Assembly: GCF_041956535.1 (NCBI RefSeq)
Contig: NW_027192205.1
Span: 434,085 to 498,084, forward strand
DNA length: 64,000 nucleotides
Source of the DNA: Calcarisporiella thermophila CBS 279.70
Lineage: Eukaryota > Fungi > Calcarisporiellomycota
Reading direction: 5' to 3'
Shown: in pieces, positions 1 to 64,000 of the stretch
Layout of the letters: each line of letters opens with the position of its first letter
Position numbering within the stretch: position 1 is the stretch's first letter
Translations under genes and position numbers: made by a program
Notes under the pieces: model-generated
Seen by the model: only the letters and a program-made list of their open reading frames with translations
What the model was told of the DNA's origin: nothing
The model's database searches: none

Positions 1-40
1 TTATCAGGAGTGACTGCGGAAATGAGAAGACGCGTTGGAA

Positions 41-48
41 TATAAATA
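41..48 (+). promoter_or_regulatory. Putative TATA box of the secreted-protein gene
   Basis: TATAAATA about 50 nt upstream of the ATG at 97. Confidence 0.55.
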
Positions 49-96
49 GGGACACCAGATTTTTTTGAGAGGATGTAAAATACAACTCACTGAAAA

Positions 97-609
97 ATGA
101 AGTATACTGTTATTTCTCTTCTCATCGCAACTCTCTTTGGAACCCTGCAAGTTCATGCCGCGCCTGTTGCTTCAAACGACGATGGATATGAAATCACCAA
201 TAAAAACGCGATCGAGCGTAGGCAGTTTGGACCGGTGTTAGGGGCGGTGGGAAATACAGCTGCTGAGGTTGGAGTAGGTAGCATACTAGGCGGTACTTTT
301 AATGGACCAGGAGCTGTTGGAAATGGGATCGTGAGAGTAGCTAAAGCAATCGACCCTACCATCCCCGACGAGGTTGGAAGTGGAGGCCTTACTTTTGTCG
401 GCAAGCCGTTTGGTCCCAGCTTTAAGGAGGCCCTTGACAGGGCAAATGAAAGAATTCTTCTAAGCCAGCCAGATGGCACGTTTCTGCCTAAAACCAAAAG
501 CGCCATCCCCGGTCAGGCCGATACATTTAAGGAAATGGTGAAAGGAGGCAAACGAGTGCCCATCATCGAAGTTGGACAAAACCTAAGGCCAAGGAAGAAC
601 CGCGCATAA
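97..609 (+). CDS. Small secreted, cysteine-free protein with a prepro region (170 aa, intronless)
   Basis: Signal peptide MKYTVISLLIATLFGTLQVHA-AP, acidic propeptide ending in a dibasic ERR|Q site, Gly-rich mature part, good start context (AAAAATG). Confidence 0.8.
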   Translation: MKYTVISLLIATLFGTLQVHAAPVASNDDGYEITNKNAIERRQFGPVLGAVGNTAAEVGVGSILGGTFNGPGAVGNGIVRVAKAIDPTIPDEVGSGGLTFVGKPFGPSFKEALDRANERILLSQPDGTFLPKTKSAIPGQADTFKEMVKGGKRVPIIEVGQNLRPRKNRA

Positions 610-1092
610 TGAGATGATGCTAAGCTCGATAGTTGCAAGCATCCTTTGTAGAGCTTATAGATAAGCTGTCCTAGATTATAGACAAATTTTTGTATTTATG
701 ATGTTCTTATTTGTTTAAATACTTTCAATTAGAATGCATGTTAGAATAACACTACTTTAGCAAATGCATGATCAACCTCACCATAGAAATAAACTATTTT
801 AGTCCAAACCACTTAGAAAATCCCAGTTTGCCCATGACATATTGGTTTGAGCACGAACCTCAAAAGGTAAATCCTTTTATCATGTCACACTTTATCCTAT
901 GGTCACAAGAGACGTTGCGTTGATAGGTTAAGGAGATACCCTTAGCATATCAATGGGCTCCGAATTTTCAGATGTATGGCGAAACATTCATAGGAGCGTT
1001 GTTTAATATTTCCGAGATCGAAAAAAATATCCAATTTTGAGCAACAAAAAAAAAGTCCAACAGAAGAGCATTTAAAGACACGTGTTTTTGAA

Positions 1093-4000
1093 CTACTTCT
1101 TTGACAGTTTCCGCAATAACAGTTTGATAACCCGTTTCCCAGCACGCAGGTTTTGCAAGCGAATTCGCTCGTTATTCAAATGCGCCTGATCGGACGATTG
1201 GCCCATGGGAAGATGTACGGCGGCTGCGCCAAAGGTTTTTTCCAACCAGCGAACTGCGGGAATAGAGCCTCCCTCGCGGCAAAAGAAGGGTTTGATACCC
1301 CATTCCTCCTCAATTGCGTCCGCAGTAGCTTTGAAAAATTCGTTTTCGGGATCGCCTAACCACCAGTCGGCTACATTCCGGAATTCAATCTACTCCCCAA
1401 CCCAGCGTCAGTGTCACACATATAATGAGTGGATCCAATCTAATGGCCTCATACCTTTAAACTATTATTCGATTCGAGCTCAGTGAACTGCAGCTGCACA
1501 TATTGCTTAAATTGCTCGATCACATCCGCGAGTCGCTGGTCCGGCACCACCCGCATACTGACTGCCGCACGCGCACTTCGGGGAATCACCGTGGGATTAT
1601 TAGGCCCACTGACGTCGATTTTGTGGATAGTAAGAGCAGGACGACGCCAACGCTTCATTATCTCTTGTTTGATATCGTCGGGGTGGGTTGCATTTACGAA
1701 ATAGGGATATTTCTGGTTACTACGTCCAGAAAGAAACAAACGGTTTAAGCTACAAGGTTCAGATGCACTACAAAGCATGCGCACACTTTACCTTCGCATC
1801 CAAGAAATGATCGGATCATAGAGCTTCTCTTCATTTTCCGAAAGGGACCGAACATTATTGTAAAATCCCGGTATAAGAACTTCGTTTTTTTCGGTCACCA
1901 CACGCGATAGTACGCGTATCATGTCGATGAGGGGCTCCGAGACTGCACCCCCCTCTACCCCGGAGTGAAGATCTGCGCGCTGACTTGTGATCTCAAGGGT
2001 TGCATGGATGACGCCCCGAAGGCCATAGTTGATGCATGGGATATCCTCTCCAAGCCAGTATGAGTTGCTGACTAAGATCATGTCCACCTCTCCGATCAGA
2101 TCTTTGTGCAGCTCCACCGCCTCGTAGAATCCCACACTGCCGCATTCCTCTTCCCCTTCAATCAAGAAGGCCACATTCACATCCAGTGCCTGCTCCATCT
2201 GGAGTTCGCTTGCGGCAAAAATGGCTGCGAGCATGGGGCCCTTGTTATCTGAAACGCCGCGCCCGTAGAGATAGCCATCCTGGCCAGTCATTTGGAAAGG
2301 ATGGCAGAACCACCTTTTTTCATCAGCCGCAATGACATCGTAGTGCCCGTACACCAGGACGGTGGGTTTGTTCTCGGAGGGTGACTGAGGTCCGGTATTT
2401 GCTGTAAATTTTCCAAACACGAGGGGATTTCGGCCAGGGGCACCAGGAATCTTGAAATAGAACAATAAGCATTGAAGCAGCAAACTATATTTGAAGAGGG
2501 TCACTTTACAAGCATTGCTTCCGCCCCTAGTTGCTTCAGCACGTGTTTCAAAAAAACAGCACCCTGTCGGCACTCATCTAAATAGCGTGGATTTCCGCTC
2601 ACGGTACGCAATGCAATCCATTTATCAAGAGCATAGAGCATTGTGTCTAAATATATTGAAAACGAAATACGGTCAACCTCCAGCCTCTTCACGAGATAGA
2701 GCAAGTCCGTACCTGAGCAGCTGGACTCGGCCGAATCTAAATAGGATGATGCCGAACCAAGCGCAGGAAGATCCCAAAACTAAAAATCAAGAATGTACTC
2801 GTTGGAGAAACAATTGTTCGCAAAATACACGACAATATATGAATGGCTTATACCTTAATGAGTTTGTCGCTTGCACCACTGATTAAGTAGTTTGGTGACA
2901 TGGCCAAGGAGAGAATGATGCCCTCGTGCGTCTGATAAGTTTTTGTGCACTCGAACTTGCGACTCCATTGCTGTAGAGAATTGTAACATCCAGTTATTCG
3001 AGCCTCGTGAAAGAAACGAACATGTGCATCCAGTCTCCTACCTTAATAAGGCCATCGGCAGAACCGCTATACAAGTGGTGATCCCTCACAACAAGAGCCA
3101 GCACATCGTCCTGTAGAAATATGCGTCCAGTACAAAAATGTATAAATTAAGGGAGGGAAAAAGGCGCTGTAGGGCAACGTAAAAACTTACATTATGGGCA
3201 ATGAGGGATCTGACCATTTGGAACTAATATAAAATAAATTAAAATGTATCTTGATGTAGGATTAAAGTAGAGGTACGAATGTTTTGCTTACAGTCTCGAG
3301 GTCCCATATCTATTTCATCATGGTGAAGATAAAACAAATTAGTGTGAGGATTTTAAAAATTTATGTAATAGTGATTCCACCTTAATATCTCCATCTTGTA
3401 CTCCACAGTATAGATAGCTCTCATCAATGGCCATTGCCATGATACCGCAATCGATTGCGACATTAATCGTCCGCCAAGGCTGAATACCTCCGTCTTCATC
3501 CAAAGTCCAAAGCTAGGAAGCCAACCCAAATTAGAGCATGGGAAATTTTACCTGTACGCGATGGATGTTTACCTTTAGATTTCCATCACCGGAACCCGAG
3601 AATAGGACCTCTTTTTCAAGCTGGGGCACACGACTCAAGCACAGAGTATACACGTATCCATCATGTGCATTATAATATACGTTCTGTTCTGAAATTTCGT
3701 ATTTTTCGGCTTCTGGCACTTCAGTTTGGACTGCCGCTAGACTCTCGTCGGGAGATTTCTCATCATTATCGAAACTTAATTCGCGCGCCTGGGCACAATC
3801 AAAGAAACGAGATGTTGTCGAGACACGCCGAGCAGCCTTGCCGGGATCTTCGCCCCCATTTATGTGGGAACGTTTTCGCGAGATGTTAAACCACTAGACG
3901 TAAATGGAGAGAAGGCAGACCATGTAAGAGTTTGGGTTCGTAGATACAGAGAATTGAAGCTTTAAGCTCACTTGAATACTAGTGTTTTGACAACCGATGT

Positions 4001-4648
4001 AGAGTGTGTTGTGAACGAGAGAGAAAACAACCGAGAAAACATCGCCCACGTCGTGGCAGGAAAATATTTGATAAAGACATTTCAACGTGGTTGTGTCCCA
4101 TACCTAGTAGAAAGAGAGTAACCATTGAGAAAAGAGGGGAGAAAATGGCGAGGAGCTCTTTTTCTTTGAACCATACTCTCACAGTGCCGTCGGCTATTGC
4201 AAAGGAATATATATATACGTAAATAAATACAACCCAATAAAAAAAAAGGGAAACTGACCTGAAGAGCTAAAGAGAAACCGGTTGTCGGCCGATAGCGATA
4301 GACAGAGTATACTACCCTGATGGCCTCCCAGCCTGCCTAAGCACTGAAAATTTTCTAGATCCCATACCTAGTGGTGCGGGTAGTTAGTAACACGATCATT
4401 CATACGCGGGCAGATTTCTCACATAAATGCAAGTGCCTTGCGAGCCACTAAACAAATAGCGGTCATTTGACGCAAGGGAAAGAATAGAATGCTTTTCCTG
4501 AGTGATGGTGTGTATACAATGAGATGATGCTGGTGATGCGTGTTTAAAGATGCTAACTGGGGCGGGAAAGAGATCCTGAGAGTTGCAGCCCATTTTTTGT
4601 ACAAGGGTAGCGAGGATGAGACATACCTGCGGGAGTTGGGCTCGCCAT
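1093..4648 (-). CDS. DUG2: WD40 + M20 metallopeptidase, Dug2-like di/tripeptidase of glutathione degradation (multi-exon)
   Basis: N-terminal WD repeats (LFSGSGDGNLKVW, IWDLET). M20 motifs YGHYDV, LYGRGVSDNKGP, EGEEE, DLHSG. Last exon REGGSIP...MGQSSDQAHLNNERI, stop TAG at 1093-1095. ATG at 4648 is followed by a GTATGT donor. Confidence 0.9.
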
Positions 4649-5054
4649 TCTTTTTGGGTATGGTTCTTGCTCCATTCTCTGCCGCGTGCGTGCGCTTTCG
4701 GCTTATATATGATTTTTTTTTAAGTTTCGTAAAAAAAAAAAATGCGACCCAAATTGCTGGGCATAGTGCATGATCATTTTCCTCTTCTGGGCTTAAGTCA
4801 ATTATTGGCTTGGATGACGTGCTAGTTGCACGCTCCGTACAGCCCTATTCAAATCGGATTGTATCGAGCCTTCACAGCACCAAGGCGAGGCGAGGCCAGG
4901 TGCAGTCAAGTAAGTTCAAGCAGCAGCAGGAAACAATAAAGTGGGTGGTTCAGGGTATTAAGGCATTGTTTATATATATAAATGTAATAGAAGCGTGGAT
5001 GGATAGTATCAACAGTCTCAGCGGATAATGATAAAAGTACATTTTGTTTAGTAA

Positions 5055-5638
5055 TTAAACGTTAATCCTCCTAGCTCGTCTTCTCTCCTGATCCCGGATA
5101 AGCTTTCGCTGTCGCCATACCATTACACTTGTCGCCAGCAATGCAACCACGATGTTTATCACCTAGCAGATTTTTTCCAAGTTTCCATCAAGATCCAAAT
5201 TCCAAGTTGCACTCCTCAAAGTCTAAGGCATTACCTGAAACTCATAAAACTTCAATCGTTCTACCCGCCGCACTTTGGGGCAAGCGCGGTATGTAGGTAG
5301 AGTTGTGTTTTGATCACTTTTCCCGGAATCGAAGAAACATTGGATCGGCTCCTTATTTCCGTAGATGGAGCAATAATCCTCAGTTTTGCGCTCAAGATCG
5401 GTGCATGGCTCACACTCGCCTATCGAAACACATGTTAAACCATCGCCATTCTGGCGGATGTAGAGAGAATAAGATTCCGAAGATGTGACAGTGAAGCTAC
5501 GAGCGAGGAATCAAAACGCAATTAGTTGGGGCTAAATGTTTTCTAAATGCATGCCAGACTTGGATGTGCAAGTCGTACTTCTTACCTTAGTGAGAAAATT
5601 ATGAGCAACCTTAATAATAGGATTGATCTTTTGGACAT
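5055..5638 (-). CDS. JTB (jumping translocation breakpoint)-like type I membrane protein, 140 aa, 3 exons (5638-5586, 5496-5235, 5162-5055)
   Basis: Spliced translation MSKRSILLLRLLIIFSLSFTVTSS...TCVSIGECEPCTDLERKTEDYCSIYGNKEPIQC...TYRACPKVRRVERLKFYEFQVINIVVALLATSVMVWRQRKLIRDQERRRARRINV*. It has a signal peptide, a 6-Cys ectodomain, a TM helix and a basic RQRKL tail. GT-AG sites keep the frame. Confidence 0.8.
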
Positions 5639-5863
5639 TTTTCCGTGAACCCACTCTGGAAGAGTCGTTTGTTCAAAATTGCTAAATTCTCTATACCAAT
5701 TTGCAAAGCCACTGCCTAGATTTAATTTCATCCCATTTTCCTTGATCAAGATTGCAGTGTGTTGAAAGGAGAATCCCATACAGAAATAAAATTTTCCACA
5801 TGAGATTAAATATTTAATATGAAAAAAAAAGCAATACACTAGAGGTGGCACTTGGAGCCAAAT

Positions 5864-8800
5864 TTAAACGTTGGCTCGTTTGAACAAGCTGAAGCGAGGT
5901 GCTTGGATGTGTTGAATTTCGTGAATGCCGTGGCCTCGTCGGTCACTGAAAAAAAAAAGGCAAAGAGTAACGATTATACACTATGGAACGCAAGCATGGA
6001 GTCCTCATGATACTAACCTCTCTTGTGGCGGAGGATTTGTCTGCACTAGCAATCCGAATAAAACACATGTTCGAGCATAGTTTCGCTGCGAATTCTTGAC
6101 AATTTGGGGCTCAAAGAAGGCCAAGTTAATCGGGTCGATCTGCCGTTGAAAGGAAAGGGAAAAGGATAAGTGACACAAACTAGGGGAGAAAGGAATGCAA
6201 ATGTGAATGAGACCTTTTGTTGGATGTGTCTTGCAACCTCCTCCATGCTTCCACGATCTGTTAGCCCAGTTTCTGTTGCGAGATGCCCCTCGAAAACTTT
6301 CGCAAGATACTTGATATCAAACAGCATTTGTAATGCGCCCTTTTCCGTTAAACGATTCTCGAGTGCCTCATCGGCTCCAGTTTCTTCTGGATTGGGTATA
6401 TTCTCCGAAGAGGTAGGTATGTCTGCTCCTTTCTCTGCTTCAACCGTGGACTCCGCCGCAGTCGTCGGCTCGCCTGAGTGGAGGCTTGCTCCCGCTTTAT
6501 CATTAGATTCGGGTTCGTTCTCGGGTGCCCCCACTTCTTCTTCCTGTTCTCCAGTCTGGATTGTCTCGGCATGCTTCTCCCCTCCAGCCTCTGCCTCGTC
6601 TTTATTATCTTCCGGCACCTGTTTCTTTTCCGTATTTTGAGCCGGCTCCTCTCCTTCGCTTTCGCCTTTTACCTCACTTCCTTTTAGCTCTTCTTCCTTC
6701 TTCACTTCAACTGTCTTCTCCTCCTTCTTCTTTTCTTCAACTGTCTTCTCTTCTTCCTTCTCTTTTTCTTCCCTTTCTTCTGCCTGCTTTTTCGAGAGTT
6801 CGTATTCCCGCTTTCTTTCTTCCGCTTTGCGTTCATGTTCCTCCTCTTCCAGCGCAATCTTCTCTAAGAATCGTCTATAGCTTGCGAGAAAGGCGGAGCA
6901 TAAGCGCTGGGACAGGCTTGCTACAGCTTCCGGTTGCAAGGTTGCCGAGCCTGCACGGTTCAAGCGCTTGCACAATTGGACCAGGGCCTTCAATATGGCT
7001 CGGGACACGCTGGCCGGGAGTTGGACGGTCTCGCCTTCTGAATGCTCTGAGGTCTGAATAGCGGTGGCTATATGAACCAGAGTGAGTGGGACACATGGAA
7101 TGAGAAGGCGGAAATATCCTTACCTTCCCACGTATGCATTAGGGCATCGGTATCGTTCCACGTCGCTCCACACAAGAATGTCTCTATAGCTTCAGACGCT
7201 TCCCTGACTAATGCCTCGATCCAGCTTTGTTGTGAAGACGCATACAAGCTCATAAACATAGCCTGTACCTCTTTAGTGCGAGAGTCTAGTCGGATCCATT
7301 ATTGATGAGCAACCCATTCGTCAATAGGCCACATAACTAGTGACCAAGGGAATAGGGGTATTTTACCAGGTTCGAGCTTGGCCATGTATCCACTTCCAAC
7401 CATCCGCCCAGCTGCCTGCTTCTGATACTGCTGTATCTGGGTAAGCACCCCGGGGAGCTGTTCCGAGCGAGTACCAAGGGTCTGCGAAATGCGCCCGAGC
7501 AATAGTGTTTTATCGTAGGATTCTACAGCAGTGGGTCGAAATATTCAGCTAAAAGTGGAAGGGCAAGAAGCAAAGAGCCATTTTTTCTGACCTTGTTGGG
7601 TGGGATCGTGTGAAGAGCTCAACTCCTCTAGCATTGCTTTGAGGCCGTCGCAATAGTCCCGGATGGTTGCTAGCCATCGGTCCTGGAAATATTCCGATAA
7701 GCTCTGGGAATCACTAAGGAAAAATAGCATCAAATGGGGTCCAATGTAACGATGGAAGGTGGGAGGTTGAATGAACCAACCTTCTTGCAGAGAACATGGC
7801 CTGTAATAAGTCTCCGTCTTCACCCTCAAATAGAATCCCGCATTTAACGTCGCTCAAAAGATGCTCTATAGCTCGATCGAACTGCATTCTAGATGCTTTC
7901 ACCGTAGGCGTATCTGCTCCTACCCATTCTCGCATTAGGCGCCTTAGTCCGTCCGTATCCATCAGCGGCCCCGTTCCCCGAACTTCCTCGTGAAGGGGAG
8001 ACCAAACAAATCGCCCCACGTCCCAGTCATTTTCACGAGCAGAGAAGAGGGCATGGCGTAGAATAGTGCAAGGCTGGGCGGCAATCTCGGATAGGGATGA
8101 GTTGACAATGGTTTGGAAGTGATTGTGGAAGCTTTGGCGGAAGAGAGATGCCCAGATGAAAAATTCCGCACCAAGGGATACCTCGCATATCTGTACAAAT
8201 ATATACTTGTAAGCCAAGAGAAGATTTGCCACTGCAAATGGATGGGCGATCGAGATACCTGTTTCCATGTCATGGGCAACCCGTCCCCACTATAGACCGA
8301 CCATCTTGGGGAGCGGGATTCTCTGATCCGCATGAATACCGATCTCCGCCTATCTCGCGCCTCGATTCCGGTTTGCATATCGTCGGCTCTTCCCAGCACA
8401 TCCCAAACGCCCTTGCGTAGTGCGGCCAGTTCCTGACAACTCTTGGCCACCGACGCTAGAAATCGCTCCAACTTCTGTTCGAATTCCTCCTTTGCCAAGT
8501 TGACCCAATGTCCCACCGCGCGACGAGCATCATCGGCCGTGAAAGGGGTCTCGTTTAAGCATGGAGTGTAAGAGTGCACCGACTCAGGCAGATAGCGCAC
8601 CAGCAGATGCACGTTTGCCGTGGGAGAGTAGAGCCGCGGAATCATGGATATCGATTTATAGTCTCTGTTTTGTATGGGTGAGAGGTCCAGCTCCTCGTTC
8701 ATGGTAAAACCCACGCGGAGTTGTTGTAGATACGCATCGAACATCAATTGGCTCTCGGACTCGCCGAGCATGGGCTGAATACAGATGCGAGTCACCTGTG

Positions 8801-10028
8801 ATACCGTCGCCTTAAAGAGCCGAACCATAGAGGCCAGGCGTGAAGCGGGGGTGTCTGCAGGGTTATTGGTGGCGAAAGGTTTATCGAAAAAATCGGCCAG
8901 GGCGGACGTACGCATCTCAAGTAGTAGTTTAACGGTATCTTTCATTGTATAATTATCAAGTAGCATGATGGCCGCCAGAGTTTCGGCGACACTCTGGAGA
9001 AATAGGCGCCAAAAAGTTAATTTGAAACTGGAACCAGGAGAAATTTTAACTGAACCTCACCTTGGCAGTAGTATTGAACAGCTTCAAGAAAGCGATGCTT
9101 CTTTGGAGAATATGGCCTTTGAAATGGCTAACTACATCCCATTGTCTTTGCACCACTGGGAATGTGTTCTGATTGCATATATAGAGATAAGCATCAAAGA
9201 CGAATGCTCAAGCTTGATGAAGCTAGGCCAAACTTACGGCAATGCTAATAGGCATATCATCCTTCTCAGACTGAAGATTTTTGTACACGGCCTTTGCAAG
9301 AAGATACAGCCGGCTGGCAAGCAGATATTTCTGATCCTCAAGGGCGCGCCAAATCTAATAGCAACACTGACTACAATAAGAATTGTCCAAAAAGAACGTG
9401 CCGCCCAATATTACCTGTTCAGGCACATCTACTAGGACCTTTATTTGCGCCGCTGCAGCATAGAGTGAATGTTGTATCTCATCTTCTACGGACATAGGGG
9501 GAAAACTCAGTGGACTGGGGTAATAACCCCCGTAATTTTAGGCACGACTTACCATCAACACGATTCTCCTTGTTCGTCGAAAGGATCTTCGCTCGCCTCC
9601 GAATCTCATGTACATCGCAGCCAGACTGCATAGAGGCCAGTACATCTTGCGTAGAATTGATGTTTTTCTGCATGGCAACAATAGCATCGGCAGCAGAAAT
9701 AATGTCTCGGTAGCGCTCGCTAGAAGTTGGAGAGGAATACATCGGTTTCCCTTTTCATCCAAAAAGAAAGACTACATGTTATTCTTACCCGACCATAAGC
9801 CTCAGATCCTTCTTCTTCTGATCAATATCCGCCCTATACGAGGTAAAGTTAGAGTCGATTTTCCTTGACGAAACTTCATTAACCTAGCACAGTAGCGCTC
9901 TCTCACCTCATCTTTTTCTCCATCGCACGCAACTCCGGGACGCTATATTTGTAAAACAGCTCATCAGCGTTCTGCACCTTCCATGGCGCATCGCCCACGT
10001 TTGTCGTAGTAGATGAGCGGCGTGACAT
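5864..10028 (-). CDS. COG1: Conserved oligomeric Golgi complex subunit 1 (Vps51/Vps67 N-terminal domain), multi-exon
   Basis: ADELFYKYSVPELRAMEKK...DLRLMVGERYRDIISAADAI at the N-terminus. C-terminal ALQMLFDIKYL and IDPINLAFFEP...YARTCVLFGLL...APRFSL. Confidence 0.85.
6701..6762 (-). repeat. Imperfect 30-bp tandem duplication in the Glu/Lys-rich insert of COG1 (KEEEKTVEEK/KKEEKTVEVK)
   Basis: CTTCAACTGTCTTCTC occurs twice, 30 bp apart. Confidence 0.7.
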
Positions 10029-10291
10029 GTCTAAATCCGCCCCAGCATGAAGAGAAATTCGCTTGAGTCCTCCTCGAGATGTGAATTGTGACGCGTTAAA
10101 TCGGATAGCCTGGTGATAACTACCAATTTCATTTATTACCTCCAAAAAAAAATTCGCGATAAGCTAGTGTACACAAAATGCACACAATGGGCAGCTTCCT
10201 TCTAGAGTTCTACGCCATATTGTTTAATAATCAAGGTGGTATAATATGCATAGAAAAGGGGGTATGCTACAATAATTTAAACAAAAACGAC

Positions 10292-11796
10292 TCAATTATT
10301 GTAAACCAAAAAATCATGGACGCCGGTGTATTTGACCGCAAATCGCCTTCCATCTGAGGTTGGTTGGGAAAAGGCGATTTGAGAGGGCACCAGCTGCCAC
10401 CCATAGACGAAGGTGGACCTGTCATAGTGAAGAGTGTTTACATTAACATGAATCCCATGGACGGGTGGTGCATACCCGCTAATAAATGATAAATTTTACC
10501 TGACTATATCTAAGAGCATTGTTGCAATTCCCTTTCGACGATATGGACGTGCAACCCAAATACGACTGATGCCACATACCGCCGGCTCTGCTTCAGGACT
10601 GCAAAAGAAGTATTTAGGATTAACCCAGTTGCCGAGAACTTGCTTCATTAATGTGATAGCTACCTGCAAAATGTTGCCGAGTCGTCCTCCACATCGTCTT
10701 CCTGCCGTAGTTCTCCGACTTGGGAGACCTCCATGTTTTCCGACCCCGGGGCCTTAGTTGCCACAATTCGATTCGCCTTGGTGATCGACTCGGCGACGAC
10801 ACAACCATGAACTTGTTTCTGCGAGATGTAAAGGTAAATTTTCGCCCCGGCCAATTGATCCTCGCCGAGCTCAACTGAGTTGAGCTGGGCATTGACGACG
10901 GCCAAAATTTCCCGAGCCTTCTCATGTCAAATTTGTGAGTATATAACCAGCTTTTGAATAGGCATCAACGCGGCAGTACGCTACCTTTTTTCTTTCATGG
11001 AAATTCGAGTGGGACGAGACTAGAACCACTCGGCCATCTGCTAGCCGTTTGACCACATTCTCCCCTTTGTATACCTACAGGCGTTGAGCGTGTGAGATGG
11101 GCTACATTTTATGTTATTTTTCGTAAATAGGCACTCACGGGATAATCCATTTGGCCCATAACAGCCTTATGGTGGCGCGCATGAAGGATATCGTCTTCGC
11201 CTGTGCCTGGGTTGTAGGAGAGGCCACACTCGAGGCACGTCACTGGGGCCATCGACTTCTGGTTGAAATCCAAAAAAAGCTGTTCATAGCGTTTTCGAGC
11301 CGGCTGAAGTTGCTCGTTCTTCAGCCTCTTTTTGCGACGCGCGCAGGGGGACGAGAGCAATGGGTTTTCAAGGGATAAATTGAGCCTTCTTTTAGGAGTG
11401 GTGTGAACATTAACAGGCGAGGAGGAGGGAGTTAAGTGGCCCGTATGCGCCAATGGGTGGATACCACATGAGAGTCGTCTCTTACGAGAACAAAAATCTA
11501 TTTCGATATCGCTATGGGTTGTGAAATAAATGGGAATATATATAATGTCAATGTGGGTTGATATAATTCTAGCCAAATGCGTTCATTGATCACCTTGATC
11601 TAGTTGGAGACGAGCTGCGATCACTGTCGGTATATCTCTTGCGTCCGTACGTATGCTTGACGACTGGTCGATGTCTATATATCGATTATTTTAGAAGCCA
11701 AGCGCGTTAGAGGAAGCTACCCCTAATGTAATATTCCATGTACATTGAGTGAATATACCTGATTTTATCCGAAACGTTAATGGACTTGGGCGTCAT
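10292..11796 (-). CDS. ECO1: Cohesin acetyltransferase Eco1/ESCO (multi-exon)
   Basis: PIP box QLFLDF, C2H2 finger [23 protein letters not shown], acetyltransferase [17 protein letters not shown], terminal [13 protein letters not shown]...FLVYNN*. Confidence 0.92.
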
Positions 11797-11832
11797 AGTT
11801 AGAAGTAGAATAGGAATGATCTCGAGACAATG

Positions 11833-11901
11833 ACGCGTTCCATTAATGATAAAAAGCAAACGTAAATTGGACAATAAAAAAAAAACGCGTGCCCGACGCG
11901 T
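11833..11901. promoter_or_regulatory. Cluster of three ACGCGT (MCB-like) elements upstream of ECO1
   Basis: ACGCGT at 11833, 11885 and 11896, all within about 105 nt of the ECO1 ATG. Confidence 0.6.
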
Positions 11902-12641
11902 TTAATTTCCAAGAATGAACAATCTGTGGCTGCAGCAATTAGATTAAAATTCTCGTCGCATTGTAGCCAATCGACAATTATGATATGGAAACTAGTCAAT
12001 CTAAAGAGCGCGTCCTTGAGAAAATAAACTGCACTGCAGAGTGAGTAGAAGAGAGCGTCCTGTACCGCACACTGACAAGAGAGTGTATTACGCTCCAAGA
12101 TCGCCCAACGTTATTTCGAAGCGCTATAATTCGAGAGACTTGGTAGGTATAACTTCAATTAGTGAATAATAAGGTTATCTGCTCATGGAACGCTGAAAGA
12201 TTCGTCTAGAGGCACCGTTTATTCTCTCATACTCAGTTAAAATGTGCTGATTAGGAGGCTTGTTTTGATGCTAGTCAAAATCGGTTGGTCTAATATAAAT
12301 TTCGCAGTTGTGAAGAATGTAAGATGTGTGATATCTGGTTCATCCGACTGCACTAATGCTAACTGAACACAAGTAACGAACAGTATATACCCAACAATCC
12401 AATTCACAACTAATGCTTTTTGAAATAAACTCAAGTATTGAATGCGACACTGTATTGCTCTAGATTATGGATTTTTAGAGAATTTATATTGCCGATTTCT
12501 CTGATTCTTTAGGGTATGCAATTTCCAATAATCAGCACACTTGATCAAGCCTGAAATCTCCCAAATAATCCCTCTCTTACCACCAAAACTAAACATTGGA
12601 CTGCTAATTCATTACAATTGCATAGATTTTTTTATCCTATA

Positions 12642-13307
12642 ATGAGCACCCATTACGAGCTGCTTCAAGTCCCCGAGACGGCCACCGCGGCCCAAATCAA
12701 ACAGCAATTCCAGAAACTCATTCTCAAGGTAATTCGTTTTGGTGGTTTTTCACAGTCAAGTATAACTTAGCACTGATAGGATTTTTTTGACACTGTATTC
12801 TATATGAAGCACCATCCCGATAAGCAGACCGACATCCACTCCCAGTCATCCGACTGGTCTCAGCGCATTCTCGAAGCATATGATATCCTGCGACGGCCAG
12901 AAACACGAACGGCATATGATGCAGAGTTAAAGGGTATGAATGTATATACCTACTTACTTGAACTAAATTAAAACATGGATGACCTGATTAGCCAAAAAAT
13001 CGAAGGAATTGGGCATTATTAATGGGGAAATTGATCTGGATGAGATGATGTACGATGAAAGTAAATATGCCTTTTAATGGATATAGCCTTGGTCTATACT
13101 AATCCGGCTCGCTCTTTTCCTCTAGCCGAGGATTTATATACCTATACATGTCGGTGTGGGGGCTTGTACACCATCACCGAGGAAGATATGGAAATAGGAG
13201 CCGAGATTGTGCAGTGTTCAAGTTGTTCATTGCGGATGCGCATTCTCTATGAAATAGCACCGCTAGAAGAGGACAAACCTGAGGAGGTTGAAGATGCCGC
13301 ATCCTAG
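12642..13307 (+). CDS. DPH4: Diphthamide biosynthesis protein 4 (J-domain + CSL zinc finger), 4 exons
   Basis: MSTHYELLQV...HHPDK J-domain, then IDLDEM...YTCRCGGLY...VQCSSCSLRMRI CSL finger. Confidence 0.92.
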
Positions 13308-13517
13308 CGCAGTCATTTGTAGCCTTGTCCCCTCTTATTTTTTCCTTCCCACTCGGTTTGTTGTATTTTTGCTTTTTCTTTTCTATACCACCCCTATTTC
13401 ACCTGCATTCCATCTGTTCCAACCCTTCTGCTTTATTTGGACAATATCAAGAAACTCTATGTACACTAAGGAAAAAAGAAAACGTCTTTTTTGTTTGGTA
13501 TCACACATGCCATTGGT

Positions 13518-14918
13518 TCACTCCCGCCATGAGACCAGTACCTCATCGGTGCGGAAACGCTGGGTGCAGGTTGCTTTTTCCAGTGGAGTTACGAACCCGG
13601 TGCGGAAGGCCAGTAGCCCAGCCTGTGCGATCATGAGACCATTGTCGATGCAGAAGCGCTCATCTGTGGCAAACACACGCCCCCCGCGCTGCTCAGCCAT
13701 CTGGGCCATCATCTCCTGAAGACGCAAATTACCTGCAGGAAGCACAGACGATAAACAAGATACAGGAAATGAGCAAACGTGAGAAAAGCTTTGTTTCGAG
13801 TAAGTTGCTTCTGATACATACAGCCAACCCCGCCAACAATCAGCACTTCGTTACTCCCGATGTGTGCCATGGCACGCTCCGTCGTCTCCACCAGCATGGC
13901 GAACAGGGTCTCCTGCAGCGAGAAGCACAGGTCCTCGGGGGTGCACTCGCCTTTGGCCAGCTGGTCATTTGCCACCGTCTCGATATAGGAGAGAATGCCC
14001 GAGAAGGAGACATCCATTCCCTTGACGACGTACGGAAGCTCAATGAACTTCTTTCCCCTAATGCCGAAGTCGAAAATTCAGCCATGGATTAGGCAAAAAA
14101 AGCAAGCCGGCCACTGGCCTTAGTCTCCACACACCTCTTTGCATACTGCTCGATATTGTATCCCGGGCTAGGATCGTTAGGGAGATTGAGCACGCGGGCA
14201 AACCGATCCAAACAATTTCCAACCGCAATATCAAGCGTTTCACCAAAGATCCGATATCTATTCATAGAATAGGAGTGAGCAAAATAAGGAGGATCCGAGG
14301 CAAAGGGGCCATAGGCCACACCTTTTCTGGGAGTAAGCGATGACTTGCGTGTTGCCACCGCTTACATAGAGCACCACGGGATTCTGTGCTCCGGTGATCT
14401 CCCGCCCCATTTCAATATCTACAGAAAACGAGACGAAACAAAATTAGAGCAACTCTTTAACAGAAGTAAAGGAGAAATGCCGCTGACTCACGTCCAATAC
14501 AGTGGTTCACGCCCACTAGTGGCTTCCCCCACAACAGCGAAAGCGTTCTTGCCACCACAGCAACCGAAATCAACGGTGCACCCATACCAGGGCCTAGGGA
14601 AGCCGAGTGAAATTAAAAATGCGCGCGTTAACTATGAATGGGTTCTCCGAGAGTCGATATCGCAGGCTCACCTTTGGTATAGCAAATAACATCAATGTCT
14701 CGTGGCGAGATCCCTGCATCCTTTAGTGCTTGTCGCAGAACTGGCAGGATATGTTCACGGTGGTGCGCGGCGGTGTCGCGGGGCTGGAATCCCTCTCCGG
14801 GAGGAGTGATGTAAGTATGCCTCACATTAGCAAGGACACGTGTCTTTCCATTTTCATCATGCGCGATAATGCCGATACCAAGTTTATTGGCAGAGCCCTC
14901 TAGACCGATTGCAATCAT
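13518..14918 (-). CDS. KAE1: tRNA N6-adenosine threonylcarbamoyltransferase (KEOPS subunit)
   Basis: [72 protein letters not shown]. Confidence 0.97.
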
Positions 14919-15279
14919 AGCTTCTAAACCTCCAGGAGAAAAAAAAAATGAACTATTTCGGAGACACTCCAAGTTGGCAAACTCTTCAATAACAAAATTG
15001 ACGCAGGTGGTATTGAAAGTCACAAAATACAAAAATAGAGGCTAACAAAGAGAGCTCAGATAATTGAGTATCAACCGAATCTAAAAGAGCCCAAAATGGG
15101 AATACACTTTAAAGTAACTCAACTGTGAACGCTTCAAGCAACATCAGAACGAGAAGTGACAAATACAAATAAATATGCATCAAAAGGGGGGACGACGGAG
15201 GAAGCACTCCGAGCTTTTTACACGAAAAATGTAAACCTTGATAATAATAGAGAGATCGAATGAAAAAAGCGAATGCAAC

Positions 15280-18200
15280 CTATCGATCCCTTAGACACTT
15301 TTCAAGTTCTTTCGAGACAGCTCGCAGAGGAACTTCGGGAGTCTGGGCCCGCACGGTGTACTCTAGCACCTCCTTCTCCAACAGCAGATGCACCAGCACT
15401 AGCTTCTGCGCCTGTGGTCGAATTTTGCCCTGAGCTTGGATTGAGGCGGAGGCAATAATCTCGTTGCCAATGATTTCCACAATATGCCACCCGCCCTGTT
15501 CCAGGTTAGACGTCACCGAGCGTGTGTCCCTCTGTTCGCCTACCTCGCCCCGTGCTAGGGTGGCTTGGCGCTCGTGAGCAAACTCGACCCATAGCTTGCC
15601 AAATTCTTCAGTCACCATGGTATTCGGCGTAAAGGTCAGGAGAGGCGCTGTGAACGCGGGGGATCTCTGCATCGAAGGAGCAGGTGAGTTTAAGGTAGGG
15701 GAAGTGAGTGGAGTCGCTTCGCCAAGTTCGAGTGCTATTAGACTTGACATCATAGACTCCTAAAATATTGGATTTTCCCATAACAGGAGGATATGAGCAG
15801 TTGAAATCGAGAAAGACGTATTTTATACTGACCGCCGGATTTGCGGCTCCACCGCGATGGCTATCGGGGTAGTAAGTAGCTCCGAAGGGTGGCTGGCTGT
15901 AAGAGGAGCGGCGATCTTGTCGATACTTTGGCCCTGGACTAGATATATATCCACGCGATGCGAAACCACTACATTGAAGTGAAACCAACGGCATTAGCAC
16001 ATCGAAAAAGGTTAGGGCGTCACCACGACCCACCTCTCAGGTTGATGGTCATCCGCATCCTCATCTGCTGATCCCATGCCATAGATTCTAATCTGACCTT
16101 CTCTGCCCAGTCGAGAAGAAGGCAGGGTGGGGGTCTCGTATTGCGCAAACCGCAGCCCAGACCATGAATTCTCCCAGCTGCGCTCCCTCGTCCTCGAACT
16201 AGAATCCTCTCTGGCCTCCTCAGGCGTCTCATGCTTCTCCTCCTTCTCCGTGGGGTTCATTTTTTTCCCTCCATTTTTCAATCGCTCCGCACACTTTGAC
16301 ACGGCCTCTGTTACGCTTGATTTTATCCTCGCATTGGAAGATAAGGTTATGCACTGAGAAAGGCGCTGCAGCAGCTCAGCGTCAGTGTGATGTCTGGCCA
16401 GGGCGCCATATTCCCCCAAGAGCTATAAAAGTAGATGCCGAACTATGAGGCAAGGGGTGGAGCTCGGTTCATATTGTAGACACATTTTACCCATATGGCC
16501 GCATCCAAGATATCAAGGTCGATGGATTCGTCGGATACGTGTTCAAGGACAGGCAGGAGGTGGTCTATATCATAGGGGGATTGGGAATCGCTCTCCAGGT
16601 GCAGTTCTACACGCGACCACGAGAAAGATGCAAAAGCTACAGATGAGGCAGAGTAAAAAAGGGAAATTTCAAATGGTTTCTATACCTTCCACCACATCAC
16701 CCGCCACACTTTTAATAAACTCGGGATCACCTTGAAACTTGGTAAGCTCGAATATCCGGATATTAGTTCGAATGCACCACTTGCGATTGGGCGCATATGT
16801 AATAGAAAAAAAAAAGAGAGAGGGAAGGGTTAAGGAAATGGACTCGAGTAGCATAAAACGCCAGTGGGGTGAGGAAGTATGAATATATATAAAGGATATT
16901 TTTTAAAGATTTCCAAGATGGTCTTCAAGTGTCTCTCGGGCATCCTGCTTTCGACTGTGAGGGCTTCTAGGACGGCTATCGCGATCTTCTCCACATTTTC
17001 CTCCCGCACCCACCGTGGCAACAGGCCCATTGCCTTCCATCTTACCGACTCGTCCTCCGTGCTAAGACACTCACCCATTATCCGCACCAAATCCTCGCTT
17101 TTTTCATCGTCTCCTCTCGCCCACCACTCCGTATCCAAGTGCTCGAGACAAGCCAAGCCTATGTAGCGCAAATTGCTATTTCTCGAGTCGAGATACCGAA
17201 TGGCAGTCTCGAAAGGCCGGTGCTCTTCCACAAATCCCCGCCGCACTAGAGGATGTAGCACGGCGACGGTGCGCATACACTCGTACACCACCGCCAGGGC
17301 CGCATCCACGCCCTCCTCGGCACGCCGGAGAACGCTGAGCAAGACGGGGGCAACATCCTCTGATAGCCTCAAGTCATCTTGTATGAGGTGGGCGAGAATA
17401 CGGAGACATTTTATCTGCATCCACGGGGCAGGCTCTCCATGGTAGTAATAATACTCCGGAACCCTGCCCTCCACGATGGTAGACAACATTTGAAGGAGGA
17501 TATGGCAGGCATCGGGAAATTTCTCGGGCACTCTCTGTGAACGGGAATGGAGAAGCGTTAAACTTGAATCAGCCCCCCCCCCCCATTATCCGGTATTCTC
17601 ACTTTTAAGATATCGAAATAGAGATCCAGTGCCGAGGACACCACCCCCACGCTCTCACTCCTTAAAAGACGCTGCGCCACCAACTCCACGTTGTTGATCG
17701 CATCAGGAGCCATCTTGTACGCAATCCCTAAAACGCGGACCGATTTTTGGCGTACGCTCATAGAGCGGTGATGCAATTTCTTCTCCAAGTGGGGAAACAT
17801 GACGGGCACTAGGGCTGGATTCATGAGGTAGCAAAGAGCGTTGAGGGCGATACAGACCTCTGCATCCCTATCGCTCTCTATGTCCTATCCCAACCGAAAG
17901 AAAAGCGTAAAAAAATAGTCCCATTGCTGCAGCAACCTCATCGGCGAGCCTGGACTTACCCTTTGAAAAGTATTGACAAGCAACAAGCACAGCTCATTCT
18001 CGGGGTCCAACAACAGAGAGCAAGCTAGATATCCCACGCGTTTCTCGGCAAGGGTGCGGGCATTTTGTGTTAGTGTGACGGCGTGGATATACCCAAACGA
18101 CACATCATGGCCGAGGAAGTGGCAGAGCAGGAGACAAATTACATATTCGCGCTGTTTGGACTATTGGGATCAAATTAGCCATTACTACAAAATCTCTATC

Positions 18201-18574
18201 CTTGATCAATGGAGCTATGTATACTGTTGAAATGTGGGGTTTGGACAGCTTTTCACGAAGGGCACGAATCTCTCCCACAACCACCGTCCTCTAGTAGCAA
18301 AGAAAAAAAAACGAGATATTCAGCATAGCTTAAGACACACACCAGCCAGAGCATTCATGGTAGAGAGATAGCCGTGGTGGACATTAAAAACCTTAGAGTA
18401 TAAGATGGCCACGAAGGAGACTGAAGATCTGCGATCTACACGTCAAGAAAAAGAAAGAGATGGGTAGCATACCTCATCCAATCGCGGGTCCGTCAAATTG
18501 CGGATGAACTTGTGGTAGTGGTATCCCATCCCCGAGGTGATAAGCGAGGGATTGAAGAAATTGGCCAGAGACAT
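15280..18574 (-). CDS. AP4E1: AP-4 adaptor complex subunit epsilon (adaptin N-terminal + AP4E appendage), multi-exon, includes one AT-AC intron
   Basis: LGHDVSFGYIHAVTLTQ...EKRVGYLACSLLL, EYYYYHGEPAPWMQIKCLRIL, K-YAPNRKW, C-terminal TEEFGKLWVEF...WHIVEIIGNEIIASA typical of epsilon adaptin. Confidence 0.88.
16799..16899 (-). other. U12-type (minor spliceosome) AT-AC intron, 101 nt
   Basis: 5' splice site ATATCCTTT (16899-16891), branch site TTCCTTAAC (16837-16829), 3' end ...TCTATTAC. Removal joins IFK-K to YAPNRKW in frame. Confidence 0.92.
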
Positions 18575-18963
18575 GGTGTTGGAGAATGCAAAGTCCACCT
18601 CCTGCCCGTACCATTTTCTTTCAACTCGATTTTGCCGCTGAAAATTCCCAGTCACACTCTCCAAGGGAAATGAAGGGAGAGAGAGGGTATCCAATGGTCA
18701 GGATCGGTTTTTAGTGCGGGGAAAGAGAGAGAGAAATGATTATGATTAAAGACAGACGATAAATAAGGGGTTTGATCCATCATACAACCAAACAGTGTCT
18801 ATATACAATCCAAGAAAAATAAACACACGGAACTCTATACTGACAAAGGCGAAAGATCCCTGGGCGGGAAGGAGCGAATAGCCGGTGGTCTTACACGATA
18901 ACTGTTTTTACACAATAGGGGGAGCATTCGCCTCGACCGGGCGCGCTCAAAGACGCCGCCCGG

Positions 18964-20550
18964 CTATGATTTATATTGGCTGGCGAATTGAGAGAACAGC
19001 TTTGTGAATTCGGAATTCTCCACGGGCTCTACTTGAGGATTCTGCAGGGGAGAGGCGGGCGTTAGGAGCGAGGAGGGCGCAGAGAGGGTGAGTAGGAGGA
19101 GAGGGCTGGGAAGGTTGAGCCGCTTCAGAGAGGGTAACATGACGGGGGATCGGCTAGGTAACGGTGCGGTAGGGTGTGGGTGGAGCGAGGACATCAGCTC
19201 GGGCGTAGTTAGAGAGGGTATGGAGCAGCGGTGCGTCACCTCCGGCGACGACTGGGTATTCAGGTATGGCCTGTGGCAAGGCAGGAGGGAGAGCGGGGAG
19301 GGAAGCGAGGCGCCTGTCGTCATGCGGGGCTGACTTGGGATTGGCGAGTGTTCTGGAGTGGATAATCCAAACTGGACGTCGCCTCCTTCCTCGAGCATGC
19401 TCTCTGTTGAGTTCCCGCTGGAGAGCAGCCTAGGAGAGCTGACGTAATCCTCCGTGCTATCGCCGACGGAAGCACAAGGGGACCGGCTGTATACATAAGA
19501 TGTGGATTGGTTAGTCAAGGAGGGAAAGAGGGAGGGGGAGGCTTGGAAAGTGCCGACAGGGGGTACATACGACTGGGTGTACCGATTCTCCTTCCGCGTC
19601 CTCATCCGGAAACCTTGTTCGGAAAAGTGACGCGACAGGTAGGTTGACTCCGCCATCCCGGGAAAGAGTTTAGGAGGATACACGGTGAACACGTCCGATA
19701 CAATCTGGGCTCGGAGCATGGCTGTGGAGCTGTCGGCAGAGGAGAGGAAGAACGGGGTCAGAACGCCTGCCATTGGATTTCATTGGGGGGGGGGGGGAGA
19801 GGAGGGGAGAGGAGGGAGAGGGAAGGGAGAGGGAGGAGGGAAATGCTGGGAAGGGGCGGGGAGAGCCTACCTTAAGATTTCATAGAGCACAAACTTCAGC
19901 CGAAAGCGGCCCTCTGAGCGCACAGAGATATCGGGAAAGATAAAGAAGCCTCCCTCTACAAAACGCAAGCCGTGCATTAGCATCAGGATAGCCAAGCCCG
20001 AAGCCTATTACGCCCTACCGCTTCCATCGGTGTCTTTATATTTGAACAGCGACTGAGCCGTCGCGCCCGCAGTCACCCGAGTGCCATTCACAAAGCTGAT
20101 TTCGCGGTCTACCGTCGGGTGCATGAGGGACACGTGCAGGAAGAGATAGGGGCTTTGCTGTAGATAATCTCTGTTGGCACGGGATTAGTATTGGAGAGGG
20201 GGAGGGGTTGTGCGGGAACGGCGGGGCTTGGACTTACTTGTTTGATTCATCGCGAACGAGGAGCTGGACAATGGGGGGAGGGTCGATGGGCCGACGGTCC
20301 ACTGCGGCAAAGGAGCAACTAGGTCAATTTTGGGCCGCCAAGAGGCCAAGCATTCGGCTCACCTTTCTCGCGGAAGCTGCAGAGGCGGGCCTGCCGAGGC
20401 TGCTGCCGGATCACCAGCCGGAACCTTTAGAGGGGGAGAGCAGTTGAGACCTCCCGCTTGGGCTGGGCAGGATGAGGCATGCACTTACTGTGGAGCCTGG
20501 TCCAGCGTCCTGCTCGGCTCGTCGGTGTGGTCCTGGTAGCCTCGTTTCAT
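18964..20550 (-). CDS. Velvet-domain transcription regulator (VosA-like) with a Ser/Pro-rich C-terminus
   Basis: Spliced MKRGYQDH...FRLVIRQQPRQARLCSFREKVDRRPIDPPPIVQL...GGFFIFPDISVRSEGRFRLKFVLYEI...SDVFTVYPPKLFPGMAESTYLSRHFSEQGFRMRTRKE. Confidence 0.9.
19785..19843 (+). repeat. Pure polypurine/G-run tract inside a velvet gene intron (19730-19870)
   Basis: GGGGGGGGGGGGGAGAGGAGGGGAGAGGAGGGAGAGGGAAGGGAGAGGGAGGAGGGAAA. Confidence 0.8.
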
Positions 20551-22759
20551 GCCTGGAGCGGGGGAGAGGGGAGGAAGCCTGCTGGGGAAAGGAGCGTGGG
20601 TTGGATTCGGGAGCTGGGTTTGCGGAGGGGCGAGAAAGCACGGCGCGGGAGCTGGTATATGAATTTATGGGCCGATTTGGAAGCCGCGGGAAACTGAAAT
20701 GAGAAAACGAGGACGAGCGTTGCTCCTCCGCAGGAATATATAGGGCGTGTAAGGAGGGGCGAGATGAGGGAAAATAGGATCCAGCCAGGTTCATACCAAT
20801 CGTTTCGCTGGGCGTGATCGTTTTGTGCGAGTGCTACTGTAGCTCACTGAATTTTGGGGTTGGGAGCCTCTCCTCTTTGGTGCAAGCAGGGAATTCCTTG
20901 TAAGTCAAAACATCGGAATCACGGGGAGAGCCAACGCTCTCGCCCTCTCTCTGCTAACCTAGCCCCCCCCCCCCCCCCTCCCCCGCCTCCGCCCCTCCCT
21001 CGCTTCAGTGGGGCTATCCCCGCCCTGGGTGGGCTCTGGCTCGCAGCGGGAGGGGGGGACTGCTGGCCACCGGGCGGGTTCCTCGGCAGAGAAGGGGAGA
21101 CTTGCGCTCGTCGGTTGTGGCCGAGAATGTCAGGCGAGGAGGGGACGGGCTTCACAGGCCATGGTGGTGCGGACGTTGAAATCGCATAGACCACAAAGGT
21201 GGACTCCGCCTTTTATGTAATGAGCTGCCAAGTACAGGTTTGTGGCCAGCTCGGGGGATTTTGCGGCAACAAGAAGCCGGCTGCGCTACACATCCCGCCC
21301 GCTCGGCCGCCTTACCCTCGGGCCTCCTTGGCTCCCTCGGGCCATTTGACCCAGGAATGGGAGCGGGCGGGCAACCCCCCCCCCCCCAATTTGCTCGTTT
21401 CAATTTTATTTGTCCTTTGTGCCGGGATTGCTCCAAAAGGGTTAATCGACGCGGCTCTGGTTGCGCAATGGTGTAGCGCAGCAAGAGGCAATACACCAAA
21501 AGAAAAAACAGCGGAACCAGGCCTCTGCCCTATCAGTAGGCGGCACTGGCACGCAACAGCCGTCCCCCCCTTGGCTGGAGTCCAGATCCTCCTTCCAAGT
21601 CTGAGCCGATCCAGGCTTGCAGCGGGGCCTAAGCCACCGAGCGGTCCCACTTTGGCTAGAGCGGGGGGGAGGGATTGGGCCCGAAATTGGGGCAATGCAG
21701 AAGCGGTGGACCGCCGTCCCGGAGGAGTATGACGGCAAGGCCAAGATGGACAAATGGCTAAAAATAAAGGTCCTGGGAGATTTTCGGGTACAACTGCACA
21801 CCCTAACACAGGAGGCCATGCGCTCCTGGCCAAAACCACTAACATCTTCAAGGCGCGGATGCAAAGTGGTCGTTGAACAAATCCTTGTGCCGTCGGCAAA
21901 TAGCGTTGCCACAGCCCCCCTTCTGCCGCCAGATGCGACGATAAGAGTGGTTGCAGCGGCATTCCAAAGAAAAGCCTAGAAACACGCACGGGTGCACCAG
22001 AGGGCTCTATCGACTCAGGCATCGGATGGGTCTCCTCGGGAAGGTATGGCTAGAGCGCCGTCAGGTAGGGAGCGCGTGGCCCTCACCTGTCTCCATAGTG
22101 AGAGGGGCTGCGGGCGTGCCGGTGCCAGTAGGCCAATGGGAACCTTGCGCCATCCTGAATGGCAGGGTGGCCACACTACAAAGCTGCGTTTCACATTAGG
22201 GTTCCTTGGACGTATCTCGCTTGCCATGTCAAACTCGAACACATTGTTGAGCGGCTTATCCTGAATGTCCAATTCTGGGGACAAATGAACACTCGTTCTT
22301 AAACCAATCTTAAGTAAAGGCAATCAGGATGCTATTGAGGAGAGGGGAAATAAAGCACTCTCCACCCAATGAACCCCCGAGGATGGCTTGGTGAGGATGG
22401 CTCAATATGCAGATGGGACATTAGCCACGATTCCCGGCAGCTTATTTGGCCGTGTGCTAATCAGCTCGCTCGAAGTCTTTACGAGCGACTGCAGGGGCAT
22501 ACATGGTGCGCTTTCTTATCCCGGGCTCCCTCCCCAATGTGCCTCCTCCTCCACTGCGGTTGCAGAGGGCCCCAGCATCTGCGCGGCTTTCGTCAATTTT
22601 TGATTTCTGCTGCTGCGGTCACGCGTATTGAAATTGTCACACCAAAAGGTGGCAAACCATTTTAGTCGATTTATATTTTTTTTTTTTCGTTGGGAAAAAA
22701 GCCAACCCCTTTTTCCAAAGAACCTCCCCTCCCCCTCCCCCTCCCCATTACCATACCTC

Positions 22760-25700
22760 ATGAGCTCCACTCTGACCTCCACCATCGTGAAGTGGACCAA
22801 GGACAAGGCACTTAGCGAGAAGGGAAAGTCGAGCGTGGAGAGTGCCAAGCTGGACTGCGCTTGGCCGCGATTACAAGTCGTCCACCAGGATCAGGCATTT
22901 TCGTAGGTTTCCCCATTTATACCTGGCCAGGCCGATGGGCTGAAGAGCCGCTTCTTTGCATTTTAGTGACTGCCTTCAGCACTACATGGCCGATGTCTGG
23001 CAACTCTCCGGCACCGGCTTTGGGTATCACGTCGCGGCCGTGTTCGGAACACAGAGCACCGGAAAGAGCACTTTGCTGAACAAGATCTTTGGAACCGAGT
23101 TTGACATAATGCCTGAGGAATTCCGCGAGCAGACAACCCGAGGTATGTTTTGCGGCTAGCTTCGGTGCTATATCGCCCCTTGCTGTTGACTGTTTGGTTA
23201 ACCGTGCTTCCGCTCAAGGTATATGGATGAGTCGCGCAAGAGATATGAAGGTGCTGGTGGTGGATGTGGAAGGAACCGACGGCCACGAACGAGGAGAGAA
23301 TCAGGTAATCTTCGCTAGACTAGCCTTTCTTCCCTATGGACACCGAGTTGCTGATCGGAGGACGGGGTTCTTCCCCCCCCCCCCCCCTCCCCCCTTGTTG
23401 GTGCAGGATTTTGAGAGAAAGAGCGCCCTCTTCTCTCTCGCCATCGCCGAGGTGGTCCTCGTCAACATGTGGGAGCAGCAGGTTGGGCTCTACAATGCCG
23501 CTAATATGAACTTGCTTAAAATGGTGTTTGAGGTGAATCTGCAGCTATTCGGTGGCCGGAGAGGGTAAGTGATTTGATCTCTATATTGAGTGCACTGATA
23601 TGGCCGAATTGACAAACCGGGTTCTTCGCTGAGGCAGCAAGGAGAAGACCCTCCTGCTTTTTGTTATCCGCGATCACGTCACAACCACGCCGCTCTCCCA
23701 CCTTTCAGGGACGCTTGTAGAGGATCTAGAGAAGGTGTGGAGAGGTTTGGTCGTGGTAAGAGGATCTCTACTGTTCGTCTTTAGACTCCCCGATATCTGA
23801 CCCTCTGTATGGAATGCATAGCCTCTTGGCCTGGAGGGGTGCCGGATTCAAGACTTTTTTGAACTGGCTTTTGTGTCCTTACCACATAAGATCCTGCAGC
23901 CGGACGACTTCGAGACTCGAGTGGGCCAACTGCGTCGCCGGTGAGTATTCACCCCCATTGCGCTGTTTTCCAAAGGGACCTCGCTGACGAATCCTGCTTG
24001 GGGCTAGGTTTGTGAACGTAGATGATCCCGACTATGTATTCCAGCCTATTTACCACAAAAGGATCCCTGCCGACGGCTTCCATATCTATGCAGAAAATAT
24101 CTGGGTAATTTTCTCAAGGCCGGTCGAGAGGTTTCATTGGAATGCTCACCAGGGTGTGCCTGTATTTAGGAAAAAATCCGCACCAACAAAGATCTTGACC
24201 TACCCACTCAGCAAGAACTGTTGGCTCAGTATAGATGCGACGAGATATCGAATGTAATTGGATTGAGCTCTCCTTGTTGAAGCGCGCGCTTTTTTCTGAG
24301 TGGCTAACCTCATTCTACGAACCAGATTGCGATCGAGGCCTTTCTCGAGAGTATTAAACCCATCAAAGAGCGCATCGAAACCGGCGAGAGGATCAAGGGG
24401 CTTGGAAAGTGGATGTCAGAGCTTCGTGACACCACCATGGGTAGGCAGCCTTACCACGGTGGCCTAGGGGCCCCCCCTAAGGATCCTTGGTTTAAGTCTA
24501 ACCCATTCTGGTTTTGTTGACAGCCCAATTCGACCAGGATGCCTCCCGCTATCACCCAGAGATCTACAAACGTAAACGCTGGAATCATCTTCGGAAGGCC
24601 AACGCCTCCCTCTTCTCCTTCTTTCTTGCCCAGCTCCAGACCTTGCAACGGCAGGCGGTGGAGCTGTTTGAAACCAAGCTCAAGAAATGGCAGCGCACCG
24701 AGCAGAAACAGGCGTTCTCGCATGTGGTCGAGGAGTTTAGAAAGGAGGCGGAGGAGTTGTTCGTGAGCGGGGCGAGAGAGATGGTACTTCCCGAGACGGA
24801 CTGGCAGTATGAGAGGGAGTTGCGGGGGCTTAAGGATGAGTTTGGAAAGATCAAGAACGAGGCGAGGGGTGCGCAGTTGAGCAAGATAGCGCGTCAGATA
24901 GAGAGCCAGCTGGCGGTAAGGGCCCATTTTCTTTTTTTTTTTCACTCTCCCCCCCTTAATGAACCCCTTGCGATGCCCTTCTACCGTGGAAAAAAGGCCG
25001 AGATAGCAGAGCCCATTTCTAATTGCCTCAATCACCCAACCGACGACATGTGGCTCAGGCTGATCGTCATCTATGAGGATGCCGTGGATCGTTCTCTGAC
25101 CAAGATGGTCGTGAAGGCAAGAGGTAAAGTGGAATGGGTTGCCTGTGTTCTGTAGTAGGGGAAGGCGATCTTGGGTATTGAACGAGACCTTTATATCTAT
25201 GTCTCCAGGGTTCGAGATGACCGATGAGGAATACCAAAGCGCGTCCATCCTGCTCAAGCAGCACTCGTGGCTGATCGTGCGAAAAAAGGTGGATGACGAG
25301 ATGACCGATCCGCTTCTCCTCGTCAAGCTGCGCAACCAGTAAGTAGTAGCCCCCCCCCCTCCCCCTCTTCCATCGCTATGGAAATGAGGAAGCGGACCCG
25401 CTCACCATCTCTCGTTTCTCATAGCTTTGAAGAGCACTTTCGCTACGACCGGCATGGGCTTCCTCGAGTATGGCGCCCCAACGAAGATATCGACACCCAG
25501 TTCACCAAGGCGCGGGACAACACCCTGCGGCTGATCCCCCTGTACGCGCACATCCGGCTCCCGGGCGAAGAGTACGCGAATGACGAGAACGGCGGGTTTA
25601 CCGTCCCGTCCAGCGACGAGTTCAACTTCACCGCCTCCTTGACCGTGCTTTCCGAGGGGAAGCAGCGGGACCTGGCCCAGCGGTTCCGGGCCATTGCGGA

Positions 25701-26004
25701 CGCATACTACGTCGAGGCGAAGCGAGGCGTGGTGACGACGGAAGCCTACATCCCGCCCTGGTTGGTCCTGCTCCTGATTGTGGTGGGGTGGAACGAGGCG
25801 GTCACCATTCTTTCTCGGCCCCCCCTTCTGTTTGCCGTGCTCGTGGCGATCTTCGTCGCCTACGTCCTCAATCTCCTTGGCGTACTTGGCGCGGTCGAAT
25901 GGCAGCTGCAACGATGCGTGGCACACCTTACCTCCGGGCTCATAGGCGGGAGGATAGAGGAGGTGGAGCTACGCGAGATGCAGAATAAAACAAAGACCAT
26001 GTAA
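22760..26004 (+). CDS. SEY1: Sey1/RHD3 dynamin-like ER-fusion GTPase (multi-exon)
   Basis: [84 protein letters not shown] hairpin. Confidence 0.95.
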
Positions 26005-27369
26005 GCTCGTTCGCCAGGCGAGGCCGGTTTTTTTTTTGGTCGCTAAAACTTCACGTTTCTTCTTGGTTCTGCGAGGATGACCATCCTTATTTCATCATGT
26101 TTTAATTTTCATATCTTTACCCTGTTCCATTTTTTGTTATCGCTATTTTATCATGTAATATTGTTTTTAACTCATTTCACTAGGCTATTTAGGAAATTAC
26201 CCTGAAAAAGTTTAGAAATCTTTTTTTGATTTTGTACACTCTTAAAATTCATCTCTCCCTATGTTTTATCTCCATTGCCTTGTCCTCTCTTTCATAATTG
26301 CTTGGGTATGGATCATTTTCCTATATTTGCAACAGCTCACGGCTGCTTTGAACCCCTTCTCTTCTCTTGTCCAATGCAAAACGCTCTGTCGCGTCCCACC
26401 TGGTTCTCACCCCCACTTTTTCTGACTGCTCCTCCCTATGGTCGTATTTGGAAGCATGCAAATCGGTTTGATTCATGAGAAAATTGTTTTTTATGGCTAT
26501 TGATCGAAGCAGAAAGATGTTGGGGAAAGGGAGAAAAAAAAAGTGCTAGTGCACCACCTATTCTGGCAAAAAAGGCCATGGATTGCACTGGTCTTGCCCC
26601 ATTTTTTCTTCCTCCCTTCTCCCTCGCCTCCTTCCCTAGAGAGCCTCCCCCACAGATGTCAGGTGACCAGTTCTCGTCTTAAACACCTGAATCCCACTGC
26701 TCCTGGTGACGTAGGCACGAGGCTACGCCATCCAGCTCTATTTTAGGTTAGGCGGGGCGAGCAAACTGGGAGGAAGCGAACCAAGGAAGAACGTCGGAAC
26801 CTGATAAACGCTTAAAAGGAGAGAGGAGCGGAGTGGGCGAGCGTGGGGGGAAAACGCCGGGGGATTAGCTTCAGAGTTGAGTGCTTTGAAGGGACCATGG
26901 GAAAGCACCAGAGCCCGCAAATGGAGAAGGTTTGGTGAAGAGGGCTGCACCATTCACGGGCGTCAGCGGTGGGGAGTGTTGGGGGGCGGGCAAAGGCCTG
27001 CCTGAATTCCCCCGCAGCCTATTGCTATATTCAAAAGTCACCTGGCAGCCCACGGTTGCTTAACAAAGAAAGGCCAATGGGCAGTATAAAAACTTGGCCA
27101 ATTTCCTAGTTTGCGAGCCGGCCGAGACTCGCTTTCAAATCTTGCCAAACCTGCCTCCCTCTCTTGGGTTTGTTTTGGTCGCTGACAGATTGGGGCGAGC
27201 CTCCCCCCCAAGCTCCGCACGAATTCTGCTTCGTTACTCTTTTTTAGAATCCAATTTTTTTTTTTCATTTATTTTCTTCTGGTTTAACCCAGCCCGCTGT
27301 GATTTTTCCATTGTTGTTTTTTTTTTCGGCCATTTTCCCCTCTCTCATCTGAAATCACGCCCATCCCCC

Positions 27370-28039
27370 ATGGTTGATGTGATAGCAACGGTAAGTAGGC
27401 TGGCCAGCGCCTGGTGGGCGGCGCCCGGCCGTGCCAATGCATTGGTTCCCACACCAGTTCGCCGCGAACTGATTGCACCCTTTTACTTGGCAGACTCATT
27501 CCCACACAAAGCGCCCGCACTCACGGCTAAAATCGCTGTCGCCGTACTCCGCACCCTCCTCGCCCACCAAGTTCGATGACTCCGACTGGCTGTTCAAGCT
27601 GCGGCGGGCCATGTCTGGCGACAGCTGGGAGGAGGAGTTCGGCGGCGAACATTTCCACGCCCATCTGCACCCAGAGGATGAGACGCTCGCCCCCTTCGAC
27701 CCAAATGCCCGCGCCCATTTCCAGGTGGGTGGGGAGGAGGAGGAGTCGGAGGAGGAGCAGGATGCCGTCGCCTTGAGCAAGGCGGGCAAGCCGGAGACAG
27801 GCGATGTGGGCGATGTCCTGCGGCTCTTTCCACGCCCGCTGTCGTTCTTGTTCTCCCTGCTCGCAGGCGCCGTCGCATGGACGGCAGACACCGTGTGCGA
27901 TGCCAACGAGGAGGTTCGCGATGCCCTGACGGATTTCATGGGGATGACGGACGAGGGCGAAGGGCAACGAGCCGACGGAGAGGAGCAGAATCCTCTCACT
28001 GGGATAGTGTATGAATATGTGGATGCTCTTGGAAATTAA
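27370..28039 (+). CDS. Hypothetical acidic protein (2 exons: MVDVIAT, then 27494-28039)
   Basis: ATG followed by a GTAAGT donor and a TTGGCAG acceptor in frame with a long ORF showing strong C/G third-position codon bias. Confidence 0.65.
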
Positions 28040-28837
28040 ATGCATTTCCCCCCCATTGGCTTTTTATCTTTCCGTTTTCGCATTTGTGGTCATTCGATGT
28101 TGAATATGGTTCAAGCTCTCTTGTCTTTTTTACTTCTGTTCCTGTTGCTTTTTTTTTGTTTTTGCCCTTCAAGTAAATATTGGGTATTTTAGTTCTCTTA
28201 TATAGGCTTTTATTTTTACTATGATACATAGATATAACTGTATAATGGTAACTCTGAGTTTGGCTACCGCCCAAGTGTTCTGCTCTACACTTTCCTCTGT
28301 TCCACGAACTTGCCATCGCCCCGTCCAAGTGAAAGAGGGGGGGGTTGAGTTGGATAGACCTCGTTGAGTTGAGTAGACGCCTGATGTCGCATCCCTCCGG
28401 ATATGGTGATAGAGCCTGAAATCCAAATAGCCGGCTCGACCTGTTTTAGAAGGTCAAGCTTCTTCAAGCCGGGCCAGAAAGTCGTGAAGGAAAGGGGGGA
28501 GGGCTTTGGATGCATGGTAGAACACTTGGTTATGCATTCTAGGTTTGGACTCTTTCCATAAATATGTCCCACCGCATTCCGCCATGAAAGCTTTCAAACA
28601 GTTTCAGACACTTGGATTTAAAGTGACTTCTCGCCAATCCAAGCCATGCCTAGAGATCCCTTTTCTCCGCGAGGGGACATGATTCGTAGCTCTGTTACGT
28701 CACCCCTGCGCCGCTTGCGCGCAGGCAAAATTTTCAAATCAACAAACCAACCTTTCCCTCCTTCCTGATCAAACCCACCCACTTTTCCCGGTTTCCCACC
28801 TAGGCGAATTCTTACCCATTAAAAACACAGGCCAAAG

Positions 28838-29453
28838 ATGCCGAAGAACAAAGGCAAAGTAAGTGAGATTTCCGCATGCCGCCGTGTTGATCGAAATGAA
28901 TTGGAGCCCCTTTGACTAATGGGTCCTTCGCCCGCCCGCCCTTCACTTGGCCTTGCTTCTTTTCTCGGTAGGGAGGTAAAAACAGAAGAAGAGGGAAGAA
29001 TGAGAACGAAGACAACAAGCGTGAGCTGATTTTCAAGGAGGATGGTCAAGGTAAGCTTTACACGCTTCTTACGCGGTCAACCATCCCACTCGCTTCCGCT
29101 GGCATGGCGACTAATGCGCTTCTTCCATGATCTGCGTAGAATACGCCCAAGTCGTCAAGATGTTGGGGAATGGCCGTCTGGAGGCCATGTGCTTCGACGG
29201 TGAGAAGCGCCTCGCACATATCCGTGGCAAGCTGCGCAAGAAGGTATGGATCAACCAAGGCGACATCATCCTCATCTCCCTCCGTGATTTCCAGGACGAC
29301 AAGGCCGATGTGCTGCTCAAATACTCCGCCGACGAGGCACGCAGCTTGAAGTCGTATGGTGAGCTTCCCGAGAATGCCAAGATCAACGAGACGGATACGT
29401 TTGGCCCAGAGGACGAGGAGTGCAACTTCGAGTTCGATATCGATGAGATCTAG
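28838..29453 (+). CDS. TIF11: Translation initiation factor eIF1A (3 exons)
   Basis: [17 protein letters not shown]...[21 protein letters not shown]...[17 protein letters not shown]...DIDEI. Confidence 0.98.
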
Positions 29454-30266
29454 ACGACTTCTGAGGGTTTCTGTTTTTAATCTTCACTCTTATTTCTACG
29501 CAATCTCCTCTCCCTCCCTCTCGCTTTCTTCTTCTCTGTTGGATTTCTCTTTTTTTTTCCACTCTTGTTGGCTCATCTATTTTTTTTTATCTCTTTCTCT
29601 CTGGGAACAGTATAGGCATTTGGCTCAATAATATTGAGTGCTTTTTTTTTTTTAAAAAAAATACTTGGCGGGAAAGAAGTAAAGGAAAGAGACTTTGTAA
29701 TATTTACTTACCCTTTCGCTTCTTTTCCGTGAATTCTTGTCTATTCTCCATTTTGTTTTCTCTACTCGATTGGGTCGGCCTCTTTAATAAAAAGATCGGG
29801 AAGGAAAGCCCGGAGGGGCCTACTTCCCCTGGTGAAATAGAGTAGCTTGGGTAGACGCCCGATTGGCAAGCATGTCACCAAAGAAGTCAGTGCCACCTCA
29901 ACTTGGGCCAGCTTTGAGTCGGAAGTATTGTTTTATTCATTCTTTTGGGAGTATGATCCAATATATAAGTTAAGCGAGAGGGAAATGGTACAGGGTAAAA
30001 AAAAAAAGGGGGGGGGGGGAGAATATGCCCAGCATATTTCCCTTTTTTTTGTCTGATCTGATCTAAATACAAACGATGTTTTACACTAAATCATCCATGG
30101 AGAAGGGTGAAGCTGCTATGCGGATGTAGAGAAGAGGGGTGGAGGAGTGATCATGAACAAGGGAAGGTGGAAGGGAGGGAGGGGTATATACAGACAGATA
30201 TGGATAGCTACACAGAGGTTGACTTTTGGGGACTAAGTACAGAGGGGTTTGGTTGTTTCCGGTCCT

Positions 30267-30830
30267 TTACGCCCATTGCCAGGAGATGGGCACTCGGCCT
30301 TGGGCCTGGTCAGCAATCTTCTGGAAAGCGGCGGGGCTCAGGTCCAGATCGCCGTGGGCGCATCCGGGGCACTTGTCCACCACGGTCACGGTCACCTTGC
30401 CCTTGGGGCCGGACACCTCGACCTTTTTGCCGCACGAAGGGGCGCCATTGTTGCCGCTGCCGAACTGGGGCGCGTTGAGGGCAGCCACCATGTCGCTGTT
30501 CGAGTTGGTGGAGCCACAGGCGCCGAGGCCGACGTCGTAGAAGGTGCCGTCGCCCTTAAAGGCGGAGAGAGTCTCGCCCACAGGGCCTTTGCCGTCGGTG
30601 CTGGCGGCGGCGGGGGTATCGGGAGCGGTTGGGTTCGTATCATTGTTGGTGGCCTTGGCGAAGGCGAGGGGGGAGTGCGCGTTGGGGTCGGGGGTGGCCT
30701 CGCGGATGGCGTGCACGGCCTGGTGGATCATGCTGGAGAGGTCGGCGGGAGCCTCCTGGCGCTTCTGGACGGGGGCGGAGAGGGCGAGGGTGGAGAGGAG
30801 GGCGGTGACGATCAAGGTCTTGAAGTACAT
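30267..30830 (-). CDS. Secreted RlpA-like double-psi beta-barrel (expansin-related/loosenin-like) protein
   Basis: Signal peptide MYFKTLIVTALLSTLALSA, KR|Q site, GDGTFYDVGLGACG...CGKKV...VVDKCPGCAHGDLDLSPAAF. Confidence 0.9.
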   Translation of the reverse strand: MYFKTLIVTALLSTLALSAPVQKRQEAPADLSSMIHQAVHAIREATPDPNAHSPLAFAKATNNDTNPTAPDTPAAASTDGKGPVGETLSAFKGDGTFYDVGLGACGSTNSNSDMVAALNAPQFGSGNNGAPSCGKKVEVSGPKGKVTVTVVDKCPGCAHGDLDLSPAAFQKIADQAQGRVPISWQWA

Positions 30831-30972
30831 GCTGCAGAGGTAATGACAGGCGAGATGGGTTAGGCGTAGAGTGAGAGGAAAGGGGAGCCGATCAACGGTG
30901 GGTGTGGTATGCGAAGCGAGGGCGGCTGTGGAGAGGGGTGGGCGGTTGGAGTGCCGCCGGGAGCCCGCGACC

Positions 30973-30979
30973 TTATATA
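30973..30979 (-). promoter_or_regulatory. Putative TATA box of the RlpA-like gene
   Basis: TATATAA on the minus strand about 145 nt upstream of the ATG. Confidence 0.5.
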
Positions 30980-32320
30980 GCCCGTCGGCATGGCCTGGCT
31001 GCGTTTCAATCGCCGAAGTTACCCCTGATCGCAAGCCGGCCCTGGGTACCTTCCCGCTGGCCCGCCAGCCACCAGTCAGCGACGACTTGCGCTTGCTTCT
31101 TTTCTCGAGCGGCTGAGAGGGAAAACGAATATCCCCCGTCGGCCTTGTCGAGCACCGCGGGCTGTAACGAATGAAAAGTTTTCCATTTCAAAATCGGATC
31201 AACTTCGAGTACCCGCTCGGCGAACCGGATTGGAGGGGGGCAGAGCCGAAGTTACCGGGACGGGGTGCGAGAAATCAAGGCCCGCCCTCGAAGCAAATGA
31301 GAGCGATTTCCGTCAAATCTCTCCAATGCTCTGGATCTGGATCGAGCGATTGTTGGTCGTTGGCCCGGTTTTGCGTTGAGTTATTGGCGGAGAGGCCGGG
31401 ACTGGAGAGTGGGTGAACCAAGAGAGGCCCCTGGCCCTCCTCCCCGGCCCCGCTCCCACTCGCACTCCCACTCGCACTCCAGCTGTGCTCCCCCAGCCTT
31501 GGCTTTTTGGTGCAATTTCCTCGCCTGGGCCTTTCCCCCTGGGTCCCCTCCCCCCGCCTAAGACCTCCATTTTTCTATCCAAAGAGCAGGCCGGCTCGCT
31601 CCGTCAAAACCAAGTTTCACTCGGTGGAGCTCGGCGACTGATAAGCCAGGAAATGTTGAAAACCGGTTTCCTTCAAAGCGAAAAGCCCGGGCTCCTCTCC
31701 AGTAGCGAGTAGACGGCCCCCGTCATTTATTTTTATCTTTCATTTCTGCCTGCCCTTTGACTGGGGATCAGGCCTGAGGGGAGAGGCTACGTGGAGGCCT
31801 GAGGACTTATCAAAGCCAAATCTCTCGGCCTCCAGCGGCCGGGCAAGCAGGAGCTCGAAAATAGAGACTGGGACCCTGCCCCTGGTTATGGAAGGGGGGA
31901 ATTTTGCCCCCCTGCTCATTGGGCGGAAGGATCAAGTCCACTTGGACTTGAACCGAATCTCCCAGCTCGATTCAACAACCATATGAAAATCCAACCACGC
32001 TGTTTCGAGTGGGGAGGGGGGAGCCGAGGGCTTTTCCACTCGCTCACTCGCCCATGCATTTCCCCTTATTCATTTACACTTTCCGCTGCTTGAGACCAAC
32101 AAATAGGAGGGTACACAACAATGAAATGATTTGCATTTGAAAAAATAAACAGTTTGGCCTCGCTTCCCTTCCCCTTCCCCCAAGCATTGGAATTAGGAAT
32201 GGAAGGGGACCGCTTTGGGGGTCGCCACAAGCGGGTCGAGTGTCAATAAATTGAAATGGAAACAAAATTATCATCGGCAGTACCGCCGGAGAGGCCCCGA
32301 GAAGCCCCCCTCTAACCAAT

Positions 32321-33683
32321 TCATTTTCTCCGCCCTTCTTTGTCGCGGTGGGAGGCATTGGTAGTCGGGCTGGGCGACCGTCGGTGCCGCTTATGCTTTC
32401 AAGGGGCAGGGTGTTTAGAGGGTGGTCAGGAAGGAGACGCAATAACAGAGCATTTACCTTGTGCTTGTCCTTGTCCTTGTCCTTGTCCTTGTGGGAATGC
32501 CGACGCATCACCTCCAGAGCATCTCCGATATCTTTTTCACGGGCCGAGCGTGACGGGGATCGCGATCGGCCACGCTCCCCTTCCCTGTCTCTCCGCCTGT
32601 CCCGCTCTTTATCCTGCTCTCGTTCCGACTCCCGATCTCTCCTCCTCTCCTTGTCTCTGTCCCGGTCCTTGTCCTTGTCCTTCTTCTTCCTCTTCCTCTT
32701 CTTTCCCTCTCCCTCCCCAGCATCCGCCGCCCAGTCCAGATCGTCCACCTCAGGGAGCAGCTCATAATTCTTTTGGTCCCCCGCTTTCTCTGCGTTGAAG
32801 CACTCCGTAGCCTACGCGAACAACGAGACGTGTAAAATCGTACAAAGGCCCATGACCAATGCGTAATAAAAATCAAGCAGTATCATACCAAGTGGCCTCG
32901 CACTCCGCATTTGGGGCAGACGGTGTTTTGAAGCGCGCTCGAGATATCAATTGGGGCACGCTCCCAGCTGCCATCCGACGCGTTGCGACGGTTCTCTTGG
33001 GACATCTTGACATTGTTAGGATCTGTGAATAGATATCAGCAGGTGGTAGAAAACCAGGTTAAAAGACGCGTACTATTGAATATGAAAAAGGAAAAAGACA
33101 TCACCTAAATCTTCTCCGCGCCCTAAAGAACCAGAGGGGTAGAAGAGCAAGTTAGAGTTAGTTAGTAAACCCTTAGAGTAGGCTTGGCTCTATAGGCAGA
33201 CTAGACCTTGCCCAACGTGCTTCATGGAAAGCCCAATCTTGGTCCTGCCGCCCTCCTCTCTAACCTCCACCACTTTCACCCACACAAAATCCCCCTCCTC
33301 TACCACATCCGACCTATCAAAATCGCGTCGGCCAAAATGAACTATATTTAGGACGGGTAGGATGAGATCAAATTAACCAGCTTACACATTCTCTGTAAAA
33401 TGCCTCGAGAGCTGGGACTTATGCACGAGGCCCTGACAGGAAAAGCCCTTGATCTCGATAAAGGCGCCATAATCCTGGACCTTGGCCACCTTTAATTTTG
33501 CTTGATGTGAGCATAAAATAAGAGAAGGAGACGGCGAGCTGAGGAATGGGCTACCTTTCCTTGGTGAATGCTGTAGAGATCAGGTACGGCATCGCGGGAT
33601 CTTCGGCGATCGTCTCGGTTAGAACGTCCGTGATCATAAGATCCCCTTCGATCGCGATCTCTTTCGGTATAACGCGAATCCAT
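32321..33683 (-). CDS. S1 RNA-binding + CCHC zinc-knuckle protein with an RD/K-rich tail (ZCCHC17/pNO40-like)
   Basis: LYSIHQGKVAKVQDYGAFIEI...QGLVHKSQLS...VWVKV...KIGLSMKHVGQGRGEDLDPNN, knuckle CPKCGVRGHLATEC, then YELLP. Confidence 0.82.
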
Positions 33684-33790
33684 GGTACCGAAATGGCGAA
33701 GAATACTCTTCGAGGTTGAAACCCTAAAATTTGTATTGCCGCTCCGAATTTCTATTTGGTTACCATTTTTTCCTTTTCTTCCTATGGACC

Positions 33791-34854
33791 ATGTCCACAC
33801 CGATTCTTCAACATTTTGAGGGTAGCCCATAGTGCTGATGCCGTGTTTTGATTCCGTTTCTGACCATGTTTGTTTCTCCCGCCCATTCTTTTAGATCCTG
33901 AGCCCTCAAGTCGCAAAAAATACCGCGCCCCCCGCAAGCCTACGGCCGTCACCGTCTACACGGTGAACCGTGAGTCCCGGCACCTACTGGTGTCCAATGT
34001 GGCTGCCCTCCAGCTCTCTTCCGAACTCATAGCTCTCTTCGCACAGTATGGCGACATTGAAGAGTGGGTGACATCATGTCCTTTTTCATTTCGTATAGAA
34101 ATTAGCTTGAAACCGTCGTGCTTCTTTTTCTTGGTATTACAGGTGGCAGAAGGTGGAGGACTATCCATGCGAGGAGTTCACGGAGGCCTTCTGGATCAAG
34201 TTTGTGTCCTTGTCTGCGGCGCGGCTGGCCAAGCGAAGACTGGACGACCGCTATTTCTTTAGCCGGCACCTTACGGTGAACTATGCACCCGAGTACGAGT
34301 CGGTGGAAGATGTGCGGGCGAAGCTGGAGGAGCGGCGAAAGGCCATTGCGGAAAGGACCACAAGGCGCACCGGCCAACGTGGGGGGCAAATGGGACAGGA
34401 GTCAGAGCCACGGGAAACAAGGTAGGATCAGTTTGTCAGCACTGGTTTATCTAGGGGGAATGGTATTCATTGGCATTTGCTTCATACTTTCTCTTTTTTT
34501 TTTTTTGCACCTTCTGCTTTTCCTTTGTCATGTGGGGGCGGCAGTCAACATCCTATGCCGGTGTCATCGGTAGCATGGTCACACGCTCACCATCCCACTT
34601 TCTCATACACCCCATTTCAAGAAACATGGGGGCCGGATGATTCAGAGGATCCCCTCGGGGCAACTACCCTCGCAATACGAGAGCAACTGCGCAGCTTCGG
34701 GAGCTCAGCCTCTGTAATGAGACCTGGTCTACCAGCACAAGCACCAGCACAAGCACTAACAACAGCAACAGCACCTCCTTCTACTCATCTATCTACGGGT
34801 CTACCTCCCTCTTCTTCCGCGCCACCGCAGTTAAGAAAGCGGCGAAGGATTTAG
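33791..34854 (+). CDS. RBM48: RNA-binding protein 48 (RRM; U12/minor spliceosome factor)
   Basis: AVTVYTVNRESRHLLVSNV...LFAQYGDIEE...DYPCEEFTEAFWIKF...AARLAKRRLDDRYFF...LTVNYAPEYESVEDVRAKLEERR, C-terminal KRRRI. Confidence 0.9.
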
Positions 34855-35010
34855 ACGGGGGGTCAGGGGCCAGGTTCATAGTGTGTGAAATATATATTCC
34901 CACTTCCTACATCTTACAATCAAAACAATGGATAATTTATACAAAAATGAATACAAAAAGCGAAAGGGGAAAGGGCGGGGTGGGGTGAAGGGTGGCGGCG
35001 TGGGTTCGGA

Positions 35011-37440
35011 CTAGTGAGATGTTTCGTTTTTGTGAACCTGGATGAGAAACTGGATGCGTGCGCATATCTCATCTACCATGGAAGAAGATAGAGAAAAAAA
35101 AAACCGTTAGGCACTCTGAAGTGGGGAGCCCACGTCAAGGGTCCAAACATACGCGCTTCTTTAGCGGTCTCAACTTCCAATTCGTAGGCTTTAGTGTCAC
35201 GGTTCTTATAGACCATGAGCTTGAAGTTGGTTGGCACCTTCTTGCTCTGTTTGCAGGAGATCACCGAGCTAATATGGTAGGAGGACTGGAATGGCAATAC
35301 CATCCAAGATTAGTGGACCGTTCAGTACGGTTGTGGGATACGTCGGTATCATTTACCGTCTTGGTCTTATCGAATTTTTGCTCCGGCGGCATCAGATGAA
35401 TATATTCTCCGTCGATGGCCAGAACCCGTTCATGCCGTCCCATGCCCATGAGCACAGGAGTCTTGCGGTTGACCGTGTATTTCTATGGAACATGAAAAAA
35501 AAATAAAGTAAAATTTGGGCCCTGAATTCACGTTGTTTTCTTTTGAAAATGCAAGCATTACCTTGTAAGCTGTGGTATATTCGCTGGAGGTAACATATGA
35601 GAATCGAGAGGCCTCCTCTCGTTGCCTTCGTGACCCTAAAAAGACGGCGCGCATATATAAACAGCGTCAGTTCATGTGCATGAGCATTCCAAACCAAGCT
35701 AAGCAAAGGGTGTACTTACGGGCGGGGCTGACGTTCGACTTCTTCACCAGGCAGAGCTCTGAGACCCCGGGCGGGAGACTCTCCACGGTGCGGTCCAAGT
35801 CGACCAGCGCCCCCACGCCGCCCCCCACTCCCTCATTAATGAGCGCCAGCTCATACTCGTTAGGATCCAGTCGGCGCTTTCTGCAAATCAGTTCCAGCAC
35901 GTCTCCCAGAAACATGTCCAGGTACACGCTGATGGTGGTGGTGTGCGACACCTCGGTGTCCTCAGCAGTAAGGCGGATTTTAAGGAAGTGGGATGCGGGG
36001 TTGGTGGCGGTGTTTTTCGTGAGAGTATGCTTTTGCATCGGGACCGGTTTGACGTGGGTGGAGCCAGCGATGGCGGTAGAGGGTGCTGCGGAAGAGGAGG
36101 CCACGGCGGACTCGGGGGTGAATGCGATGTCCTCGGCCGACGGTTGCAACTGAGGGGGTTGGGTCTGGGGCGCGACGGAGGCAGAGCTGGCGCTGGGCTG
36201 GGCCGACCGCATGATCTCTTCGGGCTTGGGGGGCGGCCGCTTGTTCATCTGGATGTAGAGCTTCTCGTTGTGCTCGACCTGCTTGGGGGTTGCTTGCTGG
36301 AGAGCGAACTGATCGAACGAGAACATACGAATCTTCCTGGTTCTTTCCAGGGCTGCAAAGCGCATGGGGGAGAAGCCACGTCAACAGACCGGCACGGGCA
36401 CATCGTGGATAACGGATGGCTTACCTGGGAAATCCTCGTCAATCTCGCCGTCGTCCTCCGCGATCATCATATTCCACATGATCACGCTGCAGAGCGGCAG
36501 CTCCAGCGGCGGCTGCCGCTTCTCCTCCCAATACTGGAACAGCGTGTACCCGATCACCTCCTCCACGGTGGCATCTCGCTTCACCACCACAATCATCGGC
36601 TGCTTCTTCCCCATCGGGAGGTACATCTTAAGAGTCATCGGGTTCGGCTCACCCTTGCCGGCGAAAAAGCTGTACTCCTCGGCAAAGGGATTAGCAACGG
36701 CATTTTTGCGGGCAGCAATCATGGCGGAGAGGGCTGAAACTGCAACGGGTGGGCGGATGTCGATGGGGGCTGGGAGAACCATGGGTGAGGGGGGCACAAA
36801 AGGCATTGATGGGGTTGGAGTGGCAGATGTGACGGTGGGTGATGCGGGGCTCTCCATCGGACGCGTGAAGTTGATGTCATTGGCTGGGGCCGATGGAGAG
36901 AATGAATGAGAGTTGACATCGAGGTCACCAGTGGGTTTAGACGCGGATGTCACAAATACGGCAGGAGCTTGTGCAGGTTGATCTGAAGAACTCTTCAAGT
37001 CGAACGCATGCTGAGCTTTTGCGCTGGATAATCGATGATCATTTGGTGAGATCGTTCAAGAAGAAGGACATTAGCACAGGGTTTGAGCCGTGATATTGGA
37101 TTTTTATTTCGATTTCTTACCTAGCACTGGCATCGGTGTCCTCCATCTCATCTTCGCTCTCTATTTGGACCGAGGGCACCGTTAATAATGGCTTCCGCCG
37201 TAGGGCGCGTACCTTACTTGCGGATTTAGTCTCTGGCTGCTTCTTTTGCAGATACTCGGTGCTGATTACGGGGGATATACAGTAGGAGGTCTCGGGAAAG
37301 GGGGCTGCGGTTTTGATGTAGTCATTGGCCATAATGTTAGGCCCAAAGCTCATAATCTTGGCGCCAATGCGGTCATCGACGCGCAGGTATTTGACACGTA
37401 GCTGGTGAATTAGAAAGGCAGGATCTGTGATGAGTGACAT
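35011..37440 (-). CDS. SIN1: TORC2 subunit Sin1/Avo1 (CRIM, RBD and PH domains)
   Basis: MSLITDPAFLIHQLR, SALSAMI...NPFAEEY, ATVEEVIGYTL...IAEDDGEIDEDFPALER, MGRHERVLAIDGEYIHLMP, YELEVETAKEAQEICARI. Confidence 0.92.
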
Positions 37441-38647
37441 AACTCATGAGGGAAATATCTCGACTCGATCTAGGAGATTTTGGGAGAGAGGAGCAAGTAG
37501 TGTGGAAATGGAATCTGAATCTAAAGGAATCGGCCGGCCCCAGCCAATGGGTGCGCGCCGCCCCTCTTTCACACGCAAAAGCAAGTTTTGCAACTCCTAA
37601 TCTGTATATTACTTGTGAAATCATGAAATGACATCTTGGGCTAGGTTGCCCCCCGAGCTCCGCTATTGCTTCTGGTCACCGCTCCGGCCGGGATGCATCC
37701 CTTCTGCAAACAGGTTGCAGCCACGACCCCAGAACAGGGCTCGGGCACCTTCTCCGTCACCTTCCCTCCCGATCACGTCGCATCACTAGGCTTCAGGAAT
37801 TGGGATGCTTCTTATGTTGCCGAGAGAGTCGACATCCCTAGAATTCGGAGAACGAGTTATTTGATCTCTTCTGTCGGCGTTCATGACCCCATGCTACTCG
37901 AGTGAGCGGCTGGCACCCGTTAGCAAAAAGCAGAACCTTCGTGTTCGTTGTACGTCACCACTATTCTTCATCCTCCCTCGCAGCTTGGCAAGGATTACTT
38001 GAGTCGCCATGGGGCTTATTACTTGTATCTGTCACAAGGATAAGCGTACAATGTTATAGATGGAGGGGCGGAGGCTTAGATGCCTCAATAGAGTTCAATG
38101 CCTGTTCTCAATTTTCTCAAAATCGACACTTTTCATGTCACCCTCGGTTTGATAGAGTCGAGATCTGTCCCACTGCTTCCAACAACACGAGTGGTTGTGA
38201 CATCATTCTGCCGTACTTATTTACAAGGGATAGACTATACAGGATACTTTGGCCATTCGGCGGCATTATGTATCTCCCTGGCATCCATTTGCTCGAGCAT
38301 TGTTCAGGTGGCCTCTCTTTTGACTCGCCGGTACCGTTTGCCATGGTTTGGTTAGAGAAAGCGAAGCTCAAGGATTATTTTTAATTGCATTTAAGAGAAG
38401 CAAGAGACAAAAGGATAGAAACGATTACAAAATCTAGACTAAAAAGGCCGCTCATACGGCTAGCAACATTAAAGGAGTGTACACCTCATCACTTCAATAT
38501 CGAACAAAAAAGAAGGTGTTTAAGGTTATTTGAGGACGTAAATAAATAAGCATTATGTAAATGATACTTCGACTCTTTTCTGAATAAATACCATGGGCAG
38601 CTCCATCTCGCCTACTTCTGCCCCCCCCCCTCCCCACTCCTACCCCG

Positions 38648-39649
38648 TTACTCGCTTGGAATCGCCTTCACTAGTCCATACGAGCAGAGGGCTGCAAATC
38701 CGCCTACAAGGAGAGTCTGAAGCGCGCCCCACACAGCCTGTTTTGGAGACAAGTAGTAGGATTTGATGTAGCCGAACACGAGCAAAGAGATACCGGTCAC
38801 AATGACGGACACAAGAAGCGCAACGTCGGCGCGAACGATGAAGAAGTAGGGGAGAAGAGGGATGAAGCCGCCAACCAGGTAGCTAAGGCCAATCGTCATA
38901 GCGGATTTCTATACAATAGAGTCACCGGCGTCAATGCCTCAATGGATCCATTCAGTATGAATGGTCAATGTTTACCCATGAGCGCTCCGGGTCGGGCTCC
39001 TCGAGATTGAGCTCGAATTTCATCATGAAGTCGACGAACTTTTCGGGGTTCGCTTTGAGGCGCTCAATCATCGGCTGAATGGTGACACGATCGAGGCCAT
39101 AAGGCTCCATAATCTCGACAATTTCCTCTTCCTCATCGGCAGGACATTCGACCACTTCCATCTCTAGTGTGTTTAAGACGCGTTGACGACATGACATTTC
39201 AAGTTATAGGAATAAGGATAAACATTACCTTCGCGGCGCCGCTCGGTGCGATAGTGTTCGGCCTCTGAACGAGCGGCAAGGTACCCGCCCAACCCCATTG
39301 AGATTGCGCCCGAGACCAATTCTACATAATGCCAAGAGCGGATTGTCATTTTACCGAGGAAAAATAAAATCAAAATAATCACGGTCCAATTACCAGCAAG
39401 GCCTCCTAGCACCACCAGCCGCGAATTTCCCAGACTCGATAATCCTGCTGCCAACGCAAAAGGAACCGTCAGTCCATCGCTGAGCCCCAAAATCATGTCC
39501 TTCACGAACTCGGCAGACTCGAAATGGTGCTCAGTGTGCGCCCCGTGACCGTGATGAGAGTGTGTCCGGACGGGCCGGTGGACGTAACGCCCAGATTCCT
39601 GAGCCTCATGGGAACCATTGAGGAGGGGGGTTGTGGAGTTTGCGGTCAT
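38648..39649 (-). CDS. CCC1: Vacuolar Fe2+/Mn2+ transporter, VIT1/Ccc1 family
   Basis: DMILGLSDGLTVPFALAAGLS, ELVSGAISMGLGGYLAA, FMMKFEL, GGFIPLLPYF. Confidence 0.93.
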
Positions 39650-40041
39650 TATGTTCTTGGTTATGGCTTGAAGAAAAATGAATGGCAATACTTTTTCGAA
39701 AAAAACACAAATAAATATGGACTCGGGATCGAATATAACCGTGAAGGTGGTTTCAGATACATGAATTGCAAAATTGATTATCCAACTGCGTAATAATCTC
39801 GATTTAGGTTCAAATACCATCGGGTATATTGGAAAAAAAAACAACCAAAGGTGAATTAGATATTACGGAAACGAGTTATAGGTAAGAGAAAACAATTAAT
39901 AGAACAAAATGCGGTGATGAACATGAGCAGACGAAGAGAGCTCACTCATTGACTCGGTGTTATAGATTAATAAAAAAGCGGCGCCCAGTCTAGGTGGACA
40001 TTAGAGGCTCCAGCTCTATCGCTTCGCCTTGTCCTTCCCCT

Positions 40042-42037
40042 CTAACAGTTTCGGGATTTTTTCTCCTCACGAAAAAATTTGAACTCCTTGGCCTCCTTCT
40101 TCCCTTTCTCCATGTTCACGAGAGACATGATCACCAACGCTAGCAAGAACATCCCAAAAATGAATATCATGCTATATCGTAGCTCGTGTGTCGCTTGTGA
40201 GATAACCCCAATGACGAGTGGGCCTAGCCAGGAGGACCCTTTGTCGGTGATTTCATAGAGGGCAAAAAACTCATTTTCATAACCCGATGGGATCAGCTAG
40301 CAAGGAAACTAATTAGTCAATGCGGGGCTCAAGCCAGGAGCTTCCATATTCAAGACGAAACAGTGGAGGGGGGATCCATACCTCTGCAAACAAAACTCGA
40401 ATGTACGACTGGCTGGCGCCCAGCAAAAGCCCATGAACCCCCGCGACCACATATAGCTCGGGGATGCTTTTTAGTCCAATGGGCAGCGCGAACCCAAGCA
40501 GCCCGTACACGGGCACTAGCAGATAGAGAAACATGAGGATCATCATCATCGACTTCGTGCGCAGCTTGGTTTTCCTCTGGATAAAGAGCCAGAAGTAATT
40601 GCCAAGCATTGCAACAAAAGGAATTTCCAGCGCGGCAATAAGGAGCTTAAGAAGACAGAAATCAAAAAGAATTAGGTGATGGCTATCGGTATTGGCTAGA
40701 TATCAAGGAGATAGCTACCTGAAGCTGAGTCATTCCGATGGATTTTTTGCCAAAAAAGACGGCAATCGTCACGATCGTGTTGAGAGCATCACTGAACAGG
40801 AACCAGGTAATGAGCAGTTTAAAGGTTTCGGACAACATCTTGGCGTGTCTGAAGGTTTCGAATGCTATTCAACGACATGAAAACATTACATGTCAGACAT
40901 GCAGTCTTTCATCCACAACTCAAAAATGAACTGTACTCTTCTTCCATGAATAGACCACAAAATTCGTGTCTCGTGGAAGCGGAGGTCCCGGCCGGGGTTT
41001 CAACCACAGAAGAGTGAACGTCATGAATCCTGCCCACCAGACCCCCGTTAGAGCAGTTGCGATCTGCATACTGTAGATGGTTTGTCCAGTGACATAGACC
41101 AGAATGGCTGCCAGTAACAGCATAATGACTCCGCCCAGATATCCCAGGGCAAATCCGACTCCTGAGATCTTATTGCAAACTGAATCGCTAATGGCGTTCA
41201 CTTCGGTCTCGCTGAGCTCTCCCTCACGGCGTGCTGAAACGACGTCGGGATGGTGGCGAGTCAGGATCGGGAGAAATGCGTACCAGAAGACAATGGAGGC
41301 GCCATAGAAGACACCACTAATTATGGTTAGGGCGGCGGCGAGTGGATAAAGCGATGGGGAGCGCACAGCAAGGAAAAGAACGAGCGAGGCCGCTCCCAGA
41401 TACGAAAAAATAAGGAGGAATTTTTTGCGAAAATCTGTATCATTGAAGAGACAGAGGTTGAGGAGGATGGACACAAGCCCCATAGAATGGGAGATACGTA
41501 CTTCCGTGGTCCGCCAATGCTCCAAGACTTATGTAAACGAATAATTGAATGATGGAAGATATAACAGTGATATAAAGTGCGAACGACGTAGAGTCGACCA
41601 GTCCGCTCCCGAAATAAGTTAGGCACTTGTAATCCGGTTTTGTCTACAATGACGCGAGCAAAAAAGCATCAGAATTAAGAGGTCCGAGAAAAAGGAAAAT
41701 AAGCGGTGCCAATTACGGTATCACACGGGGTCTTCCCGTCAGACAGCTCGACTCCAGCAGCACTTGAGAGAGTTTCCAAGATAATTCCTTGAAACACCGC
41801 GCTAAACACGACGTAGAACGGCTCATTGGCAAATCCGCACATATACCATCTTTGAGGGAAATGAGCTCAAGATCAGAATTCATCCATTTGCATGCAAGCA
41901 AATAAAATAAGCTACCCCCAGAGCTCACGCTTGGTGGTTATGGGCTCTTCGAAATCTTTTGTCAGAAGACCTAAATCATGTTCATCGTCAATCTGCTTAT
42001 CTAACTGAAGATTTCCTGTCTCCTTGTTTTCTTGCAT
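40042..42037 (-). CDS. ATG22: Atg22-family vacuolar amino-acid efflux MFS transporter
   Basis: TTKRELWGWY, LGALADHG, AFLPILTRHHP, WLKPRPGPPLP, IPSGYENEFFALYEITDKGSSWLGPLV. Exact C-terminus is near homopolymers. Confidence 0.88.
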
Positions 42038-42468
42038 GGCCGCTTGTTTATGCGATGTCAATGTACTGAGCGTCAAGCTACCAAGGAAGAAAGGGCTTGA
42101 ATTTTTTTTTTGGAGTATTTTGAGTGTCAAGCATATTTAGAGTTGAATTAATTGTGCCAGTCGATTGGATATCAAGGATAGCCCCAAAAGAATAGTGGAA
42201 GTCAGCCGAATGGTTTTGACCAGGTATTAAAGCTCCGGGTGTCACCAAATAGAAACCGAAATAGAACCCGCCAAAGCATTGTGGAGAATCTCCTAAGTGC
42301 TTGAGCAGCAGACCTATCCTGCTTTTGATAAAAGGTGTGCAAGCGACTAGTAATTTATTTATTCAAATGCAACAGGACAGTGGTAAATTCAATAATGGAT
42401 ACAATAGAGAGGCATGCTTCAGTACACTCCGAGACGTTGAAATATAGATAGACTGTCGTGAATTGGCA

Positions 42469-44470
42469 CTAATATTCATACCCCTCAATGAATCTGGTAA
42501 TCATATCTAGAGCATTTTCCTATAAAGAATAGATGGATATTAGCATCAAACTTTAAAGAATACATCTCATGGATGATATGGTCCTATACCGGTTGGTCCA
42601 AGGGTGCATAATGGCCAGCGCACAGGATGATAACTCGTTCCAATTTCCCACCTTTTGCCGCGTATCCGGCCAGGTTTCCGTTTGGTCCGATCCATAACTT
42701 CCGTGCTGCATCAGTACGTTTATATTCCTCTGCTCCGTCGTGCTTCAGGGCACGGATCCAGTCAGTATTTGAGGCGACGCCGTCGCGGTAGTCGAATGCG
42801 CCCTGGTAGAGCAATACCTTGTAGTGATTACTCTGAAGTAGCAGCTCCACATACCTGGCAGCGGATTTACATATATCAAATCGCATCTCCTCCTTTACAG
42901 CGTTATCGGATCCAAAGGATTTTTTCCCCCCCTCCAAGTGGAGAAGCTGAAGGGTTTCAGGCTTTTTCAAAAAGGCAAGCATGGGACGCTTATTAATTTG
43001 ATCCACCCTCCGCACATCATACCAGTTGACATTCCCCGTCGCGTTGGCAAACACCCCAAACATTTTGTTGCGTGCATTGCGTGCCGCGAGGAAGTCTTGG
43101 GCTTGGATATGCGAAACTACCTGGTCTGTGAGGCTTTGGATTAGATCTCGTTGTTCGGGGGAAACGAGTCCTTTAGTTTAATTAAGAAAGGAGGTCAGCA
43201 TTATAATAAAAATAGACCCAAGAAGAATCAATGAATGAGCGAGGAGGTACCCAGATAATAAGCATGAGGGCCATGGGTCGGCACTTGCGTCAATGGATCG
43301 GTCAAACCATTGCCGACTGCGAGGCCTGCCAGCGGGATCAAGTGTTCTTGAGGCCCGTTACCTACTCATTCCAGAGAAGGGTCAATGTCGTCCTCATAGC
43401 CGTTGATTCAAGGCAAATCAGCTTCTTACTTGATTTGATCTGCTCATTCCGCCGATGAATAGCATAAGAAAAAGAAGGGACATACTTGCCACCATAGCTC
43501 TCGCCTATACCATGTGTTAGCTACGAGTTAGCCGCATCCATTCCCTTGCTTGGTTGAAGAGCTGGACCCACCTGTTATATAAAGAGGCCTGCTCCGTTGT
43601 TCTGGATGCAACTCATAGAACTTGTCCATGAAAACGAGCAGATCGTTGGCGACCGCCTCTTGGTTCATAACATACCCCTCTTTAGAGTACTCTGGCTGTC
43701 CGAATTCATCATCAGTGAGAGCGTGCTTATAATCCGTGGTGAAGTTTTCGTTCAAGCTACCAAGTGATTTATTTAGGTATGAGTAGCCTAAATTTTACGG
43801 TAGTTAAAGTTAAGGAAGAAGAGAGGTTGCAAAATAGCAAAGTCGTACCTGTTCCCACAGGCTGATCTATAAATAGCATAGAATAATGCCTGCTCCATGT
43901 GCTGTTACGACGGTGAAGAAGCACATTGTGGTCCACCCATAAAGGGCCATTCTGTATACAAACGGGTCAAATTTTTGCTTGAAGAATAACTTACTCCATG
44001 AAATACCTCTAAAAACAAGCCAGTCATGGAAGAAGAGCCTGGGCCGCCTTGGAGCCATCTGCACAACAAAAAAAAAGAGTTGGAGTTAACGAAATGAGGC
44101 GGTTAAGGGTGATTCCAAGCATGAAAACACGTACATGATGAGAGGAGAGTCCTGTTTTTTGGGTTCTTCAGCAGGAAAGAACCAGTAAAACCTATATGCA
44201 GTAGAGATTGTCAGATGCACCTTTGCCCCCACAACCCAATATTACTTACAATGAGGCAAAATTCGTTGTATTTTCGGCTTTCCATTCCCGCACTTTTATA
44301 TACCCAGCATAGCTCTCAGGCTCGGCTTCTCCATTAGCCATAGGAAGGCCAGTCACTTTATCCCGGGGTTGTAGAGCGTCGGGATGGAACCGTGCAAACG
44401 AGATTCGTTGGGGGAACGCGAGGAGAAAGAGAAGGCTGAAGATAAGGAAAGACAAGGCTATGCGTCTCAT
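42469..44470 (-). CDS. Secreted/vacuolar serine carboxypeptidase (S10 family)
   Basis: Signal anchor, SYAGY, FYWFF, WLQGGPGSSSM, FIDQPVGTGYSY, GESYGGKY, AGHYAPLDQP. Confidence 0.92.
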
Positions 44471-45249
44471 CTTGGAATCATGAAATTGCTTCGAATGGGG
44501 AGAGGAAAGAGGAAGCTTTTCAGAGTCTATTCGGTGTTTGTACATGAGCATATTTTCGCTTGCTTGGCCCTGGGTTTAATACTGCTCTTTAGTGCTGCAC
44601 ACTGAATGGTCAGACGATTAGTGTGGCAAAACAAGATTAAATTCATGATGCGGCTTAGATTGTGTAGAGTGACTGGCATGGGGAGGGTGCATTATATCAT
44701 GTGCTGATGGGTTATCAGATGATCTGAAAGAACATATTGTCTCCTCGAAACGATATGTAGAATGGACGTAGTCTTTCAACAATACTACACATCTACTTTT
44801 GCGTTGACATGTCGATGGAAGTAGTTGCTTAATAATATTTTGATAGCCATCTACTCCGTGAAGCTATGTGCCTGCTTAGAGGGAAGAAGGTGTTTGGAGG
44901 TAGTGTAATAATTTAGAAAAATATAGATCGCAGGGCGTAAATTAGTATCTTCAATGTATGGATTCAAGATCAAAAAGTTGCGTGTATGTCTTCATACTTG
45001 TCCGTTTTGGCAGGTGAGGACATAACGGCGAAAATGGAAATGCTTATTTATTGCACTGGACTTTGCGCTGAGAGAGAAATTGGATTTCCAAGAAAGCTGA
45101 CGCGTCGTTGACGCGTGCAGCGAAATTACTAAAGACTCTTCCCCGGTCACAATTTTTGATTCCGATATAATTGCTCGAATTTTTAGTTATCTCTAGATAC
45201 TCTCCCTTTTTTATTATTATTATACTTCACTGTCGGATTTTAGATTATA

Positions 45250-48200
45250 ATGGCCGAAAGAATATTAGGTAAAGTCTTTATTTATATGGACTTTGTTTAT
45301 GAAAAAGTATTTATGAACTCCTGGATGCGCTTCTTTGGAATTATATACCGGATTTTAGAACTGCTCGACAATGTAGAGTTACGAATAGCGCTTGCCGATT
45401 CCGATGAACAATTTGAGAAGGCATTAGGTACTTATCTCTGTCCGGTGTTGCGAGAACTAAGGCGCCCAGAAGAATCTGTACGACGTAAATCACTAGAGAT
45501 TCTATCCCACATTGGAAAAAGAGTTCGATCTCGCCAGGCAGTAAAACTGCCAGTTGAAGAATTAGTTGCTCTGATAAGCGATAGCACCATGCCTGCAGTG
45601 GTGGGAAATGTGGCAATGATGTACTTGGGGATGGGTTTTGAGAGAATAAGTGTGGAGGTATATATCATTTGCTCCCGAAAATATGGTGATGGCAAACTAA
45701 TGTTAATTCATAGGACCGTCTGGACTATCTTCCAAAATTAGTTGCTAATATTGCTGAGCGGCCAGCACATCAACAGACATCTCTGCTTCGTATAGTGCTT
45801 CCGGTATACACTCATTACATAAAAGAAGGCGTCCATATGAATAATAATCGTTCCATTATATAGGTTTTAAAAGAAATTAAACGAGATCCCATTGTTCCCT
45901 CACCAGACCCATACAACTTTACAGAGAAACCAGAGGACGCTGTGTGTCTCTTAGGCATCTTTACTGAGGTGATGCTCTACCATCCGCCTGCTCCAGAACG
46001 AAAGTCCACTCCTGGCGAGTCAAGGTATTTTCCTATTGATTTCTTCCGAAATGAAACCAACTCAATGTCCCCTATCAATAGCGCAGAGAAAAAACCTCAC
46101 ATACCGTCCGGTATGAGTCCTAATTCAGTCAAATCCATTACCGATGATGGAAAAGCAAGCTGGACAACAAACATTCAAGAGCTGAGGTCAATCAAGGTTG
46201 GTGAAAAGTGTCAGCTCACTTAAACCCTAAACATTACTGATCTTTCAAAGGATAGCTTGGAATTCTACGTTTTATCAGCAATTCTTCTCTACTTCCTGAT
46301 GATCTTCCCGATTCGGTTATAATCAAACGCTTTTGTATCCTTCTTATTGGAGCCTGTGACCCTTCACACGAAGTTTTAGATTTAGCTGAAGACGGCTTAA
46401 AGCGATTAAAAAAGCCGGACTTGGAGGACAAAAAGGTTCTTATTTTCCTCTCTAAAAGAGTAGTTGCTTTATATCTAACAAAAATACATGGATATGCTAT
46501 ATGGGTAGACTGTGGAAGAACTGTATAAACTGTATCAAGGCTCTCTCTTCGGGAAACCGAATCCACAAGGTTAACGAGGATTTTTTTTTTTCGGATTGTA
46601 TTGAATGCTCACTTTAACCTCGCTCTCATTTTCGGTCACATTTAGCGGCCCAATCCATTCCGGCTTCGGTTTTTAGAACTCCTGCCTCTCCACCACTTAA
46701 ACATCGCATTCTAATGTATCTTTCAAAATCACGCACCGCCACCAACACTATGCCCGCCATGGTTCAGGTCGCATTCGATTGCCTGTATGGCGCGGAAACT
46801 ACACCAAAACTCAGAAACCAAGGGATGCACTTTGTACAATGGTCTGCTCGAATGGCCAATTCCGAGATTATCAGACCAATTGCCAACGTTCTGGTGTCAG
46901 GAATGCTCAAGTTTATTGAGGAACAGCGGGAGATGACTGGTAATGACGCCGAGACTTTACGAGGGTTTGGATATGTGGCCATTGGGCTCATTACCAAGAG
47001 AGGTATGTCAAATGGTCACCGTGGATAGTTGTCTATTTCGATAGAGCCAATGATTTAAGCCCCCTTATTTTTGTAAATATTTTAGTACCAGATATGTTCC
47101 GAACTGATATTCCTCTTCTCTCGAATCTCTTTTCATCCGTCTCGACCGAAACTGCCAATGTGCGAGTCTCTGTGCAAGAGGCCCTTTCTCTCATGATAGA
47201 TGTATATAAAGATTTTACAGAGCAGGTTAGCCAAGAAGACATAAGTCAGGTGGAATCCATACTGGAGGATAATATCGACAAAGTAAGTGTTCAATTCCAG
47301 AGCAATATGCCGTGCAACCAATAGCTATTTTTCATGACTAATCTTTTATTGGTTCAAAAGAACGTCCATCAAGCACGATATTCTGCCGTTAAATATGCCA
47401 CCTCCTTATTCCCTTTCACACATTCTATGGCACGATACCTCTGTCTATTAGCTTCGGCAGATGAAAAGCTTGAGGTTCGCGAGCTAGCATTAGAAGGACT
47501 CTCTTTCCCTGCGGTGGTCAACGAGCAGACCATCCCCAACTTCGAAGAACTTGTCTCATTGATACGGTCGAAATCCCCCACTCGATTGGAACGGATATCG
47601 GAGCTCTTACAACAACGCCCATCGATGGGAAGGAAATATGTGATGGGATATGAATCGGGTGTGATGCGGAACATTTTAGTGTTCTTATGGAAATTGATCG
47701 TGGCAAATGCTGACGCAAGAGCCTTTATGGACGCTGGAAGTGGCGAGATTGAGAGTTCCGGTAGGAGACGCGAAGAGCTGGAGTGGTTGGAGCTGGTACC
47801 TCGATCGCGACCACATGTGAAATTATGGATTGCCAGGAGATGGATGCAGGAGGATGGAGGGGGCATAAAAAGCTTCTTGGAGCTAGTTGATAAGGCACTT
47901 ATGGCTGAACACGCCGGGGATTTTCTACAAAGTGTGTCTGCAGGGTGTCTGTTAGAGCTGATGTCACTTGGACCCGAGGGGGTGTGTGAACGCTACTTTG
48001 GACAGGTGGACTGGTTCAAGGTAAAGCTTTATTCTTCATCCGAGGTGGCAGCTCAGACTAATCAATACTCCTGACGGTTAGTCTCGACTAAACTCAACAA
48101 AGCAGGAGGCACGGCATTTTATGTCTCATATACTTGGTCTGGTTGCTACCAGTCAACTCCCTCAGAATTCGGCTCGCATCAATGCTTTAGAAGCTCTCCT

Positions 48201-51200
48201 GCGGGAGTTATTCGACCTCCTTACTAGCCCTTCTACCGCCCGTGCAACGGAACACCGACACGGTGCCACCCTAGCAATGGGTTTCTTAATTGGTCGCCTC
48301 ACCTATCGCTATCCCAATGAGCAGTTTGTTCCACGGGAATTATTAGAAAACATCGTCCAACAATTCAGTCAACTTTTAGGCTCCAGCATGAATATGCTCG
48401 TCAGTGCAGCTTGTATTGCGTTGGCTGAAGCAGGCCGATATGGTCCCCTCCCGCAACCTGATGGCGACGCAAACAGGGAACGAATAGTGGATCCACTGAT
48501 AGGGCTGGTCAAAAGGGCAAGAGACTCCAAAGTGCAAGAGCATGCTCTCATTGCACTAGGCCACATCGCAGTCGGCGATTCATCCTTCACCTCAAAAGTA
48601 TTAGAGCTTATCTACTCTCTGCCATCCCTCGTCTCAAAGCAGGTCGAGGTACTCTTTACAGCGGGGGAGATACTTGCTTGCGTTGCTGCTGGTTGGAAAT
48701 GCTCCAATATGGAAGCCCATCTGGACGTTTCTGGAGCACCCAATCCTGCTGATAGAGTCGGAAGAGAGAAAGGAGACGAGGTGATGGAAGAGGTGATGCA
48801 TAAACTATTGAACGAGATGCTGCCTACGAATAGCCCGGCCTCTAGGAAAGCTGTGTGTGTATGGCTGTTAGGACTTGTGCGGTTGTGCGATACCCACCCG
48901 ATAATGCGAAAGGAATTGATCCGAATCCATGAGGCATTTACAATATTGCTCGGGAATAAGGATGGTAAATGACACATTTTTTTTGAATCGAGAAAGTCAC
49001 GAGTGTACATCTGCATTAACATGATGGCTATTATTTCGCAGACTTTGTGCAAGAGGCCGCCTCAAAGGGCATCGGACTTGTGTATGAGTTGGGTGATGCC
49101 ACTGTCCGTAAGCATATGGTTGATTCTCTCGCAGGGATTCTCGGTGACCGTGCAAACAGAAAAACGACCGCGCTTTCTGGCGTTACTCCTGACACCGAAC
49201 TCTTCGATGCCTCCACGCTTGGCTCCGCACCCGACGGCTCCTCATTAACAACCTATCGCTCCCTCCTCTCACTGGCCTCCGACATGAACCAGCCCGAGCT
49301 GGTAGTTAAGTTTATGCAACTTGCAAATCACAATGCCCTCTGGCAATCACGCGCGGGTGCCGCATTTGGGGTGACCGCTATCGTGGCGCAGGCTGAAGAG
49401 GAGCTGCGGCCCTATCTGGCAGATTTAATCCCGCGACTATACAGGTATCAGTACGATCCAGACCCTAAAGTGAACGCCGCCATGACCAACATTTGGCGGG
49501 TACTAGTGAAAGAGCCGAAAAAGGCGGTCGATGAGCATTTCGAAGCAATTATGCGGGGCCTCCTTGAGGGAATGGGGTCGAGGGAGTGGAGGGTTAGGGA
49601 GTCTTGCTGCTCCGGAACCACGGATCTTCTCCACGGAAGATCCATGTCGCAGTTGGAACCCTACCTCGAAGACCTATGGAATATGAGCTTCCGGGCCCTG
49701 GACGACCAAAAAGAGTCCGTTCGAACCGCGGCGTTCAAGACTTGTCGCGCGCTCACCAACATGACGGTAAGATTTGCGGACTCGGGTGTATCGAATCCCG
49801 CGGATGGCCAGCGGATGCTTGGGATTGTCATCCCGTTTTTACTGAAGCGTGGGCTGGTGTCCGATGCGGAGGACGTGCAGCGGTTCAGCTTGAATGTGAT
49901 AATCAAGCTGTGCAAACGTGGCGGAACCGTTCTAAGGCCATGGGTTGGAGAGATCGTTGGCACGCTGTTGGAGGGGATGTCGAGTTTCGAGCCACAGATC
50001 ATGAGTAAGTTAACCAGAGGATACAGAGTGTGCCCGATGATGATAGGGCCTAGTGTCTTAACATCCATCATTCTATTAGATTATTTAAGTTTTCACGTGG
50101 AACGTTATGACATATCGAGAGAACAACTAGAAACCTCAAGACTCACCGCGGCAAAAATGTCTCCTCTTGTAAATATTCCTACAACCTATCTCTATGTTCG
50201 AAAATACTCACCCGATATTGCATAAATAGATGGAAGGCATCGAGTCTTGTATTGATCTTGTTGACGAAGGCACTATGGTATCCATGCGCGACCATCTTCT
50301 CAACGTCATCCGTAAGGGTATAGGTCTTCCCTCCAAAGCCGCGTGCGCACGGTTCCTCGTTAGCGTGTGTATTCGTCGGCCGGAAGCTGTACGGTCTTCC
50401 GCTGACATGCTCCTCAAAGCAATAAGCGGTGCTATTCTTGATACCTCTCCGGCGGTGAGAAAGTCCTATGCGACCGCAGCGGGCTATGTGGCGCATTTGT
50501 GCGGAGATAGATCGATTGAGCGATTCATTGCCCACTTGAAAGGCATCTACATTGGTAACGAAGGTAGATACCGCGTATCCATGGTTCAGGGCTGGTTTGT
50601 GCTAACGCCTTCTCAATAAAAAAAGATGAGCAGTTAAGGTCTATTCCCGGAATTACTGTGCTGGAAATGACCAAGCATGCATCTGATCAACTTAAACGTT
50701 TCCAATCTACCCTCCTGCCCTTTGTCTTTTTCGGGACGCACGATGCGAACGAGAGTATTCAAAGCCACTGGAAGGATGCTTGGGAAGACAGTATCTCTTC
50801 TACTTCTGGATCCATCAAGCTATATCTTGCTGAAATCATGGATTTCCTCTTTGAACTATTTGATGCTAACTCTTGGATCACTAAGCGCCAGGCCGCGGTT
50901 ACTCTGGCGGATGTAGCCGAGATTATTGGGAAGGATATTGCCCCCTATATGGATAGGGTATTGCCAATGTTAGTGAGTAATTTGTCCGGAAGGGTATGGG
51001 AGGGGAAAGAGGCCGTCCTGAGTGCTCTGTGCAATGTTGCTGTCTCTTATCCTGAGTATTTCAAGGACCATCAGGAGAAACTAAACGAGGTTGGAAAGGT
51101 AATTGGTATATCATGCAGAGGGAAGGGGGGGGGGGGGAAGAGGGGAATGTGCAGCTAATAAGTCTGGTTTACTTTTTCTAGGTACTTCTTCGTGAATGTA

Positions 51201-51932
51201 AGAAGAGAAATCTCAAATACAAGCGGCAAGCCATCGACAGCCTCGCTCGTTTTGGTGACACTTTCTCCTCGCCGGCCTATGATCTCTATGCTGAAGCAGC
51301 CCCGCTGTTGTTTGATATTCTCGATTCCCTCTCAGACGACACAATGGATATCGACGATGAAGCCGACGATACAGAGCGGAAGCCCCTCCTTAATCTCCTG
51401 ACTACCAACGTGGTGAAGGCGCTTGGGATGTGTTATACGCGGAAGAGCGACCAACAACGAGAGCATTTGCTGTCGCTGGTGCAGAGGCTAGCGGGGGCGA
51501 TGAAAGACGGGGTATGGATGGTAAGGAGCGGAGTTCTAGAAGCACTGAAGAAGGTGGCGGAGAGAACGGATGAGGCGGTGTTCGATGAGGAAAACACTAG
51601 GGAGATAGTCGGGATTGTGAAGGATGGGATAGAGGATACAAAGGTTTGAGCCACGCGAGCCAATTACTCTTTGCCAAGACAAGACAGAAGCGCTCACTCT
51701 GTTTTATTTATTACTTTAGTACTCAGCCATCCGCACCTTAGCATTTGAAATACTATGCCTTTTATCGGAACGTGCACAAGGTTAATTACGTGATAAGAGG
51801 AATATGCAATATGCAGCCAAGCCACTAAGCTCTTTTTAATAGGTTCATTAAACCTTAATTTCTCGGCCTTACTCAGCGGCAGCCTAATAGGGGCCTTCCG
51901 CATCGCGCAACAGCAAGGCCCGCGGATCGTAG
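45250..51932 (+). CDS. ECM29: Proteasome adaptor/scaffold Ecm29 (HEAT repeats), multi-exon; 3' end uncertain (51932-51997)
   Basis: LELLDNVELRIALAD...FEKAL, [68 protein letters not shown]. Confidence 0.93.
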
Positions 51933-52267
51933 GGGGTCAGGAGCGGGCTGCCGAGCACATCAAGGCGCTGGAGAAGTTTGGGCCGAAGCATCATTAGCTG
52001 GCTAGACAGCTTGCGGCCTCTGAGACCTATTTTTGGACCCTGGGTGAGCTTGTGTAAAAATAATTAAGATGTTTGTGCACGAGCACCCGCGAATTCAAAA
52101 TTTAATGGGTGTAGTTTCTGTTATTTTTATTATTCTATGGTCTTGTTTCTTGCTCGTTTATTTTTTCATATAACAAAGACATTCTTTAATCCGGATATCC
52201 AAGTCCATCAACTGATTCATCCTTGCATCCTCTTCCACATTCCCGTCTTCCCTCATCTACTCTCCTG

Positions 52268-55200
52268 ATGTACTCTCCTCCCAATCGTGACAGGCGTCAC
52301 CCCCTCAGCCCCCCCCATCCGGCGGGTGGTCGCGCTCCCATGCCCCTGAACCCGCCTGAAAACGAATACCCCACCATGACCGGCCCAGAATATCCCATGC
52401 AACATCCCCTACTTGCGCAATCGCCAGACTACTCACCCACAAACTACCAGCATCAAGACATGGCTCCTACTGGAGGATATCCCCCCACTGCGTATCCAAA
52501 CTACGGCAATGGCCACGGCAATGGTGCCGTAAATTATCCACAACAGTATAACAATGGAATGTCCGCGGATTATCCTCCCGGCTCCCCTCATGTGGCTGTA
52601 GATGTTCCAACTATGCACTACGGATCCGCCCCGAGACACCAGCCCCGTCGCCATAGAACTGTCAAGAAAATTAAACTTGTAAGTCTTGAATTAATTCAGA
52701 GAGAATTTTGCGTTGATTTATTGGTTCATCATTGCACATCACTTAGGTTGATGGCAACCTTGTCCTTGATTGCCCCGTGCCTAGCCGTTATTTGCAAAAT
52801 ATCCCACTTAAAAATGAAAAAGAATTTACACACATGCGCTATACTGCGGCCACCTGTGATCCAAATGACTTCAAGAAGGAGGGCTTTACTTTGCGACAGC
52901 CCCTAATGGGCCGAAGCACAGAGCTTTTCATTGTTATGACAATGTATAATGTATGTTTTTTTTTTTCTCTATTGGCTGTTGCTCTTTAGCTTGACCAGCA
53001 TGATTGAGCACGCGATTTTTTCTCTCAATTGTAGGAGGATGAGATCCTTTTTTGCCGCACAATGCACGGCGTTATGAAAAATGTGGCCCATCTCTGCACA
53101 CGAGAGCGTTCTCGGACCTGGGGTCGCGATGGCTGGAAAAAGGTAGTAGTGTGCATCGTTTCGGATGGAAGAACCAAAGTCCACCCACGTACCCTCCACG
53201 TCCTCTCAGCAATGGGGGTTTACCAGGAGGGTGTCGCGAAGAACGTTGTCAACGGCAAGCCTGTTTCGGCGCATATTTACGAAGTAAATATATTTCATTA
53301 TTGCATCGTGGGTTCCCTGTATTGACCAGACTCGGTTTCTTTTCTTTCTCTTTTAGTTCACCACACAAATCTCGCTTGATCCGGATTTGAAGGTCAAGGG
53401 GTCCGAGAAGGGCATTGTCCCCGTCCAGATTATATTTTGTCTGAAGGAAAAAAATCAGAAAAAGATCAATTCCCATCGCTGGTTCTTTAATGCTTTTGGC
53501 CCGGTGATTCAGCCTAATGTGTGTGTGCTCTTGGACGTTGGTACTCGGCCCGGCCCCACCTCTATTTATCACCTGTGGAAGGTAAGGCTTTATATTATTC
53601 GTGAGCAATTGCAGAAATATTCAAAGATTGTGCCATCTCCCGTAGGCTTTCGATGTGAATTCAAATGTTGCCGGAGCCTGTGGAGAGATCCGTGCGATGA
53701 CGGGTACCGCAGGCGTCAACCTTCTGAACCCACTCGTCGCGGCTCAAAACTTTGAATACAAGATGTCCAATATTCTTGACAAGCCGCTCGAGTCGGTGTT
53801 TGGCTATATTTCCGTGCTGCCGGGTGCATTTTCTGCCTACCGCTATATTGCTCTGCAGAATGATCCGCACACTGGCAAAGGACCGCTGGACTCCTACTTC
53901 AAGGGAGAGCAGCTGCACGGTGGAGATGCCGATGTGTTTACGGCAAACATGTATCTCGCAGAGGATCGTATTTTGTGCTTCGAGCTTGTTGCGAAGAAAA
54001 ATGATGCATGGGTATTGCGGTATGTTTCCAATGCATATGGTGAGACGGACGTACCCGATGCCGTGCCCGAGTTTATATCGCAGCGTCGTCGTTGGTTGAA
54101 CGGATCCTTCTTTGCGGCAGTGTATGCGCTTTTCCATTGCACTCAGATGAATCGCAGTGGCCACTCTGTATTCCGCAAGTTCATGCTTTACTTGGAGTTC
54201 ATCTATCAAAGCTACTCTCTTTTGTTCGCCTGGTTCGGCATGGTAGTGACATCTAAAACTTGTGTTCCAGGGAAGACTGAGACTAACTTTTCGCTACTAC
54301 ATAGGGCAATTTCTTCCTCACCTTTTATTCGCTTGCGGAGTCTCTGATCAATATTGAGCCGCATCCATTCGACTCGAATATTGCGTCCATTATCAAACTC
54401 GTTCTCACTTATGTTTATGTTACCCTATTGGTGGTGCAGTTCGTGATGGCCCTTGGCAACAGGCCTCAGGGGTATGTAGATTGAAGCCATTGCTCTGACC
54501 TCTTAGGCACCTAATGATTTGATTGGATATTTACCTCACCTAGTTCCAAATGGTCATACCTCACCATCATGATCTTCTTCGCATTAATTATGGCCTACAT
54601 GCTCTTTGCCTCTGCCTACATCACCTATGTGGGTGTTAAGAACGCGGTGGAAAGTGCGCAAGGCGCTGGCTTCTCCAAATTCTTGGTCTTATTGAAGAAC
54701 AGCGCGTTCCGTGATATCGTGATATCGTTTGCTGCCACCTATCTCATGTACTTTGTGTCTTCGCTGCTCTACCTCGATGCCTGGCACATGTTTACTTCGT
54801 TCGCGCAGTATATGTTCATGATGCCATCCTATATCAACGTGTTAAACATTTACGCATTCTGCAACACCCATGATATCTCCTGGGGCACCAAGGGAGACAA
54901 CACAGTGGCAACTGACCTGGGTGTAGTGAAATCGACTAAAGAAAATGGCGTGCACACTGCTGAAGTCGCCATCCCGACGGAAGAGAAGGATATGAACGCA
55001 GACTACGATTTGGCCATGGCCGAATTACAAAGGAAAGTGGAGGCTCCACCTCAGAAGCGGGATGCAAAGACCAAGCAAGAAGATTACTACCGTGGGTTCC
55101 GAACACGCCTTGTTGTCGCATGGATTCTTAGCAACGCTCTCTTGGTGGTGATCATTACGTCTGCTCAATTGACCAGTTTTGGAAATCAAGCCGGTAAGGA

Positions 55201-55383
55201 TTAGCGCGCATGGTTATTTGTCGTAATGTTCAGGTTTCTGACGTATTTTTCTTTTTTTTCCTTTGATGCTTATTAGAACGCTCTGCTGCCTACTTTGCTT
55301 TCGTTCTGTGGAGTGTAGTCGGTCTTGCAGCCATTCGCTTTGCTGGAAGCACTTTCTACCTTGTCACGAGAATAGTCCAGTAA
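52268..55383 (+). CDS. Chitin synthase, division I (class I/II-like), copy A
   Basis: [71 protein letters not shown]. Confidence 0.96.
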
Positions 55384-55967
55384 ACTGGGAAACTGTTTTT
55401 GTACTAGTAAAAAGAAAAAATTTATCCATCATTATAGGTCAGGCAAAAGTTAGTTTAGATTTTGATTTCTTTTTTTTTTATTTCCCTCTTTCTTCCATAT
55501 ATTTCTATTAACACCGGCGGCGGGAACGCTATCATAATAATCGTGTATTTCATGCTATTTTTCACCACTTTCCTTCATCTTGAAGTGTGCGTTCTATTCT
55601 ACTAGAATTTTATTCCCATTCTCCAATTTGAAATTATGCCTCGAATCCCCCGATATGGTTAAATCTGTGATCTTCCTAATTTTGCGGCCAATCGACCACC
55701 CCTTAATTTCCGCAGTCTTGAAAATTGGCCCAAAAGTTGGTGGTACAGCGTTTGATTCAAAGGAATTTACTAGCCGGCTGGCCGGTTGAGATAGAGCAAT
55801 CGAGCCATTTCAATAAAACTGCTTCCCGCGGCCATCCCTTTCCTCCCTCATCTTTACCCCACGGTCGACTGTAGACTATAGGTTTGTTTCTCTGAGAGAG
55901 GAAACGTGGAAGAGCAGAATAATAAAAGAAGCAAAGGATAATTACACTGTCGACGGAGAGGGACTCG

Positions 55968-58900
55968 ATGGATAGACGCCTCCTTTCGCGCCCGTTTGAT
56001 ATCGCAAGATTCCTTAGGACTCCTCCACCGAACCCCACCTCCTCCCCGTCCCAGACCTCGATCGCGCAAACTGGCCACACGTCCCCGGTCTCCGAGATGC
56101 CTGCGTCAGAAACAATGCGCCCAGCCCAGAACAACTACATGGTCCACTTTGAGGATGTGGTGGAGCCGATCGATCAAGTGTTGAGAGAATTAAGAGACGC
56201 GGCAAACGACGACACAAATTACCTGTCCTCATCATATTCGGGCGATACGCAGGTACCGGTGCCTCCGCCCCACGCATCCGGCACTAGTCGAGACAGCGTG
56301 ACATCTCTCAACTCATCCTTTGTCCCCACTCCCCCTCTGCACACCTCGCTTCCCTCTTACTCCACTTCGAGCCTGGCGAGTCCCCCTCCCATTGACCAAC
56401 TGAGCTCCCCTCCCCCTCCGCTTCATCACCACTACCATCACTTGCCAAAGGGGATGAACGATTGGGGCGAAAACCATCACACCACCCTCGACATGAACGA
56501 TGGACACTATGGACCCTTTGGCGATGACCATAACTCACTCCTCTCCGAGAGCATTGATTCTCATCTACGCGAGCGGCTTGAAGCTGGTCCGATGCCTAGT
56601 AGATATGTACCCCCTCCACCCCACGCGCATACGCTCTTCCCTGCACCGCCTCCGCCTCACGCCATCATTCCTCGAGAGCTTTCCACTCCACCCATCAACT
56701 ATGCCGGCGGTCTCCATCGTAGGCCGTGCAGGAGAAAAACAAGAAGGGTTCAGCTTGTCAGAGGGAATTTGGTACTCGACTGCCCCGTGCCCACAAAATT
56801 ATTACAGGCGGTGGGAAAGAGGGACCACGACGAATTCACGCATATGCGCTACACGGCGGCTACATGTGACCCCAATGATTTTTGCAGGAGCAACTACACA
56901 CTTAGGCAAAGGCTCTATGAGCGGGAAACTGAGCTATTTATTGTGATTACGATGTACAATGTAAACATCACGCTTATTCTATCGTGTTCTCAGTCGACCA
57001 TTTTTCATGCTAACTCTTTTTTTATTATGGTTGTTTAGGAGGATGAGGTGCTCTTTTGTCGGACAATGCACGGGGTGATGAAGAACATTGCGCACTTGTG
57101 CACTCGTAAGAGGTCTCGCACTTGGGGCCCTGAAGGGTGGAAGAAGGTAGTAGTATGTATTGTAGCCGATGGACGCAAAAAATGTCATCCGCGGGTGTTG
57201 TCCGTCTTGGCCGCTATGGGAGTCTATCAGGATGGGATTGCGAAAAACATTGTGAATGGCAAGGAGGTGACCGCCCATATCTACGAGGTAAAATGCTGAA
57301 ATGAAAAGTTGAAGTGGAAATGAAATTTATTTACTTATTTATGTTTCTCTTCCAAACGTGCAATATATAGTACACGTCCCAAATCGCCGTGGATCCTTCG
57401 CTCAGGTTCAAGGGTTCGGACAAGGGCATTGTTCCGGTGCAGATGATTTTCTGCTTGAAGGAGAAGAATCAGAAGAAAATCAATTCCCACCGGTGGTTTT
57501 TCAATGCATTCGGCCCTATCATCCAGCCAAACGTGTGCGTCCTACTTGATGTCGGCACACGTCCCGGTAACACGTCCATTTATCATCTCTGGAAGGCCTT
57601 CGATATCAGCCCTAATGTTGGAGGAGCATGTGGCGAAGTGTGCACGATGACCGGCCCCGGCTCGATCAACCTGTTAAACCCGCTGGTAGCAGCGCAGAAT
57701 TTCGAGTATAAAATGTCTAATATCCTTGACAAGCCCTTGGAATCGATTTTCGGCTACATCTGCGTTCTTCCGGGGGCGTTCTCTGCCTACCGCTACACCG
57801 CCTTGCAGAACGACTCCAAGACTGGAAAGGGCCCATTGGACTCCTATTTCAAGGGCGAGTATCAGCATGGATGTGATGCAGATATATTTACCGCCAATAT
57901 GTATCTGGCGGAGGATCGGATTCTCTGCTACGAGCTAGTGGCGAAGCCAAACTCCTCCTGGCTGCTGCGGTATGTCAAGACCGCATTCGGCGAGACCGAC
58001 GTGCCCGATGCCGTGCCCGAGTTCATCTCTCAGCGCCGAAGATGGCTGAATGGATCGTTCTTCGTGGCAGTATATGCCATCACCCATTTGACCAATATCT
58101 GGCGCACCAACCACAACATTGGAAGGCAGCTACTTTTGCATCTAGAATTCATCTATAATCTTGTTAGCCTAATATTTAGCTGGTTCGCTGTGGTAAGACG
58201 CCCTATTCTATCCAAGATCTTATTTTTTTTTTCTCTCTTAACGTTAACGGGTTGATATCTTGTCGTAGGCCAATTTCTATTTAACCTTCTACTATGTCGG
58301 CATTTCCCTTTCCGACCCCTTGACAGACCCCATTGGGAACAACTGGGGACAACGTATTTTTGAAACGCTGCGGTATCTCTATATTTTCCTTATCATAGTA
58401 CAATTTGTAGCTGCTATGGGCAACAGGCCACAAGGGTTAGCCATCTTATAAACAGTGCCGCATTTTCGTGCAACTCACGATTCTCTATTTTCTCCAAATA
58501 TATAGGTCGAAATGGCTATTCACCCTTTCGATGCTCTTCTTTGCTATTATTATGGTGTACATGATGTTTGCCGCATGCTATCTCACGATTATGACCACCA
58601 AGCGCTCCATTGAAGATGGCATCTTCAGTTCGTTACAGGAAGCTTTCAAGCATCGTGATTTCCGTGACGTGGTCATCTCAATGTCTTCCACCTATGGGCT
58701 CTATTTTGCAAGCGGCCTACTCTATTTTGATCCGTGGCATATGCTCACATCGTTCCTACAGTATATGCTATTATTGCCCAGCTACATCAATATTTTGAAC
58801 ATATATGCCTTCTGTAACACGCATGACGTGAGGTAGGTGTTGGCTTAATTTTAGTCTAATTTTTCATTAGCGATGGCTAACAAGTCGTGAATATAGTTGG

Positions 58901-59430
58901 GGGACCAAAGGTGATAATCAGGTGAGTATGGATCTCGGAGTTGCTGCTCCCGCAAGCGAGGCAAAAACGGATGAGGTAGAAGTGGAACTGCCAACAGAGC
59001 AGAAAGACATCAACGCTATGTATGAAGACGCATTGTCTGATCTTAAGCGGAAGCATACTGATGCTCACCAGGTAATTGCACAAGATTGTCCCATACTTTC
59101 TGTTCTCTCAATGCTCCATCGTCAAACATTTGACTTAACGCTTATATACCTTCAATTCAGGGTCGGGATGCGCGTACAAAACGCGAAGATTATTACCGCT
59201 CGTTCCGCACACACCTGGTTTTGACTTGGATTGCATGTAATGCCATCCTTATCGCGGTCATAACCAGCCACCAGTTTGATCCTCTCTTTGGTAAAGAGAG
59301 TACTTTACGCGGGGGCGCTCTTGGCAATTACTATATGACGGGACTTTTATGGGGGATTGCCGGGATGACGGCTTTCAGATTCTTGGGGAGTTGTGTGTAC
59401 TTGATCGCATGGAACCTCTTTTGGAGATAG
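55968..59430 (+). CDS. Chitin synthase, division I (class I/II-like), copy B with a long Pro/Ser/His-rich N-terminus
   Basis: Same catalytic motifs (TMYNEDE, LAEDRIL, QRRRW, HDVSWGTKG), last exon ends AWNLFWR*. Confidence 0.96.
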
Positions 59431-59865
59431 GCCTATTTCATCTCGTTGCGTCTTGTTTTTGCTTTTCGAAGTGATTTATTTTCAAAAGGCCATCCCAAGC
59501 TCCAAAAAAAAAGAACTCTTTTTTATTCGTATGTTTGGACCATCTCCTATCCCATTATTCCTTGTTCTATTTTATTTGCCGGTGCCATTTTATTATCACT
59601 ATTTGATTTATAAATATCTAGCCTTCCCAATTTGTAAAATAGGAGCATCTGCCCGAAGAGTTGTAGCCATGTGTGCCTCAACAACGGCTTTTTTTGTTTA
59701 AAACTAAAGCCCTCCAAAACGATCCATTATACATGATTGTTATTCATTCCTAAGCATCGTTTCCTCTTTGTTCTCTTCGTTTAATCTTTTCCGCTTTATA
59801 TTTAATCAATTTTAATCCCTACCCACTATCTATTGCTTATACGCGCTTGACATGGGATCGGCGTA

Positions 59866-60423
59866 ATGAGTGACGATAATCCAACGAAAGAAGAGAAGAA
59901 AGAGGAAAAAGAAGAAAAAAAAGAAGAAAAAAAAGAAGAGAAAAAGGACGACAAGAAGGACAACAAAGACGAGAAAAAGTCCATTGCACCCTCCCTCAAT
60001 CTTGGCACCGGCCCCATTGTTTCCATTAGTTGGCAGTCACCGTACTCTTATTATTATGGCCAAAACTGGCCCTATTATTCAATGTATTCTCCCTATTATT
60101 ATCCCGGGTATTTCGGATATTATCCAGGCTGGCGTATGCCTATGGTGAATCCCTGGTTTGGAGGCATGTATCCAGGATATGGAATGTACAATCCTTACGC
60201 GATGGGAATGGGAATGGGTATGGGCCTAGGACTAGGAATGGGCGGGTACGGATACCCATATGCATATAATCCATACAATTTGCCGTGGCCACATTACAGT
60301 TACTATGATAGTATTATGGGCCACCACCCTCTTGGCGGTCTCTTTGGCCACCATCATCATAATCCTTTCCATCATCACCACGGTTATCCCCACTTTGGTT
60401 TGGGAGGGATGGGATTGTTTTAG
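59866..60423 (+). CDS. Low-complexity protein: KKEE-repeat N-terminus, Tyr/Gly/Pro/Met-rich middle, His-rich C-terminus (185 aa, intronless)
   Basis: Uninterrupted ORF with strongly partitioned amino-acid composition, flanked by AT-rich UTR-like sequence. Confidence 0.7.
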   Translation: MSDDNPTKEEKKEEKEEKKEEKKEEKKDDKKDNKDEKKSIAPSLNLGTGPIVSISWQSPYSYYYGQNWPYYSMYSPYYYPGYFGYYPGWRMPMVNPWFGGMYPGYGMYNPYAMGMGMGMGLGLGMGGYGYPYAYNPYNLPWPHYSYYDSIMGHHPLGGLFGHHHHNPFHHHHGYPHFGLGGMGLF

Positions 60424-60913
60424 TGGGCTCTCTTCGTTGCCTATATCTATTTGATTCTCACTAATCGCTATTCCATATATATATCCCCATGATATCTCTT
60501 CATACCATGGATCTATTATTATACTTGTTCTTTTTTTTACAAATAATTTAATCCAATTCTTCTGGTTCTTCTTTATATTCCTGACAATAAAATAAAGCAG
60601 CGGACCTTCTTTCCTTGCTTTTTGCGTGGGTTTAATTGCTGTGTCTACTATACAAAAAAGAGCCCTTGTAGGGCCATGGGAGAATATCTAAAAAAATTGG
60701 CCAGCATAGAGTACAAGATCCCCAAAAGTGGTCGTCATCGCGAGCATATCCTTGGAGAAGGTGCGTATGCTCGTCACAGGGGCGCTTGGGAGGAGGTTAA
60801 CGCGCACTTTGCATTCTACAGGCTCATTTGATCCCGTTAGGAATACAGTTGGAGATTCGGGCGTCCCTAGAATAATCCGAACGAAAGTGTGTCAACGGAT
60901 GTAGAAAAATGAT

Positions 60914-62603
60914 TTAGAGTTTCCAAAGAAACCTACCCAAAAGCGCGCTCAATTTGTTAGATAAAGGCTCCACCTCCAATGATCTCTCTAGCCCCTCAAC
61001 CGCATATTGCATATCAGCTATGTAGGCACCCACATCCTCTGAGCTTTTTGAGTGCCATAACACCAAGTAAGCATCTCTGCGATTCTCAGTCTGTGCGCCA
61101 AATATTGAACAGAGGCTTTCTAGTGAGGTATAGCTCGGTATTGTAGGATCAATAACGATGGGACACCATGCAATCAGAGAATAGGGTATATCCGCATCAC
61201 TCAGGGAACGGCGCCTGCGCTGCAGAGAGTGGATTTTTTTGGAAATGGCGAATAAGAATCGACAGGAACGATTGTATGTCGCGGTGATTATATTGGTGGT
61301 GACCAGGGCGAGATGATTCGCGGCAAGTTGGATCTCAATCTGGGTTTTTCGTTTACTCTCCTCCTCCTTCTCCTCTTCCTCTGCCTCCTCCACCACCATC
61401 TCCCCCTTACGTTCAATTTTCTCATCTTCTACCACGTCAGCGGGCGAAATATCTATTAAACCCAAATAGTTTGAACAATCTCCGATACAGTTAAGACGAT
61501 GGGGAGAATCCTTCCACTCTCTCACAGCAGCATGCCCCTCGGACGACTGATGTTCGTTCTCACTTTGTTCATTAAAATGGCGAATGGTTATCTTCTTTGG
61601 ATGAGTTCTTGAATAGCAGGTGCATATGCGGCCACTAGGAAAATGCTGTACCATGCCAACCATCACACTAAATAAACTTGCTCGGTGGTGATCTTTTTCA
61701 GCATGCTCCATGGTTTTCTCAGCCGGTCTTGTGCCTCCAATAAGGAGAGATTGAGGAGCTACAGCCAGCGAGTGAGGTGTGAAGAAAGTCGGAAGGCTAA
61801 AGGTAGTCACCCATTCAAAACGTAGAGATCCATCCCAGTGCTATTGATTAAACATGCGCACACAAGGGATGATAGAGAAATAAGTTAGCGGCTCTAGGAT
61901 TTAATTTTGAAGTATTGAACTAAGGCTTTGTACTTACATTTTTGAGGCCCCATACGATAACCTCTCCCGAGGCACAAATAACGGCTGCCCGATTTCCGGA
62001 TCCACTCGCGAACCGAAGGGAAGATGGAAAAGTGACATTCAATCTAGAAGCTCGCATATATAACCAGACTATTTACATTTAAAGTTTTCTCTCATTGAGT
62101 ACCTGTTTTTTGAGCTGCTTTTAAACTCACGTATTTGCCTCCCATCCCCTAACTGTATTACAACAGGCACAGATCGAAAATTGCTCTTGTTGTCGCTCAT
62201 GAAGCCCATTTTGTTGTCTCCCTCATTCATGTACGCATATCCCCTAATTTCGAAATTGCCCTGGTGTGAAGGCATCAAGGTAACGGCGACGGCTTCATTT
62301 GCTTGGAGATCTTGCAGAATGAGGAATCCTTCCGAGTGTATGAATGTCTCATGATCTAGGTGAAGCGACGATAAATCCTCCTATTTATTAACTTATTTAA
62401 GAGGGGCATTACAATAATAATGGGGGTTTGGGTTGATACTCTACTTGAATTGGAAGAATATCGACCGTTCCATTTGGGTAGGCAAGGGCCGCTAAAATGC
62501 GCGAATTCGATGGCAAAAAACGAGGCGCATGACGATTCGCAGGAGAAGACACAGAATATTGCTTGGAAGAGAGCGGGAAGCGGTACTCCCGCAATGTCAT
62601 CAT
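60914..62603 (-). CDS. Hypothetical protein (about 4 exons), possibly beta-propeller-like; start uncertain
   Basis: Frame-compatible exons: MMTLREYRFP...LAYPNGTVDILPI, HETFIHSEGFLIL..., RAAVICASGEVIVWGLKN, and a long terminal ORF. Confidence 0.55.
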
Positions 62604-62970
62604 GCAATCCTGGTTGTGCGGATTGTGAAGCAAGATCTTTAATATACTATCAATACTCTGTTCGTTAATTGAGTGACTGCATTGTGGCTTTGTTAGCCCT
62701 ATAGAAAATTTATCTATGCTGCTGTAAATCCATGATTGGCGTGAGCGCGTTTTCCCTGTTCCCTTTGCTCTGAGAAAAAAAAACGCCAGGAAGCCACTCA
62801 ATTTTACCTCGCACTCGGATTTTTTATACTAAATAGTAAAGACGCGTTTATTTTTTTTTGTTCCTTTGAATTTACTTTAGCAAATAATTTATGTCTTTAG
62901 TTCTTAATTGCATTATAGAGATCTCCCTTTTCTTTTAGTTAATATTTAACATAGGATTAATTTGCGGTAA

Positions 62971-64000
62971 ATGACTCAGCACGTTCTTTCAGACGTGATA
63001 GACTGCTTCATCTTGCTGGATATCAAGATGGCAGGATCGTTTGAGAACGCGTCGAAAGCACAGAGCAAGGTAGGCCCAACTACGTCTCTTTTGCAATATA
63101 ACATGGCTTGCTAGCTCCCTTTGTACTCGTTGCTTTGCCACTCCCCCCAATTTTTGAGACCATTTCAGTATTCTTTTTCATATGATAACATTCTTAATAC
63201 ATTTTTGAAAACTCCCAGCGGATAGTGTTTCATAATGAATGAGCTAATTCATTCTGCCATTGACAGGTGCTTTCAATAGCCGAGATAGCGTGGATAACTG
63301 TGAAGAGCTCGACTCTCGAGATTCTCCACCAGGAATCGAGCCGCATCTCTACATGTTCACGAAATGGTCCAGCGAACCAGTCCGGGGCAGATATTTCTCC
63401 TCCTATTCATGACGATTTAGATGCATCCTCTCAGTTGAGGCATGTCCTTTCGCGGCTTGACTGTCACCTCGATGATCTCATACAGAAGGGCCACTCTACC
63501 TGTTTTGTCTCCTTCGGAGGCTCGATGTTGCGAACAATTCTCCCTGCAGAGGCACGCCTACATTCACTAGATCTCCCAACCCATCTCACTTCGCCTCGAT
63601 TGGTTGATGTTCGTCTAGCGGCTGCAGAGCAGCTAGCGAATCAACCCGAAATACCGTGGGGTCAGGCCGCAACGCTTGAAGAGCTGGCACTTCAACTGGG
63701 CCTTGAGCCGGAGCCACAGAATGCGTGCGAAATGCTACTCCGTATTTTGCGGCGGCTGGGAGGCGAGGACAGTGGGAAAGTAACCCCCGTGGATTTAGCG
63801 GCAGAATGGGACAAATTCACGTCCGATTCGAGCATGGTTGTGCGAATGACTGGATTACCGCAAGACCTCTCCCACACTGAGCTGGAGGCGTGGTTCAAAA
63901 GCGGTGCGGGGGTTAAGCCGGCCGCGTTTTGGATGGTGCGCACTCAAGATAATCAACGGCCTAGCGGTAGTGGCTTCGTTGTTTTCGCAACCCATGCTGA
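62971..64000 (+). CDS. Nrp1-like RNA-binding protein (degenerate RNase H/DEDD-like N-terminal fold + RRM), truncated by the window end; absent from the ORF track
   Basis: Exon 1 MTQHVLSDVIDCFILLDIK..., exon 2 VLSIAEIAWITV...SMVVRMTGLPQDLSHTELEAWF...KPAAFWMV...SGFVVFATH, resembling the RRM of yeast Nrp1. Confidence 0.75.

Follow-up and report, generated by a model that had tools for sequence, protein, structure and literature searches.

A coding sequence on the minus strand of the Calcarisporiella thermophila genome runs into a stop codon within a segment bounded by AT and AC, which raises the question of whether this segment is an intron of the minor (U12-dependent) spliceosome and, if so, how old it is. 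We examined it within a stretch of 64,000 nucleotides, referred to here as the window, from the genome of strain CBS 279.70 (accession JAZGQU; PMC11393059). According to the NCBI taxonomy, C. thermophila belongs to Calcarisporiellomycota, outside Dikarya, which agrees with the placement in a preliminary description of this DNA. We conclude with high confidence that the AP-4 epsilon gene on the minus strand contains, at 16899..16799, an AT-AC intron of the minor (U12-dependent) spliceosome, orthologous to an intron in chordates and Glomeromycota.

Homology searches used single exons, or the public protein described below, as queries. With the upstream exon as query, a full HMMER scan retrieved a public C. 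thermophila protein of 839 aa (P0001; uncharacterised, locus tag VTP21DRAFT_2781), which could be spliced exactly onto the window with eight GT-AG introns of 64–182 nt plus the AT-AC intron. Pfam domains Adaptin_N (PF01602) on exons 3–5 and AP4E_app_platf (PF14807, 6.2e-13) on the last exon bear out the earlier assignment of the gene to AP-4 epsilon, and among the matches listed the named homologues of P0001 are vertebrate AP-4 epsilon-1 proteins. The features are as follows, a slash marking the splice junction:

15280..18574, minus strand: AP-4 complex epsilon subunit gene (coding sequence including the stop codon), 10 exons separated by 9 introns, from the exact mapping of P0001
16900..17534, minus strand: exon 5, 635 nt, ending ...ILEIFKK, its final Lys codon divided aa/a; 100% identical to P0001 residues 218–428
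16799..16899, minus strand: U12-type AT-AC intron, 101 nt, phase 2, splitting a Lys codon (aa/a)
16891..16899, minus strand: 5' splice site ATATCCTTT, matching the U12-type consensus ([A/G]TATCCTT at the exon boundary) at 9/9 positions
16829..16837, minus strand: branch-point sequence TTCCTTAAC, matching TTCCTTRAY at 9/9 positions; candidate branch adenosines 16831 and 16830
16830..16832, minus strand: in-frame TAA, met on intron retention
16804..16829, minus strand: uninterrupted pyrimidine run of 26 nt, from the branch motif towards the 3' splice site
16799..16800, minus strand: AC at the 3' end, with no earlier AC or AG after the branch motif
16686..16798, minus strand: exon 6, 113 nt, coding (K)YAPNRKWCIRTNIRIFELTKFQGDPEFIKSVAGDVVE and followed by an ordinary GT-AG intron, 16685–16607

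Read on the minus strand, the upstream exon passes into the intron as ...atctttaaaaa / ATATCCTTTATATAT..., with the intron starting at 16899, and the downstream exon resumes at 16798 after ...CTATTAC / ATATGCGCCCAATCGCAAGTGG, so that the overall layout of exon, intron and exon is ...ATCTTTAAAAA / ATATCCTTTATATATATTC...CCATTTCCTTAACCCTTCCCTCTCTCTTTTTTTTTTCTATTAC / ATATGCGCCCAATCGCAAGTGG... The terminal dinucleotides, AT and AC, form a compatible, unmixed pair. ATAT is present at both ends, and the boundary could therefore shift by as many as 4 nt; canonical termini arise solely with 16899/16799. When the frame ...LKTILEIFKK is read on into the intron it continues YPLYIF... and yields ...EIFKKYPLYIFILPHPTGVLCYSSPFP before the stop at TAA 16832–16830. 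The AT-AC splice product instead reads K-YAPNRKWCIRTN, or more fully ...EIFKK-YAPNRKWCIRTNIRIF... (EIFKK/YAPNRKW), and is identical to P0001 at the junction (...EIFKKYAPNRKW...). The preliminary description had reported the U12 5' splice site, branch motif and AC end on this strand, the recovery of K-YAP...W on excision and a stop on retention, and each of these statements holds. Within the window, RTATCCTT is in mild excess (8 observed against 4.1 expected), TTCCTTAAC occurs twice (0.64 expected), and 16899..16799 is the sole site that joins a 5' splice-site motif to a branch motif. The seven remaining RTATCCTT sites, considered as further U12 introns, were rejected since none has a usable branch motif 3' of it.

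The AP4E genes of five further species likewise carry, at exactly this position and in phase 2, an AT-AC intron bearing U12 signals:

Paraglomus brasilianum (locus L050): ATATCCTTTAAAC...ATCCTTGAC...CATAC, giving K-FPLAPDW; branch-to-3' splice site spacing 23 nt
Gigaspora margarita (L049): ATATCCTCTT...TTCTTGAC...TTAAAC, giving K-FLPSPEW; spacing 36 nt
Acaulospora colombiana (L055): ATATCCTTTC...TTCTTAAC...TTTACAC, giving R-FYQSSEW; spacing 31 nt
Crotalus horridus, rattlesnake (L051): gctgaaaa / ATATCCTTTT...TTTCCTTAATGTCCCTGACAC / ATATGCTCCA (exon ATATGCT); spacing about 12–13 nt
Branchiostoma lanceolatum, amphioxus (L067): gagAG / ATATCCTTCT...CTCCTTAACAATCACAC / GTTTGCC; spacing about 9–10 nt

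Over the exon, the closest homologues belong to Glomeromycota, Endogonales and Mortierella, at 35–37% identity. In Jimgerdemannia flammicorona (L053) and in Baffinella (L068), a cryptophyte, the coding sequence runs on without this intron, which is likewise missing from turmeric (L052), where a GT intron lies 8 codons downstream instead; the Mortierella sp. locus (L054) carries runs of N at the expected junction and is uninformative. Since position and phase are the same in fungi and chordates, the intron is at least as old as the opisthokont ancestor and was not gained in the Calcarisporiella lineage. This agrees with two suggestions in the preliminary description, namely that animal AP4E1 shares the minor intron position, as is the case at the same codon and phase in rattlesnake and amphioxus, and that the position might be ancient, which positional orthology supports at least as far back as that ancestor. 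The simplest reading of these sequences would be a single ancient minor intron in the opisthokont ancestor followed by scattered losses, on a non-opisthokont sample of two. In mouse, Ap4e1 is documented at the level of the gene, as a minor-intron gene listed in U12DB and assayed by RT-PCR (PMC8848931).

The likeness to the chordate AP4E1 intron extends to the gene family, the codon (Lys/Arg before [YF]-A-P), the phase, the AT-AC termini, the ATATCCTT 5' splice site and the TCCTTAA branch motif, and the rattlesnake exon edges are the same as those of Calcarisporiella (aaaa/.../ATATGC). The two differ in build: the animal introns are 700–800 nt long, with a spacing of 9–13 nt and without a pyrimidine run, whereas the Calcarisporiella intron has 101 nt, a spacing of 31–32 nt and a 26-nt pyrimidine run. 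The Glomeromycota introns resemble it in position, phase, AT-AC termini and long spacing (23, 36 and 31 nt), but the signals in Gigaspora and Acaulospora are slightly degenerate (ATATCCTCT; TTCTTGAC and TTCTTAAC).

We searched the 28.2-Mb assembly for the minor-spliceosome snRNAs, with Rfam gathering scores as thresholds, and found one full-length candidate each for U11, U12, U4atac and U6atac, in keeping with the functional minor intron that had been proposed. The four loci are C6:999547, C1:926673, C11:412021 and C2:193832. The U11 and U6atac candidates score above their cut-offs (53.1 bits against 39 and 47.6 bits against 33, respectively), and those for U12 (44.4 bits) and U4atac (42.9 bits) fall below a cut-off of 53 but keep their functional boxes intact. 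Pairing boxes and Sm sites are intact in the U11 and U12 candidates: the 5' end of U11, AAAAAGGGC, is complementary to the 5' splice site ATATCCTTT, and the U12 box GAGUAAGGA is complementary to the branch site TTCCTTAAC. Sm-site-like AAU(C/U)UUUGG motifs occur in the U11, U12 and U4atac candidates. The 5' end of U4atac and the central region of U6atac show complementarity of about 18 bp in which both sides depart from the consensus, which argues that the two are genuine partners. Just 5' of its AGAGA box, the U6atac candidate has GUCGA in place of the Rfam consensus AAGGA; in human U6atac the box at this place pairs with 5' splice site positions +4 to +8. A search of the genome for a second, canonical U6atac copy returned the known locus only, and a three-copy near-match, GAGCAAAGGTTAGCAC, considered as a further U6atac, was discarded as it matched no Rfam family.

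Among protein components, a six-frame search of the genome gave matches to PDCD7 (U11/U12-59K; 33.9 bits, cut-off 27) and to CCDC84/CENATAC (107 and 58 bits). The same six-frame search gave no genomic match to zf-U11-48K (PF05253) or zf-SCNM1 (PF15803), misses that are uninformative because these models are very short (25–27 positions). Elsewhere in the window, two ORFs at about 33870–34425 appear RBM48-like, as judged by eye.

U12-type signals recur across the genome. The strict pair ATATCCTT-N20-120-TTCCTTAAC occurs 5 times, against 0 in a reversed control; the form ATATCCTT-N20-150-TCCTTRAC occurs 31 times against 10 in the control, and the GTATCCTT...TCCTTRAC version 14 times against 4. 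The excess amounts to roughly 30 strict-motif U12 introns with an AT-AC bias of about 2:1. By these strict-motif counts the U12 introns of Calcarisporiella appear to be dominated by AT-AC, unlike those of most species, where GT-AG is the majority subtype (PMC10639083).

In the AP4E intron the branch site lies 31–32 nt from the 3' end, with the 26-nt pyrimidine run in between, close to the figure of about 30 nt with a pyrimidine tract given in the preliminary description. The spacing is forced, since 3' of the branch motif the sequence offers a single adenosine before the terminal AC, 16803, which lies 4 nt from the end. U12 introns have an optimum branch-to-3' splice site spacing of 11–13 nt and no distinct polypyrimidine tract (PMC3584512). 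The pyrimidine run departs from the latter trait, but the absence of a tract describes animal and plant U12 introns and is not a criterion for classification. Across ORF-supported strict-motif AT-AC candidates in the same genome, the spacing ranges from about 11 to 39 nt with a median near 18, a distribution that is approximate because 3' sites were chosen from the ORF, by which alternatives 3n nt apart are inseparable. Many of the other strict-motif U12 candidates also have T-rich spacers. At 31–32 nt the spacing is long by human standards and lies inside the range of the lineage (11–39 nt, and 23–36 nt in the Glomeromycota orthologues); on this rough estimate it seems to reflect a loosened spacing rule of the lineage and not a flaw in the AP4E intron.

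The long spacing and the pyrimidine run give the intron a 3' end like that of a U2-type intron, and a real AT-AC intron might still be spliced out by the major (U2-dependent) spliceosome, or with the aid of its 3' factors; in mouse, U2 components are reported to be involved at some minor introns whose branch sites are weak (PMC8848931). We consider this very unlikely here: the 5' splice site ATATCCTTT and the branch site TTCCTTAAC both fit the U12 consensus perfectly, and candidates for all four minor snRNAs are present in the genome. U2-type AT-AC introns have ATAAGT-like 5' splice sites. The snake and amphioxus orthologues, moreover, carry the same signals with the classic short spacing of 9–13 nt, and the other strict-motif U12 candidates of this genome likewise combine a spacing of 11–39 nt with T-rich spacers, which looks like a habit of U12 introns in this lineage rather than a switch of intron type.

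Splicing by a conventional GT-AG pair, for example donor 16955 with acceptor 16843, would make the AT-AC signals coincidental. In-frame, stop-free GT-AG combinations are indeed available near the site, and the Paraglomus annotation employs a substitute pair of this kind, yet an enumeration of all in-frame, stop-free GT-AG, GC-AG and AT-AC pairs at the site makes this explanation extremely improbable. Each GT-AG or GC-AG option removes at least 19 conserved residues (VESRMPERHLKTILEIFKK), and each either adds about 15 unrelated residues (SISLTLPSLFFFSIT) or drops the invariant Trp motif; the GT-AG donors (GTCGAA, GTCCTA) are poor, as is the acceptor ctcgAG, which has no pyrimidine tract. Only 16899/16799 aligns without gaps to the nearly invariant Y-x-P-x3-W block ([KR]-[YF]-[AS]-P-x3-W in animals, plants, protists and fungi), and the public model and the five orthologous AT-AC introns favour the same junction. 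That there is no intron at all, and that translation of a gene interrupted or truncated as a pseudogene or through an assembly error ends at TAA 16832–16830, would account for the stop met on read-through, but is hardly credible given that the adaptin trunk goes on in the later exons, the last of which encodes an intact AP4E appendage platform domain, that removal of all nine introns gives a continuous 839-aa product, and that exact splice consensus sequences at a position shared with animals would otherwise be an extraordinary coincidence.

Given the logic of the sequence, the junction in the public model, the minor-spliceosome components in the genome and the deep conservation of position, we infer that the U12-type AT-AC intron 16899..16799 would be excised in vivo by the minor spliceosome; the branch adenosine is a prediction of the same kind. 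By analogy with the characterised system, a U11/U12 di-snRNP would bind ATATCCTTT through the U11 5' end AAAAAGGGC, with the U12 box GAGUAAGGA pairing to TTCCTTAAC and bulging A16831 or A16830 as the putative branch point. U4atac/U6atac.U5 would join next, the first AC downstream (16800–16799) may serve as the 3' splice site, and the exons would be joined inside the Lys codon (aa/a) to give ...EIFKK-YAPNRKW...

The preliminary description had further expected GT-AG gene finders to mis-annotate the intron. This does not apply to the Calcarisporiella record, in which the public model P0001 already uses the AT-AC junction, but it describes the orthologues well: in Paraglomus, Gigaspora, Acaulospora, Crotalus and the kangaroo rat Dipodomys, the public models read through the intron or bypass it. 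The Dipodomys protein (P0139) carries AEK-YPL, which at the protein level is what reading on into ATATCCTT would leave. Of the six other intron-bearing AP4E annotations examined, five are thus mis-modelled, through read-through (K-Y-P-L/F) or a substituted GT-AG pair, which makes the AP4E intron a useful marker for annotation errors. In this respect, too, Calcarisporiella, with its correct model, differs from Glomeromycota, whose public gene models mishandle the intron.

Minor introns have been known from non-Dikarya fungi since 2006–2008, with a large-scale survey in 2023 (PMC2396436, PMC10639083). In early-diverging fungi they number 205 in Rhizophagus irregularis and 249 in Basidiobolus meristosporus, and they also occur in Rhizopus and Phycomyces (Larue & Roy 2023, PMC10639083). 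Calcarisporiella resembles these fungi in lying outside Dikarya, in having candidates for all four minor snRNAs, in its animal- and plant-like consensus motifs and in carrying a minor intron at a position that animals share, which holds for a subset of theirs. AP4E acts in vesicle transport, and genes of that class are enriched among the minor-intron genes of Rhizophagus (PMC10639083). In the searchable literature we found no paper that combines Calcarisporiella or Calcarisporiellomycota with U12, and the text of the Larue & Roy supplement, as far as it is accessible, names neither Calcarisporiella nor AP4E1.

The intron at 16899..16799 is a correct call of a known kind of feature, and AP4E1 is already a known minor-intron gene. 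For the organism, it means that C. thermophila, a thermophilic fungus of a little-studied phylum, has what looks like a working minor spliceosome, together with no fewer than about 30 introns of the U12 type. For the gene family, it provides a clean example of a minor intron kept at one codon from fungi to chordates, lineages separated by on the order of a billion years. The oddities at the level of the lineage, namely the spacing, the AT-AC bias and the U6atac box, are more interesting leads than the intron call itself. CENATAC, which in humans is an AT-AN-specific factor, is kept in this genome, and it is conceivable, if rather speculative, that Calcarisporiella and perhaps Glomeromycota possess a modified minor-splicing system that is rich in AT-AC introns, has long pyrimidine-rich spacers, lacks three of the five AAGGA bases of U6atac and retains CENATAC. 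Such a system, if real, would imply altered rules for the hand-off of the 5' splice site and for the selection of the 3' splice site.

Strict-motif U12-type introns in the Calcarisporiella thermophila genome (loci L005-L048) are AT-AC or GT-AG at a ratio of approximately 2:1, with 31 AT-AC matches against 10 in the control, and 14 GT-AG matches against 4. Their branch-to-3' splice site spacings are broad, about 11-39 nt, with frequent T-rich spacers between the two sites. The counterpart of the AP4E AT-AC intron is wrongly handled by public AP4E models of Paraglomus (L050), Gigaspora (L049), Acaulospora (L055), Crotalus (L051) and Dipodomys (protein P0139); the errors comprise read-through, giving K-Y-P-L/F, a substitute GT-AG intron with loss of the KF/YxPxxxW residues, and exon skipping.

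The features considered here are as follows.
Contig C2, 193832-193964 (L002:1501-1633): U6atac candidate, the only one in the genome
Contigs C5, 367768; C9, 7256; C14, 745902 (L064-L066): 16-mer copies
L003:2094-2226: low-complexity stretch rich in GA/CT, close to the U11 locus
Window 33870-34425, plus strand: two RBM48-like ORFs
Contig C1, 1439509-1440876 (L057): strong match to the CCDC84/CENATAC family, scoring 107 and 58 bits

In the U6atac candidate, GUCGA replaces the highly conserved AAGGA directly 5' of the AGAGA box (GAGUCGAGAGAUGG versus consensus GAAAGGAGAGAAGG). AAGGA is the element that base-pairs with the 5' splice site of U12-type introns. This change apart, the gene looks real, judging from its complementarity to the U4atac candidate over ~18 bp, and a genome search found no second copy. 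Separately, the genome contains three copies of the 16-mer GAGCAAAGGTTAGCAC, and the 350 nt around these matched no Rfam family. The low-complexity stretch gave weak, sub-threshold matches to the plant miRNA families MIR408 and MIR2118, almost certainly a compositional artefact.

Among protein candidates, the ORF pair in the window (including …VYTVNRESRHLLVSNV… and …EDYPCEEFTEAFWIKFVSLSAARLAKRRLDDRYFFSRHLTVNYAPEYESVEDVRAKLEERR…) resembles, by eye, the minor-spliceosome factor RBM48. In humans, CENATAC is one of the factors for AT-AN minor introns, and its match in C. thermophila is notable beside the AT-AC bias of the U12-type introns in this genome.
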